The notes beneath the pieces are model-generated. The model did no database searches. It was not told the origin of the DNA and saw only the letters and a program-made list of their open reading frames with translations. The position numbers were made by a program, and so were the translations under genes. A stretch of DNA of 64,000 nt. It comes from an uncultured delta proteobacterium. Lineage in GTDB: Bacteria > Desulfobacterota > Binatia > UBA9968. Positions 1 through 64,000 of this stretch are shown here, in pieces. Positions within the stretch are counted from its first letter, which is position 1; the number at the start of each line of letters is the position of its first letter. The DNA lies in contig CAVSHR010000005.1 of the NCBI GenBank assembly GCA_963727625.1, forward strand, positions 352,001-416,000, read 5' to 3'.

Positions 1-1
1 G

Positions 2-193
2 CACAAAGAGTTTGTCCTGAAGCAGTTCGACACCGTGTTGCTGCAATCCGGCGAGCCCTACCAGCTATGCAACACCGGCAGCGGGAGAATGCTGTTGCTC
101 GGCGCCGGCAATTCGGGAGTCGACGGCAAGCCCAGAACCCGCGTGCCGAAAATTCCCAGTCACGTGCCGGTCACAGATCCGATTCTTGCGTGA
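2..193 (+). CDS. 3' end of a probable cupin-domain protein (starts before the window)
   Basis: Frame 2 is open from the edge: HKEFVLKQFDTVLLQSGEPYQLCNTGSGRMLLL...DPILA*. This resembles the second cupin motif. The stop overlaps the convergent MFS end. Confidence 0.55.
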   Translation, partial: HKEFVLKQFDTVLLQSGEPYQLCNTGSGRMLLLGAGNSGVDGKPRTRVPKIPSHVPVTDPILA

Positions 194-1439
194 TGTTGGC
201 GTAATCGGCGGCGTGGCGGGCAATCTCAGCGTGATACCTACGATTGATGATTAGCAGCCCCGCCGCGGCGACGATGCAAACTGCACCGCACAGGGCGAAG
301 GTCCATTCGATGCCGATACCTGCCGCAGCGGTGCCGATGATCACGCTGCCCAGCGACCACAGCCCGCGGTCCATAAAAAACAGGCTCAGCACCCGCCCCA
401 GCAAATTCGACGGCGTCGCGGTTTGAATTGCCGTGTTGGCCAAGGCGCGCCCGGAGATTTGCGAAAACCCGATCATCGCCAGGAAAAAAAACGACAAGAA
501 AAAATAGTGGGAAAAAGCGAACAAAGTCAGAAATAACGCGAAGCCCATGGCGCTGTAGCAAACCGGCCGGACCCCGACATGGAGTTTCTTTAACGAGGCG
601 AGCGTGAGCGCTGCCACGGTGGCGCCGAGTCCCGGCGCGGACATGAGCACACCGAAGCCGGACGCCCCGACGTGCAATACATTGGTGGCAAAGATCGGTA
701 CAAAGCGATTGTAGGGCGCGCAGAAGGTGGCGATGACGTAAGATAACCCGACGATGGAAAGCAGGCGCCGGTTGCCGAGCAAATAATTAAATCCTTCCTT
801 GACGTCGACCCAGAGACTCGGCTCATCGGCGCGCTTTTCCCAGGGCGGAAGCTCCATCAAGTAAAGATTAAACAGCAAAAACACGAAGCTGATCGCGTTC
901 ACCAGAAAACAACCGGCGATGCCGATGTAGGCGATGATGATGCCGCCCGCGGATGGTCCAAGAATCTTGGAGAAATTGAAAACCGAAGACTGCAGGCCGA
1001 TGGCGTTGAGCAATTCCTCTTTGGGCACCAAGCTGTTGACCAGCGACTGGCGCGCCGTTTGATTGATCGTGTTGACAACGCCAAGAAAGAACGCTAGCGC
1101 AGCGATGTGCCAGAGTTGAATCACGTCAAACTGCACCGCCAGCCAGTATACGATGGCTTGGGTCATCGCTGCCGACTGAGTGATCATCAAGACGCGTCGG
1201 CGGTCAAATCGGTCCGCGATGGCGCCGCCCAGGGCGCCGACCAACAACCGGGGCATCGTATCGAAAAAAGCCACCACGCCGATCGCCACCGGCGATTTAG
1301 AAATATGCCAGACCAGCCAGCTTTGGGCGACGTTTTGCATGAAATCGCCCGAGCTGGAGATCAGCGCACCTTCCAGCAGGAGACGGAAGTTACGATGCCT
1401 GAGAGAGCGCAGGGTTCTAAGATTCCGTAGACTTGGCAT
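171..1439 (-). CDS. MFS transporter (MFS_3/EntS-like efflux family)
   Basis: About 12 hydrophobic segments, SLRHRNFRLL N-terminal motif, GAIADRFDRRR motif A, LLGRVLS motif. Start trimmed to ATG 1439 because the longer ORF runs into the divergent gene. Confidence 0.9.
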   Translation of the reverse strand: MPSLRNLRTLRSLRHRNFRLLLEGALISSSGDFMQNVAQSWLVWHISKSPVAIGVVAFFDTMPRLLVGALGGAIADRFDRRRVLMITQSAAMTQAIVYWLAVQFDVIQLWHIAALAFFLGVVNTINQTARQSLVNSLVPKEELLNAIGLQSSVFNFSKILGPSAGGIIIAYIGIAGCFLVNAISFVFLLFNLYLMELPPWEKRADEPSLWVDVKEGFNYLLGNRRLLSIVGLSYVIATFCAPYNRFVPIFATNVLHVGASGFGVLMSAPGLGATVAALTLASLKKLHVGVRPVCYSAMGFALFLTLFAFSHYFFLSFFFLAMIGFSQISGRALANTAIQTATPSNLLGRVLSLFFMDRGLWSLGSVIIGTAAAGIGIEWTFALCGAVCIVAAAGLLIINRRYHAEIARHAADYANITQESDL

Positions 1440-1611
1440 GTTTGACCTAAGTTGCTTGTGATCGCTATTCTTACGCGACCGCGCCGGGTTTGCAAAGCCA
1501 CGGCAACTCCGAGCTTGACGCGAATTGTATCGCGGTGCGGCGCAGCCTATGATGGCTGCAGATTCAGCCGCGTCAATTGCGCTCGAATAGAACTTACGCC
1601 GGAGGCAGGCA

Positions 1612-2130
1612 ATGTTCCAAATGCCGATCGTCGACTTGCTCGCGCGCGGGCGCGAGCTTGCTGAAACTGGCAGACGCGTGAGCGTCCTCTGGCAGCACGC
1701 CGACACATTGGTGTTTCTCGCCCGCGGGCGCGAGTACCGGAGCGAATTTCACATCAATCCGAGCGACGAAACCATGCAGATAATCAAAGGCGAGATGCGC
1801 CTGCACTACCGCACGCCGGAAGGCAAAGAGGAGGTGGCGGTGATCCCGCAAGGCGCGATCATCTATACACCCGCCGGGACGCCGCACTCGCCGCGCTTCC
1901 CGCCGGACGCCTTCGCGCTCATCTCCGAGCGCAAGCGGCGAGCCGGTGAGATTGACCGTTTTCACTGGTACTGTGCGAAGTGCGATGCGCTTCTTCACGA
2001 AGAAAGTTTCGTCGTGGAAGACTACGCCCTGGACCCGGTCTCGAAAGCGTACCAGCGCTTCTTCAGCAGCGAAGAGTTTCGTACCTGCAAGCAATGCGGC
2101 GCAGTCATGCCAGGCCCGGATTCGCTCTAA
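1612..2130 (+). CDS. 3-hydroxyanthranilate 3,4-dioxygenase-like cupin (divergent)
   Basis: Fe ligands FH-x5-E and PHSP, ISER motif, and rubredoxin-like CxxC...CxxC (CAKC, CKQC) typical of bacterial 3-HAO. Confidence 0.8.
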   Translation: MFQMPIVDLLARGRELAETGRRVSVLWQHADTLVFLARGREYRSEFHINPSDETMQIIKGEMRLHYRTPEGKEEVAVIPQGAIIYTPAGTPHSPRFPPDAFALISERKRRAGEIDRFHWYCAKCDALLHEESFVVEDYALDPVSKAYQRFFSSEEFRTCKQCGAVMPGPDSL

Positions 2131-2194
2131 GCGTGATAAGGGATCGTATGGGTGATTCGGCTGTGGGTGAGAAAAGCGATCCCAATCTTGAAGG

Positions 2195-2266
2195 TTTGAA
2201 CGAATCGCCCGAGGTTTGAACGTCGTGAACGGAGCGCCACGGTTGAACGGTTTGAACTTTTTGAAC
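2195..2266 (+). repeat. Cluster of six (T/G)TGAAC short direct repeats between convergent genes
   Basis: tttgaac, tttgaac, gtgaac, gttgaac, tttgaac and tttgaac occur within about 70 bp. Confidence 0.6.
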
Positions 2267-2279
2267 GCTTGACCGGGAC

Positions 2280-3266
<987 letters not shown>

Positions 3267-3301
3267 AGAAAGATTACTGTTAGCGCCGATGGAGAGAGAT
3301 C

Positions 3302-3325
3302 GAGGGCGACGCCGGTCGCCCCTGC
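3302..3325. repeat. Degenerate GTAG-type REP palindrome
   Basis: gagggcgac-gccg-gtcgcccctgc resembles the palindrome at 25180-25207. Confidence 0.5.
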
Positions 3326-3372
3326 ATTATTGGTGATCTTTGCGTTCTTTGCGGTTAGTTCTTCTTGGTTTC

Positions 3373-4839
3373 TTACTTCAGCAAGTAGCCGAATTGCTCC
3401 CGCGCCTTGCGCACGATCTCCTGGCTCGGCGCGTTCACCCGGGGGAATTTGTCGCGCCATTCGAAGGGCCGGGTCGCGTCGATGACCATACGTGAATTGG
3501 TGAAGTCGCGGACCTTGCGCTGCTCGGGCGTGAGCCGCGGGTCGGCCGGCGTGCTGCGCATGCGTCGCAGGATGTCCACAGAAGTCGCCGGATCGTAGCG
3601 CGACAGCATGGCCCACATCAGCTGATCCAGATTGGACACGTCGATGTCGTCGTCGACGACGATCACCATTTTGCAGCCGTACACGCTCGCGCCGCAGCTC
3701 GCCGCCAGCACTCCGACTTGCTTGGCGTGCCCCGCATAGCGTTGCTTTATGGCGAGCGCGATCAGCATGCGCGAGGCGCCGATCTCGTGCGACCACACCT
3801 GCGTCACTTCGGGCACGCCGGCGGCATAGAGTTGCTGTTTGAGCATGGCCGAGCGCATGATCGCGCGATAGCGCGCCATTTCGTCCGAGCCGCCGCCGAT
3901 GGGCGGCACCCCGAGAATGATCGGATCATTGCGATGATAGATCGCTTCGATCTCCAGCACCGGCTGGGCGCTCTCGTCCGAGGCGTAGTATCCGGTCCAC
4001 TCGCCGAACGGCCCTTCGAATTTGCGGTTGTCGTTGTTCAAAAAACCCTCGAAGACGATCTCCGAGTTGGCCGGAAACGGCAGACCGGTGATTTTCCCGC
4101 GCACGCATTCAACCGGCTTGCGGCGCATGCCGCCGACGATGTCGTACTCGCACAGTCCGTAGGGTTGCTCCGTTCCAGCCATGAAGAAAAACAGCGGATC
4201 GCCGCCGATGACGAGAGCCAGCGGCATCTTCTCGCCGCGTTTGAAATATTTTTCCCGGTGCATGTAGCCATGCTTGCCGGGCACCATCAGCAGGCTGACG
4301 CTCTTCTGATCCTGGACCATGGCGCGATAGCAGCCGGCGTTGACCCATTTTTCGTCCGGGTCCATGGTGACGGAAAAACAGCCGGTGCCGATATAGCGCC
4401 CGCCGTCGTTGACATGCCAGACCGGCGTAGGGAATTTCATGATATCGACATCGCCGCCCGTGCGAGCGTTTTCGAATACCGGCCCGTCCTCGACGATCAC
4501 CGGCGGAATAGGTTTCGGATCTTTCTGGTAGTGGGCGAAATAGGCGTCGCTCAATTCCTGCTTGGTCAACCCTTGAGGAAAACCGAGCGTCATCGCGCGC
4601 CGCTTGCCGGCAAAACAATTGATCAATAAGCGATACCCCTTCGGGCAACCCGGCACTTCGTCAAAGATCACCGCCGGGCCTTCGTCGGGCGGCACGACGA
4701 CGTCGGTCGCCAAGCCGATCTCCTCCTGCCAGGAGGCGCCGAGAACGGTTTTGAGCTCGCCGAGCTTTTCGGCTTCGCGCATCCATTCGCGCAGGTCGGT
4801 AAAAGCAATGTACGGTTGAATCTTTGCGCTGTCGAACAT
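3373..4839 (-). CDS. UbiD-family (prFMN-dependent) decarboxylase
   Basis: DLREW start, DGGRYIGT, CYR, EGPFGEWTGYY, VVDDDIDV and IDAT motifs. Confidence 0.92.
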   Translation of the reverse strand: MFDSAKIQPYIAFTDLREWMREAEKLGELKTVLGASWQEEIGLATDVVVPPDEGPAVIFDEVPGCPKGYRLLINCFAGKRRAMTLGFPQGLTKQELSDAYFAHYQKDPKPIPPVIVEDGPVFENARTGGDVDIMKFPTPVWHVNDGGRYIGTGCFSVTMDPDEKWVNAGCYRAMVQDQKSVSLLMVPGKHGYMHREKYFKRGEKMPLALVIGGDPLFFFMAGTEQPYGLCEYDIVGGMRRKPVECVRGKITGLPFPANSEIVFEGFLNNDNRKFEGPFGEWTGYYASDESAQPVLEIEAIYHRNDPIILGVPPIGGGSDEMARYRAIMRSAMLKQQLYAAGVPEVTQVWSHEIGASRMLIALAIKQRYAGHAKQVGVLAASCGASVYGCKMVIVVDDDIDVSNLDQLMWAMLSRYDPATSVDILRRMRSTPADPRLTPEQRKVRDFTNSRMVIDATRPFEWRDKFPRVNAPSQEIVRKAREQFGYLLK

Positions 4840-5160
4840 TTTCGCTCCTTCTTTCTCTCTTCGATGGCGCTACCCTAGCACAAACTAGGACCGCAGGAAA
4901 ATTCGCTATGGCGGCGTAGCCGCGAATTAAAGACCAACCTTTACTTTGACGCGAAGTGGAAGCGGTTCACTCCTGCTTATGTAGACGGCCGATTCGAACC
5001 GACACTGAATTAACCGGCCGAGCGCGGCGATGAGCCATCGCGTGATCGGACATGCGACATTTGCGGGTTGATTCGCTCGGGGGCTTCAGTAGAATGAGTG
5101 AAGGTTGAAAAGGGCCAACGAATTGCCAGCCATAACGCGCTAAAAAGTGAGGAGCAGACC

Positions 5161-6228
5161 ATGATCGTCGATGCCGATGCCCATGTCGTGGAAACTGAGC
5201 ACACCTGGGATTTTTTGGATGCGGCCGAAAAAAAATTTCGTCCGCAACTCTTCAGCTCCACCGACAACCCCAACATGCAGTACTGGTTCGTCGAAGGAAA
5301 GTCTATCGGCTTTCGCCCGCCGACGCTGACCGAGCAGGAGCTCATCGCCCTGTCCAAGGAAACCGGACGGGAACTGAAGACTGCCCCCGAGGCGCGTGAA
5401 CTGCGTGATGTCGAGCTTCGTTTAAAGCACATGGATAAGCTTGGCATCGACGTGCAGATTTTGTTCAACACCATGTGGATCGCCCGCGTCGCCGACAAAG
5501 CCGAAGCAGAGATCGCGTTGTGCAAATCGTGGAACCGCTGGATGGCCGAAGTCTGGAAGCAAGGCAACCATCGCCTGCGCTGGTCCTGCGTCGTGCCAGC
5601 GATGACCTTGAGCGAGGCGCTTGACCAGATGCGCTACGCCAGGAAAAACGGTGCGGTAGCCGTGAGCCTGCGTCCCTTCGAGGACGACAAACATCTGGTC
5701 GATCCGTACTTCTACCCGATTTATGAAGAAGCGACGCGACTCGATATGGCCGTCGCCGTGCACATCGCCAACGGTAGCCCGCAGCTCCTGGATCAGTTCA
5801 AACCGCGCTACGATAAGATGGGTGGCTTCGCCCAGTTTCGCATTCCGACAGTTATCACTTGTTTGTCGCTGATGATGAGCGAAGTGCCCAAGACTTTCCC
5901 GAAATTGCGCTGGGCATTTGTCGAAGCCTCGGCACAATGGGTTCCCTGGGTCGTCAAAGAAGCAACCCGCCGCACCGGCGCCAAAGGCTATCCCAAGCTA
6001 CCGTTCAAGGAATTCAACATCTATGTGACAACGGAAACCAATGACGATTTCGACTACGTGCTGCGCTATGCCGGCGAAGATAACGTCGTTATCGGCACCG
6101 ACTACGGCCACACCGATGCGTCGAGTGAAGTCGACGCGATCGATATTTTCCGCGCCAATGATTTGGTCGTCGATCCGGTCAAGAAAAAAATTCTCGACGA
6201 CAACCCGCGCCGGTTGTACGGGCTATAG
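5161..6228 (+). CDS. Amidohydrolase_2 family protein (ACMSD/LigW-like decarboxylase or hydratase)
   Basis: DADAH metal motif, VAVH, FPKLRWAFVE and GTDYGH. GAGGAG RBS precedes ATG 5161. Confidence 0.9.
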   Translation: MIVDADAHVVETEHTWDFLDAAEKKFRPQLFSSTDNPNMQYWFVEGKSIGFRPPTLTEQELIALSKETGRELKTAPEARELRDVELRLKHMDKLGIDVQILFNTMWIARVADKAEAEIALCKSWNRWMAEVWKQGNHRLRWSCVVPAMTLSEALDQMRYARKNGAVAVSLRPFEDDKHLVDPYFYPIYEEATRLDMAVAVHIANGSPQLLDQFKPRYDKMGGFAQFRIPTVITCLSLMMSEVPKTFPKLRWAFVEASAQWVPWVVKEATRRTGAKGYPKLPFKEFNIYVTTETNDDFDYVLRYAGEDNVVIGTDYGHTDASSEVDAIDIFRANDLVVDPVKKKILDDNPRRLYGL

Positions 6229-6662
6229 GCGACTTGGTTAGACAGAGTAGAGCGTGGGGCAGCTTCTCAAATCGGCAGCCGCCCCACGCTTTTTCCAGCC
6301 GTGCAACCCGATTCCGCGCCTATTCAATTGTCCGAAGTACGATGTCGTTTCACGATGCTCGTTTCAGCGTGCTCATCCAAGAACTTCTCACATTTCAACG
6401 AATTGGCTTCTCCCCTGTTTTTTCCGCACATCAAGATTCCCCCTCTGTTTAAGTCGTCGGAGAAATCGATTCAATCTGAGCGTGTTTGGAAACCCAGCGG
6501 TAGGGACAAAATCCGTGCGGACCGGAACGCTCCGGTTCCGGTGGCGGATATTTTCGTTGTTATTACCTTTAACTTAAGCCTATAATTCAGCCATCGGATG
6601 GACGGCCTTTGGAGAGACGTCTGTCCTGCGGTGTCCAACAATAATCCAATGAGGAGACCTGT

Positions 6663-7145
6663 ATGGCTGTCATCAAGAAGATTTTGGCACCAACGGACTT
6701 GTCCGAGGTTTCGGCCAGCGGAATAAAGTACGCCTGTAATCTGGCTAAAGATGTCGGTGCAGAAGTAATCATCGTCAATGCCATCAAAGTGGAGGAGCTC
6801 ATGTCCGTGTTCCGACAATTACAAGACAGCCCCTCTGCTCAATGGGATCAAGCGAATGCGCTAGAAGAACGGCTCGTGGATCGCCACAGACAGCTGCTTG
6901 AAGAGTTTGTGAAACGCCAGGTTCCTGAGGTTGGGTCGGGTTTAAACGTACGCAAAATTGTCGAAGTCGGCGAGCCCTATTCGACCCTTGTCGATCGGGC
7001 AAAGAAAGAAAAAGTCGATCTGATCGTGATGTCCACCCATGGACGCAGCGGAATACCCCGGATGATGCTGGGTAGCGTGACGGAAAGAGTTCTCCGAAGT
7101 TCGCCTTGTCCTGTATTAGCAATTCCTTTGCCTCAGGAGAACTGA
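6663..7145 (+). CDS. Universal stress protein (UspA family)
   Basis: KILAPTDLS, DLIVMSTHGRSG, LGSVTERV and CPVL motifs. GAGGAG RBS. Confidence 0.95.
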   Translation: MAVIKKILAPTDLSEVSASGIKYACNLAKDVGAEVIIVNAIKVEELMSVFRQLQDSPSAQWDQANALEERLVDRHRQLLEEFVKRQVPEVGSGLNVRKIVEVGEPYSTLVDRAKKEKVDLIVMSTHGRSGIPRMMLGSVTERVLRSSPCPVLAIPLPQEN

Positions 7146-7174
7146 ACTACCCTCGGCTCCAAGCCGGGGGGTTC
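7144..7174. repeat. Hairpin resembling an IS200/IS605-family terminal palindrome (orphan)
   Basis: gaactaccctcggct-cca-agccgggggggttc forms a GC-rich stem. The AACTACCC...GGGGG shape is typical of IS605 ends, but no tnpA, tnpB or iscB follows. Confidence 0.4.
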
Positions 7175-7208
7175 CGAATTTGTCGACTGGAAGTCGACTT
7201 CTGTTTCC

Positions 7209-7293
7209 GTCATTGTGGCGCATGCCGGAATCCATGGGGTTTTTTGTTTTCGGACCGAGAGGGAACCTGGATGCCGGCGTTTGCCGGCATGGC
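7209..7293. repeat. REP-like bipartite palindrome (GTCATT...GGAATCCA / TGGAT...GGCATG type)
   Basis: gtcattgtggcgcatgccggaatcca pairs imperfectly with tggatgccggcgtttgccggcatggc. Confidence 0.55.
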
Positions 7294-7511
7294 TAACTTT
7301 CACTTTGCCGGAAAGCGAGGGATCTCAACCATCCCCGAAAGGGTTATTAAAAGCAAGCGTGTCCGTCATTAACGTTCGCTTATGATAAGAAGTGGAGTTG
7401 ATGCAACCGAGAGGATCTCGAAGGTAGAAACTTCCGGCTCTGCTGCCATGATGACATCATTGACACCGTCAGATACTCAACGAGGGCAAAGCTGAAGGAG
7501 CCGGTCGTACC

Positions 7512-8882
7512 ATGGCCAAAGATCTCCGTAGTTTCATCGCTGAATTAGAAGCCCGGCATCCCGAAGAAATCGCCCGCGTCGCAAAGTCGATTTCGCCGCG
7601 CTACGAGATCACCGCGCTGCTCACTCAACTGGAAAAGATCAAACGGTTTCCTCTGCTCTACTGCGAGAAGGTCGAAGGCAGCGACGCGCCGGTGGTGATC
7701 AATGCTCAGTCAAGCCGCAAACTGATGGCGCTCGCGCTGGAATGTAAAGCGGAGGCGCTGGCCGCGAATTTCACCGAGCGCCAGGGCAGGCCGATCGCGC
7801 CCGTCGAGGTCAGTGACGCCCCGGTGCAAGAAGTGATCAAAAACGGCGATGAAGTAGATTTGACGAAAGTCCCGCTGCTCACCCACTACGATGTCAACGC
7901 CGCTCCCTACGTCACCGCCGGCATCGTTGTCGCGGCCGACCCCGACACCGGCGTGCGCAACACCAGCTACAATCGCTTGATGATGGCGGGCAAGCGCGAG
8001 CTGCGCATCTTCATGGCCATTGGCCGCCATCTCTGGACGCTGCACAACAAGTTGGAACGGCGCAATGAGGCTTTGCCGATCGCCATTGTCGTCGGCGTTC
8101 ATCCATTGTTCTCTCTCGGTGCTCAAGCGTTCACCCCCTCGACCGAAGACGAATATGCGGTGATCGGCGGCATGATGGGAGAAGCGCTGCGCGTCGTCAA
8201 AGCGAAGACCCTGCCGATCTTGGTTCCCGCCGACGCGGAGATGGTGCTCGAAGGAAAAATCTTGCCCAACTTGCGCCGGGAAGAAGGTCCCTTCGGCGAA
8301 TTTACCGGCCACGCCGTCTCCAAGGACGATCGCCAGGTCATTGAAGTGACGGCAATAACCCATCGCGAAAGTTATATTTTCCAGGACGTCCACGCCGGCT
8401 ATACCGAGCATAAACTGATGGGCGCTGTGCCGCGCGAAGCGGCGCTGATCAAAGCCGTGCGCCAGACGGTACCGACGGTGCGAAACGTTTGCATGCCGGT
8501 CTCCGGCAACTGCCGCTTTCACGCTTACATTTCGATTGCCAAGCGCACACCGGGACAAGCCAAGAACGCCATCTGCGCCGCCTTCGCCGCCGACATGCTG
8601 CTCAAGCATGTGGTCATCGTCGATGACGACATCGACGTCTTCGACGAAGAGCAAGTCTTATGGGCGGTGTCGAACCGTTTTCAAGCCGATCGCGGTCTGA
8701 TAGTGATTGCCAATGCTCAGGGTAGCGAGCTCGATCCGTCGGCGGGCCCCGGCGGCGTCAACGCCAAGATGGGGTTGGACGCGACCAAACCGCTCACCGG
8801 CTTTGCACCGGAACTCAGAGTGCCCGTAGAAGTGATGAAGAAGATTCGCTTGGAAGATTTTCTGCCAAAATTTGCCAAGTAG
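7512..8882 (+). CDS. UbiD-family decarboxylase (second paralog)
   Basis: DLRSFI, SYNRL, EGPFGEFTGH, IVDDDIDV and KMGLDAT motifs. AAGGAG RBS. Confidence 0.92.
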   Translation: MAKDLRSFIAELEARHPEEIARVAKSISPRYEITALLTQLEKIKRFPLLYCEKVEGSDAPVVINAQSSRKLMALALECKAEALAANFTERQGRPIAPVEVSDAPVQEVIKNGDEVDLTKVPLLTHYDVNAAPYVTAGIVVAADPDTGVRNTSYNRLMMAGKRELRIFMAIGRHLWTLHNKLERRNEALPIAIVVGVHPLFSLGAQAFTPSTEDEYAVIGGMMGEALRVVKAKTLPILVPADAEMVLEGKILPNLRREEGPFGEFTGHAVSKDDRQVIEVTAITHRESYIFQDVHAGYTEHKLMGAVPREAALIKAVRQTVPTVRNVCMPVSGNCRFHAYISIAKRTPGQAKNAICAAFAADMLLKHVVIVDDDIDVFDEEQVLWAVSNRFQADRGLIVIANAQGSELDPSAGPGGVNAKMGLDATKPLTGFAPELRVPVEVMKKIRLEDFLPKFAK

Positions 8883-9096
8883 CAGCAGATCTAACGCTGC
8901 ACAGTTCGATCCAAGTCAATCAAACCCATCGTATTGATCAGGATTTCCCTCGCCACACGTCATCGCGGGAGACCGGGCCGGGGTGACGGAGAGTCCGAGC
9001 CCGGACCCTCACCCCTTCCCACTGCCGCTTTGCAGGAAAAGGAGAAGAGGCCCGGCTCTTCCGCAACTTCATCGATCGTATTCCGAATCACGCGGT

Positions 9097-10068
9097 TCAC
9101 TCCAACGAGAACGACATCCCAACCTGATGCTCCAGCGCCCAACGGCACGCCCACGCTGCCGCCGTGCTGTCCCACAACGACATGCCCACTGATTCGAACA
9201 CAATTGTCTCCGACTCATTGCGCCGCGCGGTAACTTTTCCTAGCAGTACCTCCCCTAGCTCCGCGGCGATGTCATCGCCGGACCATGAGCCCTCGGCGAT
9301 CATCGCGGCATAGGGTTGGCGCGGCGCCTCGCCGCCGAGAACTTCTTCCTTCCAAGAAACGATGACACGCGAATTCTTGACCGTCTCGGCGGGCAATTGC
9401 CCGCTGGTGATTGAAATCACCAACGCGCCGGACTCGATCCAGTCGGGTTCGATGATCGTCGAACGACAACTGGTCGCCAGACTGACAATCGGCGCATGCT
9501 CCACCGCCTTGCGCGGACTGTCCACCGCTTCAACCTCGACACCAAGCCAAGAGCTCATTGATTTAGCAAAGCTCTCGCGATGCTCGCGCGTCGGGCTGAA
9601 GACTCTGACTCGTCTTAACGAGGGCAACGCGCGTCGAATCGCCAAAAGCTGCCCGCCCGCCTGGCGGCCGCTGCCGATGAGCCCGAGGGTATCGGCTTCT
9701 GCAGGCGCCAGATACTGGCTCGCTACGCCCGCCGGAGCGCCGGTGCGCCAGACGTTAAGCGCCGTACCGGCAACAAGCGCGAGCAGATCCCCCCGATCTT
9801 CATCGAAGAGCAAGATAAAATAGGCATCCCTGGCGCCGCGAAACAGCGCGCTGACGCGCATCCCCTGTCCCGCGCCCGGAACCGCCGAGGTGGTGATGCG
9901 ATATTTTTTCTTCGGGTTGGTCAGGCTGGTCTCCAATCGCACTTGGCCGGCCACTGCGCCGCTGTTGAAAGCCCGTAAAGATTCTTCGATGCAAACTAAC
10001 AGGCCATCCATATTCGATGGGTCGCTCAATAAAAGCGCTAAATCCTTTTCGCCTAGCAAAATTGGCAT
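9097..10068 (-). CDS. Ornithine cyclodeaminase / mu-crystallin family protein
   Basis: WRTGA, LGLIGSGRQA Rossmann motif, ELGEVL and FESVGM motifs. AGGAGG RBS. Confidence 0.88.
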   Translation of the reverse strand: MPILLGEKDLALLLSDPSNMDGLLVCIEESLRAFNSGAVAGQVRLETSLTNPKKKYRITTSAVPGAGQGMRVSALFRGARDAYFILLFDEDRGDLLALVAGTALNVWRTGAPAGVASQYLAPAEADTLGLIGSGRQAGGQLLAIRRALPSLRRVRVFSPTREHRESFAKSMSSWLGVEVEAVDSPRKAVEHAPIVSLATSCRSTIIEPDWIESGALVISITSGQLPAETVKNSRVIVSWKEEVLGGEAPRQPYAAMIAEGSWSGDDIAAELGEVLLGKVTARRNESETIVFESVGMSLWDSTAAAWACRWALEHQVGMSFSLE

Positions 10069-10260
10069 TCAGACCTCCTAATCTAAGTCGACCTGTATCA
10101 GGACGATTAATATTTGTTATAGAGTATTGGGCCGACGGCTTAAAATTTGCTCCAGGGAGTTTTGTTCGGCCCTTACCTTTTTAACACAAATTCTTGAAAA
10201 TGTTGTCCAAAGGAATCGATTCTCGTGACCAGAGATGCAGGAGCCACGCCCAAGTCAGGG

Positions 10261-10289
10261 TTGACATGACAAACCTTCGCAGATACCTT
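10261..10289 (+). promoter_or_regulatory. Putative sigma70 promoter of the amidase-actin unit
   Basis: Perfect TTGACA, 17-nt spacer, then TACCTT, about 45 nt upstream of the amidase start. Confidence 0.55.
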
Positions 10290-10332
10290 TTGTAAGTTAC
10301 CGATTTTATTCCCAAGTTTGATGCCGGCGGCG

Positions 10333-11331
10333 ATGGCTAGTACACAAGAAACCAAGGCTGAGATCTTACGCGCTGTGGTCCAGGATAACATCAATGTGAT
10401 CCATGGCGTAAAAGCGACGAGAGTCCAACCCCGCAAGAGCAGGACTCGGATCTGGCTATGGGGCGGCTTGCTCACTGCAGGAACGGCCTATTTCACCCTA
10501 GCTATGGCCGTCATTCCAAAAATAAACACGCCGACTCCAAGCGTAAAACCTGCGCGAGTCTCGACAGCGAGCGCCGGCAATTTTTCGGACACGGATCTTC
10601 TCCTTGCATCTCCCCGGCCGATCGATCGTAAAGCGATTCCGCTTGCGATCAGGACTGTCGTTATCGATGCCGGCCACGGTGGCGAACCGGGGACGGCGGC
10701 AGAATCCGGAATTACCGAGAAAGAAATCACTCTGGATCTGGCGCTGCGCTTGCGTCGCCACTTGAAACAAGCCCCGTTTAAAGTGTTATTAACCCGCGAC
10801 ACGGATCGTCGGCTGCCACTCGACAAGCGCGTGGCCTTCGCCAACCAAAATAAGGCGGATCTCTTTGTATCGATTCACTTGAATTGGATGGAACCGCACA
10901 GCATTCGCGGCGTCGAGACTTATTACGTCGGCCCAACCGATGACCCTTCCGTACTCAAGTTAGCCAGCCGGGAAAATAAAGAATCAGGCTATTCGCTTTC
11001 GGATTATAAGAAAATTCTTGAAAAAATTTACGTTGACACGCGCCGTCATGAATCTCACATTCTGGCGAAAACCGTTCAATCCCAATTGTTCCGGGCGCTC
11101 AAAGAAAACAATCCTGACTTGGAAAATCGCGGCGTCAAAACGGCGCCGTTTGTGGTTTTGATCGGCACACAAATGCCGGCAATCTTGATCGAAGTCGCCT
11201 GCCTCTCCAACCCGGAAGAAGTACAGTTGTTGACAAAAGAGGAGTATCGGGAAAGTATCGCCGTGGCTCTGGCAAGGGGCATACGTAGCTACGCAAACAC
11301 ATTTAATATGGCTGATAGGAAAGGCAGTTAA
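10333..11331 (+). CDS. Membrane-anchored N-acetylmuramoyl-L-alanine amidase (Amidase_3)
   Basis: Zn/catalytic motifs DAGHGG, EKEITL, SIHLN and IEVAC. N-terminal charged tail, one hydrophobic helix (IWLWGG...AVI) and a P/S/T linker. Start could also be 10318 or 10321. Confidence 0.9.
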   Translation: MASTQETKAEILRAVVQDNINVIHGVKATRVQPRKSRTRIWLWGGLLTAGTAYFTLAMAVIPKINTPTPSVKPARVSTASAGNFSDTDLLLASPRPIDRKAIPLAIRTVVIDAGHGGEPGTAAESGITEKEITLDLALRLRRHLKQAPFKVLLTRDTDRRLPLDKRVAFANQNKADLFVSIHLNWMEPHSIRGVETYYVGPTDDPSVLKLASRENKESGYSLSDYKKILEKIYVDTRRHESHILAKTVQSQLFRALKENNPDLENRGVKTAPFVVLIGTQMPAILIEVACLSNPEEVQLLTKEEYRESIAVALARGIRSYANTFNMADRKGS

Positions 11332-11334
11332 TCG

Positions 11335-12366
11335 ATGGACGAAGCAAACGATACCCTCTGTGTTGGGATCGATCTAGGCACCTCTCGCAGCTCCATTTCG
11401 GCATCCAATGGCGAGCGCCACGTCGTGGATAGTTACGTCGGCTGGCCAGTGGACATGGTGGCGCGCAAATTGGTGAAAAAATCCGTGCTCATTGGCCGCG
11501 AAGCTCTGGATAACCGCCCCATGCTGGACCTGCGCCGGCCGCTCGAACGGGGAATAATGAAGGAGGGTTCCGAGAGGGATCAAGAGGCCGTTCAGGAACT
11601 CGTGCGTCATTTGATTTCCTTGGTCGGTATCAAGCAGAAGGGAAAAAACAAAGCAAAGGTGCGCGCTGTAGTCGGCGTTCCGGCAGAGGCCTTTCGTGTC
11701 AGTCGCCAGAACCTGCGCAACACCATCGACGGGATTGCTGAAAGTGTAATGATGGTCTCGGAGCCGTTCGCCGTCGCCTATGGACTTGAAGCGTTGCTGC
11801 ATTCCCTGGTCATCGACGTCGGCGCCGGGACTGCTGATTTTTGCGTGATGCAGGGCCGCTATCCTACCGAAGAGGATCAAAAGACCCTGCCTAACGCGGG
11901 CGACTCGATCGACGAGCAATTGATGAAATTGATTCGAGAACGCCATCCTGACGCTCAGTTCTCGATCCATATGCTGCGCGAATGGAAGGAAAGTCGGAGC
12001 TTTGTCGGCGAGCCCAAGGATCGAGTCATGGTCAGCGTGCCCATCAAGGGGAAAATGACTGAAATCGATATCACCCAGGAAATGCGGACGGCTTGCGAGA
12101 GTATTCTTCCACCGCTGTGCGAAACCATGACCGCGTTACTCATGAAAGTCGACCCCGAGTATCAGGATAAAGTGCGCGACAACGTTATCCTCGCGGGCGG
12201 GACGTCGCTCATTTCCGGACTGCCGGAGGCGATCGCCAACGCGTTAAAAGATTTAGGCGGCGGACGAGCAACGGTGGTCAATGATCCAGTATTTGCCGGG
12301 TCGGACGGCGGCCTCGCCATTGCCCGCGATGCTTCGAGCTCGGACTGGGACAAACTGTCCCTTTAA
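11335..12366 (+). CDS. MamK-like actin-family ATPase
   Basis: Actin motifs GIDLGTS, VGVPA, SEPFAVAYGL, IDVGAGT and LAGGTS. Features recalled as MamK-type: YVGWPVD, PTEEDQ-x-TL-x2-AG, KE-x2-SFVG, PEYQ and a C-terminal W-x2-L. Confidence 0.85.
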   Translation: MDEANDTLCVGIDLGTSRSSISASNGERHVVDSYVGWPVDMVARKLVKKSVLIGREALDNRPMLDLRRPLERGIMKEGSERDQEAVQELVRHLISLVGIKQKGKNKAKVRAVVGVPAEAFRVSRQNLRNTIDGIAESVMMVSEPFAVAYGLEALLHSLVIDVGAGTADFCVMQGRYPTEEDQKTLPNAGDSIDEQLMKLIRERHPDAQFSIHMLREWKESRSFVGEPKDRVMVSVPIKGKMTEIDITQEMRTACESILPPLCETMTALLMKVDPEYQDKVRDNVILAGGTSLISGLPEAIANALKDLGGGRATVVNDPVFAGSDGGLAIARDASSSDWDKLSL

Positions 12367-12459
12367 GGCTCCTATCGGCCCGCGAGGCATCGGGTTAGTT
12401 GTCTGCGCGAACCCGGCGATCATGCCACACGATAACGTTTCATTGCGCTGAAACCGAAA

Positions 12460-12759
12460 ATGAGCGATTGGATTTCCGACGTTCTGCTGTTTTCTGCCGG
12501 TATTGCGGGCGGGGTGTTGATTATGACCCTCATCCCGGTGCTGCGCGCGGATAAACGGCGTCGCACCGAGCTCGTCGCCGCGCGCTCGCGCATCCTCGCC
12601 GACATTAAGGACAAACACGAAGAGGAAATTCTCGAACAGGCCTTCCGAACCACCGAGGCCATTCGCGGCGAACTGGACCATTCGTTACAAACCTTGCGAA
12701 AAACGGTTACAACCGTACTGACGCCGCTGAGCAATCAAGAAATCAATGGCCGCCAATAA
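12460..12759 (+). CDS. Small single-pass membrane protein with helical tail
   Basis: N-terminal hydrophobic helix (VLLFSAGIAGGVLIMTLIPVL), basic stop-transfer RADKRRR, then a charged amphipathic region. Confidence 0.65.
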   Translation: MSDWISDVLLFSAGIAGGVLIMTLIPVLRADKRRRTELVAARSRILADIKDKHEEEILEQAFRTTEAIRGELDHSLQTLRKTVTTVLTPLSNQEINGRQ

Positions 12760-12946
12760 CAATCAATGACTCACGTAAGGCTTTCCGTACAGGGTTCAAT
12801 GACGCTTCAAGCGATTTCGCCGGCGGCCGTCCGTTCGCTGTAAGCGTTGCAGCATAATCCGCAATCTCGATGAGATTGACAAGGCGATAAAAGCGGTGAC
12901 AAAGTGTCAGGCGGAAACGCGCGGATGAAATGACTAAAGGGGGGTA

Positions 12947-13906
12947 ATGGCAGCGGCGCTCGCGTTGCTGCCGATCCAAGCTATGGCGGAAGATTTAATT
13001 AAAATAGGTCTGTTCAATCGCGATGCGGCGATCATCGTCGCCGAAGGCAAGGGCTTTCTCCAGCAGGAAGACATTCGAGTCGAGGTCAACACGGTAACCG
13101 ACTCGCCGACGCTGCTGCGCAATTTGATCAGCGGCAGATACGACCTTATTTTAAATAATGCCGACAACGTTATTGCCTGGGCCGAAGGCCAGGGTGAAGA
13201 CCCGCAAAAAAACGACTTCGTGATTTTTCTTGGCGGCAGCCAGGGCGTCGATCAAAAGCTCGTGGTGGCTCCCGCGATTAAAGACTTCCCAGACCTGAAA
13301 GGGAAGCTCTTGGCCGCCGACGCGGTCACCACCGGTTACGCCGTCGTCGCCATGGCGATCCTGAAAAATCACGGCCTCGAGTGGAAGCGCGACTACAAAG
13401 TCAAGTCCTTCGGCAACACCGTGGCACGCGCCGACGCCATGAGCCGAGGCGAAGCGGCGGGCGCGATGATGAGCATGTCGGACGAAGAAATTCAAAACCG
13501 CGGCTTCAAGGTGCTCGCCCTGGCGCAGGATTACGTCAAGCACTACGCCCGAGGCCTAGGGGCCACGCGCCGGCAATGGGCCAATGCCAACGAAGACTTG
13601 GTCGTGCGCTTTAACCGCGCCATGATCCGCGCCACCGATTGGCTGCAAGATCCAAAAAACCGGGACGAGGCGATTCAAGTATTGTTGAGCGAGAGTAAAA
13701 ACAACCAAGCTCGCGCCGAATCGTTGTACCGCCAGTCGCTCAGTCCGACCATGGGACTCACGCCGCGCAGCCGCATCGACATGGAAGGTATCCGCACCGT
13801 GATCGAGCTGCGCGAAGTTGCCGGTCTGATGAAGCCGCCCGTGCCCAAACCGGAAAAATACGTCGATGAACATTTCTACCAGAAAGCATTGGCGACACTG
13901 AAATAA
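12947..13906 (+). CDS. ABC transporter substrate-binding protein (NMT1/SsuA-like), orphan
   Basis: Signal peptide (AMA-E), AEGKGFLQQEDI, IKDFPDLKGK and KYVDEHFY C-terminus. No permease is adjacent. Confidence 0.85.
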   Translation: MAAALALLPIQAMAEDLIKIGLFNRDAAIIVAEGKGFLQQEDIRVEVNTVTDSPTLLRNLISGRYDLILNNADNVIAWAEGQGEDPQKNDFVIFLGGSQGVDQKLVVAPAIKDFPDLKGKLLAADAVTTGYAVVAMAILKNHGLEWKRDYKVKSFGNTVARADAMSRGEAAGAMMSMSDEEIQNRGFKVLALAQDYVKHYARGLGATRRQWANANEDLVVRFNRAMIRATDWLQDPKNRDEAIQVLLSESKNNQARAESLYRQSLSPTMGLTPRSRIDMEGIRTVIELREVAGLMKPPVPKPEKYVDEHFYQKALATLK

Positions 13907-13949
13907 CCGAAAGATCCACTGCGCAAAGACGCCACAGGGAGAGACTGCG

Positions 13950-14591
13950 ATGAAAAAAAGAGCGGTAAAATTAATCCGCACCGCCGCCTCGACGGCGGCG
14001 GCTCTGATCCTGGTGCTGGGCACTGCCCACGCGCAATCCCCCCAAGGCAAACCCGTGACGATTCGCGGTAAAATTGCCGCGGTGGATAAAACCACCCTCA
14101 AAGTCACTACAGCCGCGGGCCATGTCATGATCAAGTTCGCCGAGAAGACTCGCATCGGCGGGGTCGAAGCCGCCAAGCTCGCCGACATCGGCGCGGGCGC
14201 CTATGTGGGCGCCACCGCCGTAAAGCGGGCCGACGGCACGTTGAAAGCCCTCGAGGTACATATTTTTCCCGAGAGCGCGCGCGGCACGGGCGAAGGGCAC
14301 CGTCCCTGGGATCTGCAGCCCGGTTCGACCATGACCAACGCCAATGTCGAAAAGGTCGATCAGGTGGCGGTTGAAAAAGTTCAAGGCGAGTTATTGACCT
14401 TGCACTACAAGGACGGCCAACAAAAAATTTTCATTCCGCCCGGCACGCCGATCGTGCGCAATGTTCCCGGCAATCGCGCCCTGCTTAAGCTCGGCGCCGG
14501 TGTTTTCATTCCCGCCGTTCGCGGCGACGACGGCACGCTCACCGCGAGGAGAATCACGGTAGGTATCGGCGGCATCATGCCGCCGATGTAG
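13950..14591 (+). CDS. Exported beta-rich protein (DUF5666-like)
   Basis: Signal peptide (AHA-Q), two repeated beta units ending LKALEVHI and LTARRITV, HRPWDLQPGSTMTNA and a C-terminal PPM. Confidence 0.75.
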   Translation: MKKRAVKLIRTAASTAAALILVLGTAHAQSPQGKPVTIRGKIAAVDKTTLKVTTAAGHVMIKFAEKTRIGGVEAAKLADIGAGAYVGATAVKRADGTLKALEVHIFPESARGTGEGHRPWDLQPGSTMTNANVEKVDQVAVEKVQGELLTLHYKDGQQKIFIPPGTPIVRNVPGNRALLKLGAGVFIPAVRGDDGTLTARRITVGIGGIMPPM

Positions 14592-14968
14592 GCGGCTCCC
14601 GCAGGACTTGAATTACCGGTGCACCGCACATCTAACGCGTGGATCGGAACCAAGCCCTATGACTTATTCCTTGAAGCATAAATTTTCTTCCGACCATCAA
14701 TAGATTTGCCTCTAAAACCAAGGCCGGTTCGTGGATCTCTTGCCGACGTCGCTCCGCGCGTAAATCCATCTGCTCACGATAAATGCTGACCGAAGGGTAC
14801 CATGAAAGCCGCGAATTTACCGCAACGGAGGGCAATGCGGCGCGGCATTTGATTGGAATTTAGCAATCATCGAGAGTTTGAGGATTGGCGTGATTGTGTT
14901 TCTTCGAATTGCGCGAGCCGATCGATCGTATCTGCCTCACAGACTATCAGAAACACCCAACCAAACGG

Positions 14969-16342
14969 TCAGTCCCGTTTTACAGGCGGCTGCTTGAAAC
15001 CGGGTTTTACTTTCCAGCCGAAATTCGCGGTCAAGCCGCGTGTTTCATAAGCGCCAACGTCTACCGTCTGGGTGCCGCGCGGTGCGTTATTGAAGTCGCT
15101 GCGCGGCGCCAGCTTGGCGTCGCCTTTGCCGATGAGCGCCGACTCGGGCCGCGGCCATACATCAAACGCGTCCGAGCCGACAAAAACGCTTGCATAACTT
15201 CCCCCGGGCAAGAATCTCTCACTATCCAAGTGAACTCCTATTAACCCTCCTTCAAGAAAGTTTGCACGAATGATAATGCTCTTTCCGTCCAACCCGTCAA
15301 CATTCACGGCCGAGCCGTCCGGGCAATAGACGGCATTATTGGCCAAGATCATATTGACCGCGCCATTCCAACGAATATCCAGGCACGTAGGATGGCCGAC
15401 GATCGTGTTGTTGACGATGGTAACGTCGCGCACGCGGCGATTGGCGGCATGGGGCGCGGCGACGATACCGGCAATCGCAGAGTTGAGGACGAGGTTGTTT
15501 CTGATAATTGCGTCAGCAACGACTTGGATGCCCTCGCCGCAGTTCCACATGGCGTTGCCCTCGACGAGGTTTCTTTCCGGTCCGCCGCCGTAAACGAAAA
15601 TACAGGGGTATTTTCTACCGATGTTGGTGTCGTGAATGACATTGTCGCGCACGACGTTGCCATAGGAGCCGACTTTGATCTCGATGCCGTCGTTGCCACC
15701 GTCGCTGGTGCCGCGCAGATGGTGGATATAATTGCCCTCGAAAAGGCTGTTGGTCACTTTACAGCTGCCGTCGTGACAACCGATATACATCCCCTCCCCT
15801 TCGGTCGGACCGAGTGAATAAAGTCCGGTGTGATGAATGTGATTGCGCCGAATGATCAAAGAATCAACATTGCCGCTGTTGATTGCGATGGCATTGTTTT
15901 GGGTCTCAAAGATCTCGCTATCCTCGATTGTCAAATGACTGCCTCGCATGATCCGCACGCCGATGCTGCCGCCGCGGAAGCGCAAACCGCGAATAATAAG
16001 ATACGTCGAGTCGATGATCTCGATATTGTTCTCCGCCGCATGAGTACGCCGTGATCGGGTAATTACGGGACGCGCTCCCGCCGCCGCGCGGATCACGATC
16101 GGCTTGCCGGGCACGCCTTTGACGTTAATTCCGCGGCGACAGCCTTGCGAATAGACGCCGTCGTGCAAGATCAATTCATCGCCCGGTTGCAGTTTGTTGG
16201 CGATCGATTCGAATTCCTCTTCACAGGACTCGGTCGCTGCCGGATGGATCTCGAAGGTTTCCGCTGCCGCCTTGCCCCGTAATCCGCTTCCACATAAGCC
16301 CAGGAAAACCGCCCCGCAGAGAAATACTTGCCGCACCGTCAT
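14969..16342 (-). CDS. Secreted right-handed parallel beta-helix protein (pectin lyase-like fold)
   Basis: Signal peptide, LQPGDELILHDGVY, repeated IRRNHIHH/FEGNYIHH/VRDNVIHD coils and a C-terminal DVGAYE. Confidence 0.85.
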   Translation of the reverse strand: MTVRQVFLCGAVFLGLCGSGLRGKAAAETFEIHPAATESCEEEFESIANKLQPGDELILHDGVYSQGCRRGINVKGVPGKPIVIRAAAGARPVITRSRRTHAAENNIEIIDSTYLIIRGLRFRGGSIGVRIMRGSHLTIEDSEIFETQNNAIAINSGNVDSLIIRRNHIHHTGLYSLGPTEGEGMYIGCHDGSCKVTNSLFEGNYIHHLRGTSDGGNDGIEIKVGSYGNVVRDNVIHDTNIGRKYPCIFVYGGGPERNLVEGNAMWNCGEGIQVVADAIIRNNLVLNSAIAGIVAAPHAANRRVRDVTIVNNTIVGHPTCLDIRWNGAVNMILANNAVYCPDGSAVNVDGLDGKSIIIRANFLEGGLIGVHLDSERFLPGGSYASVFVGSDAFDVWPRPESALIGKGDAKLAPRSDFNNAPRGTQTVDVGAYETRGLTANFGWKVKPGFKQPPVKRD

Positions 16343-16654
16343 TGACTAGGCTCCGTTGCTAAGCTAAGGGATGGTCGCATACATCCGGGCAAAGGACAAA
16401 GATTCCAGGAATAGGCACGAGGAATCAATTGAGATACTTGGCGTTGTCGCACGGTTAGGCGCTTGGCTGCCGGCGCATCTCAAATCCCGCCGCACGCGTC
16501 GCCAGTGCAATTGACTTTGCCCGCCAGGCGGGCACCAACGTTCGCCGCAAAGCGAAGGCAACCTACGGCAACAGCTTAGCGGAGAATCTCGAGGAAAGCG
16601 GCTTTCTCAAAGAGCGTTGGGGTGGGCCGGCCAAGCTAATTCACAAAGGGAGGA

Positions 16655-17053
16655 ATGACAATGGCGCAAATCAAGCATATCGCGATCCGTACCCATGACG
16701 TGGAAAAGACCGCGCGCTTTTACAAAGAAGCTTTCGGCCTGGAGCAGGTCGGCGCCGGCAAGAACGGTATTTATCTTACCGACGGCCACATTAACATCGC
16801 CGTTTTGAACTTCCGCCCCGCTGTGGAGGGAGAGACCATGAAGCTGGGCGTCGACCATATCGGTTTTCAAGTCGACGATCTGGACGCTGCGTTGGCCCGC
16901 GTGAAAGACGTCGGCGGAAAAGCCTTGAACGAACGCAATGAAGTCGACCGCTCGGATCCGACCAAGCAGCAATCTTACTTCGAAGTAAAGTGCGTTGGTC
17001 CCGAAGAGCAAATTATCGATGTTTCCAGCGCCGGCTGGTTGGGCGCGAAGTGA
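16655..17053 (+). CDS. VOC / glyoxalase family protein
   Basis: IKHIAI, FYKEAFGL and DHIGFQVDD motifs. GGAGG RBS; start may be 16661. Confidence 0.9.
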   Translation: MTMAQIKHIAIRTHDVEKTARFYKEAFGLEQVGAGKNGIYLTDGHINIAVLNFRPAVEGETMKLGVDHIGFQVDDLDAALARVKDVGGKALNERNEVDRSDPTKQQSYFEVKCVGPEEQIIDVSSAGWLGAK

Positions 17054-17084
17054 CTCCGCAAGCGAACAGAAATTTCGGAATATT

Positions 17085-17189
17085 CTCGCAAAGACGCGAA
17101 GCCGCGAAGTTCGGAGTTTAAACTGAAAGTTATTCGAAACGTCAGTATCTCTTCTTTCTAAACTTAGCGCCTTTGCGCCTTCGCGTGAG
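17085..17189. repeat. Inverted-repeat element (CGCAAAG...CTTTGCG family)
   Basis: ctcgcaaagacgcgaagccgcgaag pairs with cttagcgcctttgcgccttcgcgtgag. Related copies at 45643 and 48033. Confidence 0.6.
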
Positions 17190-17235
17190 TCATTTCTGAA
17201 TTCGCGCCGGCCGACAAAAATTTCTCCCAACAATC

Positions 17236-18522
17236 GTGAGCAGAATCGGAAAATCCATCGCCGGCCTTTACTACGGCTGGCGCATGATCGGCATCGTCTC
17301 GGCGCTGCGCGTGCTCGGCGGCGGCTTGCACCAGTACGGCTTCACGGTTTTCTTCTTGCCGGTGACCCAGGAGCTCGGGCTCAGTCGCGCCGCCACTTCT
17401 CTCGCCTTCTCCTTGGCGCGCGCGCAAGGCTCGTTCGCCTCGCCATTAGTCGGCTATCTGGTCGACCGCTACGGCCCCAAGCCCATGATGATGACCGCGG
17501 CGTTCCTTGCCGGGGTCGGCTACATTCTATTTTCCCGGGTTCATGACTACACGAGCTTTCTTCTCGTCTATCTCGGCGTGATCTCGATTTCCTTTACGGC
17601 GGGCTTCGTTCACGCTCCCACCATCGTCGCGAACAATTGGTTCAATCGCTTCCGCGCCCGCGCCATGACCGTCGTTAGCGCCGCGGTTCCCGTCGGAGGC
17701 GCGATCATCACTCCGGCGTTGGCGGTCGCGGTGAGAGCCTTCGGCTGGCGCTGGAGCGCGTTTGGCGCAGGCCTTTTATTTCTCGCGGTGGGATTACCGC
17801 TGACATTTTTCATCCGGCGGTCGCCGGAAAGCATGGGCCTCGCGCCCGACGGCGACTCCGAAACCGAAAAGCCCGGTGCGGCGAGTCCAAGCCATCCTCT
17901 GCCGCGCAGCGCAGCGGACGTTACCGCCCGCCAAGCATTGCGTTCCCCCATATTCTGGACGTTGGTGCTCGCCATGACGGCGCGCTCCGCGGCGTTCACC
18001 ACCGTGACGAGCCACTTCATTCCGATGATGGTGTGGAAGGGATTGAGTCAAACCGAAGCTTCGGTTTTTCTCGCCGGCTTTGCCATCGTCAATCTGCCGA
18101 TCCATTTTCTGCTCGGTTGGATCGGCGATTTCGTCAACAAGCCGAGACTCACGGCGATCTGCATGTTTCTGGGCGTCATCGCCGTGTTGCCGATGCAGTG
18201 GTCGAACTCGCTCTGGGCGCTGTGGTTTTTCACCTGCCTCTACAGCGTGCTCGATGCGTCAATGCCAGTCTTCTGGGCCTCGGTGGGGGATTTTTTCGGC
18301 CGTAAATCCTTCGGCACCATCCGCGGCAACATGAATCTGTTCTACACTTGGGGCTCGATCCTCGGCCCTTTCATCGCCGGCGCCGTCTACGACCGCACGC
18401 AAAGCTATCAGATGGTCTTTTTCGGTATCACCCTAGCCTTACTGATCTCCACCGCCATGACCGCGCTCCTGATCAAGCCGTGGGCGAAACTTGGAACGGC
18501 CGCTCAGGCGCCAATCCACTAA
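17236..18522 (+). CDS. MFS transporter (OFA/MCT-like)
   Basis: YYGWRM start, GYLVDRYGPK motif A, about 12 TM segments, FFGRKSFGTIRG. Confidence 0.9.
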   Translation: MSRIGKSIAGLYYGWRMIGIVSALRVLGGGLHQYGFTVFFLPVTQELGLSRAATSLAFSLARAQGSFASPLVGYLVDRYGPKPMMMTAAFLAGVGYILFSRVHDYTSFLLVYLGVISISFTAGFVHAPTIVANNWFNRFRARAMTVVSAAVPVGGAIITPALAVAVRAFGWRWSAFGAGLLFLAVGLPLTFFIRRSPESMGLAPDGDSETEKPGAASPSHPLPRSAADVTARQALRSPIFWTLVLAMTARSAAFTTVTSHFIPMMVWKGLSQTEASVFLAGFAIVNLPIHFLLGWIGDFVNKPRLTAICMFLGVIAVLPMQWSNSLWALWFFTCLYSVLDASMPVFWASVGDFFGRKSFGTIRGNMNLFYTWGSILGPFIAGAVYDRTQSYQMVFFGITLALLISTAMTALLIKPWAKLGTAAQAPIH

Positions 18523-18879
18523 GCCAGTACGCCGAGAAGATGGTATATCAGACCCCAGGCAGTCCTAAGCGACCTTATGCGTCAGCGTAATGGGTAAAGG
18601 ATTGTGGCCGGGGAGAGGCGAAAGGTTTCTTCGGGTGAGCGTTTCAATCCCAAAAAGCAGTTTCTAAGCCTCCGAATGGAGCGTATTTTAGAAACTTATC
18701 TTGAGTAATCATGACCTTGACCTGCCTGCTAATGGGCGACCCGGTAAGATCCGCAAAACCTCACGCGTGCCACGTGTTCGCTTCACCCGGAACGACGTAC
18801 CGCTGCCATGGCGACGTTTGTCCATCCCTCGGACCACACGGAACTTCTCTGCAATTGCCGGTTCGACTTCGGCTTCTGC

Positions 18880-21728
18880 CTATTCATGGCGGTGCGCCGC
18901 GGGAAATCCGGACCTGTCACGCAAGAGTTGTTGGAACTGCCCGCTTTCATTCAGCGCTTGGCCGAAACGCTCGCCGATGATTCTGTTTGCCGCCGGTGTG
19001 CAGTGGCTGCTGTCCTCGAAATACTCTCTCGTCGCAGGGAGCGCCCCAGCCACGTCAACGAGCACGGCACCGCTCTGCGAAGCGATTTCACGACAAACCC
19101 GATTGAACTCGTCCTTCACGTCGAGCAGGGCGGAAATCGACATGTAGGGCTGGTAGTACAGCCTCGAGCCGGCGGACCAGATTTGATGCAACCTCCGCCG
19201 ATCCCGCCGTATCCTCGATTCCCGCGTCAAGAGGACGACGATAGATACGCCATTCTGGATTTCGTCTATAATATCGCTATAGCCGCATAGAATAATTTTA
19301 AACTCTATGGTTCGTGCGGCTCAAATATCAGTTTTCCGCGGTCGCTCAACGCCCGGACTTGACGGAGATGAATGACGAGGTTCTTCTCGATGAGACCGAG
19401 CAAGGGCGACCATTGACCGAGCCGGCTCAAAACATAGTGGACCCCGGAATAACCAATCTTCCTCCGCGCCCAGTCGGCAGAACTACCGCCCGTGCCCGGA
19501 GCAAGAGCGACGACGTCGGGTTGGAACTTCGAAATCGATTCGCGATACTCGGACTCCCACCTGGGTAATGCCGTTTCCTGGTATCGCCGCATTGATGTAG
19601 TCGCAGGAAAACCCGCCATGTGCTCGGCGCAGCGTTTCGATCGCATGGAACGGCCAAGTCGTCTCGTTACCGCCACTCCAGGAACCGAATGTCAGCGAAT
19701 CACCCAGGAACGCGAACCGAATTGTTCCCGCAGACTTTTGCAAGGAAATATCGGGACTTCGGTATCCGTGCGAGTTCGCTACGACGGAACCAGACCCGGC
19801 ACCGGGTCTCATTCGGCGCAGGCCGGTATCCTTGTCCAGCGCAAATAAATCAAACACCTCCTTTTCAGACGCCCTCGATTTTCTATTAAACTTCTTCTTG
19901 CCGGATTGGCTGTTGCCGCGGTGGCGTGGAACTCGATCGTCGATCGTGAGCAACGGCAGGTCCGGGCTTCGCCCGGTTCGGGCCTTGCCTTCGAGCCCTT
20001 CGATTTTGGCGGCCATCGTCCGCAGCGTGCTTGCGTCACTGAATACAGCTTCAAGGCCTAATTCAACATGAAACAGATATTGACGCAAAAGGTTAATCTG
20101 CCCGGAGCATCGGATGAAAAAATCATCGTTTGATAGACTAGTTGACTGTAATAGTGCCTTCCAGAGCGTCTCAAGTTTGGCCTCAGTCGGGCTGGCCGCC
20201 CCATCGGCAAGCAAGCCCTGATGGTCGAGAAACCGATGTGGCCGCGGATTCAACGTCTCGAAGAGCTGGACAACCTGTTGCCTTCGTATCTTGCCCGAAG
20301 GTCCCCTCGGGATTTGCTCGACGAACACAAATGCCCGGGGCCATTTGAATGGATCGAGCCGATTGCGAAGATACCCTGATAAGCCCTGTTCTGTCACGTG
20401 CGAATTCGGCGTGACAACGATCGCCGCGCCAACGACCTCGCCCAGCGTCGGATGCGGGACGGCAAATGCCGCCGCATCGGAAATTTCCGGATGGGCAAGA
20501 AGCGCTTCGTCCACCTCGACGGGCGCGATCTTCTGTCCGCCCCGATTTATCATCTCCTTGGTTCGGCCGACGAGCGTCAGGTAGCCATCCTCGTCGAAGA
20601 AGCCCACGTCGCCGGTTCGGTACCACTCGCCGGAAAAGGCCGACTCGATCGCCGATGCACTGTGATCGTACCGATCGAACACGTTGGCGCCGCGAACGAT
20701 CACCTTCCCCCGCTCGCCATTTACCATAGGACTTCCATCGTCATCGACGATCAAGACATTGCTGTGGAGGGTCGGCGGGCCGACGGTTCCATGCTTACGG
20801 CGCCTCGGCGGCAACGGATTCCCGCAAATGCGTCCCGACTCGGTCGACGAGTAGGCTTCGATGACGGGCACGCCGAAGATCTTTTCCAGTCCGGCCGAGA
20901 TATTCGGGTGAATAGCGGATTTGACGAACAAAGGCAAGCTTTGATCCTGCGAGTGGGATAGAGCGAAGTATTTCCATTTCAAGTTTTCGGACGAGTCTGC
21001 TTGTTATAATGGCGAATATAACGCATGAGCTTATCTCTTTAGGCCGGGCAAGAAGTGAACACACCGCGGGCGATGAGCGCATCGCGCATCGAATCCGGAC
21101 AGAAACAGCCCCTTCATTCGGTGTGAAACAGGAGCGGCTGCTCGTCGCGCACGAGAAATGTCGATTCAGAACCGACACCAAATGGCGATGGCGCAGGGGA
21201 ACTAGTTTTGCGGCGCTGGTCGAGCCCGATGTGCCGAAGATAAAAGCAATATCGTTCGAGCACGTGACCGTGGCAGCAGCGTCATCCGCCGGAGACGGTA
21301 GGTCAAGCTCAACATGGCCCGCTGCGTCACCGGCCTGTCCGGATCGAACGTCGATGACCCTCAGTCCGGTGGCGCGCGCGATTTCGCGAACGGGTGTGTC
21401 GAGCCGCGCGTCGACCAGGACACCATCGATCCGGCTTGCAACGAGGTAACTGGCAAGGTCGGTTACCGGAACCTCGTCGCTCAGTGGCATCGCAATCGCG
21501 CGGTTCACGACACCAAGAAGTGTTGTGATCATCTCCGGGCCGCCTCGATGGACAAGCGCGAGGCGGCGCGGAACGAGCCCTGGCTTGCAGCTGGCGCGCG
21601 ATGCGACTGTGACACAGCGAGATCGCGGCAGCTCGTCGCGCTTGTCTTGGCTGCGATGCGCGGCGTCCGGCACGGCGATCGCCAATCACGGATCAGGTCG
21701 CCGATGATGCCGACAGCGACGTTCTCAT
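18880..21728 (-). pseudogene. Frameshifted adenylation domain - carrier protein - SGNH hydrolase fusion
   Basis: Collinear fragments in at least four frames. A domain: GTSGST, EAYSSTE, WYRTGD, GRTKEMINRGG, PSGK. Carrier-like, lacking GGDS: LETLW...DDFF...TLRTMA. SGNH blocks: FLGDS, NAAIPG, DSSH. Confidence 0.75.
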
Positions 21729-22029
21729 GACCCTTGTACTGGCGCGTATACACAGTAAATTAAACCACCTTCTGACCGGAGCTATATCGCCGCACCGGCG
21801 AACCGTCAACGTACGAGAGATTGATTGAGATACACCGCCGGTGCTCTAAATCCGAGTCGCATGTCATAGAAGTCTACTAACACACAGCGACGGCACATCG
21901 AGCGGTGTCAAACGAGGTAAAAGGACAGGGTAGGCCAGCGGTAGACCAAGACAGAAGCGCGGGATGGAGATTCGCCTCCGGAACAAAGGTGGAGATGCGA
22001 TAGATATAGTTAGGAGATTAGGTGATTTG

Positions 22030-22720
22030 TTTGTGGTCAGTTGCGAACAACGCTCGACCATGTTGAGCCAGGAGCTGGAAGTCGGCACAAAGTGCATATG
22101 GAATCGCGGGTGACGTTTGAGCCACGCTTTAACCTTGGGGTTTGTGGGTGGAGTAATTGTCGACGATCAAATGCAGGTCCAATGCGGGCACGGTCTTCAG
22201 ATCGATCAGCTTCAAAAACTTGATCCACTCCTGATGGCGGTGACGATCCATGCAGGTTCCAATGACGCTTGCTTCGGTTATCTCCAGAGCGGCATAGAGA
22301 GTCGTGGTGCGATTGCGTTTGTGATCGTGGGTTATGGTTCCAGTCCTTGCGTGAAAGGGCATCCGGGTTGGGTTCTGTCCAATGCTTGAACCGATGTTTC
22401 CTCATCGGCGCACAACACCAGCGCATGTTCGGGAGGGTTCAAATACAAGCCTACCACATCGATGACTTTCTCGGCGAACTTTTTGTCCCGGCTCACTTTG
22501 ACCTCTTGGCCAAATGCGGCTTAGTCTGCTGGCTTGCCAGACCCGGTGAACCATCGATTTGTCGATCCCAAGACTCTCGGCCAACGTCCTCACGCTCCAG
22601 TGCGTGGCGTCAGCGGCTTACTTTGAGTGGTCCTCTCGATAATCAAAGGAGCCATTCGTTCTCGCTCCTGGCCTGCGCCCACCCCGTGGAAGATCCCAAT
22701 CCCGCCAACCGGCGAAACGC
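22030..22720 (-). mobile_element. IS630-family transposase relic (frameshifted, truncated)
   Basis: Fragments in different frames: [48 protein letters not shown] and HFVPTSSSWLNMVER. Ends not defined. Confidence 0.85.
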
Positions 22721-22884
22721 GGGCGGGAGGCGGGGGCGATTTCGGTGATCTGGGTTATCGGTTTCTCCTTGCGTGCGATTTATGAAGCTGCTGAGCGAGA
22801 ACAGCTCCAACGATCACGTTTTCTTTTTATATAGTGCGCTACTGCATGGAACTCTCCTCCGAGTTAGACGAAGGATAAGTCCCG

Positions 22885-23115
22885 TTAATTCAGAGACACT
22901 ACACTAGTATGCGCATCAGCTGACGTCGACTTTTTCGACATTCGCAAGTTTATCGAAGCGCCGTTATTGATGTAATCGCGCAGCACCGTCTTGCCGGTTT
23001 CCACGTCTCCAGAGAGCAGAGCATCGACGGCCTCTTTCAATAGGGCCTCGCGGAACGCCGCGTCACGGCGCGCGCGCTCCTGAATGGTTTCTTGGACTTC
23101 TCTGGTCAACGCCAT
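22885..23115 (-). pseudogene. Truncated addiction-module antidote / HTH regulator
   Basis: MALTREVQETIQERARRDAAFREALLKEAVDALLSGDVETGKTVLRDYIN matches the N-terminal half of this family. The HTH half and a toxin gene are absent. Confidence 0.7.
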
Positions 23116-23176
23116 ATCACCGCTGCTCTCTCTTGGTCGGGGATTGGGGTTAGACATCAGCTCTACAAGATTTACT

Positions 23177-24154
23177 CTACCGAAGCGCCGTTCTGAGCAC
23201 CCGCATCATGTTGCCGCCGAGAATCTTGCCGATGCTTTCGGCCGAATAGTTTCGTCCAGCGAGTTCGGCCTGCAGGTTTTCCCGGTCGAGGAGTTTGGCG
23301 CCGATGTTGTCGCGGCGGTAGATGCGGTCCTCGCTCCAGTCGCGTTTTTCGAATTCCGCCGCGAACGACGGCAGGTACGGCGCGATGCGTTTGGTGTCTT
23401 TGTACGAGCGGTGCCAATCGTCCTGGGCCGATACTCCGACATGGTCGATGCCGACGAGTTTCACGCAATAGTCGATCCAGTCCGCATACTCGCTGACGCT
23501 CGTGTTCGCGCGCACGTCCTGGCAAATCACCCCGCCTTTTTTCGCCGCGGCGACGATCAACGAATCCGGTGCGCTGCGGCTTCGTTGGAACAGGTTTCGG
23601 CTCGTCGAGTGGCTGAAGATCACCGGCTGCTCGGAGGTTTCCAATGCTTCCATCGCCGTGCGGTCGCCGGCGTGGGACAAATCAATGACGATACCGAGTT
23701 GGTTCATCCGTCGGATCGCTTTCTTGCCAAGAGAAGTGAGGCCGGTATCGACTTCACTCGCATAGCCGCAGCCGTAGTAGCTGTTTTCATTGAAGGCCAG
23801 CGCGAGACAGCGCAGGCCGAGATCGAAGAAGGCGTCGAGCAAGCGCAGGCTATCGCTCAGCGCTTTGGGATTTTGCAGGCCGAGTAGCACGCCGACCTTG
23901 TCTCGATTCTCCTGCCGATCGAGATCGGCGGCGCTCCGCAGAATGTAGGCGTGGGGATGGTCGCGCACGACCGATTTGACCATCTCGAAATTTTCGATGC
24001 TTTCGAGCGCATCGTCCCAGGTGAGATTGGCGGTGCAGCCGACGACACGAACACACTGCTCGTGCAATTGATCGAGAAACGCCGGCGAGAGATCCTCCGG
24101 CCAGGGCGCGCCGAGGCAATTGACGATCTGTTCCTGTGTGCCGACGGAACTCAT
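23177..24154 (-). CDS. Membrane dipeptidase (peptidase M19)-like protein
   Basis: DTGLTSLGKKAIRRMNQLGIVIDLSH, PVIFSHS, GIDHVG and KILGGNMMR motifs. Start trimmed to ATG 24154 (GAGGTG RBS). Confidence 0.85.
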   Translation of the reverse strand: MSSVGTQEQIVNCLGAPWPEDLSPAFLDQLHEQCVRVVGCTANLTWDDALESIENFEMVKSVVRDHPHAYILRSAADLDRQENRDKVGVLLGLQNPKALSDSLRLLDAFFDLGLRCLALAFNENSYYGCGYASEVDTGLTSLGKKAIRRMNQLGIVIDLSHAGDRTAMEALETSEQPVIFSHSTSRNLFQRSRSAPDSLIVAAAKKGGVICQDVRANTSVSEYADWIDYCVKLVGIDHVGVSAQDDWHRSYKDTKRIAPYLPSFAAEFEKRDWSEDRIYRRDNIGAKLLDRENLQAELAGRNYSAESIGKILGGNMMRVLRTALR

Positions 24155-24165
24155 CTTGTTCACCT

Positions 24166-25161
24166 CTATTTGATTCGATACGCCCGCGTTGCCGTGTCGT
24201 GAAACAACGCGGCGCGCTCGGCAGCGGAAAAGTTTTTGCTGATTCGTTTGAAGGCGTTCCACACGACGACGTAAGAATTCGAACGCTTTTCGACAGGGAA
24301 ATTGCTTTCGAACATGCAGCGCTCGACGCCGAACTTCTCGATGCAGTATTCGAAGTAGGGCTTTAATATACCGGCGATCTCTTCCGATGACGGCGGCACC
24401 GCGCGCTGATGCCAGTCGTAGCCCGACCGCGCCGAGCCGACGCCGCCGAGTTTGACGACGATGTTGGGACAGCTCGCGACCTCGGCGATCCCTCGGCGCC
24501 ACAATTGAAAGACTTCATCGCGCCGGCCGGCGTAGGGGCCTACGCCCAGGGGCGCGCCGATGTGATTGAGAATGATCGTAACATCGGGAAACGCTCGCGC
24601 CAAAGCGGTGAGCTCCGGGAGCTGGGGATGATAGAGCCAGGCGTCGAAGGTCAATTTGAATCTTTTGAGCCATGCAAATCCGCTGCGGAATTTGCCATCC
24701 GCCAACATTCCCGGTGGCGCTTCGCTGCGCAGCGCGGCGCTGGCGTCCCAGGTCGTCGAGTAGCGGATGCCACGGAAACGGTTCGGGCTTGCCGTCATGT
24801 GCGCTTCGAGCACAGGCGCGACGGCATCGCCCAAGGTGAGGTCGGCAAAGCCGACGATGCCGGCGGCGATACGCGTCGTGATGGACGGATCCGATGCAAC
24901 ACGGCCAGCTATCTCGTCAAGAAATGTGACTTCGCCGATCGGCTTGATCTGCTCGGGTCCATTTTTGTGGTAACCGTAGCCGCATTCGACGGCTACCGTC
25001 GAACTGATGCGATGGCCACTGCGAAGATCGACGAGCAAGTCGTTCAATAGGTAACGCTCGCGCGGCCGCTGCCAAAGATGGTGGTGTGCGTCGCAGATCG
25101 GCATGTCGGGCTCTAACGCGGCTTCGCTGACTGCTCCAGGGTTGCGATTTTCCATTGCCAT
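24166..25161 (-). CDS. Amidohydrolase family protein (lactonase-like)
   Basis: ICDAHHHLW, FRGIR, FDAWLYHPQL, LNHIG and CMFESNFP motifs. Confidence 0.9.
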   Translation of the reverse strand: MAMENRNPGAVSEAALEPDMPICDAHHHLWQRPRERYLLNDLLVDLRSGHRISSTVAVECGYGYHKNGPEQIKPIGEVTFLDEIAGRVASDPSITTRIAAGIVGFADLTLGDAVAPVLEAHMTASPNRFRGIRYSTTWDASAALRSEAPPGMLADGKFRSGFAWLKRFKLTFDAWLYHPQLPELTALARAFPDVTIILNHIGAPLGVGPYAGRRDEVFQLWRRGIAEVASCPNIVVKLGGVGSARSGYDWHQRAVPPSSEEIAGILKPYFEYCIEKFGVERCMFESNFPVEKRSNSYVVVWNAFKRISKNFSAAERAALFHDTATRAYRIK

Positions 25162-25179
25162 TCTATGGTATCTCCAACT

Positions 25180-25207
25180 GTAGGGACGACCGGCCGGTCG
25201 CCCCTAC
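25180..25207. repeat. GTAG-type REP palindrome
   Basis: GTAGGGACGACCGGCCGGTCGCCCCTAC is a near-perfect palindrome bounded by GTAG/CTAC. Confidence 0.75.
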
Positions 25208-25269
25208 GATGCTATCGTGGTGGTGAGATTGCTGTGCATGTAAATTGAACATCGCCATTGATGGTCACA

Positions 25270-25300
25270 TGTAGAGGCGGGTTTAAAACCCGCCTCTACA
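25270..25300. repeat. GTAG-type REP palindrome
   Basis: TGTAGAGGCGGGTTT-A-AAACCCGCCTCTACA has perfect 15-bp arms. Confidence 0.8.
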
Positions 25301-25328
25301 CCCATATTTTCGGTTCGTAATTGCGCCG

Positions 25329-26654
25329 CTAGCGGATCCGCCATGCACGCGGCAGAACGAGGTGGACGGCCAACATGGCGGCGGCACCCGCCGCCCCCAT
25401 CAGCGCCACCGCCCATTGCGTGCCGCACAGCACAGCCAACCAGCCGATCGCCATGCTGCCTGCGGTCATCACGACTTGCCCCATGTGAAACAACGCGATC
25501 GCCCGGCCGCGAAATTCCGGCGGCGAGTAGGTTTGAATCACCGTCTGCACCAGCGCGTGAGAGCAAACGTTGGCGAAACCGACCACGATCATCAACGCCA
25601 TCGACAGCTGAAACCACGGCGAACCGGCAAAAGCGACCACGCTCAAGCCATAGAGCACGACACCGCCGAGCATGAACAATCCTCTCGGCATCCTATCGCC
25701 AAAAGTGGTGATAATCGCGGCGCTGCCCAGAGCTCCGATGCCCATGGCGGTGAGCAGAAAACCTTGACCGGTGGCGCCGACGTTAAAAATGTCCCGGGCG
25801 AATACCGGCAAGAGCGCCGTGAACGGCACGATTAACAATGAGGCAAACATGGTGATCAGCAGACCGGCGCGCACGGTTTCGTTGCGCCAGCTGAACATCC
25901 AGCCTTCGATAATACTCCGACCGAAAGAAACCGCGTGCGCAGACTGTTTGCCGCCGCCCTGAGCCGTTTGCTCGGTGGCCTGGAGTCGCAGCGTCCAATA
26001 GGTCGCGAGCAGATAAAAAATCGCCTGGGTCCCGTAGGCTCCGCCGGTGCCGAATAAAGCGATGAGCACGCCCGCTAGCGCCGGACCGGTGCTTCTCGCC
26101 ACGTTGAAGATAACCGAATTCAGGCCGATCGCATTGGTCAAACTTTTCAGCGGCACCACATCGCTGATAATCGCGGCGCGCGACGGCTGCTGAAAGGTCT
26201 GCACGATCGCCATGCCGAAGGCGGTGACGTAAACATGCCAGGGTTCGATGCGTCCGGCGAAAATCAACAACGCCAACGCGGCGAACATTGCGCCATTGAT
26301 GATCTGGGCGATTAAAATCTGCGTCTTGCGCGAATAGCGGTCGGCGGCGCTGCCGGCGATCGGCGACAGCAGGAGAATCGGGATGGCCTGAACGCCGCGC
26401 ACCAAACCCAACTGCACGGTGGAATCGGTCAGCTCATAAATCAGCCAGCCGCGCGACACCTGGTCCATCCAGAAACCCATGGAAGTAAAGACATGGCCGA
26501 ACCAGAGCAGCCGGAAGTTTCGATGCTGCAGCGATGTAAGCGCGCGCCATCGCAGCAGCGCGTTGAGCGGCGACCATGATCCCGGAGCCGCTTCGGCGAC
26601 GCCCGCCACAGCCTCCGCGTCAGGCGCATTGTTATCGATGGGCGGGCGGGGCAT
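25329..26654 (-). CDS. MFS transporter (MFS_3 family), tandem paralog A
   Basis: SLQHRNFRLLW, AGSAADRYSRK, about 12 TM segments. GGAG RBS before ATG 26654. Confidence 0.9.
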   Translation of the reverse strand: MPRPPIDNNAPDAEAVAGVAEAAPGSWSPLNALLRWRALTSLQHRNFRLLWFGHVFTSMGFWMDQVSRGWLIYELTDSTVQLGLVRGVQAIPILLLSPIAGSAADRYSRKTQILIAQIINGAMFAALALLIFAGRIEPWHVYVTAFGMAIVQTFQQPSRAAIISDVVPLKSLTNAIGLNSVIFNVARSTGPALAGVLIALFGTGGAYGTQAIFYLLATYWTLRLQATEQTAQGGGKQSAHAVSFGRSIIEGWMFSWRNETVRAGLLITMFASLLIVPFTALLPVFARDIFNVGATGQGFLLTAMGIGALGSAAIITTFGDRMPRGLFMLGGVVLYGLSVVAFAGSPWFQLSMALMIVVGFANVCSHALVQTVIQTYSPPEFRGRAIALFHMGQVVMTAGSMAIGWLAVLCGTQWAVALMGAAGAAAMLAVHLVLPRAWRIR

Positions 26655-26702
26655 CGCCAACTCCGGTGCTATATCGACGAAGAAAATATTTCATTTTCGT
26701 CG

Positions 26703-26732
26703 GCTATAACACGCGGCCTCGACCGCCGTCCA
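26703..26732 (-). promoter_or_regulatory. Putative promoter of MFS paralog A
   Basis: Minus strand reads TGGACG-N18-TATAGC with an extended TG. The same motif precedes paralog B. Confidence 0.55.
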
Positions 26733-26913
26733 GCCATGCGGTGATGGTTGAAAAAAATTGTTGTTTACCGCGTTTTGCTTAATTGCCGGCCGTGAAAATA
26801 GTTGACCGATCTGGCGATCGCCGGGAGCGCCGGTTCATCCGCCTCTGGAGACTGATTCACAAAGCTCTTGGGCGCCATGATCTGGAACTATAGACGGGCG
26901 AAGCTACTTTCGG

Positions 26914-28341
26914 TCATTGGATCTGGCGAGCCCGCGGCGCGGCAAAGAATAGAATGACCATGCACAATGTGCCGGTAATGGCCATCGAGGCGGCGGCTTT
27001 CGGCGCACCGATCAGCGCCGACAAAGCCCCGACGAACAGTCCACCGAGCAGGAGCAATACCTGCGTCATATGAAAAATCGACATGACGCGGCCGCGAATT
27101 TCCGGCGGCGAGTAAAATTGGAGCACGGTTTGCACCAGCGCGTGGGAACTGACGTGACAGAGGCCGATGATCGCCATCAGTATCATCGACAGCGGAAACC
27201 AGCGCGATGCCGCGAAGATCACCACCAGCACGCCGTAGACTGCGACGCCGCCGAGCATGATCAAGCCGCGCGGCATGCGGTCGCCGAGCGTGGCGATCAA
27301 CAGGGAGCTGCATAGCGCGCCGATGCCCATGGCGGTAAGGAGAAGTCCTTGGCCTTCCGCGCCCACCACCAAAATATCTCGGGCAAAAATCGGCAACAGG
27401 GTCGAAAAAGGAATCATGAATAACGCGGCGATCACCACCACCAGGATTCCGGTGCGGATGATCTCGTTGTGCCAAGCGAATTTCCATCCTTCGAAAATGC
27501 TCTGCACGAAGGATTCATCGTGCTTGCCGGCGCGCCGCGCGGAGGCTTCGGAATAGAGCTTCGAGCTCATCTGCACGGTCCACACGGTCGCCATAAGAAA
27601 GAACACCGCCTGCACCGCGTAGGACATGCCCGTACCGAAGAGCGATATCAGCACGCCGGCGAGCGCCGGCCCGGTGCTCCGCGCCATGTTGAAAACCACC
27701 GCGTTGAGGCCGATGGCGTTGGTCAAAATCTTGGTTGGCACCGTGTCGGAAATCATCGCCGCCCGCGACGGCTGCAAAAACACTTGCACGCATGCCATCA
27801 GTACCGCGGTCACGTAAACATGCCATGGCCGGATCAGGCCGGTAAAAATCAATGCCGCGATGACGGTATACAAGAAAGCGTTGGCGAATTGCGCGCCGAC
27901 CACCTGGAACTTGCGCGAGTAACGGTCCGCCGTGCTGCCCGCGACCGGTGAGAGCAGCAAAAAGGGAATCGCTTGAATGCCACGCACCAGGCCGAGTTGA
28001 AACGCCGAATCGGTGAGCTCGTAGATCAGCCACCCGCGCGTCACCTGATCCATCCAGGTGCCCATGGAGGCGAACACCTGGCCGTACCAAAGCAAGCGAT
28101 ACTCGCGATAGCGCAGCGCCTCGAAGGCGCGCAGCCGCACGATGGCGGAGAGCGGATACCAGAGTTTTTCGTCCGGCGCGACGCCGCCGTCCTGGGCAGC
28201 CGCCCCGGCCTTTTCTGGCTTTGTAGATTCCGATTGCAGTACAGACTCCGACCGGCCGAAGGAGACGAGCAGGCTCGATGACCTAGAGCGCGAGTGTAGA
28301 ATTTCTTCCTGGCTATAACACGCGTGTGGATCGGCGTCCAC
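26914..28341 (-). CDS. MFS transporter (MFS_3 family), tandem paralog B (true start probably near 28240)
   Basis: Highly similar to paralog A (WMDQV-x-RGWLIYELTDS, SHALVQTV, YSPPE-x-RGR). The ORF's first codons overlap the promoter motif, so the listed start is likely too far upstream. Confidence 0.88.
   Translation of the reverse strand: MDADPHACYSQEEILHSRSRSSSLLVSFGRSESVLQSESTKPEKAGAAAQDGGVAPDEKLWYPLSAIVRLRAFEALRYREYRLLWYGQVFASMGTWMDQVTRGWLIYELTDSAFQLGLVRGIQAIPFLLLSPVAGSTADRYSRKFQVVGAQFANAFLYTVIAALIFTGLIRPWHVYVTAVLMACVQVFLQPSRAAMISDTVPTKILTNAIGLNAVVFNMARSTGPALAGVLISLFGTGMSYAVQAVFFLMATVWTVQMSSKLYSEASARRAGKHDESFVQSIFEGWKFAWHNEIIRTGILVVVIAALFMIPFSTLLPIFARDILVVGAEGQGLLLTAMGIGALCSSLLIATLGDRMPRGLIMLGGVAVYGVLVVIFAASRWFPLSMILMAIIGLCHVSSHALVQTVLQFYSPPEIRGRVMSIFHMTQVLLLLGGLFVGALSALIGAPKAAASMAITGTLCMVILFFAAPRARQIQ
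28312..28340 (-). promoter_or_regulatory. Putative promoter of MFS paralog B
   Basis: Minus strand reads TGGACG-N17-TATAGC. It shares CGCGTGTTATAGCC exactly with the copy at about 26.7 kb. Confidence 0.55.
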
Positions 28342-28364
28342 TTACGAGTCGAGCCTGACGCTCT

Positions 28365-29744
28365 TCAGTCGGATTTCTTGTCAGAAGACCCGGGCGAGGT
28401 CGATGAGGAAACCTGACGGGACAAACGATACGCCATCAAGCCCAAGACGGCGACGCCTAACACCAGTACGCTCCACAAGATCCATTTTTTGTAATCGACA
28501 CCGTCACGCAACCGTGCCGCGCCGCCGAGCGCTGCAGCGGCGCCAAGCGTTGCCGGTTTGACGGCAAATTCCGCCGCAGTCCGGTAACCGGGTATCAGCG
28601 CGTCGATGCCATAGGCCGCCGGCTTGGCATCGCGATTGCCGTAGGCCAACTGAAACGGACCCTTGCCGCGCGCCGTAAACACCAGCGTTTGCGGCACCCA
28701 GCCAAGGTGAATCGTCGGAACTCCCGTGCCGATACCGCCGCCCTTCTGCTCGGCACGCAGCAACAATTGGCGCGCGCCGGCGCCGGATAAAGAAATCTCC
28801 GGACTCTCAACCTCGGCGTCGTCGCGGCGCAAGCGATAGACAACCGCAGTGGATCTTAGCCGCCAATCTTCTCCGTTCTTGCCACGCGCGAGTATTTGCA
28901 CCCGGGCCACGCTGTTGACTTGGGGCAAATCCACGCGCAGCCGGTCGAACGGGATCGGCCCGCCGAGATCGTAGCTAAATTCACCCGTCTTGCCGGCTAC
29001 CGGCGAGCCCTGGATCGTTTGCCAGAGGCGCGGCGCCGCAACCACGCCGGCGGTCGGTTCCGCAATTACGCTGAGCGACTCCAGCGGCGCTTGGCTTTTC
29101 GGCCAGGTGATCCGCAAATATTTATGTTTCGCGCCGCCGAGATCGAGGCGATTCTGAACCAAATTAAAGCCGCCAAAATTCACCCGCGCCAGCGCCGCGC
29201 TCCGGATCAACATCCGCCAAGCATTGAGATCGTCGCTGACTGCAACGCTGATCTTGCCGACGAATCCTTCCGCGCTGCCCCGCCAGCCAATCTGCAAAGT
29301 CCGGATTGGCTGTTTCAATGCCGATGCATCGAGCAAATAACCGATCAAGCGGCGCTCTTGCGGATTTGGCTCACCCCGGCTTCGCAGCGACACGATGGCG
29401 CCGTCGGCGCGCTTGTCGATGCGCACCTGCAAATCGTCGGCCTTGACGCCCACCGCGCCGCGCAGCGGGAATGCCGGCAGACGCACCGGCGCGGCTTTTT
29501 CGACGCGCTGGGTCTCCCTCGGCCGCAGCGCGTGCGGCACCACCTCCCCCTTCCCGTTAAAGACCCGGACATCGCCAAGATCGGCGCGCGTCACGCCGCG
29601 GTAGAGCGACGGCGGAACTTCGATTTCGTAAAGCGCGTCCTTGCCGTCGGTGTGAATGGGCATGCCGTAGGCAAAATCTGCCGGGCGCTCGGCGGCGACC
29701 GTGAGACCTGGTGTCAACGCAAGCAACAAAAAGAGTTCGATCAT
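28365..29744 (-). CDS. DUF3999-family exported protein with C-terminal TM anchor
   Basis: Signal peptide, ADLGDVRVFNG-x-GE-x-VP, GPFQLAYG and a C-terminal LWSVLVLGV helix. ATG overlaps the DUF2339 stop (ATGA). Confidence 0.8.
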   Translation of the reverse strand: MIELFLLLALTPGLTVAAERPADFAYGMPIHTDGKDALYEIEVPPSLYRGVTRADLGDVRVFNGKGEVVPHALRPRETQRVEKAAPVRLPAFPLRGAVGVKADDLQVRIDKRADGAIVSLRSRGEPNPQERRLIGYLLDASALKQPIRTLQIGWRGSAEGFVGKISVAVSDDLNAWRMLIRSAALARVNFGGFNLVQNRLDLGGAKHKYLRITWPKSQAPLESLSVIAEPTAGVVAAPRLWQTIQGSPVAGKTGEFSYDLGGPIPFDRLRVDLPQVNSVARVQILARGKNGEDWRLRSTAVVYRLRRDDAEVESPEISLSGAGARQLLLRAEQKGGGIGTGVPTIHLGWVPQTLVFTARGKGPFQLAYGNRDAKPAAYGIDALIPGYRTAAEFAVKPATLGAAAALGGAARLRDGVDYKKWILWSVLVLGVAVLGLMAYRLSRQVSSSTSPGSSDKKSD

Positions 29745-32521
29745 CTTTCCTCCTGGGCCGTGGCCGGCGGCACGGGGGAAACGTAGCCGATCACCAGCAT
29801 CAGCAAGCCGACCCCGATAAACGAGACAATGCGCTCGATGCCGCCGACATTGGAGAGATCGACAAAAAATAATTTGACCACCACCACGCCCATCAAAGCC
29901 GCCCCGGTAAGCCACAGCGGCCGCAAACGTAGACGGGTCGCGGTCAACATCAGGCACAGCGCCAACAGCGACCAGAAGATCGACAGCGACGCCTGAACCA
30001 GCATAGAGCGCATCATCGGCGCGAAACCAAAGCGCACGCCGGCCCACTGGTGCAGCGAGCGCAGCAGCGCGCCGTTGAGCCAAAAGAAGGCGGCGCTGCC
30101 CAAGCCGACCGATGCGATCTCTCCCGACCTAAGCTGCGACGGCGCCCAGTCCTCCGAGCGCAGCCGCCGAGACCAAGCAAACAACGCCATCAACGCGGCA
30201 AATTGCGTGAGATCCAAAGGGTTGATCAGCGGCAAATAAGCAATCGGCGCGGCGTCGCCGCGGCTGGTGAAGTTGGCATGCAGCATCCACAACCAAAGAT
30301 AGGCCGCGAGCGGTATTGCGCCTTCAATCAGGTAAGCACGCGGACGCCGGGACAACGGCCAGACCGACGGCTGCTTTCGGTCGGCAAGCCATACCAGCAG
30401 TGCGATCGGCACGAGCGGCCAACCGATCACGCGCCATGCCTCGCCGCCTTTGACCAACTCACCGATCCACCACGCCGCTTCCCAACTCGCCAAAGCGGCG
30501 AACAGCCAAACACCGGCGGCGTGCCACCAGTCAACTTGCGGCATCTCCTTCTCGTTACGCCGAAGCAGCCAGAGGTGGGTGACGAAGGCGAGGGGCCATA
30601 CGATATAACCGAAATATTCAAGCGGGTGGACGGCCCGGGTAGTCTCGCCGACTCCTAACGCAAACATTAGCGGCAGTAATGCAATCACCGGATAGAGAGC
30701 TTCGTCCCATTTCAAGCGCCGCCGCAGCGCGCCGAAAAGCACGCAGGACACCGTGACGAAGAGGACGACGATGTGAACGCGATAAAATCGCCTTGCCAGG
30801 GGCTCGGCTCTGACGTACGCCGTAATCTCCTCGAACCCGCTGCCGAACCACCATAACACTCCCCAGAAAAATAGCGCGACGGCGACCGATGCCTCCTCGT
30901 CGCGCAATCGGTGGCGCTGCTGTTTGAGATACCAAGCGCTAAAGAGTCCCGCTACGCTAATCATAACGGCGCCGAGATAGAAGCGATTGAATACCGGCAC
31001 TGCGCCACGCGGTTCCGCGGCAGTGAGAAACAATGCCGCCCCGGCGGCGAATTGCAGAAAAATACCGAAGCCGCGCGCAAGAATTTTATCCTGGCGCACG
31101 CCGACCCAAACGATCGCCGCGCCTTCCATGGCCCAAGCCGCGGCGGTCCAGCGCCCGTCGACGGCCAACGGGATTGCCAGCGTACCGAAAACCGCGCCGA
31201 TGGCGATGAACGCTTCGACCAACAAGCGCAGCGGGACGGCGACCCGGGAAAAAAGCGATTTGGCCAGCAGCAGGTAAAAGCCGCTTAAAACCAGAGCGCT
31301 GTACGCCGCGCCATACTCGATCCCGCGCACCATGACGGTCTGAAGGCCGAATGCGATTAGCGGCGTGCCGAATACCAGTGTGCCGTCCACCGGGCTTTTG
31401 ATGCTGGCCTCCTGGCGCAGCGCGAACAGCACTGCGATCGCCACGTAGAAGAAAAAAAAGAGAATCAGAAACGGCTCGGTGCTGGCGAAGAGTTCGGGGC
31501 GATAGAACCTTCCGCCCCAGGACAGACCGATGACGAACGTAAAAGCAAAACCCAATAGATTGAGCGAGCGCCAGGCCTTGAACCAGGCGATGATGAGAAT
31601 CCCCGAGTTGAGCAAAGCATAGAAGCTGAACAGCGCCACGTGGCTGCCGGCGCCCGTGGACGCGAGAATCGGCGCGAGAAAACCGCCGCTGATGCCCATG
31701 GCGGCAAGCGAGCGCGAATCTTGCAGCACGGCCAACATCGCGAAAAAAACCGACATCGCCACCAGCAGCGCAAAAACCAATCCCGCCGGCAGCAACTGAT
31801 AGAGGCGAAAGGCGGCGAACAGCGTGAGATAGAGCAGGCCGACGCCGCCGCCCTGCACGATCAAAGCGTAACCGGGCCGCGCCAGCCGCAACCGCCAGCC
31901 GATCGCCAACATGACCGTGGCGCCCAAGGCAACACCGATCAGCCGCGCCTCGATGGGAATTTCGATATGTTCGGAAGCGTACTTGAGCAGGAAGCTCACC
32001 CCGAAGAACAGCACGATGACGCCGAAGCGCACCAGCGTGTTGCCGCCGAGAAAGAAATTCCACAGTGCCGACGGCTGTCTCGGCGGCGGGACAGGCGCGG
32101 CAGACGCCGGTACCTGGTCGTTAGCAGCGCCTTCAAAGGGCGGCTCATCGGCCCGCGCCTCTGACGTTGGCGTAGAAAAATCGGAGGGCATCGTTGCCGG
32201 CACAGAGAAGTCTTGGGCGCCTGCCGCTCCCGACGGCTCTGCGAACACCGGCTCGACGTAAGTCGGCTCCCGTGTCTCCTCTCGGGACGCCGCGTCGGTC
32301 GCTGCGCGCGTCTGAAGCGCATTCTCCAGCACCGCAACTCGTTCTTGTAGAACCCGCACCGAAGCTTCGAGAACATGCAGCCTATCCACCTTCGGTGACG
32401 AATCCTTTTTCTGCGACAGCGACCATCCCGCGAAGGCTCCGAACAACGCGCCCAACACGGCTCCCGACGCGCCGCCCACCGTGCCGATGATCGCGCCAAG
32501 CATCAACCCGAGAAACCACAT
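29741..32521 (-). CDS. DUF2339-family large polytopic membrane protein
   Basis: GGNTLVRFGV, GGFLAPIL, DGTLVFGTP, NPLDL and KLFFVDLS...RIVSFIGVG motifs; more than 20 TM segments. GGAGG RBS. Confidence 0.85.
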   Translation of the reverse strand: MWFLGLMLGAIIGTVGGASGAVLGALFGAFAGWSLSQKKDSSPKVDRLHVLEASVRVLQERVAVLENALQTRAATDAASREETREPTYVEPVFAEPSGAAGAQDFSVPATMPSDFSTPTSEARADEPPFEGAANDQVPASAAPVPPPRQPSALWNFFLGGNTLVRFGVIVLFFGVSFLLKYASEHIEIPIEARLIGVALGATVMLAIGWRLRLARPGYALIVQGGGVGLLYLTLFAAFRLYQLLPAGLVFALLVAMSVFFAMLAVLQDSRSLAAMGISGGFLAPILASTGAGSHVALFSFYALLNSGILIIAWFKAWRSLNLLGFAFTFVIGLSWGGRFYRPELFASTEPFLILFFFFYVAIAVLFALRQEASIKSPVDGTLVFGTPLIAFGLQTVMVRGIEYGAAYSALVLSGFYLLLAKSLFSRVAVPLRLLVEAFIAIGAVFGTLAIPLAVDGRWTAAAWAMEGAAIVWVGVRQDKILARGFGIFLQFAAGAALFLTAAEPRGAVPVFNRFYLGAVMISVAGLFSAWYLKQQRHRLRDEEASVAVALFFWGVLWWFGSGFEEITAYVRAEPLARRFYRVHIVVLFVTVSCVLFGALRRRLKWDEALYPVIALLPLMFALGVGETTRAVHPLEYFGYIVWPLAFVTHLWLLRRNEKEMPQVDWWHAAGVWLFAALASWEAAWWIGELVKGGEAWRVIGWPLVPIALLVWLADRKQPSVWPLSRRPRAYLIEGAIPLAAYLWLWMLHANFTSRGDAAPIAYLPLINPLDLTQFAALMALFAWSRRLRSEDWAPSQLRSGEIASVGLGSAAFFWLNGALLRSLHQWAGVRFGFAPMMRSMLVQASLSIFWSLLALCLMLTATRLRLRPLWLTGAALMGVVVVKLFFVDLSNVGGIERIVSFIGVGLLMLVIGYVSPVPPATAQEER

Positions 32522-32900
32522 GGGTTACCTCCGCTCTCCGCACCGCGTGCTCTCACGGCACACCGAACGCACCGCCGTTGTTGGCGGCGCCGTAAAATTG
32601 TACGATTTCGCTCTTGAGTAACACAAACCGGGCTTGCGAGACCAGTGTGAAATCTGCCGCGATCACGCGCCGTTGATCGGTGGGAAATCTGCAAGCTCAC
32701 CGGGCCCCCTGTGGTGAAGCGTTGGCTCGTTCCACCGCTATCGATCCAGCCCGGCGTAGCTACCAGCCGGAGAAAAACCGAAGATCGGCCACCGAGTGGA
32801 AGCGACCGTAAATTTAGGATATTTCTGGAATGCGCCAAGGGTCAGCGGACCAGCGGCTAGGCCCTTCGGCTTGTCGGTAGAGCTTTAACTGCACTGCCAT

Positions 32901-34064
32901 TTGCGAGGAAACTTCGTGACCCTGCGGCCTTTTGATAACAGGCGCCCCTTGCGCTACCGCGTCGATCGCTTGATCCGTGACTTGATCATGCGCATCATCC
33001 GATGGCTTGCGCCGCGAGCCCAAGGGGTCGAACTCGATCCGCGCAACTCGTCCGTCAAACAAATCCTGCTGGTTCGAGCCAACTTCCGCATGGGCAACGC
33101 GCTACTCGCTTTACCCGCGATCGCCGCATTCCAGAGGCACTTCCCCGACGCCACTGTCGATTTTGTCGGCTCGCCGATTTCCCAGCTGTTGTTTCGTCAC
33201 CAGCCCTTGAACCGGCATTACATCGCGCCGCGCCGATTTCCCCGAGTGGTCTGGGAGTATCCGCGCCTGATGCACGAACTGCGCGCCAGGCACTACGATT
33301 TGGCGCTCGACGTGAGCTGTTCCCATTCGGGCGTCGGCTCTTTCATTGTCGGTTTTTCCGGAGCGCGCATCCGCGGTGGCATCGCCGGCAAGTGGGATCA
33401 GCTGTTCAATTTGAAAATCGCCAAGTTCGCCGAAAACAACAAATACCGCAAGATGACCGAACTGCTCACCGCCATGCATCTCCAAACCATCGACGCAGTC
33501 GGCGCCGTCCAATTCTCCGCCGCCGAAAAACTTGAAGGAGCCAAGACGCTCGAATCTCTCGTCGGCAACCGCAACGTACCGAGGGTGGGCGTGTTCGTCG
33601 GCGGGCGCAAGCTTCGCGGCAAACGTTGGCCGCTGGAAAATTTCGTCGAGGTCGCCAACGGCCTGCGTCGCCGCGGCGTCGCCGTCGTCGCTTTTTTCGG
33701 CCCGGAAGAAACTGACGTTGCCGGCTTGCTGCGGGCTTCTTTTGATCCGTCGATTCCAGTGATCTTCGAACCCTCGGTTAGAAAATTCGCGGCGATCCTT
33801 GCGCATCTCGATCTGCTCATCTGTTGCGACTCCGGCCCCATGCACCTCGCCTGCGCCGTCGGCGTGCGCGTGTTGGCGATCTTTCAAAAAAACAATGTCC
33901 TGCGCTGGGCGCCGCCGCCGAGCGCGGCGCGAACCGTCGCTGATACCAACGGCGCCAGCGCATCGATGGTATTGCAAGCCGCGCTTGAAGAGCTTTCCCT
34001 CGACGGCACCATCGGCGTTTCATCGGCCGGCCGGTTAAACGTACCCGCCGGCGCTCAACACTGA
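32901..34064 (+). CDS. Glycosyltransferase family 9 (heptosyltransferase-like)
   Basis: RMGNALL, YDLALD, KRWPLENF and CDSGPMHLA motifs. Start uncertain. Confidence 0.88.
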   Translation: MRGNFVTLRPFDNRRPLRYRVDRLIRDLIMRIIRWLAPRAQGVELDPRNSSVKQILLVRANFRMGNALLALPAIAAFQRHFPDATVDFVGSPISQLLFRHQPLNRHYIAPRRFPRVVWEYPRLMHELRARHYDLALDVSCSHSGVGSFIVGFSGARIRGGIAGKWDQLFNLKIAKFAENNKYRKMTELLTAMHLQTIDAVGAVQFSAAEKLEGAKTLESLVGNRNVPRVGVFVGGRKLRGKRWPLENFVEVANGLRRRGVAVVAFFGPEETDVAGLLRASFDPSIPVIFEPSVRKFAAILAHLDLLICCDSGPMHLACAVGVRVLAIFQKNNVLRWAPPPSAARTVADTNGASASMVLQAALEELSLDGTIGVSSAGRLNVPAGAQH

Positions 34065-34204
34065 ATACGGACGTCAGTTCAAAAACAGCGCAAATTCTTG
34101 TCACCCTTCCCAGACTTTGGAATCGTTTTCCACCGTTTTCTACAAACTAAGAATCGATCCTCTCCGCCGCTGCAATTTCGCTTGAAAATTGCCGTTATAA
34201 CCTT

Positions 34205-34220
34205 TGGCGCACGGTTTGCT
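34205..34220 (+). promoter_or_regulatory. Putative sigma54 (-24/-12) promoter
   Basis: TGGCGCACGGTTTGCT gives GG-N10-GC, 45 nt upstream of a small gene with a GGAGG RBS. Confidence 0.6.
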
Positions 34221-34264
34221 TTTTCATCCGAAGCAATCGGCCACTAACTCAGTCGGGAGGAACC

Positions 34265-34522
34265 ATGAACAAACATTTGATTCAGGGCGTGATTGTCGGC
34301 GCGCTTTTCACCACGGTTATCACTTGGGTCGCGGCTTCAGACGCCTTGGCGGAAGGCGGATTCGCGTTGCTCGCATCCATCGTTTTCGGTCTGGCTGCGG
34401 GTATTTGCATCGGCGGATTGATCGCCGCGAACTTCGCGATGCTCGCTGTCGAAGAGCAGGAAGCGACGGAGACCCAGAAGGCCCGAGCGCACCGCCAGGT
34501 CACCGCGCACGCCCACGCTTGA
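34265..34522 (+). CDS. Small two-TM membrane protein
   Basis: Strong GGGAGG RBS, two hydrophobic helices and a charged tail ending AHAHA. Confidence 0.7.
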   Translation: MNKHLIQGVIVGALFTTVITWVAASDALAEGGFALLASIVFGLAAGICIGGLIAANFAMLAVEEQEATETQKARAHRQVTAHAHA

Positions 34523-34943
34523 GCAGACGGCGCCCGGAAACCAGTGACGTTCCCGCGCGCCATGACCTTACCGCCTCACCGCAAAAATCTCGGTGCGGCG
34601 GTTCTTTCCTATTCGATCCTGCGCTCGTGCCCCGGCACCGCTTGAGTTGCACCTCAAGGCGACGTCAGATTATTTTCGTTGGCCAATTTCTCAAGCCGTT
34701 CTCCATATCACCGATCATCAAAGGCGGCGTCCGCGTCATTGATCCTCGGTGAAGTTTCAGTCATCGCCGCTCCGCCCGACATAACCCACAAAACCCAAGT
34801 ATGTTGATCTCGCGACGCGCGGACCTGCGCCTCCAGGAATCTCCGAGACCGGGGTGACTCGAGTTACGAAAATGGAGTAAAATGAGGGCTGGTCGTAGCA
34901 CCGGCTGGGTTGCAACCAGAAAAGATTGGAAGAGGTCATTATA

Positions 34944-35633
34944 ATGCGCGCTTTTTTCACTCTCAGGTGTTTAATGTTTTCCGCCATCCTGCTCGCACTC
35001 CCGCACTCCCATGCCGACGGCGCGGAATCTTCGACGGCGCTAACCGCCCGTGAAAGCGGCGTCGGTCTCTACGCCCAACAAGACGCTGAAACCGCGCCCA
35101 TCCGCAAACTGGACAAGGGCGACGAGCTCTTCCCCATGGTCGAAGCGGTCGGCCGAGAGACCTGGTACATGGTACGCACCAAGCAAGGTCAGATCGGTTG
35201 GGTGCGCGGCACCGACGTCGTCATCAGTAATCAAACCAGGAACGCATTTAAGGAAAATCCATACGGCTCGTCGACCTGGTCGGCGCGCACCGCGGACGGC
35301 CGCATCTTCAGCGGCACTTGGAGCATCACACCGAGCACGACGAGCAGCACCGCCTCAGGCGGTTGGACGTTGAGCAATAACAGCGGCGCTACCGTGATGC
35401 GCGGCACATGGTCCGCCGATAAGCACTCGACCGGATGGAACGGAGTCTGGCATGCCGCCGTCGAAGGCCGTGACGCGGAACTCAGCGGCAGTTGGTCCGC
35501 CGAACTCCCCTACATGCGCAACGCGCGCTTTGCCGAGATGTTCGAAGCCGCCGCCAAAGAGGCGTTGAGCGGTCTATGGACCGGTGCCAGTGAATCCGGA
35601 AGCTGGTCGATACGTTACGTGATGCCGCAATAA
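34944..35633 (+). CDS. Exported protein with SH3b-like domain and Trp/Gly-rich beta region
   Basis: Signal peptide, WYMVRT...GWV SH3 pattern and repeated G-T/S-W-S strands. Confidence 0.7.
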   Translation: MRAFFTLRCLMFSAILLALPHSHADGAESSTALTARESGVGLYAQQDAETAPIRKLDKGDELFPMVEAVGRETWYMVRTKQGQIGWVRGTDVVISNQTRNAFKENPYGSSTWSARTADGRIFSGTWSITPSTTSSTASGGWTLSNNSGATVMRGTWSADKHSTGWNGVWHAAVEGRDAELSGSWSAELPYMRNARFAEMFEAAAKEALSGLWTGASESGSWSIRYVMPQ

Positions 35634-35901
35634 CGTCCTGCGTCAAGTAATTGATCGCTGCGCCGAATTTTTCGAATGAGCTTTTGCCAAACTATCCGGG
35701 CGCGTGGGTCCGCTTCGGACCGGCATAGCAGATCCAACTTTTTTTCGCAGAGCCGAAGAGCTGTGTTATACTCCGCGGCCATGCATCAGAGGAAATCGAC
35801 GGTCAATCAACAACGACTCGGCCGCAAGCAGCGATTGGAAATACCCACCGGCTGAGCTGTCGTAGTACAGATTCCAGCCGCGCAAAGGGACCAAACAATC
35901 C

Positions 35902-36726
35902 ATGGATGCTGCCGACGCTCCCCGATTCGAGCCGATGACTACAGGCGCGCTGCTCGACCACGCGTTCCGCCTCTACACCGGCAACTTTCCCCTTATGCTC
36001 GGCATCACCGCCGGCGCCTATGTGCCGTTTTACTTGATCATGCTCGCCCTCGAGTCCGGCATCGGCGGCAAATTACAATCCCGGGTCGGCGGCCTGTCGG
36101 CGCTGCTCTTCCAAGTAATCTTCATGATCTTCTGGGCGAGCATCGCCTTTCCCATCGCCAGCGGCGCGACCACCTACGCCATCAGCGAGCGGTATCTTGG
36201 CAATGAGGTCACCATCGGCGACGCTTTGCGCCGCGGCCTGAGCCATTTCTGGGCGCTCTCGATCGCCCAGATCACCGCTACAATCCGCGTGCTCATCGGT
36301 TTTCTTCTGTTGATCGTGCCCGGAATCCTGTGGATGCTTTCTTACTCATTGATCGTGCCGGCGATTCTCATCGAAGGACAGCGGGCGCTTCCCAGTCTGC
36401 GACGAAGTCGCGACCTGGTGCGGGGTCACCGCGGCAAGGTTTTTGGGGTCTTACTGATCGTCAATCTGCTCCAGGCGGTTTTGGCCGGCGGTGTCGGCAT
36501 GATTTCCAACTTGTTTTTCAGCGCGGCTTCGGGAAGCGCCGAGATCCTCAGCTCGGCGCTGGGCAATCTGCTGTCGATCTTTCTCACCCCGCTCGGTATC
36601 ATCGCGGCGATTCTGCTCTACTACGACATGCGCATCCGCAAGGAAGGATTCGACCTGGAGATGCTCAACCACGCGCTCACGAAGGAAAACCAGAGCACCG
36701 CTGCAGCGCCTTCAGCGAGCCGCTGA
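35902..36726 (+). CDS. Conserved membrane protein (first gene of MoxR-associated operon)
   Basis: PMTTGALLDHAFRLY, SLRRSRDLV and LYYDMRIRKEGFDLE motifs; multiple TM segments. Confidence 0.8.
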   Translation: MDAADAPRFEPMTTGALLDHAFRLYTGNFPLMLGITAGAYVPFYLIMLALESGIGGKLQSRVGGLSALLFQVIFMIFWASIAFPIASGATTYAISERYLGNEVTIGDALRRGLSHFWALSIAQITATIRVLIGFLLLIVPGILWMLSYSLIVPAILIEGQRALPSLRRSRDLVRGHRGKVFGVLLIVNLLQAVLAGGVGMISNLFFSAASGSAEILSSALGNLLSIFLTPLGIIAAILLYYDMRIRKEGFDLEMLNHALTKENQSTAAAPSASR

Positions 36727-36732
36727 TCTTTG

Positions 36733-37389
36733 ATGGCCGCCTTGCAAGTCAATCCCATTCCGCCCCCGGAGAAAATCCGCGAGGCCACTCGGCAAATCCT
36801 CGATCGCCCCGAATTCGCCGAGCCGTCGCGCTGGTACCGAAGCGTGAACGACATACTGAACGCGATCAAAGAATGGCTCGACCGGCTGGGCAACTGGTCC
36901 GAGGCCCATCCCGATCTTGCCCGTGTGCTGTTTATCATCGCGCTCGTGATTCTGCTCGCTTGCCTCACTCATCTGCTCTATCTCGCCCTCGCCGACGTGT
37001 TGCCGTTTAGGCGCAAGCAAGACAGAGAAGCCGCGCGCCCGGCGCGCTGGGAGATTTTACAGGGGGCGGCAACCAACTGGCGCGAGGCTCTCGAGCTCGC
37101 CCGCGCCATGGTCAACGAAGGCAATTCGCGCCGGGCCGTCTGGATCGCCCATCGCGTTCTGCTCGGCCTGTTGGATCAACAGGGCGCGGTGAAGTTCGCC
37201 GGTTGGAAAACCAATTCGCAGTATCTTGGCGAATGCGCGCGCGATCATCCCTGGCGCCCAGCCTTCGCGGAACTGACGGAGCTTTACGAGCAAGCCGTGT
37301 ACGCGAGCCGGCAAATCTCCGCCGACGCGGCGGCGCAATGGGTTGCGCGCGTCGGCCGGTTTTGCCTCGAGACGGGAATCATCCGATGA
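36733..37389 (+). CDS. DUF4129-domain membrane protein
   Basis: ILDRPEF, one TM segment, KTNSQY and LTELYEQAVY motifs. Confidence 0.75.
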   Translation: MAALQVNPIPPPEKIREATRQILDRPEFAEPSRWYRSVNDILNAIKEWLDRLGNWSEAHPDLARVLFIIALVILLACLTHLLYLALADVLPFRRKQDREAARPARWEILQGAATNWREALELARAMVNEGNSRRAVWIAHRVLLGLLDQQGAVKFAGWKTNSQYLGECARDHPWRPAFAELTELYEQAVYASRQISADAAAQWVARVGRFCLETGIIR

Positions 37390-38633
37390 CCTCGCAGACA
37401 CAAAATCGCTTGACGGCCGCGATGGCGACCGGCATTTTTCTGGTGCTCTCGCTGTTGCTGGCGAGCCTCTCCAGCCAGCGAAGCACTGATGACCTGCTGC
37501 GCCGTCCTTCGACCTTTTTTACCGACCCGAGCGGCTCGCGCGCTTTATTTCTGGTCATGAAGCAGTTTCTTCCGAAAGTGGCACAATGGCGCCGGCCGCT
37601 CTATTTACTGCCGTTGCCCAACAGCCCGGACGAACCAAGCACGCTAATCGTGGCCGGGCCGGCGCGGCCGATTTCCGCCCATGAAGCCGGCTCCCTCCAC
37701 GGTTGGCTCGCCTCCGGCGGCCAGCTCATTTTGCTCAATGACAGCGGCTGGCCCCTGGGGCAGCCTTCAACGAGCTATGACGCCCCGTCAAAAAAGGACT
37801 CGCGCGCGTCGAAGGATCGCGACGACAAGCTCGCCGCGACGTTTTTGTCGCGCTACGCGCCGGGCTTGCGCTGGACTAAAGCAGTCCGTACCCGGGCCGG
37901 GCGCGCCATCGGCTCATCGCTCTCCACCCAAGAGCTCACTCTCCACTGGCGGCGCAGTTTCAGCGCCACCGGCGGCGCCAAGGTCGTCGCCGCCATCAAC
38001 AATGCCAGTCTCGCCGTTGAGTTGCCGGTGGGCCGGGGACGCATCATCGCTGTCGCCGATCCCGCGATGGTCAGCAACGGCGCGCTGCGCCGCTCGGACA
38101 ACGCGGTGTGGCTGGTTGATCTGGCCGCCGGCTGGGGCAACGGCAACACGTTTTTCGACGAATATCATCTCGGCTTCGGCCAAAAACGCAGCACCGTTGA
38201 ATTGACCCGCGCCTTTCTCATGACCCCCTGGGGCTGGTGCGTTTTGCAACTCGCCGCGGCGGGACTGCTTTACCTATTCGCCTACCGGCGCCGCTTTGGC
38301 CGGATCCGAGAGCCGCCGCCGTCTAATCGCGCCAGCCCGCTGGAGCTGCTCGACGCCCGCGCCGGAGTGTTCCGGGCCGCGGCGGCGCGAGCGCTGTCGG
38401 CGGAATTGATCGTGCAGCATCTTTGTCAGAATCTCACCAAGAGTCACGGCAAAACCATAGATACCGTCAATTTGAGCCGAGAGCTGGCAATCATGGCAAA
38501 AACTCGCGGCGCCGTCGCGGCAACGCTTCAAGGATTGTTCGGTAAAGTGCAAAATGGCCAGCGTCTGAGCGACCGTGAGTTTATCGAGCTCGGCCGCAGC
38601 GCGGGCGAAATCAGCAGAGGACCGAAACCATGA
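37386..38633 (+). CDS. DUF4350-domain membrane protein
   Basis: PSTF...GSRALF, WLASGGQLIL, GRGRII, FDEYHLG and RRFGR motifs. ATGA coupling to the upstream gene. Confidence 0.78.
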   Translation: MTSQTQNRLTAAMATGIFLVLSLLLASLSSQRSTDDLLRRPSTFFTDPSGSRALFLVMKQFLPKVAQWRRPLYLLPLPNSPDEPSTLIVAGPARPISAHEAGSLHGWLASGGQLILLNDSGWPLGQPSTSYDAPSKKDSRASKDRDDKLAATFLSRYAPGLRWTKAVRTRAGRAIGSSLSTQELTLHWRRSFSATGGAKVVAAINNASLAVELPVGRGRIIAVADPAMVSNGALRRSDNAVWLVDLAAGWGNGNTFFDEYHLGFGQKRSTVELTRAFLMTPWGWCVLQLAAAGLLYLFAYRRRFGRIREPPPSNRASPLELLDARAGVFRAAAARALSAELIVQHLCQNLTKSHGKTIDTVNLSRELAIMAKTRGAVAATLQGLFGKVQNGQRLSDREFIELGRSAGEISRGPKP

Positions 38634-39598
38634 CTGAAAACAAAATATCCAAGGACGTGCTGGGCATCGGCCGCGCCGTGCAGAGCGAGCTGCAAAAAGT
38701 GATTTGCGGCCAAGCGCCGGCGATTCAGAGCCTGCTCGTCGCCGTCACCGCTGGCGGCCATGTGCTCATCGAAGGCGTACCGGGAGTCGCCAAAACGCTC
38801 TTGGCCCGCAGCCTCGCTGCCGCGCTGCGCTGTCGCTTTGGGCGTATCCAGTTTACGCCGGATCTGATGCCGTCGGACATCACCGGGGTCAACGTCTTCG
38901 ATACGGCGACGCATCAGTTCAGCTTCCGAGCCGGCCCGCTGTTTGCCGACATCGTGCTGGCCGATGAAATCAATCGCGCCCCGGCCAAGACCCAAGCGGC
39001 GCTGCTTGAGGCGATGCAAGAATCTCAGGTGAGCATCGACGGCGAAAGTCGCGCCCTGTCGCGCTGCTTTACCGTGCTTGCCACCCAGAACCCGATCGAA
39101 TACGAAGGCACCTACCCGCTGCCCGAGGCGCAACTGGATCGTTTTCTCATGAAAGTGATCGTCGATTATCCCGGTGAAGACGACGAACGGACCATGCTAA
39201 AAACCATGCAGGCGCTCGGCGACAAGGCAGCGCAGCCTTACAGCATCATCGAGCCAGTGATCGGTCCCGAGGAAATAATCCGATTGCGCGCGGCGGCCAA
39301 CGCGGTCCGGGTCGATGACACCGTGCTGGAATATGCGCTGAGGCTCATCCGCCAGTCGCGCGGCTTTGCCAGCTTCGCCCTCGGTGCCAGCCCGCGCGCC
39401 GCGATCATGCTGCTGCAAGCCGCAAGGGCTCTCGCCCTGCTGCGCGGCAACGACTACGTCACGCCGGATGAGATTCAGCTCATGGCTCCGCCCGTTCTGC
39501 GCCATCGGGTTCGCCTAACGCCGGAAGCCGAGATCGAGGGACTGACGCCCGACAGCTGCATCCAGGCGCTGCTCGCGCAAGTCGACGTGCCCCGATGA
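38630..39598 (+). CDS. moxR: MoxR-family AAA+ ATPase
   Basis: Walker A EGVPGVAKT, RIQFTPDLMPSD, Walker B LADEINRA, ATQNPIE and LPEAQLDRF. Confidence 0.95.
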   Translation: MTENKISKDVLGIGRAVQSELQKVICGQAPAIQSLLVAVTAGGHVLIEGVPGVAKTLLARSLAAALRCRFGRIQFTPDLMPSDITGVNVFDTATHQFSFRAGPLFADIVLADEINRAPAKTQAALLEAMQESQVSIDGESRALSRCFTVLATQNPIEYEGTYPLPEAQLDRFLMKVIVDYPGEDDERTMLKTMQALGDKAAQPYSIIEPVIGPEEIIRLRAAANAVRVDDTVLEYALRLIRQSRGFASFALGASPRAAIMLLQAARALALLRGNDYVTPDEIQLMAPPVLRHRVRLTPEAEIEGLTPDSCIQALLAQVDVPR

Positions 39599-39605
39599 CA
39601 AAGGC

Positions 39606-40934
39606 ATGACGCGATTGTTTTCACTGCTACCGACACTGCGCTTGCTCCGCCTGCTCGCGCTGGGCGCGCCGCTCTGGCTTTTAGCATTGCTGATCCCAGC
39701 CGGCTGGCTAGCCGGCCTGTTCTATCTTCTGCTAATCATCGCGCTTTGTTGGCGCGACGCCGGCACCATCCCGTCGGCCGCCAAGCTGTCGGCGCAGCGC
39801 CGGTTGCCGCCGCGCTTCGCCCTCGACGTCGAGCAGCCGATCGAGCTCGTGATAAAAAGTTTCGCCGCGCGGGCGATTCAGATCGCCGCGCGCGATGAAG
39901 CGCCGGAGGTTTTCGAAGTACGGGCCGATTGGCCGCCGGTGACCATCCCACCGGGCGGCGAGGCGCGCTTGAGCTATAGCGTAAGGCCGCTCCGGCGAGG
40001 CGCCCATCGCTTCGGTGCGATTATTCTGCGTGTGCAAGGAGAACGGGGCTTGATCCAGAAGCAGCTGTCGCTCAGCGCCACCGACAACGCCAAGGTCTAT
40101 CCCAATGTCCGCGGCGCGGATCAATATCAGCTGCTGGCACAAATCGACCAGCGCGACGAGGTCGTGCGCAAGCCGCGCCGGTTCAAAGCCGCCGGCACCG
40201 ACTTCGAAAGCCTGCGGCAATACATTCCCGGCGAAGATCCGCGCAACATCGACTGGAAGGCGACGGCGCGGCGCGGCGCGCCGATCAGCCGCAACAAACA
40301 GGTGGAAAGAGGCCAACAGCTCGCCGTCCTGTTGGATGCCGGACGGCTGATGGCCGAGACCGTCGGCAAGTATTCCAAGCTCGAGCATGCGCTCAACGCA
40401 GCGGTCATGCTTAGCTATGTCGTGCAGAAGCGCGGCGACGCCCTTTCGGTGGCGTCGTTTTCCAACAAGATCGAATCGTTCCTGCCGACGCTGCGCGGCT
40501 CGGCATTGATGCCGCGCGTCCTGGAGTCGCTCTACGCGGTCCAGGTGCGGCCGGTGGAGTCGGACTATTGGCAGGCGATCGCCCAGGTGATGACCCTGCT
40601 CAACCGGCGCAGTCTGGTGATCTTGATCACCGATGTCCTGGATGCCTCGGCGAGTGCGGGCTTGATCAATAATCTCTCCCGCGCCGCGGAAAAGCATCTG
40701 GTGCTTTGCGTCGTGCTCAGCGAACCAACGATCGCCGAGATCGCCCGCTCGATTCCGACCACGGTGGAAGAAACCTATCGCAAGGCCGCCGCGTGCGATC
40801 AGCTGCGCCGCCGTCGGCTTGCGCTGGAGAGCATGCGCGCGCGGGGAATTTTAGTCCTCGAGACCGACCCGGCGCACTTGAGTGTGCACCTGGTCAAGCG
40901 TTATTTGGAAATTCGCCAGGCGAACCTGCAATAA
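39606..40934 (+). CDS. DUF58 domain / VWA-like MoxR partner
   Basis: GTDFESLRQYIPGEDPRNIDWKATAR, LLDAGRLM and LVILITD motifs. Confidence 0.88.
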   Translation: MTRLFSLLPTLRLLRLLALGAPLWLLALLIPAGWLAGLFYLLLIIALCWRDAGTIPSAAKLSAQRRLPPRFALDVEQPIELVIKSFAARAIQIAARDEAPEVFEVRADWPPVTIPPGGEARLSYSVRPLRRGAHRFGAIILRVQGERGLIQKQLSLSATDNAKVYPNVRGADQYQLLAQIDQRDEVVRKPRRFKAAGTDFESLRQYIPGEDPRNIDWKATARRGAPISRNKQVERGQQLAVLLDAGRLMAETVGKYSKLEHALNAAVMLSYVVQKRGDALSVASFSNKIESFLPTLRGSALMPRVLESLYAVQVRPVESDYWQAIAQVMTLLNRRSLVILITDVLDASASAGLINNLSRAAEKHLVLCVVLSEPTIAEIARSIPTTVEETYRKAAACDQLRRRRLALESMRARGILVLETDPAHLSVHLVKRYLEIRQANLQ

Positions 40935-40936
40935 GA

Positions 40937-41803
40937 ATGGAAGAACGAGTTCACATTTCTACTCCGGATCACGTCAGCCTCGAGTTTGAACTCGCCGGAC
41001 CAGGCTCGCGTTTCTCCGCCTACGCGATCGATTTTCTCTTTAATATTTTGTTGATCGTCGTCATCGTTTTAGCGGTTTATGCCAGCGGCGCCGTTGTCAC
41101 GTTGAGATCGCTCATGGGCGTGGCGCGGGGCAGCTCCTGGAGCGCGTCTTGGATCTTGGCCCTGCTGGTTTTGATCATTTTTTTGATCAACTGGGGCTAC
41201 TACGTTTTTTTCGAAGGTTTGGGCAAAGGCTCGACACCGGGGAAAAAACGCATGGGCATTCGCGTCATCCGCCAGGACGGACTACCGATCGGGTTGCGCG
41301 AAGCGGCGCTGCGCAATCTGGTGCGTGCCGCCGACATGCTGCCGCCGCCCAGTTATATTTTGGGCGGATTGGTGATGCACTTCGATCCGCAAGGCCGCCG
41401 GCTCGGTGACATGGTGGCGGGCACCTACGTGGTCGTCGAGAAATTCGATATCGCCGCGCAGGGCGTCAGCGGCGCGGCCTGGGCCAAGCGCGTCGAGCAG
41501 GGTCGCTCGCGCCAGGCGCTCACCTTACCGCGCGGCACGATCTCGGCGCAGCAATTGGCGTTGATCGAGCAGTTCCTCGCTCGCAGCCGCGAGCTGTCGC
41601 TCGACCGGCGCGCGCAGCTGGTCTGGCAGATCACCGAGCCGTTGCTGGCGCTTCTCGGCGAAGATCATGCCAGCCTGGCGCGCAGCGCCGAGCGCACCGA
41701 GCGCTGCGAGCGTTTGCTCTTGCAAATCCTCGATTTCGCTAAAGCAAAAGTGCCGGCGTCTGCCGTGGCGCCTAAGACACCGCAAGCAACACCGTTGTTT
41801 TGA
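40937..41803 (+). CDS. RDD family protein
   Basis: AGPGSRFSAYAID, TPGKKRMGIRV, RNLVRAAD and RRLGDMVAGT motifs. Confidence 0.88.
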   Translation: MEERVHISTPDHVSLEFELAGPGSRFSAYAIDFLFNILLIVVIVLAVYASGAVVTLRSLMGVARGSSWSASWILALLVLIIFLINWGYYVFFEGLGKGSTPGKKRMGIRVIRQDGLPIGLREAALRNLVRAADMLPPPSYILGGLVMHFDPQGRRLGDMVAGTYVVVEKFDIAAQGVSGAAWAKRVEQGRSRQALTLPRGTISAQQLALIEQFLARSRELSLDRRAQLVWQITEPLLALLGEDHASLARSAERTERCERLLLQILDFAKAKVPASAVAPKTPQATPLF

Positions 41804-41816
41804 ACGAACTAAAGTG

Positions 41817-42800
41817 ATGCAAGACGCCGACGCCAAGCTTGAACAGTGGTCGCGCTTCTACCAGCGCGCGCAAACGCTGCTGCGCGGCGGCTCGCGCGCG
41901 CTGCGCCGCTTGAGCGGCGCCGAGCTCACCCGCCTGATCGACGATTATCAAGCGTTGACGGCTGACTTGGCCCGGGCGCGTTCCCTAGGCGCGGCGCGCG
42001 AGACCATCGATCAGCTCAATCGCATCGCCGTGGCCGGTCACAATTTGCTCTACGGGCAAATTCGCTTGCGCGAGGGCGCCGGCTCAACCTACGGCTTTGC
42101 CAGCTTCGCCTGCGCGGTGCGCCGGCACGCCGGCGCCGTGGCCCTGTCCGCGCTCATGTTTTTTGGTTCCGCCGTTGTCAGCTTCGTTGCCGTCGAGCTG
42201 TATCCTTCGTTAGCCTACGACATGCTCGCCGACGAATTTCTCGATTTCGACCCGGCCACACCCGAGAATCTGCACAGCATTCCGAGCCTGGCGCGTCCGG
42301 TGGTTTCGTCCGTGATAATTTCGAACAACATCCAAGTGACGCTGCTCGCTTTTGGTTTCGGACTGACGGCCGGCATCGGCACCAGCGTGCTGCTGATATT
42401 TAATGGTATTCATCTTGGCTCGGTGGCCGGCTGGATGGTATTGCACGGCAAGGACCGCGCGCTGTGGGGCTGGATCATGCCCCATGGCGGCACAGAGTTG
42501 CTGGCGATCTGCTTCGCGGGCGCAGCCGGCTACATTCTCGCCGGCGCGATCATTGCACCCGGCGAGCTGCGCCGCAGCACGGCGCTCAAGCGCGTCGGCA
42601 TGGAAGCCTTGTCCATCGAGCTCGGCTGCATGGTCATGCTGATTTTTGCCGGCTTCATCGAAGGCTTCGTCTCGCCGAGCGGCCTTGATTATCCGAGCCG
42701 CATCGCTGTGCTGACCGGTAGCCTCGGCCTCTGGGCAATTTATTTTCTCGGTGCCGGCCGGCGCCACGATCGCCCGCCGAGCGAACCGCCAGGCGGCTGA
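41817..42800 (+). CDS. SpoIIM-family (DUF95) membrane protein
   Basis: DLARAR, NNIQV, IFNG, PHGGTEL and AGFIEGFVS motifs. Confidence 0.88.
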   Translation: MQDADAKLEQWSRFYQRAQTLLRGGSRALRRLSGAELTRLIDDYQALTADLARARSLGAARETIDQLNRIAVAGHNLLYGQIRLREGAGSTYGFASFACAVRRHAGAVALSALMFFGSAVVSFVAVELYPSLAYDMLADEFLDFDPATPENLHSIPSLARPVVSSVIISNNIQVTLLAFGFGLTAGIGTSVLLIFNGIHLGSVAGWMVLHGKDRALWGWIMPHGGTELLAICFAGAAGYILAGAIIAPGELRRSTALKRVGMEALSIELGCMVMLIFAGFIEGFVSPSGLDYPSRIAVLTGSLGLWAIYFLGAGRRHDRPPSEPPGG

Positions 42801-43027
42801 GTCGCCGGGACCCACACCGCACCGCTGCGATCGATCGCTTCTCACGACCGTCAGCTCGATCGGCATCGGCGCACCCTGCGATTAATATTGCTCAAGCGCA
42901 TTGCTGCCGCGCATGATCTTCTTGAAGCAAAGCGCGGCGCCATGTTAAGCAAGCATCTGGAATTAAATCGGCCCAGCCACCGGCGCGCATCAAACGAAGC
43001 ATCGCTCGGCAAACTAGACAACAACTC

Positions 43028-44659
43028 ATGCTCCGCTCGCAAAAACGACTGCTCGCCTTGCTCGGCGTTTTACTGCTGCTCCTCCTGGTCGCAACTTTCT
43101 TGTACATGTGGGGCATGGTTTATCTCGAAGGCAAGCCGCGCGGCTTCTGGGACGCGCTGGAATGGGCCGGCGAATCCTTGTCCACCACCGGTTACGGCCG
43201 CGATTCCAACTGGAACCATCCGCTGATGGTTTCCTACGTCGTGCTCGTGCAATTCGTCGGCGTGTTTCTGGTTTTTCTCGTCTTCCCGGTGTATTTGCTG
43301 CCGTTTTTAGAAGAGCGCTTCCAGACCCGGCTGCCCCAGGAGGTCGGCAATCTCAAAGACCATGTCGTCATTTTCGATTACGGCCCGGCGGTTACGACCC
43401 TGCTTACCGAATTGGAGCAAGCCAACATCGCCACCGTGGTGGTCGAAGAGGACGAAAACGACGCGCGCCGTCTGCACGAGCAAGGACATCGAGTCATCTA
43501 CGGCAATCTCGACGAAGGCGTGCTGAAAAAAACCTATCTGCCCCAGGCGCGCGCGTTGATCGTCAACAGCTCCGACGACCGCAACGCGGCCGCTATCTTG
43601 ACGGCGCGCCAGTTGGGCTTCAAGGGAGAGATCCTCGCGCTGGTCGAAGACCCCTATCATCGCGAGCCGATCATTCTCGCCGGCGCCAACGGAGCCTACA
43701 CTCCTCGGCATGTCTTGGGCGCGGCATTGGCGGCCCGCGCCAGTCAGAAAGTGAGCCCGACGGTCGCCGGCATTCAGCACCTCGGCAACAAACTGCTGGT
43801 CGGTGAAGCGCGCATCACGCGCGACAGCGTGCTCGGCGGCAAGACCTTGGCGGAAGCCATACTCGGCCAGCACACCGGCGTCACCGTGATCGGCCAATGG
43901 ATCGGCGGCAAGCTCACCACCCCGCCGACGCCTGACATGCGCCTGGAACCGGGCGGCATACTCGTTCTCGTCGGCAACGAAGAAAGTCTTCAACGCTTCA
44001 TGGATCTGTGCGCCGGGGCGCGCCAGTTGCGCCGCCATGGCCCGTTCTTAATCGCCGGCGGCGGCGAGGTCGGACGCAAGGTCGCCGAGCTGCTGAACGA
44101 CGCCGGCGAAGAGACTTTCTTGATCGATACCCAACCCGGACCGGGCGTCAATCTGGTCGGCAACGTGCTCGACACACAGATTTTGAAGCAAGCCGGCGTC
44201 GACAAATTGCAAGCCGTCGTCCTGGCTCTCAACGCCGATTCGACGACGCTCTTTGCCACAGTGATCTTCAAGAATATGGCGCCTGATATTCCGGTCATCG
44301 CCCGCGTCAACCGCGCCGAGAACGTCGAGCGCATTTACGCTGCGGGCGCCGATTTCGCATTGTCGATCAGTCAAGTTTCCGGCCAACTGCTCGCCTGGCG
44401 ACTGCTCGGCAAGGAATCGGTCGCCCTCGATCCCGAGCTACGCGTGATCAAGGTCTCGACGCGCGGCATCGAAAATTTTCATCCGAGCCAGGCAGAGCTT
44501 CGGCTCAAGACCGGCTGCTCCGTGGTCGCCGTCGAGCGCGGCGAAGAATTGCTGGTGGAGTTCGGTCCGAACTTTCGCTTTCAGCCCAACGACTCGGTCT
44601 ATATTTGCGGCAGCGCCGAGGCGGCGCAGAAATATGATGAAATTTTTCCGCAGGAATAA
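43028..44659 (+). CDS. Potassium channel with tandem RCK (TrkA-N/C) domains
   Basis: TM-pore-TM arrangement with a TTGYG filter, then two Rossmann/RCK units (DYGPAV; GGGEVG). Confidence 0.9.
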   Translation: MLRSQKRLLALLGVLLLLLLVATFLYMWGMVYLEGKPRGFWDALEWAGESLSTTGYGRDSNWNHPLMVSYVVLVQFVGVFLVFLVFPVYLLPFLEERFQTRLPQEVGNLKDHVVIFDYGPAVTTLLTELEQANIATVVVEEDENDARRLHEQGHRVIYGNLDEGVLKKTYLPQARALIVNSSDDRNAAAILTARQLGFKGEILALVEDPYHREPIILAGANGAYTPRHVLGAALAARASQKVSPTVAGIQHLGNKLLVGEARITRDSVLGGKTLAEAILGQHTGVTVIGQWIGGKLTTPPTPDMRLEPGGILVLVGNEESLQRFMDLCAGARQLRRHGPFLIAGGGEVGRKVAELLNDAGEETFLIDTQPGPGVNLVGNVLDTQILKQAGVDKLQAVVLALNADSTTLFATVIFKNMAPDIPVIARVNRAENVERIYAAGADFALSISQVSGQLLAWRLLGKESVALDPELRVIKVSTRGIENFHPSQAELRLKTGCSVVAVERGEELLVEFGPNFRFQPNDSVYICGSAEAAQKYDEIFPQE

Positions 44660-44768
44660 CCGCGGTGGACGCTTCGCCCTTAAGTCAAAATCCTCAGGGA
44701 TTTTTTATCGATCCTTTCAGTGCCGCCGTGCCAGGGTGCGCGGCGCCACACTGACCCTCAGGTGAAAT

Positions 44769-45407
44769 ATGGCGCAGCCCGCTTCCACCCGCACCCGTGT
44801 CCACTTCACGATGCTCCGAAGCTATCGGGTCGCGGACCTGATCACCCTCGCCAACGCCGCCGCCGGCATGGCCGCGGTGTTCGCGATCATGAGTTATCTG
44901 ACCGCGCCGGAGGATTGGCGCGTATACCTTGCGCTGGCGCTGGTGCCGGTAGCGCTCCTGTGCGATATCGCCGACGGCAGAGTCGCGCGCCGGCATGAAG
45001 AGCCATCGCCATTCGGTCAAGAGCTGGATTCGTTGGCCGACATCGTCAGTTTCGGCGTCGCCCCCGCCACCCTCGCCTATGGTCTTGGCATGCGCAGCGG
45101 ACTGGATGTCGTTGTGCTGATTTTTTTCGTCGCCTGCGGCATCAGCCGTTTGGCGCGTTACAACGTTACCGCCGGCCAACTTTCCGACGCTTCCGGCAAG
45201 GTCAGATATTTCGAAGGCGCGCCGATACCATCGAGCCTGGTCCTGGTCGGTGTGCTCGCCGTCTGTGTCTATTTTGACCATATCGACGACGCCCTGCCCT
45301 TCGGCAGCATTGAAATAGGCGGCTGGCATTGGCATCCAATTTCGTCGCTGTTTTTTCTCAACGGCTGCGCCATGATCAGCAAAACCTTGCGCATCCCGAA
45401 ATTGTGA
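44769..45407 (+). CDS. pssA: CDP-diacylglycerol--serine O-phosphatidyltransferase
   Basis: CDP-alcohol motif DIADGRVAR...GQELDSLAD, plus SFGVAP, RLARYN and FEGAPIP. Confidence 0.85.
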   Translation: MAQPASTRTRVHFTMLRSYRVADLITLANAAAGMAAVFAIMSYLTAPEDWRVYLALALVPVALLCDIADGRVARRHEEPSPFGQELDSLADIVSFGVAPATLAYGLGMRSGLDVVVLIFFVACGISRLARYNVTAGQLSDASGKVRYFEGAPIPSSLVLVGVLAVCVYFDHIDDALPFGSIEIGGWHWHPISSLFFLNGCAMISKTLRIPKL

Positions 45408-45642
45408 TCGCATCAATGGAAAAGTCGGGAGAGATCCTATGAAACAAAAACTGTACGTTGCGTTGGTCGTTACGATGCTGCTTCAGGCTCCAGCGGCAAA
45501 AGTTTCGCCTGCGTGATCCGCGAGGTCCGTCCCGAGGAGATTTTCGATTTTTCTTTTCTGCGTAAAGCTCAAGCCGAATTGCCCCAAACGGCTGGAAGCC
45601 GTAGATTGCAGCGGCAGCATGGCGAACGGTTTTCGCAAGAAC

Positions 45643-45713
45643 GATCTCGCGCCAAGATGCCAAGAACGCCAGGTTCGGGAACGTTTTTTACGTTTGCGTC
45701 TTGGCGGGAGATC
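45643..45713. repeat. Inverted-repeat element (CGCCAAG...CTTGGCG family)
   Basis: gatctcgcgccaagatgc pairs with gcgtcttggcgggagatc. Confidence 0.65.
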
Positions 45714-45758
45714 TTCCGATTTTTGCTTGCTGCTTCGCCGCTCTGGGGGTGAAGGCCT

Positions 45759-46664
45759 TTATTGCAGCCAACCCGTTTCCCGATAAGCTTTTATCGCTCC
45801 CGGGTGCAACGCGACGCCGCCGAATTCAAACGCCGCTTGTCCTTGGCTTCGGAGCGGTTCGAACAAGTTTTTCAATCCTCTGAACAGCGGATTCATCTCC
45901 GGCAGGTTGTCGAGATTATCCGCGATCACCTTAGCCATGTCGTGCACGACGTTCTCGGCCACCCGCGCGTGGGTAACAATGACGTTGATCACGCCCACCT
46001 GGGTCACGTCTTCAACCACGCCGCGGAAGGCGTTTTTCTCCACCACCACCGGCCGATAGAACGGCACCTGCGCCAGCAATTTGTCGATCTGGCCGGAGGC
46101 GAAGGGAATCACCCGGATATCGGCGCGCGCGCTCAGATCGGTCAACACTTTATTCGGGATCGGCGGGTGAAATTGCGCGTCGATGGCGCCGGCAACCAAG
46201 GCATCCGCTCCTTCGGCAAAACCCATGTGCACCGGCATGAAGCTGTCGAAGGAAATTCCCAATACGCCGAAGATCGTGTGAATATGTTGCTCCATGCCGC
46301 TGCCTCTGGCGCCGATGGCGATCTTTTTCCCCTGGAAATCGGCGACCGATTGGATCGCCGAAGTCGCGAGCTTGACGAAGCACATCGGCCCGGCGTTGGC
46401 CGGCGCCACCATCCGGATGGCGATTTTATTCTTGAACGGCGCGGCCGCGTCCTTGGCGCGGCCGATCCAGTTGGACGCCATGAAACCGAATTCGAGCTCG
46501 CCACGGTCGAGCTGCTCGGCGTTATGAATGCTCGCGTCGGTCGTCATCACGACACACTGGTCCGCGCCGGCGCGCCCGCGATTGAAAAGCTCGGCGATCG
46601 CCTGTCCCTGTGTATAAAAAGTGCCGCCATGCTCCGAAGTCCCCATTCTAATGGACATGAACAT
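45759..46664 (-). CDS. TAXI-family TRAP solute-binding protein, no signal peptide
   Basis: GGTFY, SIHN, GARGSG, GAIDA and LHPGAIKAYRE motifs. GGAGG RBS. Confidence 0.87.
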   Translation of the reverse strand: MFMSIRMGTSEHGGTFYTQGQAIAELFNRGRAGADQCVVMTTDASIHNAEQLDRGELEFGFMASNWIGRAKDAAAPFKNKIAIRMVAPANAGPMCFVKLATSAIQSVADFQGKKIAIGARGSGMEQHIHTIFGVLGISFDSFMPVHMGFAEGADALVAGAIDAQFHPPIPNKVLTDLSARADIRVIPFASGQIDKLLAQVPFYRPVVVEKNAFRGVVEDVTQVGVINVIVTHARVAENVVHDMAKVIADNLDNLPEMNPLFRGLKNLFEPLRSQGQAAFEFGGVALHPGAIKAYRETGWLQ

Positions 46665-46854
46665 TCCTCCGCTTACAAGATTTCATCCCATTTCATTTAC
46701 ACCACCCCGGCCGATGGCCGCAATTGCTCGGCAGTTTAAGGCAGCTAGCTTGCTCGCGCATCGACCTTGACGCTCAAGCTGCGAGTGTACTAGTTTTTAA
46801 GCACAAACAAATAGTAAACGAATTTTTGACGTTTGTAATTGCAAAGGAGCTGTT

Positions 46855-47973
46855 ATGGCGATCATCGATTTGGATTCCCACCTGCGCGACGGCTGGCTGC
46901 TCGACGAGATCTATCAACTGCCCGAGCCCTTCGCGAAGCATTCCCCGAAAAGAATCGGCGACGGCCAATATTTCTACTCGAAGTTCGAGCATACCCTGTC
47001 ACCGATGGAAGACCCGGTGGCCAACGCCAATTTCAAGAAGCCGGTGACGCACCAGGTTTTTTACAACCCGGAAGCGAACGCGCGCGGCAACGAGGTCATG
47101 CGCTGGCAACAGGGCGGCTACGACATGGACTATCGGATAAAAGACAATGCCCGCGAAGGCATCGACTATCAGTTGATCTTTCCCACCGCCATCGACATCC
47201 CATCGCAGAACCCCGGTCCGCTCGGCGCCGCCGTGGCGCGGTCGTATAACGATTGGGCGCACAAGCTCGTCGCCGGCCATCACAACCGTCTGTCGCCCGT
47301 CGCCATGATGCCCGCCGGTTGTCCGGAAGAGATGGCCAACGAGCTGCGCCATTGCGTCAACAACTTGGGCTGCAAAGCCGCCCATTTGGTGAGCTACACC
47401 TTGGACCGCCAGATGGACGATCCGGTGTTCTTTCCGTTCTATGAAGCGGCGCAGGAATTGGACGTGCCGCTCTTCTGCCACCCGAGCACCCTGGGCGCGC
47501 CCGGCACGCTAATCAATCGCCAAAGCCATTTCTTTCCGATGCATATTCTCGGCCGGCCGCTCAATTGCGTCGCGCCGCTGGTCGCCATGGTGCTCGGCGG
47601 CGTGTTTGAAAAATACCCGCGTTTGAAAGTGGTCTTCTTCGAAGTCACGGCGGAGTTTTTGGTCTTCTGGATGCACCGCATGGACGACGACTACGAGGTC
47701 ATCAAGGACGCAGGCATGTGCCCGCAATTGAGCATGCTGCCTTCTGAGTACGTCAAGCGCAATTGCTATATCAGCTGCGAGGCCGACGAGAAGTGGCTGC
47801 CCCTGGCGATCGCCGAGATCGGCGAGACCCATGTGGTGATGGCGACGGATTATCCGCATTTCGATTCCACCTTTCCCAAAACCGTGAGCGGCATCCGCGA
47901 GCGGCCGGATCTATCACCCAAGCAGAAAAAACTCATACTCGAAGATAATGCTCTGAACCTGATTCGCCTATAA
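46855..47973 (+). CDS. Amidohydrolase_2 family protein
   Basis: DLDSH, YNDW, LFCHP, YPRLKVVFFE and ATDYPH motifs. AAGGAG RBS. Confidence 0.9.
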   Translation: MAIIDLDSHLRDGWLLDEIYQLPEPFAKHSPKRIGDGQYFYSKFEHTLSPMEDPVANANFKKPVTHQVFYNPEANARGNEVMRWQQGGYDMDYRIKDNAREGIDYQLIFPTAIDIPSQNPGPLGAAVARSYNDWAHKLVAGHHNRLSPVAMMPAGCPEEMANELRHCVNNLGCKAAHLVSYTLDRQMDDPVFFPFYEAAQELDVPLFCHPSTLGAPGTLINRQSHFFPMHILGRPLNCVAPLVAMVLGGVFEKYPRLKVVFFEVTAEFLVFWMHRMDDDYEVIKDAGMCPQLSMLPSEYVKRNCYISCEADEKWLPLAIAEIGETHVVMATDYPHFDSTFPKTVSGIRERPDLSPKQKKLILEDNALNLIRL

Positions 47974-48032
47974 ACGATGTTTTTCATTCACCACGAATGA
48001 CCGAGCGCGGCTGCGCCGCAACCAAAAGCCGG

Positions 48033-48163
48033 AATATCTCGCGCAAGGCCGCAAAGGAAAAGCATTGTCATTTCGAACGAAGAGAGAAGGCTTTCCTAGA
48101 TCCCTCGCATTTGCTCGGGATGACAGGCTCTTAACCTGTCACTTGGCGTCTTGGCGCGATATT
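48033..48163. repeat. Inverted-repeat element enclosing a TGTCA...TGACA palindromic element (48066-48125)
   Basis: Outer arms aatatctcgcgcaagg / cttggcgcgatatt; inner element tgtcatttcgaacg ... gctcgggatgaca. Confidence 0.6.
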
Positions 48164-48231
48164 TTCTTATTGACTTCGTCCTGGGCAAGGCTTAGATCAC
48201 AGGACCTCACGTTCGAAGCAGGAGGTAAACC

Positions 48232-48600
48232 ATGGAATCCCCGTTCAAAGTTTCCGGCATCGACCACGTAGTCCTTCACGTTACCGACCTCGCCCGCGCG
48301 AAGAAGTTCTACATCGACTTTCTCGGCATGACCATCGACCACGAAAGCTCCTGGCAGTGCTTTCTCAAATGCGGCAACCAGGGCGTCGCCCTGTTCGAAG
48401 TCGACGAAGGAGAAGAAGTCCACGGCGGCAGCGAAGTCAATCACATGGCGCTGCGCTTGGCGGCCGGCGGTTACGAGCGCGTCAAAGCCACGCTCGAAAA
48501 TGCCGCCATCCAAGTCCACGGCCGCAAAAACGATCCGCACTGCATCTACTTCAACGACCCCGACGGCCATCACCTGCAGCTTTTGATGCCAAATGAATGA
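48232..48600 (+). CDS. VOC / glyoxalase family protein
   Basis: IDHVVL, FYIDFLGM, NHMAL and YFNDPDGH motifs. AGGAGG RBS. Confidence 0.92.
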   Translation: MESPFKVSGIDHVVLHVTDLARAKKFYIDFLGMTIDHESSWQCFLKCGNQGVALFEVDEGEEVHGGSEVNHMALRLAAGGYERVKATLENAAIQVHGRKNDPHCIYFNDPDGHHLQLLMPNE

Positions 48601-48860
48601 CGAAACCTTGCGACCAAGTAACGACATTTTGCGGCGCGGCGATAGCCGTTTTCCGGCCGGGCACGGTTAACTTCAATCCGCAAAACAATTGAAACGAAAA
48701 TCCCCTGGGTACTGCATTTGCGATTTCTAACGCGTCGAAATGTCCAAGGTGAGAATCGCCACGGCCTATCGTAAAAAAATTAAACATGTTGCGTTGACTC
48801 GCGACAAGTTCGCCGTTCGGCCTTGATTTTCATTTCCCAAAGCCGGACCCTGGTCTGGGC

Positions 48861-50606
48861 ATGAACAAACATTTTGATCCACTCACCGTCGCGCTTACCG
48901 GCCAACTGTCCGCCGTATTGATCGTCGCGGCGGTCCTCGCCCTGGTATTGTCGCTCTTTCTGCTATGGCGTTACCGGCGCGCGGTGATCAAGTCGATGCG
49001 GCGGCGCGGCCGCGCCGATCTGCTGGAGCAAAAAGGCTTTGTCCCGCCGGACGAGCCGCATAAGCCGCCGGACGAGGCATTGGTTTTCACTTTTGCCGGC
49101 TCTGAGGGACGCGACGGCTCGGCGGCGAAAAAAAATCTGCTCTACCGCCAAGCGCGGCTGCGGCCCTGGCTCGCTGCTCTTGTCTATACTGCCGCCGGCG
49201 TTTGCTTCGCGGCGACCATGGGCGCCGTGTTTTTGCTGTCGGCCAAGATGACAATCTTGCCGCTGCGCTTCTCCTATTTGACTTGGGGCTATGCTTGGCC
49301 GCTGGTGCTCACCGCCAACTTGGTCGCTGTCACCAGCCGCCGCGGCCGGATGATCGTCCTCGCCGTTTATCTGCTTTGCGGTATCGCCTTGAGCACTCTG
49401 ATGCTCGGCCGCAGCCCGGACCTCACCGTCGTGCAGCTTGGCTATCTATGGCTCAACGCCAACGCGATTCCGTCCGTCCTGTTGCTGTTCTTTTTGAACC
49501 GGCGCATCCGCGCGGTCGGTCCGCTCGTGCTGTTGTTCATGATTTTCGGCGCTGCCGGAGCGACGCTCTTGACCTCGGTGGCGGGCAGCAGTCCCAAGCT
49601 GCTCCGCGCCATCAGCGACTTCGCCCACTCCCTCGGATTGGGCGCGACCGGCACGCTCTGGGGTTTACACGTCCTCGGCTTCGCTGTCTTCGCCGTCGCC
49701 GGCTGGATCGTCGTCGATTCGTTGCGCCAGATGTATGAGCAAAAAATAATCAGCGATCAATCGGTCACGATCGACGCCGTCTGGCTTCTGTTCGGCCTCG
49801 TCAACTCCATGGAGCTGGTCTTTGAAGGCCCGCGCTGGATACTGAGCGGTCTGGTCGCCTTTGTAATTTTTAAGATCGTCGCCGCGTTGGGCTTCCGGTT
49901 GCTGCGCCTGGGAAAAACCATCGCGGGAAAGCGCCTGTTGTTGCTGCGAGTCTTCGCTCTCGGCCGGCGCAGCGAAACTGTCTATAACGCCTTGGCAAAA
50001 AGCTGGCGCCGCGTCGGCAGCATGCAGATGATCGCCGGTCCGGATCTCGTGACGACGACCGTCGAGCCCCATGAATTTTTGGATTTTATCGCCGGCAAGC
50101 TGGCGCGCCGCTTCATCGACTCCGGCCAGACCCTCGACTTGAGGATCTCGCAGATGGATCTCGAAGCCGACGGCGACGGGCGTTTTCGCGTCACCGAGTT
50201 CTTCTGTCATGACGACACCTGGAAGATCACGCTTTCCCGCCTGGCCAATGAAAGCGACGCCGTGCTCATGGATTTGCGCGGCTTTTCCCAAGCCAACGTC
50301 GGCTGCGTCTTCGAGATCCACGAGCTATTCAATATCGTACCGCTCGAGCGCATCGTGTTTGTCATCGACGACAGCACCGACCAGGATTTCGCGCGCCAGA
50401 CCATGGAGCAGGCCTGGCACCAAACCAAAGACCGCTCACCCAACCGCCGTTCCGGCGCCGGCCGAGTTATGCTGGCGCAATTGAACGGTAAGAACGCTTT
50501 CGCTGATTTACTCTATTCCCTTTGCGCCGCGGCGAGCGGGCTCGTAACGCGTGAGACGGCCAAACCAGAGTTAGCAAATTCCGAACCGCAGGAGTTTTCC
50601 TGGTGA
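48861..50606 (+). CDS. Polytopic membrane protein with C-terminal alpha/beta cytoplasmic domain
   Basis: About 9-10 TM segments followed by LLLLRVF...DAVLMDLRGF...GCVFEI. Confidence 0.8.
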   Translation: MNKHFDPLTVALTGQLSAVLIVAAVLALVLSLFLLWRYRRAVIKSMRRRGRADLLEQKGFVPPDEPHKPPDEALVFTFAGSEGRDGSAAKKNLLYRQARLRPWLAALVYTAAGVCFAATMGAVFLLSAKMTILPLRFSYLTWGYAWPLVLTANLVAVTSRRGRMIVLAVYLLCGIALSTLMLGRSPDLTVVQLGYLWLNANAIPSVLLLFFLNRRIRAVGPLVLLFMIFGAAGATLLTSVAGSSPKLLRAISDFAHSLGLGATGTLWGLHVLGFAVFAVAGWIVVDSLRQMYEQKIISDQSVTIDAVWLLFGLVNSMELVFEGPRWILSGLVAFVIFKIVAALGFRLLRLGKTIAGKRLLLLRVFALGRRSETVYNALAKSWRRVGSMQMIAGPDLVTTTVEPHEFLDFIAGKLARRFIDSGQTLDLRISQMDLEADGDGRFRVTEFFCHDDTWKITLSRLANESDAVLMDLRGFSQANVGCVFEIHELFNIVPLERIVFVIDDSTDQDFARQTMEQAWHQTKDRSPNRRSGAGRVMLAQLNGKNAFADLLYSLCAAASGLVTRETAKPELANSEPQEFSW

Positions 50607-50692
50607 ATTTATCCGATTCGCAAACGAATCGTGATCGTCCGTCGTGCGCGTTGGAACACGCATCACGTACACGAGCCGCGTCGGTCGCCGGT

Positions 50693-51643
50693 TCAATGCC
50701 GGTTATGCCCGAACGTCTTGGCATAATCCCGCTGCAGCTCTTTCGGAATAAATTCATCTTCCAGCTGGTGAATTTTCTTAGCGGGGAGAATCGGATCTTG
50801 CGTGCGCGGCACCATGCCGCACGGGCTCGCCTGCGCTTTCTTGTTCCACTCTTCGAGCACGATCGGGCCGCGCTCTTTGAACTCGTGCAATAGCTCCCAG
50901 GTCGATTGCAGACCGTTCGCCGTGGTCAGGCTTGGATAGAGCACCGCCGCGGCGCCGAGGTTTTGGAACTCCTCGAAGGTCGGCGACGGCCGCGGCCCGT
51001 AGTAAGGCGCGATCACCGGCGCCGGAATGCGCCGGCAAGCCTCTTCGATCTCCTCCCGTTTGGTCAGCGTGTTGACCCAGATCGCATCCACCCCCGCCTC
51101 CTCGACGTAGGCGATGGAGCGCTCGATGGCGTTTTTGAAGCTGCCGCCCTCCGAGCCGATGGAATCGCAGCGCGCGCACACGACGAAATCGGCGTCGAGC
51201 TCTTGCTTCGCCGCCATGGCGGCTCGGTATTTGCCTACTGCTTCTTCGCGCGAAATCAGCCGCCGGCCGGCCAGCGTGCCGGATTTCTTCGGCGCCTCTT
51301 GATCCTCGATGTGCAAACCGGCAGCACCGGCGCGGATATAAGCCTGCACCGTGTGATAAACGTTCACCGCGTTGCCGTAGCCGGTATCAGCGTCGGCAAA
51401 CACCGGGATCGCGCTTACGTTGGTAATGCGTCGCACCGCGTCGGCCATCTCGCTCAGGCCGAGCAGGCCGACGTCGGGGTAGCCGTAGACGTAGGCGCAC
51501 ACCTGCGAGCCCGACATGAAAAACGCTTCGTAGCCGAGCACCTCGGACATGCGCGTATGGAGCGGGCTAAAGCCGCCGGACATAATCAGCAGCTCGGGCC
51601 GTTTAAGTAACTCACGGAATCTCGTTGTCTTTTTGTTTTCCAT
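50693..51643 (-). CDS. Isocitrate lyase / PEP mutase superfamily protein
   Basis: MSGS, PDVGLL, ADADTGYG, HIEDQ and ARCD motifs. The active-site loop is KKSGT. Confidence 0.9.
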   Translation of the reverse strand: MENKKTTRFRELLKRPELLIMSGGFSPLHTRMSEVLGYEAFFMSGSQVCAYVYGYPDVGLLGLSEMADAVRRITNVSAIPVFADADTGYGNAVNVYHTVQAYIRAGAAGLHIEDQEAPKKSGTLAGRRLISREEAVGKYRAAMAAKQELDADFVVCARCDSIGSEGGSFKNAIERSIAYVEEAGVDAIWVNTLTKREEIEEACRRIPAPVIAPYYGPRPSPTFEEFQNLGAAAVLYPSLTTANGLQSTWELLHEFKERGPIVLEEWNKKAQASPCGMVPRTQDPILPAKKIHQLEDEFIPKELQRDYAKTFGHNRH

Positions 51644-52258
51644 AGAAAAAATTCCATATCACAACGGTTCGCTCCTGGAAATGCGCCGGGTGCTATTGCG
51701 GCTTGCGTCGACACGGCCGAGGCAAAGCTCTGGCTGGATTGGCCAATGTCGGCATGCAGATCGCCGGTCCGTCGGATAACTTTTTGACGAGACCGGATGC
51801 GTCATAAACAAACTTGAAGGTGAATCCACCGAGCTGGCTGGCCCCGGCGCGGATCCTCGTCCAAAGTCTGAAAAAATTTCATCTTCGAAATGTCCGGCAA
51901 CTTCCCTCCCAAGACTAACCTTTCAAAGTTGTAATGATAGGGAAAGGTTCCGGAAGTACACCGACGTTGCTTCGCGCACAAAATCCGTTACGGTACTTTA
52001 AGCGCGGAATCGGAAACGAAGGAGTGAGGACGATCGCGTTGTCACGAAAGAGGGCGTTGGCATATTGCAATGCAAAATAAACCGTGCGAGTGAATAGACT
52101 TATACAAAAATGTTTAAATTCCAGCCCAGTTTCGGCCATTCAGCCCATAAAGAGAGTCCGGCAGCCAGTTCCGGGAAACAAGTCATGCGGCATATCACTC
52201 GATCTGCTTTCCCGTCGAAGCAAAACCTTGGCGAGTCCACTGCTTGTGGAATATTGCG

Positions 52259-52588
52259 ATGTCGCGTTTAACCAACCATCATCGTAGTTCCGCCTTTTCT
52301 CGATTCATAGCGATGTCCATCTTAACTATTTGGCTAGTATTGATCGGCCTCGGGTACGGCGCTAACGGCGGCCTTGACAATTTCACGGCCGCGGCAACCT
52401 TCTCGACAGCAGACCAGAATTGCGCCGACCCTCAAATGAGCGACCTATCGGTCGACCTCAAAAGCTTGCCCACGGTTTTTCATTTGATTTTAGCGGATTC
52501 GCCGTTCGACCGAGGTTTAAAAAACTTCCCAAAGGTGCCGACCGAGAATATTTCACCGCTGAGGATAAAGTGTTCCCTTCTCCTTTGA
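52259..52588 (+). CDS. Small putative exported/leader protein upstream of the glycosylation cluster
   Basis: Signal-like hydrophobic N-terminus, co-oriented, ends 127 nt before the aminotransferase. No recognised family. Confidence 0.35.
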   Translation: MSRLTNHHRSSAFSRFIAMSILTIWLVLIGLGYGANGGLDNFTAAATFSTADQNCADPQMSDLSVDLKSLPTVFHLILADSPFDRGLKNFPKVPTENISPLRIKCSLLL

Positions 52589-52715
52589 TCCGTTCCACAG
52601 TTACCGGGTTTGCGCGGTTGGCATGGACCCGATGTGCGGAATTTACACCGAGCGGCATTCCTGCGACGGGTTTTAAAAAACCATTTCATGGTGAAGATCA
52701 GAACGGAGAATTCAA

Positions 52716-53942
52716 ATGACATCCAATGCTTCCTTATCGCTCAAGCCCAAGCAAAACGACGGCTTGGGTGCTTCCGATAAGCTTCCCCAGAGCAAGAATG
52801 GCAAAAAGACCCCTAACCAGAATTCGCTCAGGAGAGTCCCGCTACTTGATTTAAAGCGAAAGTATCATGCCATTGAAGCGCAACTGCGCCGGCTATGGGA
52901 TGGCGCTTTCGAATCCATGAGACTTTTGAACGGCGCTAACTTGAGCGCATTTGAAGTGGAATTTGCCGATTACTGCGGTGTCCGGCACGCCATTGGAGTC
53001 GCCTCCGGCACCGATGCGATTTTTTTGTCTCTGCGCGCCCTCGACATTAAACCGGGCGACGAAGTCATCCTGACCGCGCATGCGCCCGCCCCGGTGATCG
53101 AGCCCATCATTTATCTTGGCGCGGTTCCGGTTTTGACGGATAAGGCTGCGGCTGATTACGGTCCGGATCTAGCGAGTTTGAAAGCCGCCATCACTGCGAA
53201 GACCAAAGCGATCGTTGCCGTCCATATGTTGGGTTTGCCTTGCGATATGGCGCCCATTTCTCAGCTAGCAAATCACTATAATATTCCCCTCGTGGAGGAT
53301 TCTTCCCAAGCCCAGGGAGCGACCTATCGCGGCAAGCGCGCCGCGGGATTGGGAACGATAACCCCGATGAGCTTGGGCGCCGTCAAGAACCTCGCTTGTT
53401 ACGGCGACGGCGGTGTCGTGCTGACCAATGACGATGGCCTGGCCCAAACCGTGCGCCTGCTCCGCGTACACGGCCAAGCGGAAAAATACAACCATAAGCT
53501 TTATGGCTGGAACAGCCGCCTGGATGAAGTCCAAGCGGCGGTGCTGCGGGTGAAACTCCCGACCCTGGACCAAGACAATGCCAGACGGCGCGACATGGCG
53601 GCGGAGTACTCACGCGAGTTCCGCAAACTTCCAGTATCGACACCGCCGAGCTTCGCGGACCGCGAGAGCGTCTATCATCAGTATGTCATCGAGACGCCTC
53701 ATCGAAACGAGTTGAAGCAATTCCTTGAGGCGCGCGGTATCGGGACCGGGATCTATTATCCCTTGCCGCTGCACCAACACGAAGCGTGGCTTGCGCGCGG
53801 CTTGCCCCGCTATTCTTTGCCGGAATCGGAACGCTATGCGGCGCAAAACGTCGCCCTGCCGATGTTCGCCGAATTGACCGAGGACGAGGTCGACTACGTG
53901 ATTGCCGGTGTGAGAGATTTTTTTTCAGCACGCGATAAATAA
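52716..53942 (+). CDS. DegT/DnrJ/EryC1/StrS sugar aminotransferase
   Basis: VPLLDL, SGTDA, EDSSQAQG, PLP lysine in AVKNL, GDGG and NSRLDE motifs. Confidence 0.93.
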   Translation: MTSNASLSLKPKQNDGLGASDKLPQSKNGKKTPNQNSLRRVPLLDLKRKYHAIEAQLRRLWDGAFESMRLLNGANLSAFEVEFADYCGVRHAIGVASGTDAIFLSLRALDIKPGDEVILTAHAPAPVIEPIIYLGAVPVLTDKAAADYGPDLASLKAAITAKTKAIVAVHMLGLPCDMAPISQLANHYNIPLVEDSSQAQGATYRGKRAAGLGTITPMSLGAVKNLACYGDGGVVLTNDDGLAQTVRLLRVHGQAEKYNHKLYGWNSRLDEVQAAVLRVKLPTLDQDNARRRDMAAEYSREFRKLPVSTPPSFADRESVYHQYVIETPHRNELKQFLEARGIGTGIYYPLPLHQHEAWLARGLPRYSLPESERYAAQNVALPMFAELTEDEVDYVIAGVRDFFSARDK

Positions 53943-53946
53943 TTCT

Positions 53947-54837
53947 GTGTCCTGCATCAAAATTTCGGTGATCGCGCCCATGCATAACGAGGAGGGAAAT
54001 GTTCTGCCGCTCTACCAGGATATCAGCAATGCCATGGCGCGGCTGGCTCAGCCCTACGAGATTATTTTCGTCAACGACGTAAGCGCCGACCGCACGCTCG
54101 ATCGGATGCGGGAAGTTCAACGGAGCGATCCGCACTTTCATTTCGTCGACCTGGAAACCAACGTCGGTGAGAATTGGGCCCTGCTGGCGGGAATAATCCA
54201 CGCCCGAGGCGAAGTTCTAGTGACGATTGACGGCGATTATCAAAACGATCCCGCATATATTCCAGCTTTGTTGGAGGAGCTGTCAAAAGGCTATCGCGTC
54301 GTGTCCGGCCGGCGCCGTCAACGCATCGGCAAACTTTGGAGCCGTCTGCTGCCGTCACAGATCGCCAACGGTTTGATTCGACTCGTCAGCGGCGTGGCGG
54401 TCCACGACTGCGGCTGCGGCCTCAAAGCCTATCGGCGAGAGGTGTTGGAAGGCAAATTTGTACCCAAGGGATTCATGAATCGATTCGCGCCCGCAGCTCT
54501 CGGGGTTCGCGCCGAGGAGTTTGCCGAAGTCGAGGTCGTCGACCGGCCGAGGATCTCGGGAGAATCCCACTACGGGCTCAATCGTGTATTTTTGGTCTTG
54601 AGAGATCTTCTGGCGCTTCCATTCGCAGTGCGCGGTCCGCGGCGTTGGCGCGGGCGATTTCGTTGTCTGCAATGGCTTTGCCTGGCGGCGACTTTGTTTC
54701 TCTTCATCGGGGGCCACGAGAATTTGGCCATCGTCGCGTTCCTCCTTGCGCTCATGGCGTTCTCCAACGTGTGGAACCTTGGCCGTTTCATCACGGCACA
54801 GGCCAGGCCGGAATTTCGCGTCAAAGACTACCGGTGA
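53947..54837 (+). CDS. GT2 polyprenyl-phosphate glycosyltransferase (ArnC-like)
   Basis: APMHNEE, VNDVS-x-D, IDGDYQNDP and DCGCGLKAYRR motifs; C-terminal TM segments. Confidence 0.88.
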   Translation: MSCIKISVIAPMHNEEGNVLPLYQDISNAMARLAQPYEIIFVNDVSADRTLDRMREVQRSDPHFHFVDLETNVGENWALLAGIIHARGEVLVTIDGDYQNDPAYIPALLEELSKGYRVVSGRRRQRIGKLWSRLLPSQIANGLIRLVSGVAVHDCGCGLKAYRREVLEGKFVPKGFMNRFAPAALGVRAEEFAEVEVVDRPRISGESHYGLNRVFLVLRDLLALPFAVRGPRRWRGRFRCLQWLCLAATLFLFIGGHENLAIVAFLLALMAFSNVWNLGRFITAQARPEFRVKDYR

Positions 54838-54841
54838 GCTC

Positions 54842-55870
54842 ATGAAAAACAAGGTAACCGTCGCACTCGTCGGCGCGGGCTATTGGGGAAAAAAACTTCT
54901 GCCGAAATTTCTTGGCAGCCCTGACAGTTGTGTAAAAGTCGTTTGCGACCTCCGTCCGGACAATCGCGAGGCGATCGACAAACACTTTCCGGAGATCCCG
55001 ACCACAGATTCCTATGAGGCGATCGTTGCAGATCCGGGAATCGATGCCGTGGTTCTAGCAACGCCACCGGCGACGCATTTTTCCTTAGCGCGCAAAGCCC
55101 TTCAAGCCGGCAAGCATGTCTGGATTGAAAAGCCCCTAGCTCTTTGCGTTGGCGAGGGGCGCGAGCTCGTCGCACTCAGTCGAGACAGGAAAACGGTTCT
55201 GTTCGTCGATCATACCTTTCTCTACGATCCGGCGATTCGGAAGATCCGCGAGCTAATCGTTCAGGGCGACCTGGGCGAGGTTCACCATATCTATTCGCAA
55301 CGGCTTAATTTGGGGCGGATCAAGCGGGACTCCAACGTCTGGTGGAACTCCGCCCCCCACGATGTCTCCATCGTTCTGTATCTTCTCGCGAGCGCACCGA
55401 AAAGCATTACGCTGCACGGCTATCGTTATCTCCAGCCAGCTTTAGAGGATCTCAACATGGCCGTCCTGGAGATGACCGACGGCGCGTCCGCCTTCGTCTA
55501 TCACAACTGGTTATTTCCCGAGAACACCGCGAAGCTGGCGGTGATCGGCAGCAAGAAAATGCTGGTTTACGAAGGAAAATTCGAAAAGCGGGCGGTCACT
55601 CTGTATCCGTACGTGGTCGATCATCAATGCGCCGCACCCGGCGGATTGGCCGAACTGCCGACGACGATTCCGTCTAAAATCATTTCCGAGACGACTTTGA
55701 CGGGCCTAACCGATCAGGAACCGCTGATGCTCGCCGTCAGCGATTTCTTGACCAGCGTGAGGCAAGGACATGCACCGTTATCCGACGGAGAGTTCTCGCT
55801 GCGAGTTTTGAACGTGCTCGAAGCCGGCGAACAATCACTGCGCTCAGCGGGGGCCAAAATTGCAATTTAA
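54842..55870 (+). CDS. Gfo/Idh/MocA NAD-dependent sugar oxidoreductase
   Basis: VGAGYWG, ATPPATH, GKHVWIEKP and PHD motifs. Confidence 0.9.
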   Translation: MKNKVTVALVGAGYWGKKLLPKFLGSPDSCVKVVCDLRPDNREAIDKHFPEIPTTDSYEAIVADPGIDAVVLATPPATHFSLARKALQAGKHVWIEKPLALCVGEGRELVALSRDRKTVLFVDHTFLYDPAIRKIRELIVQGDLGEVHHIYSQRLNLGRIKRDSNVWWNSAPHDVSIVLYLLASAPKSITLHGYRYLQPALEDLNMAVLEMTDGASAFVYHNWLFPENTAKLAVIGSKKMLVYEGKFEKRAVTLYPYVVDHQCAAPGGLAELPTTIPSKIISETTLTGLTDQEPLMLAVSDFLTSVRQGHAPLSDGEFSLRVLNVLEAGEQSLRSAGAKIAI

Positions 55871-56013
55871 ATTACCCAGGCTGTTGTGCATTTGGATCAT
55901 TCCTCTGCTCACAAAATTCTTACGGCGACTGCCATCATTCTTTGCCGCAAAAGTATCGAACCGGCTTGCTTGCCATTAACGGTGGCTCGGCGATTCGCTT
56001 GATTCTCGATCCA

Positions 56014-57762
56014 ATGGCGGAAACCCTCATTCCAACCCGCGACCCCGTGGCGGGCCGAACGCTCTCCGGCTTAGCCCGCTATGTCGCGATCGGCGCGCTC
56101 ATGCTTGTTTGCGCCGTGGCGCTCTTTGACCATTTGGGCGCGCCCGCCTTATTCGAACCGGACGAGGGCCGAAACGCCGAAAAGGCCAGAGAAATTTTAC
56201 TGCTGCATGACTGGATCACGCCCCATGAGAACTTTCTGGCGGTTCTGGATAAGCCTATCGCCTATTACTGGCTGGTCGCGGCCTCCTTTGAAGCATTCGG
56301 GGTTTCGGAATGGTCCGCTCGGCTTCCCTCGGCCCTCGCGGCAGCGGGTTGCGTTTATTTAGTATTTCTATTGGCCGGGCGATTCTTCGGCTTCTGGCCG
56401 GGAATTTGGGCCGGACTGGTGCTCGCTACCAGCCTCGAATTTTATCTGCTCTCTCGCATCGTGATTTTCGACATGACCTTGACTTTCTTTGTCACGCTTG
56501 CACTGTATTGCTTTTTCGAAGCGTTGGAGGAACAAGCGCGTTGGCGCCGCAGAACGACCCTTTGTTTCATGTACTCCGCTTCGGCCGCCGCTACGCTGGT
56601 AAAAGGACCTATTGGTGTCATACTTCCCGGCATGGTGATCCTTTCCTACTTGATCTTCTCCCGGAAGTTATCCGCCTTGCGCGTTCTTGAACTGCCTTTG
56701 GGGATTGCGCTTTTTTTGGCTATCGTTGCCCCCTGGTACCATCTCGTGGAAACGCGCAACCCTGGATACCTGGACTATTTCTTCTGGGAAGAAAACATAA
56801 CGCGTTATCTAACGCCGCATTTCAATCGCGCCGGGGCCTGGTATTACTTTTTGCTGGTTGCGGCGCTGGGATTTTTTCCCTGGACGCTGTGCATCCCTGC
56901 CGTTTTCATGCAGGCTTGGCGCCGGCGCCACGACAACGCCATCCTTTTCTTAAGCCTGTGGGCGATTTTGCCGCTGATTTTCTTCTCTTTTTCCAGCACA
57001 AAGTTGCCGCATTACATATTGCCGGTCTTCCCGCCCCTCGCGTTACTGACGGGCCTGGCTATAGATCAGGAACTCGGCGCGCCAGCGCCGAAACTGACCC
57101 AACTGCTGGGGCTTTCCGGCCTCGTCCTGTGCCTGTTCATGATCGCTTTCACCGTTGCCCTGTGGTCCTGGCCATGGTTTCCGGCCGCGGCGCGCGTTGC
57201 CATACGGCGCCTGCCGCCGCGCCTTGCTCTCTGGAGCATGGTTGCGGGCTCCGTCTTTGGCGGCCTTGCGTTCTCGACGATGACTGGCCAACGGCAAAGC
57301 CATAAGCGGTTGTTCCTCGGATTTGCTTTGGGTCTTATCGTTTACGTGAGTCTTGTAACCGAGGTTATAGCGATTAGTTCGACCCATCGTTCCTCGCGCC
57401 AGCTGGTGAAACAGGCCTCGACCGTCATTGATCCATCCGCGCAGCTGGTCATCTACGATACATCTTTAGAGAGTCTACCTTTTTATTTCAGCACAACTCG
57501 GCCGATATGGATCGTCTGGTCGGGCGCAAAACATAGCGTCATGGGCAGCTTTTACTTGGCCGAGCAGGGCCCAAGGCCGGCGCCGGGATACGGCAAAATT
57601 TTGCTGACTTTCGAGGAATTCGACAAAGAATGGGCGAAATCTCCGAAGGGCCATTTTGCGGTGATTCTCAAGAAAAAGAACCTCCCGCGCTTAGAAGAGA
57701 GCGTGTCCGGCGACGTGAAAGTCCTGTTGGAACATGGCGAACTCCTGGTCGTTACAAACTGA
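56014..57762 (+). CDS. ArnT-like (GT83) lipid-linked glycosyltransferase 1
   Basis: PDEGRNAE, DKP, RLPSA, FDM, KGPIG and KLPHYILP motifs; many TM segments. Confidence 0.9.
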   Translation: MAETLIPTRDPVAGRTLSGLARYVAIGALMLVCAVALFDHLGAPALFEPDEGRNAEKAREILLLHDWITPHENFLAVLDKPIAYYWLVAASFEAFGVSEWSARLPSALAAAGCVYLVFLLAGRFFGFWPGIWAGLVLATSLEFYLLSRIVIFDMTLTFFVTLALYCFFEALEEQARWRRRTTLCFMYSASAAATLVKGPIGVILPGMVILSYLIFSRKLSALRVLELPLGIALFLAIVAPWYHLVETRNPGYLDYFFWEENITRYLTPHFNRAGAWYYFLLVAALGFFPWTLCIPAVFMQAWRRRHDNAILFLSLWAILPLIFFSFSSTKLPHYILPVFPPLALLTGLAIDQELGAPAPKLTQLLGLSGLVLCLFMIAFTVALWSWPWFPAAARVAIRRLPPRLALWSMVAGSVFGGLAFSTMTGQRQSHKRLFLGFALGLIVYVSLVTEVIAISSTHRSSRQLVKQASTVIDPSAQLVIYDTSLESLPFYFSTTRPIWIVWSGAKHSVMGSFYLAEQGPRPAPGYGKILLTFEEFDKEWAKSPKGHFAVILKKKNLPRLEESVSGDVKVLLEHGELLVVTN

Positions 57763-57942
57763 CGTTCCCTAAACGAGTCGTCATGACAAAATTGAATTAC
57801 AAGCCGGTACGCTGCGACACTCTGCCGCACCGGCAGCCCGATTGTGCCTGTATATTTTTGCGACAGCGGTCAACCTCGAACCCTAGGAAACGTTTCGCCA
57901 GCAAGACCGGAACCGCTTCGCAACCACCAAATTAAAAACCTC

Positions 57943-59886
57943 ATGTGCGGCATTTACGGATACGCAAGCCAAAAAGGGGAAATCGATCCTCATATCCTGT
58001 GCGGCATGGGCCGCACCCTCGCCCATCGCGGGCCTGACGATGAAGGCCAGATGATCGACAATACCGGCCCAACCCGTGTGGGACTTGGGCACAAACGCTT
58101 AAGCATCATCGATCTTTCTCCGGCCGGAAAGCAGCCCATGTGCAATGAGGACGAGACGGTCTGGGTCACGCTCAACGGCGAGATTTATAATTATCAAGAG
58201 CTGCGCAAAGAACTCGAAGAAAACGGACACCGTTTCCGCTCCCATTCGGACACCGAAGTAATCGTGCACTTGTATGAGGAGAGCGGTGCCGGTTGTCTGG
58301 ACCGGCTGAATGGCATGTTTGCTTTTGTCATTTGGGACGCCAAGGAACAATCGTTGCTGCTTGCTCGAGACCCGGTGGGCAAAAAACCTTTGCATTACTG
58401 TGTAACCAAGCGCGAGATTATTTTTGCTTCCGAAATCAAAGCGCTGCTGCGGCATCCCGAGGTTCGCCGCGACCTGGATCTAGGAGCGTTGAGCAAATAC
58501 CTCGCCTACGAATATGTTCCGGCTCCCGACAGCATTTTTCAATCGATCAAAAAACTCGAGCCCGGACATTATTTGCTCTACCGAGACGGCGCGATACAAT
58601 GCGTTCCCTACTGGCGAATTCCCATTCAAGACGATCCGGCCCCGATTCAATCGGAAGCCCGCTGCGTCCAGGAGCTGAGGGAACTTCTTGACCGCTCGGT
58701 TCGCCGCCGCCTGGTAGCCGATGTCCCCGTGGGCCTGTTTGTCAGCGGCGGGTTGGACTCCGGAATCGTCGCGGCATTTGCCGCGAGGGCGAAAGATCGG
58801 CTCGAATGCTTTTCGATCGGCTTCGATGAACCGAGCTTCGACGAAAGTGGTTACGCCAAACAGATCGCCAAAAGCCTTGGAATCACACATCACGTCAGGA
58901 TCTTTGATGCTCGATCGATGCTCAATCTGGTGCAATCCTTGCCGCAAATCTTGGACGAGCCGCTGGCGGACCCGTCCATCCTGCCGCTGTATCTCTTGTC
59001 TGGTTTCGCCGCCGAGCGGATGAAGGTCGTCTTGAGCGGGGACGGCGGCGACGAACTGTTCGCCGGTTATCAGACTTTTCAGGCGCACAAGCTCATGGAA
59101 TATTACCAAGCGCTGCCCGGCTTCCTTAGAAAATGGATAAAAATGCTCGCGTCCCACCTGCCCGTGTCGCACGGGTACTTGAGCACCGACTATAAAATCA
59201 AACAATTTCTCAAGGGCGACGGAGTCTTGCCGGAAATTCGCTTTTTTCGTTGGCGGGGCGCCTTTGCCGACGCTGAGAAGAACAAGCTTATCAACCCCGA
59301 GCTGCGACAGCAGATTGCCCGCCACAACTGCTACGAAGACGTCGACCGCTACATCGCCGAGAGCGGTTTGACGAAAGCGCTTGAGAGAATCCTCTATCTG
59401 TCGATGAAACTTTATCTGCAAGACAACAATTTGGTGACGGTCGACCGGGCGAGCATGGCCAACGGCTTGGAGGTGCGATGTCCGCTGTTGGACAAAGACG
59501 TTGTCGAGTACGTCTGCCGCCTGCCGATGCGATACAAGCTCAACGGTTTTAGGACCAAATATCTGCTCAAGCGGGCCGCTGAAGGCCTTCTGCCACATAA
59601 AATCATCCATCGGCAGAAGAAAGGCTTCGGCATTCCACTCGCGCGCTGGCTCAACACCGAGCTCAAGAGCTTCATGTTGGATTATTTGAACGAGGAAAGG
59701 ATTCGCAGACAAGGCATCTTTCACTATCCCTACGTCAAAAGGCTGATCGACGAACAGCTCGCTAAATCGAAGGACCATCGCGAGCCGTTGTGGACCCTTT
59801 TAGTCTTTCAGGTCTGGTACGAAAGATATATGGACAGTGCCGCGCCTGCGGAAGCAAACATCTGTGGCGGAAATTTCACCGGCTAA
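57943..59886 (+). CDS. asnB: Asparagine synthase (glutamine-hydrolysing)-family amidotransferase
   Basis: N-terminal MCGI, HRGPD, RLSIID, NGEIYN, SGGLDS, SGDGGDE and KKGF motifs. Confidence 0.92.
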   Translation: MCGIYGYASQKGEIDPHILCGMGRTLAHRGPDDEGQMIDNTGPTRVGLGHKRLSIIDLSPAGKQPMCNEDETVWVTLNGEIYNYQELRKELEENGHRFRSHSDTEVIVHLYEESGAGCLDRLNGMFAFVIWDAKEQSLLLARDPVGKKPLHYCVTKREIIFASEIKALLRHPEVRRDLDLGALSKYLAYEYVPAPDSIFQSIKKLEPGHYLLYRDGAIQCVPYWRIPIQDDPAPIQSEARCVQELRELLDRSVRRRLVADVPVGLFVSGGLDSGIVAAFAARAKDRLECFSIGFDEPSFDESGYAKQIAKSLGITHHVRIFDARSMLNLVQSLPQILDEPLADPSILPLYLLSGFAAERMKVVLSGDGGDELFAGYQTFQAHKLMEYYQALPGFLRKWIKMLASHLPVSHGYLSTDYKIKQFLKGDGVLPEIRFFRWRGAFADAEKNKLINPELRQQIARHNCYEDVDRYIAESGLTKALERILYLSMKLYLQDNNLVTVDRASMANGLEVRCPLLDKDVVEYVCRLPMRYKLNGFRTKYLLKRAAEGLLPHKIIHRQKKGFGIPLARWLNTELKSFMLDYLNEERIRRQGIFHYPYVKRLIDEQLAKSKDHREPLWTLLVFQVWYERYMDSAAPAEANICGGNFTG

Positions 59887-61609
59887 ACGCACCTGGATTT
59901 TCAACGTCGCTTTCCTGTTGGCGCTCTGCTTTATTCTTCTGTTTTGGGAATTGGGTGATCTGCCGTTTTTCAATCGCGGCGAGCCGCGCGAAGGCCTGGT
60001 CGTTTGGGAAATGTACCATTCGGGCGATTGGATTCTTCCGGCCGTCAACGGCGATTATATCCCCTTCAAGCCGCCTTTGTTTCACTGGTTCGCTCTGATC
60101 CTTGGCCACCTCTTCGGCCAAATCAATGAGTTTACCCTGCGCCTGCCGTCCGCGCTGTTTGCTACACTGGGCGTGCTGATGACCTACATCGCAGGAGCGC
60201 GCCTATGGGGCGAAAGAGCGGGCGTCATCGCCGGCGTAGTTCTGGCGACCTGCGTCGAGTGGTGGAATGCGGGTGCCGACACACAGGTGGACATGACCTT
60301 GGCGTTTTTCATCAGCGCGGCCTGTTTGTATTTCTATTATCTTTACACCCGGCAAGATTTTGGCTTGCTGAAATGTTTAGGCCTGCCGTTACTCTTGGGA
60401 CTCGCCACCTTGGCCAAAGGTCCGGTCGGATTGGCGGTTCCGTCTATGGTCATTTTGGCGTTTCTCTGCGCCCGACGCGACTTTACCTTCGTAAAAAAAC
60501 TTCATCTTTTCGCCAGCGCCGCGGTTTTTCTTACCGTTGCGGGCTCGTGGTACGCTCTTGCCTTGTGGCAGGGCGGCTGGCCATTTTTTCTCCGCCAAAT
60601 CATCAATGAAACCCTGCTGACCGCAGTTGGGAGTTACGGCCATCACCAGCCGATCTATTACTATGTTCCGATCTTTTTTCAGAACACCATGCCGTGGAGT
60701 TTTTTCTTCCCCGCCCTTGGGCTCTACCTTTACCGACAGCGCCGGCAGTTTTCGCACGAGCACCTGCTCTTTCCGTCCATCTGGCTGATCACGGTCCTGG
60801 TCTTTTTTTCGCTCTCGCTGGGAAAAAGGGGCGTGTATATTTTGCCGCTCTACCCGGCTTTTGCGCTGCTCATTGGCGCCTGGTGGCAGCGACTCGGTGA
60901 AGGAAAGCCCGATAATCATCGATTCACAAGCTGGATCGGCGGGTTCGTCGCGATCTCTTACGCAACCGGGCTAGCGGCGCTTTGCCTTTACATCGCGGGA
61001 CAGAACGGCTTGGCAAATCCGCGGCTCTTCGCTGCCCTGACACAATTCAAAAACGTGAGGCAAATTCTGGGTTTTCTCACACCACCCTCGCCGATCGTGG
61101 TCGCGTGCCTGATGCTCTTTACGGCGGCCCTATTTTGCCTGATCTGGGCGCTCTCCAAGAAAAACTGGCAGATTATTTTCGCCTCCCTCACTGGGATCGC
61201 GGTCGCCATCTCCATAGCCATGAAGAGCGCGATTTTTCCACCGATCGCCTTCGCGCGTACGCTGAAGCCGTTTATGGAGCGCGTGACTGAAAAGGTTGAT
61301 CCGAAGCTCCCGCTGCTTTTTTTCCGCGGCTTTGATTATGGCACGGTCTTTTATTCCCACCGCCACGTTCCACCCTATGCGCGCAAAGCTGCTGAATTGA
61401 AACCGCCCTTTTTTCTTTTAATGTGGGAGGAAGACTGGCAGGCCTTGCGCGGCCGAAACGACCTCAAAATGATGGACATCAGCGAGGGGCGCACCGCCGT
61501 GGGAAAACACCGGTTGGTTTTGGTGCGATACCAACCAAACGAAGATTCGGCGCCCCGGCCTTTGCCAGTTTATCGCCGCCAAAAGGATTCAGACGCTATC
61601 GGCGATTGA
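59864..61609 (+). CDS. ArnT-like (GT83) lipid-linked glycosyltransferase 2
   Basis: GEPRE, KPPLFHW, RLPSA, VDM, KGPVG and KRGVYILP motifs. The GTG start overlaps the asnB end. Confidence 0.9.
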   Translation: MAEISPAKRTWIFNVAFLLALCFILLFWELGDLPFFNRGEPREGLVVWEMYHSGDWILPAVNGDYIPFKPPLFHWFALILGHLFGQINEFTLRLPSALFATLGVLMTYIAGARLWGERAGVIAGVVLATCVEWWNAGADTQVDMTLAFFISAACLYFYYLYTRQDFGLLKCLGLPLLLGLATLAKGPVGLAVPSMVILAFLCARRDFTFVKKLHLFASAAVFLTVAGSWYALALWQGGWPFFLRQIINETLLTAVGSYGHHQPIYYYVPIFFQNTMPWSFFFPALGLYLYRQRRQFSHEHLLFPSIWLITVLVFFSLSLGKRGVYILPLYPAFALLIGAWWQRLGEGKPDNHRFTSWIGGFVAISYATGLAALCLYIAGQNGLANPRLFAALTQFKNVRQILGFLTPPSPIVVACLMLFTAALFCLIWALSKKNWQIIFASLTGIAVAISIAMKSAIFPPIAFARTLKPFMERVTEKVDPKLPLLFFRGFDYGTVFYSHRHVPPYARKAAELKPPFFLLMWEEDWQALRGRNDLKMMDISEGRTAVGKHRLVLVRYQPNEDSAPRPLPVYRRQKDSDAIGD

Positions 61610-61637
61610 AGCGACCTCGCGGGAAGGAAACCTCTCG

Positions 61638-62072
61638 TTAGTGGACGATCAAACCGTCGATCGACAAAGCCCCAGCGCCCCCGATAACCAAAGCGAGCGA
61701 GATCAGCACAAGCGCCAGAGTATATTCGATACCGCTTCCCCTGCCCGGCCCGGACGCGAGAAAGAAACCGTTGTTCCAATGGCCGAGAACCAAAGCGAAG
61801 CTGATAAATACCGCCAGCCCAAAGGCCGCCGGCCGTACTAAGAAACCGAGCGCCATCGATACCACGGCGAACAATTCGATACATAGAGCAAAATACCCCA
61901 TGGGTAAGGGAATGTGGTACTTGTCGCGCCAGTTGCTCACTTGCGCATTGGCGCCTTTGCCGCCGTGCCAGCCAAACGCATGCTGCGTGCCGTGCATGAA
62001 AAAGGTCACCGCCAAGCCGAACCGCAAGATGACATAGGAAAACGACCCGTCAGTTTGGAACAGCCAGTCCAC
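61638..62072 (-). CDS. DoxX family membrane protein
   Basis: LRFGL...HGTQ, GIEY and GAGALSID motifs. GGAGG RBS. Confidence 0.9.
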   Translation of the reverse strand: MDWLFQTDGSFSYVILRFGLAVTFFMHGTQHAFGWHGGKGANAQVSNWRDKYHIPLPMGYFALCIELFAVVSMALGFLVRPAAFGLAVFISFALVLGHWNNGFFLASGPGRGSGIEYTLALVLISLALVIGGAGALSIDGLIVH

Positions 62073-62340
62073 GTTGCCCTCCGAATTTCTATTTGAACCT
62101 TTGCGAAAAAGCCCGCGAGCCCGTCACAAGAAAATCTTTATCAATATATTTTTCTTTTGCCGCCGACCATAGCAGAAATCATCGGGAGAACGCAAAACCT
62201 CGACGGTAGCCCGAGCCCTTGACGCAGCGCTCAACCCTGTATTAATTCTCGAGTAAAAGATCCCGGAGGTCATTTACCCGCGTCGGTTCGCTCGCCATGA
62301 TTGAGATCGCGCCGGTTGACCGCTGCGGCAGCCAAAGGTT

Positions 62341-63408
62341 ATGCAAATCATCGATGCCGACGGCCATATCAACGATCACGTTTGCGGTGAAGAAATCGCG
62401 CGCTACCTGCCCAAGGGGAATCAGATGGCGAAGCTCTTCCCCGAGTTCGACCACCTGCATTTTCGCTACTTAAAACAAAACCGCCGCGCCACCGGCAATC
62501 CATCATCGCACGATTGGAATGCGTTTCTCGATCAGACCGGCATCGCCTGGACCGTGCTCTACCCTACCGCCGGTCTCGCAGTCGGCCGAATCATGGCGCC
62601 GGATTGGGCCGTGGCGGCGTGCCAAGCTTACAACAATTGGCTGCATAACAAATTTGTCGGCAAGAATCCCCGGCTCAAAGGTATGGCGCTGATCCCGTTC
62701 CAGGACGTCGGTGCCGCGATCGAAGAGTTGCGCCGCTCGGTCAAAGAGCTGGGCATGCTCGGCGCCATGCTGCCATCCAACGGTGAAGCCATTCAAGGAC
62801 ACCTGGGCAATAAAATTTATTGGCCGCTGTACCTAGAAGCGGAAAAGCTCGGCTGCGCTCTCGCCGTCCATGTCGGCTGCCTTCATCACATGGGATTGGA
62901 CTCGTTCGCGACGTACTATCCGGCGCACGCGCTCGGCCATCCGTTCAGCTTGATGATTCAGGCCGGCGCCATGCTGGCCCACGGCGTGTTCGATCGCTTC
63001 CCCAATTTGCGCGTGGCCTTCCTCGAAGGCGGCGCCAGTTGGGTGCCGTTCATGATGGACCGCCTCGATCGCTCCTATCACGACGGTCACAAGCAGCTGA
63101 CTTTAAACGGCGAGCTGATCGGCGGGCCGAAGCAAGGCGAGAAAGCGAGCGACTACTTCAATAAACAGCTGCGCGAAGGACGCATCTTCGTCGGCTTCGA
63201 CTGCGATGACGACGGTTTGAACACGGCGGTAGCCAAAGGCGGCCGCCAATCCTTTCTCTTCGGCAGCGATTTTCCCCACGAAGTGTTCGACGCAGCGAAA
63301 TGCCGCCATGAAATCGATGAGCTGCTCGAACGGCAGGATCTCAGGAAGGCGGATAAGGAAGCGGTCTTGGGCGGCAACGCGCGAAATTTTTATCGTCCGC
63401 CTTTATAA
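62341..63408 (+). CDS. Amidohydrolase_2 family protein
   Basis: DADGH, YNNW, LAVH, FPNLRVAFLEGG and GSDFPH motifs. Confidence 0.9.
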   Translation: MQIIDADGHINDHVCGEEIARYLPKGNQMAKLFPEFDHLHFRYLKQNRRATGNPSSHDWNAFLDQTGIAWTVLYPTAGLAVGRIMAPDWAVAACQAYNNWLHNKFVGKNPRLKGMALIPFQDVGAAIEELRRSVKELGMLGAMLPSNGEAIQGHLGNKIYWPLYLEAEKLGCALAVHVGCLHHMGLDSFATYYPAHALGHPFSLMIQAGAMLAHGVFDRFPNLRVAFLEGGASWVPFMMDRLDRSYHDGHKQLTLNGELIGGPKQGEKASDYFNKQLREGRIFVGFDCDDDGLNTAVAKGGRQSFLFGSDFPHEVFDAAKCRHEIDELLERQDLRKADKEAVLGGNARNFYRPPL

Positions 63409-63444
63409 CGGCAAGGGAATTCCACGGCAACTTTCCCGGTACGG

Positions 63445-63700
63445 TAGAGTCGCGACCAAGTGGACGGCGAAGTAATTCAAACGTAACGATCCGGTCTTTC
63501 TTGAAGAAATGTATGCCATCGCCATCCGCTGCATCGAGAAAACGCCGAGAGTCGACACGCGCAACGTTTTCACAACCCTGGAATTCGAGCCGGTTAAGGG
63601 GGGTCGATGCGGATACGCTCGCCCCTAAAGTCATAGGCAACCGCTTTGTCTACCAGCTGGTCAAAGAAGGTTTCATCGAAAAAGTTTTCGCCAGAGCCGC
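63445..63700 (+). pseudogene. Remnant 3' end of an ABC substrate-binding protein
   Basis: Manual translation gives ...NDPVFLEEMY...EKTPRVD...(frameshift)...QLVKEGFIEKVF, with an internal stop and no start codon. Confidence 0.5.
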
Positions 63701-63851
63701 GCGCCAGGAAGAACTGCCGAGGAAAACAGCCGGCGGCGACGGCGCTTCTGCGCTCGCCGGCGATAGAGCGAGCGCCGTCGACACCGGGGCGCTGAAACAG
63801 TTCCTGGGAAGCCCATTAAAAAGATACCCGAACGACGTTGCGTGTATCCCC

Positions 63852-64000
63852 GTGGCATTGCTCGCGTTGTTTTTTGCCCAGCCGCTGCGCGTCCAAGAGT
63901 TAAAGAAAGTCCGCATCGGCTATCCCGCTTTCAGTCTTACCTTTCTCACTTTTTCCGTCGCCAAAGACGTGGGAATTCATAAAAAGCAAGGCTTACGCCA
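63852..64000 (+). CDS. 5' part of an ABC substrate-binding protein (runs off the window; start uncertain)
   Basis: VALLALFFAQPLRVQELKKVRIGYPAFS...VAKDVG is a signal peptide followed by an NMT1/SsuA-type first strand. Confidence 0.55.
   Translation, partial: MALLALFFAQPLRVQELKKVRIGYPAFSLTFLTFSVAKDVGIHKKQGLR

Follow-up and report, generated by a model that had tools for sequence, protein, structure and literature searches.

A MamK-related actin gene paired with a gene for a membrane-anchored peptidoglycan amidase in uncultured soil bacteria

A gene for a membrane-anchored peptidoglycan amidase and a gene for a MamK-family actin-like ATPase stand side by side in the window, the whole stretch of 64,000 nucleotides that was analyzed. 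The same module is present in many uncultured soil bacteria labeled as several phyla. The amidase has a cytoplasmic tail that is predicted by structure modeling to dock onto the actin. The amidase-actin pairing suggests an undescribed way to steer wall cleavage from the cell interior. The reading that we favor, with moderate confidence, is that a cytoplasmic filament positions or regulates the periplasmic amidase, with the two genes as the core and a lineage-specific membrane protein beside them.

The amidase, actin, and small membrane protein ORFs are all on the plus strand in the ORF listing, in the co-oriented arrangement described by the first-pass annotation (Table 1). The listed ORFs encode 337 aa (10318-11331), 343 aa, and 99 aa. 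The spacing of 3 nt between the first two was reproduced, from the last base of the amidase stop codon (11331) to the actin ATG at 11335. The longest amidase ORF starts with a TTG at 10318, and the ATG at 10333 is M6 of that ORF. Methionine is found in this column in 62 of the 74 tail-bearing homologues, and 37 of the 74 ORFs start there; the start at 10333 is therefore likelier. A TTGACA-N17-TACCTT promoter had been proposed ahead of the genes. The sequence is present, yet its promoter function is unsupported, because its -10 hexamer agrees with TATAAT at 3 of 6 positions and the promoter scan of the region did not report it (1 site against 2.2 expected from shuffles). The five neighbors scanned encode UbiD, a member of the ornithine cyclodeaminase family, an NMT1-like binding protein, a DUF5666 protein, and a protein with a beta-helix. 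In the sequencing-run search, no RNA run was listed, and the shares in the three DNA runs were small (0.09-0.14).

Table 1 Features of the amidase-actin locus, in positions of the window.
Feature	Position	Strand	Basis
Promoter-like TTGACA-N17-TACCTT	10261..10289	+	Direct reading of sequence; weak, unsupported as promoter
Bitopic N-acetylmuramoyl-L-alanine amidase, 332 aa from probable ATG	10333..11331	+	Pfam Amidase_3
Amidase cytoplasmic helix, residues 3-23, predicted actin-binding tail	10339..10401	+	AF2 model, motif conservation
Amidase transmembrane helix, residues 39-57	10447..10503	+	AF2 model
Periplasmic Amidase_3 catalytic domain, residues 108-325	10654..11307	+	Pfam, conservation, solved relatives, AF2 model
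MamK-family actin-like ATPase, amidase-linked clade, 343 aa	11335..12366	+	NCBIfam, PDB, tree
Small bitopic membrane protein, third gene, lineage-specific	12460..12759	+	Alignment, hydrophobic segment

The motifs YVGWPVD, SEPFAVAYGL, PTEEDQKTLPNAG, KESRSFVG, and PEYQDKVRDNVILAGG are all present in the actin translation, and the W-x2-L end is found in ...DWDKLSL. The alignment with MamK, which had been proposed motif by motif, was recovered with the solved MamK structures (5ljw/5jyg/5ljv) over residues 3-341 with an E-value of 1.8e-74. The best MreB structure in the PDB search had an E-value of 1.9e-7. At the profile level, the two MreB models, with cut-offs of 365.75 and 293 bits, scored the protein at 55.4 and 65.9 bits, in agreement with the earlier view that the protein is not MreB. 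The score against the NCBIfam MamK model (NF040964) was 374.7 bits, below the cut-off of 400, and that against BeeR (NCBIfam NF053558) was 211 bits, with the cut-off of 530 not reached.

In the phylogenetic tree, which was rooted on the genome's own MreB, the actin did not group with MreB. It fell in a separate clade inside the MamK radiation with an SH-aLRT of 100. The true-MamK clade is marked by the sequence P0146, with 508 bits to the MamK model and 463 bits to the PDB MamK, and the amidase-linked actins form their own clade apart from it. Other representatives outside the true-MamK clade scored 371-425 bits against the MamK model, and BeeR-like sequences branched separately near the base of the tree. 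Across 66 actin sequences, no variation was found at D13/G15, D161/G163/G165, and G288/G289 of the nucleotide-binding motifs. The actin probably polymerizes in the cytoplasm with ATP.

The amidase matched Pfam Amidase_3 with an E-value of 8.7e-51, and its best solved relatives are AmiB (3ne8, 2.3e-30) and AmiA (8c2o, 3.7e-26). Residues H115, E129, H182, and E287, which we take to be the metal ligands and catalytic glutamate of the Amidase_3 family, are invariant in 69 sequences. This invariance argues for a working enzyme, and the amidase is probably active. The alignment to 3ne8 and 8c2o runs continuously through residues 200-255, an insert that matches the AmiA/AmiB regulatory-helix region. 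The cyanobacterial amidase 5emi aligns in two stretches and skips residues 200-254, and for CwlV (1jwq), 4rn7, and LytH (7tj4) the best stretch matches only to about residue 199-206. E214 and N215 within the insert are invariant, and the helices 205-218 and 222-230 have a lower pLDDT than the rest of the catalytic domain in the AF2 model. Pfam found no match to an AMIN domain in the window amidase. A separate AMIN-Amidase_3 amidase of the canonical type is encoded in the genome, and a second Amidase_3 gene was found in 5/5 other carrier genomes examined.

The amidase domain might instead act mainly as a peptidoglycan-bound anchor that fixes the filament to the wall, while the filament organizes other cargo. 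The linkage and docking data given below also fit such an anchor, and MamK itself organizes cargo through adaptor proteins, according to the BeeR paper (PMC11929497). This explanation is judged quite unlikely in view of the metal-binding and catalytic residues kept in all 69 sequences, and no conserved third gene for a cargo or an adaptor accompanies the pair.

The AF2 model of the amidase has an N-terminal tail helix and a transmembrane helix (Table 1), with pLDDT below 50 for residues 57-91. The periplasmic linker that follows the transmembrane helix, to about residue 107, is poorly conserved and disordered. The tail carries the motif K-x2-Φ-L-R-x2-V-x-[ED]-N, formed by K8, a hydrophobic residue at 11, L12, R13, V16, [ED]18, and N19. 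Among the 74 homologues, K8 is kept in 71, L12 in 63, R13 in 64, V16 in 69, [ED]18 in 71, and N19 in 73. The top-residue fraction is 0.56 in the tail versus 0.33-0.36 in the linker, the transmembrane segment, and the periplasmic linker. Tail conservation is nearly equal to that of the catalytic domain.

The complex of tail and actin was modeled with an ipSAE of 0.82 (runs 0.81-0.83), a score that is the model's own confidence and comes from alignments built in this analysis; the best of 3 controls reached 0.03. The ipSAE mark used is attained by 58 of 80 solved complexes and by 2 of 110 mismatched pairs. At least 93% of the contacts were common to the docking runs, with a partner pLDDT of at least 66. 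On the amidase side the predicted interface covers tail residues 4-23; on the actin side it is a cleft of the 139-155 segment, residues 174-176, and the C-terminal helix. The interface residues Q125, R128, L155, A333, and D337 are invariant in 23/23 clade members, and Y176 is kept in 21/23. These positions differ in the true-MamK clade and in the other MamK-family rows. They also differ in the BeeR-like rows, except for R128 (R in 6/7) and A333 (A in 4/7). Binding of a helix in an actin cleft is common, and a model may favor it. If the cleft overlaps the longitudinal filament contact, binding of the tail may be restricted to monomers or to the ends of filaments.

It was also considered that the actin is a non-filamentous ATP-dependent switch acting on the tail, for example by transmembrane release of autoinhibition, and not a positioning track. 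In the prediction the tail sits on one actin monomer, at a cleft where subunit contacts of filaments may also lie (we infer this overlap), and the amidase keeps a putative regulatory insert; both are in line with a switch. Against it stand the full-length alignment with filament-forming MamK, the intact nucleotide motifs, and the polymerization of both characterized relatives, MamK and BeeR (PMC11929497). We regard a switch of this type as very unlikely.

The linkage of the two genes was surveyed in 80 related loci, with the gap measured in 75 and the tail present in 74 amidases. The linkage is conserved: in 78 of the 80 loci the gene immediately before the actin gene encodes the amidase, and the remaining 2 begin at the actin with no upstream DNA. 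The gap is at most 10 nt, or the genes overlap, in 65 of the 75 measured loci, with a median of 3 nt. In one genome (G026) with an actin that is 50% identical, both the pairing and the tail motif are kept. The amidase and the actin are the only genes common to all loci. Their pairwise divergences are correlated with r = 0.90, a value as high being found in 0 of 999 permutations. Linked loci bear the labels of several phyla, and the flanks vary while the adjacency persists.

The two genes could share nothing but their regulation, as part of a stress or differentiation program for instance, with products that do not make contact. In favor of this, a high score from the model does not prove binding. 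A tail almost as conserved as the catalytic domain, the invariant residues specific to the clade at the predicted interface, and an adjacency that is held across lineages labeled as several phyla while the flanks change all speak against it. The probability that we give to co-regulation without contact is low.

Carriers of the module make up 53 of the 90 genomes in the family and 3 of the 151 in the class. Close relatives without the module include the genus g144, with carriers in 0 of 12 genomes, and two genomes of the same genus that are 98-99% complete. The absence of the module from many close relatives indicates that its function is dispensable. The module is accessory. All 80 genome loci are from MAGs, and each named match among the best 120 of two protein searches is a MAG, with no cultured carrier among them. 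The matches named by a source are annotated as rod shape-determining protein or MreB, save one "hypothetical protein". Metagenome relatives form thousands of 90%-identity clusters. Among the loci that are syntenic with the window flanks, the NCBI labels disagree and name Binatia, delta proteobacterium, Syntrophobacter, Chloroflexota, and Eisenbacteria.

The lowest GC of the window, 0.52, is in the 10-12 kb bin. The GC of the module is 0.540 versus 0.565 for the flanks, and a similarly small difference was found in 16 other loci. Because module and flanks differ so little, the low-GC bin is no sign of recent arrival, and a recent transfer of the module was rejected. A phage or plasmid cassette, composed of a signal-anchored endolysin and a ParM-like segregation actin, is extremely improbable. 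It would be in keeping with PHROG matches to endolysin families (E 2.1e-33) and to a partition protein (E 4.3e-10), but these reflect generic domains only. Metabolic genes of the chromosome, with synteny kept in about 20 species, flank the module; module GC matches flank GC in the 17 loci, and no phage genes are nearby.

The position of the locus outside any magnetosome cluster was checked in the whole genome, and MamI, MamP, and MamQ gave no match over the cut-off. MamP reached 32.7 against a cut-off of 300 and MamQ 75.9 against 250. MamI had no match in the 98.45%-complete genome, which is a weak negative as the MamI control was detected in no genome. In a real magnetosome cluster of the same phylum, the actin gene has FeoB and a CDF transporter as its neighbors. 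The locus is unrelated to magnetosomes. The idea that it is a leftover or displaced piece of a magnetosome cluster with a true MamK deserves almost no credence: MamK is the top-scoring family and the best solved relative, but the idea is contradicted by the score below the MamK cut-off, by the clade apart from that of P0146, by the genome search, by the metabolic neighbors, and by the different make-up of the real cluster.

The standard wall machinery lies elsewhere in the genome. The statement that mreC and rodA are missing from the 64 kb agrees with an MreC match and two RodA/FtsW matches that are all on other contigs. The separate mreBCD suggested for a search was found in part, with mreB (542.9 bits), mreC, and rodA together on one contig (C6).

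The favored reading can be set out as follows. The actin, a distinct branch of the MamK radiation, would polymerize in the cytoplasm with ATP. The amidase would cross the inner membrane once and place an AmiA/B/C-type catalytic domain with its putative regulatory insert in the periplasm. A short conserved cytoplasmic helix would take the place of the AMIN targeting domain of AmiC and would dock in the actin cleft described above. The filament would then determine, from the cell interior, the site and possibly the time of peptidoglycan cleavage by this extra amidase. The first-pass proposal that an actin filament positions a wall hydrolase is supported, and the checks of MreB grouping, linkage, and magnetosome genes did not refute it. 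We infer the positioning itself, as we do polymerization, the tail-actin contact (from the model only), localization, and the cellular process served.

The regulatory insert of proteobacterial amidases requires a periplasmic LytM activator. Since the window amidase keeps an insert that matches this region, control may come from outside the cytoplasm altogether. A stronger form of the filament reading, which we consider rather unlikely, is that actin polymerization moves the amidase, with the tail on filament ends in the manner of ParM-ParR, or activates it by releasing its regulatory helix across the membrane. If it is true, wall cleavage in uncultured soil phyla would be driven and timed from within, without a periplasmic targeting domain.

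To our knowledge, a partner is known for only a few bacterial actins, namely MreB, FtsA, ParM/Alps, and MamK. MamK is the closest characterized family, with a full-length alignment, common nucleotide-binding motifs, and the C-terminal W-x2-L. The window actin differs in its score below the cut-off, its separate clade, the lack of a magnetosome context, the amidase as partner, and the cleft residues 128, 155, 176, 333, and 337, which are unlike those of the true-MamK clade. In ParM-ParR and MreB-RodZ, a short helix or domain that binds the actin body links the actin-like filament with its partner, and ParR binds ParM filament ends. Partners and purposes are different there (plasmid DNA; the elongasome). 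The LytM-activated amidases AmiA, AmiB, and AmiC (3ne8, 8c2o, 4bin) share the catalytic domain and the invariant residues with the window amidase, which has an insert that matches their regulatory-helix region, a cytoplasmic tail, and a transmembrane anchor and no AMIN domain or cleaved signal peptide.

The bactofilin BacA and the bitopic M23 peptidase LmdC of Hyphomonas neptunium and Rhodospirillum rubrum are described as encoded by clustered genes in many bacteria, with recruitment of LmdC through a conserved cytoplasmic motif shown experimentally (PMC10945521). In both systems a cytoskeletal gene adjoins the gene of a bitopic hydrolase with a conserved cytoplasmic motif. BacA-LmdC combines a bactofilin, an M23 endopeptidase, and a beta-hairpin with experimental recruitment, whereas the present pair combines an actin, an Amidase_3 enzyme, and a helix with docking predicted by the model (ipSAE 0.82). 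BeeR, a three-stranded tubular actin of Verrucomicrobiota, is likewise a MamK-related actin of non-magnetotactic bacteria (PMC11929497). It has a disordered N-terminal extension of 30-50 residues, unlike the window actin, in which the MamK alignment begins at residue 3 and no such extension is present.

A literature search, with supplements and subscription journals outside its scope, returned no report of an amidase-linked MamK-like actin, and the papers naming both "MamK" and "amidase" were unrelated. With the present pair, a large and well-conserved branch of the MamK radiation gains a partner that is obvious and a binding site that is predicted, and the role of the non-magnetotactic relatives of MamK receives a concrete, testable answer. 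If the reading is true, this would be a second independent cytoskeletal polymer that recruits a bitopic wall hydrolase by a cytoplasmic tail, after bactofilin-LmdC, and a division-type amidase that has a cytoplasmic targeting domain in place of AMIN. Direct mutational tests can be designed from the tail motif and the residues of the cleft.

The small membrane protein had been placed in the module by the first-pass annotation. It is present at the window; across the survey it was found in only 18 of the 80 loci and is outside the conserved core. The actins of these 18 carriers are 79-93% identical, and all 18 are within the first-listed 34 loci (L010-L043) in tblastn, in which the actins are 69-93% identical. 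The protein had no family match in Pfam, NCBIfam, or PHROG, and an atlas search returned only matches below 0.9, to unnamed clusters. A hydrophobic segment from residue 4 forms an N-terminal transmembrane segment and is followed by a conserved charged helical region, which is probably cytoplasmic.

Three co-oriented genes, encoding an amidase, an actin-fold protein and a small membrane protein, were present as described by the first-pass annotation, and the reported 3-nt spacer between the amidase stop and the actin start was reproduced. The amidase probably begins at the ATG at 10333, a column that holds M in 62 of 74 amidase homologues, and its residues are numbered from this ATG. The promoter claimed upstream was not supported. 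The sequence TTGACA-N17-TACCTT was found at 10261-10289, but its -10 hexamer has only 3/6 matches and it was not called by the promoter scan.

Coordinates of the three genes in the window and layout of the amidase (A1, amidase alignment)
Feature	Position	Strand	Length and source
ORF 1, amidase	10318-11331	+	337 aa; ORF listing
ORF 2, actin	11335-12366	+	343 aa; ORF listing
ORF 3, small membrane protein	12460-12759	+	99 aa; ORF listing
Amidase N-terminal helix	residues 3-23		A1 and AlphaFold2
Amidase basic linker	residues about 24-38		A1 and AlphaFold2
Amidase transmembrane helix	residues 39-57		A1 and AlphaFold2
Amidase disordered, poorly conserved linker	up to about residue 107		A1 and AlphaFold2
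Amidase catalytic domain, confidently modelled	residues 108-325		A1 and AlphaFold2

Among the NCBIfam models, MamK was by far the best family for the ORF 2 protein. The MamK model NF040964 scored 374.7 bits (cut-off 400), compared with 211 bits for the BeeR model (cut-off 530) and 55-66 bits for the MreB models (cut-offs 293-366). The solved MamK structures were aligned over residues 3-341 with an E-value of 1.8e-74, followed by 8r2n, a 386-aa 'actin family protein' (6.2e-41); the best MreB structure reached 1.9e-7. These scores and alignments indicate that the motif-by-motif resemblance to MamK is real. The actin is also distinct from MreB as claimed, and the genome has a separate canonical mreB (542.9 bits) together with mreC and rodA on contig C6, with ftsW on C12 and the window on C5. 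A second, divergent MreB-like gene (L005, G000:C2:58888-59829) lies apart from the C6 mreB; with 179.4 bits it falls short of the cut-off of the mreB model. Named sources call the matches of this actin clade 'rod shape-determining protein' or MreB, with a 'hypothetical protein' as the sole exception; automatic annotation therefore hides the actin family.

Phylogenetic analysis of the actin was performed via IQ-TREE in quick mode (LG+G4), with SH-aLRT as the only support. The 94 rows comprised 70 representatives at 50% identity (from 150 listed, after removal of 80 that covered fewer than 300 query residues), 22 rows made up of the window actin and every third sequence of the actin alignment (44 of 65 loci were left out), and the genome's own two MreB-like proteins as outgroup. 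The amidase-linked actins, with the window actin among them, form a single clade (SH-aLRT 100) apart from the true-MamK clade and the MreB outgroup. The representatives P0121 and the long-branched P0169 also fall inside it, and P0124 (52% identical) is its sister. The true-MamK clade is marked by P0146 (508 bits on the MamK model, 463 bits against PDB MamK) and a basal BeeR-like clade by P0233 (506.5 bits on the BeeR model); the MamK model gives the remaining branches 371-425 bits, near its cut-off. The tree and the branch scores thus indicate that the radiation is wider than MamK proper, which forms one of its branches, and that the window actin belongs to another. Sixteen MamK-family actin domains, among them those of P0135, P0139 and P0142, are the C-terminal part of long proteins of 490-1232 aa. 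Two of the sixteen, P0177 and P0191, fall within the true-MamK clade, and the other fourteen make up a single, well-supported clade (SH-aLRT 99). No Pfam family was found in the long N-terminal part of the two that were scanned, P0135 and P0142.

The location outside any magnetosome cluster was borne out in the window's genome (G000; 6.6 Mb, 15 contigs, 98.45% complete, 6.3% contamination). The top genome scores were 32.7 bits for MamP (cut-off 300) and 75.9 bits for MamQ (cut-off 250), and MamI gave no match, a weak negative because the MamI control was positive in no control genome. Five neighbours of the module were scanned and proved to be UbiD, a protein of the ornithine cyclodeaminase family, an NMT1-like binding protein, DUF5666 and a beta-helix protein. 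In contrast, a 43%-identical actin of the same phylum (L102; G008:C17, 267-6261) lies beside FeoB, a ferredoxin-like protein, small glycine-rich membrane proteins and a CDF transporter, in what looks like a real magnetosome cluster.

The neighbourhoods of related actins were compared in the best 80 of 174 relatives, all MAGs among species-representative genomes, with labels that include Binatia, 'delta proteobacterium', Syntrophobacter, Rokubacteria/Methylomirabilota, Acidobacteriota (Thermoanaerobaculia, Holophagae, Terriglobia) and Entotheonellia. By tblastn, the amidase linkage was kept in 78 of these 80 loci, with the amidase directly upstream of the actin; in the other two (L071 and L085) the DNA begins at the actin. 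The two genes overlap or are separated by at most 10 nt in 65/75 measurable loci (median 3 nt), and gaps of 100-205 nt occur in four. When all ORFs of at least 70 aa around the loci were clustered, only the amidase and the actin were common to all lineages; the other large clusters were antisense shadows or synteny between close relatives. The pairwise divergences of the two proteins are correlated (r = 0.90, 57 loci; 0/999 permutations as high), with the amidase diverging about 1.9 times faster than the actin. G026, from the same phylum and with a 50%-identical actin, has a 360-aa Amidase_3 gene that bears the same N-terminal motif and runs 32 nt into the actin gene; the linkage therefore reaches beyond close relatives. 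A 42%-identical actin in G019 (L101; G019:C1, 5907-9214) has uncharacterised 651-aa and 117-aa proteins upstream instead. This locus follows an ABC-2 transporter pair and is without amidase or magnetosome genes; its actin, present in four genomes of one genus, seems to be a further MamK relative that is unconnected with magnetosomes and has a partner of another kind.

ORF 1 encodes an Amidase_3 enzyme (Pfam E 8.7e-51), whose layout was derived from an alignment of 69 sequences together with an AlphaFold2 model (mean pLDDT 76.7). H115, E129, H182 and E287 are invariant in the alignment, and we take them from their family roles to be the metal ligands and the catalytic residue. The best solved relatives, Bartonella AmiB (3ne8, 2.3e-30) and E. 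coli AmiA (8c2o, 3.7e-26), align in a single stretch across residues 200-255, their regulatory helix region, whereas the alignment with the cyanobacterial amidase 5emi omits residues 200-254 and the best stretches of CwlV (1jwq), 4rn7 and LytH (7tj4) end at about residue 199-206. A standard AMIN-Amidase_3 protein is also encoded on contig C4, and at least two Amidase_3 genes were present in 5/5 other carrier genomes checked. Together, these sequence comparisons point to the actin-linked enzyme as an extra, division-type amidase, in which the periplasmic targeting domain has given way to a membrane anchor plus a cytoplasmic tail.

The tail is conserved. The mean top-residue fraction is 0.56 for residues 1-25 and 0.67 for the catalytic domain, compared with 0.33-0.36 for the linker, the TM segment and the periplasmic linker. 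Its motif among 74 homologues comprises K8 (71), a hydrophobic residue at 11 (74), L12 (63), R13 (64), V16 (69), E/D at 18 (71), N19 (73) and G25 (61). A complex predicted from the actin alignment and tail residues 1-40 scored 0.82 (runs 0.83, 0.81 and 0.82), and the best of three controls scored 0.03. In calibration, 58/80 solved complexes and 2/110 mismatched pairs attained 0.82, counts that are only roughly valid here because our own alignments were used as input. At least 93% of contacts recur between the runs, and the partner pLDDT is at least 66. Tail residues 4-23 are predicted to contact actin residues 124-128, 139-155, 174-176 and 329-343, which would correspond to the cleft between subdomains IA and IIA and the C-terminal helix. 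Within the amidase-linked clade, the predicted contact residues Q125, R128, L155, A333 and D337 are kept in 23/23 sequences and Y176 in 21/23. The true-MamK clade and other MamK-family branches differ at these positions (for example L/I/M at 128 and 333, Y/F/H at 337); BeeR-like rows differ at 125, 155, 176 and 337 but keep R128 in 6/7 and A333 in 4/7. The clade-invariant residues provide the strongest internal support for the predicted clade-specific binding site.

In the 99-aa protein, a hydrophobic N-terminal segment precedes a charged, helical stretch that is conserved, and no family was found for the protein in Pfam, NCBIfam or PHROGs. By tblastn it was found in 18 of the same best 80 loci, all among the first 34 listed (L010-L043, actins 69-93% identical), and the actins of its carriers are 79-93% identical. 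It may serve as a tether or regulator peculiar to this lineage. In two Acidobacteriota loci (L089, 7025-8212; L075, 3683-5065), the actin is followed by a gene for a membrane protein of 395-460 aa, which carries a SPOR domain at its C-terminus. Unrelated genes follow it in other scanned loci (NUDIX, DNA ligase, hydrolase, luciferase-like protein), and the one in L067 had no Pfam family.

The observation of the first-pass annotation is thus confirmed, and the best-supported reading remains that a MamK-type actin specifically serves an amidase that is bitopic and probably regulated, with the functional steps as predictions. No description of such an amidase-actin module was found in the searchable literature. 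BeeR is presented in the available part of PMC11929497 as another MamK-related actin, from non-magnetic bacteria and with no known function; amidases are not mentioned there, nor in the available part of the MamK/Mad28 survey PMC10653835. The closest functional parallel is the bactofilin-LmdC module (PMC10945521).

Carriers were counted from actin matches at E 1e-80 or better, with G000 included. Within the family, the actin is carried by 53/90 genomes (50/87 without the unpublished positives G370, G387 and G405), including 24/30 of genus g1, 8/8 of g227 and 0/12 of g144. It occurs in 3/151 genomes of the class, all from that single family, and in 7/201 of the phylum; among these carriers other than G061, G098 and G131, the amidase-linked type was seen only in G000 and G026. 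These counts indicate that the module is common but dispensable. The GC content of the module equals that of its flanks in 17 loci. The module passes vertically within groups, where losses also occur, and has a scattered occurrence over lineages labelled as several phyla. One family member has an actin copy with two in-frame TGA stops (G394:C43:369999-370769), possibly a pseudogene, and another genome has two actin copies on different contigs (G361:C23 and G361:C807).
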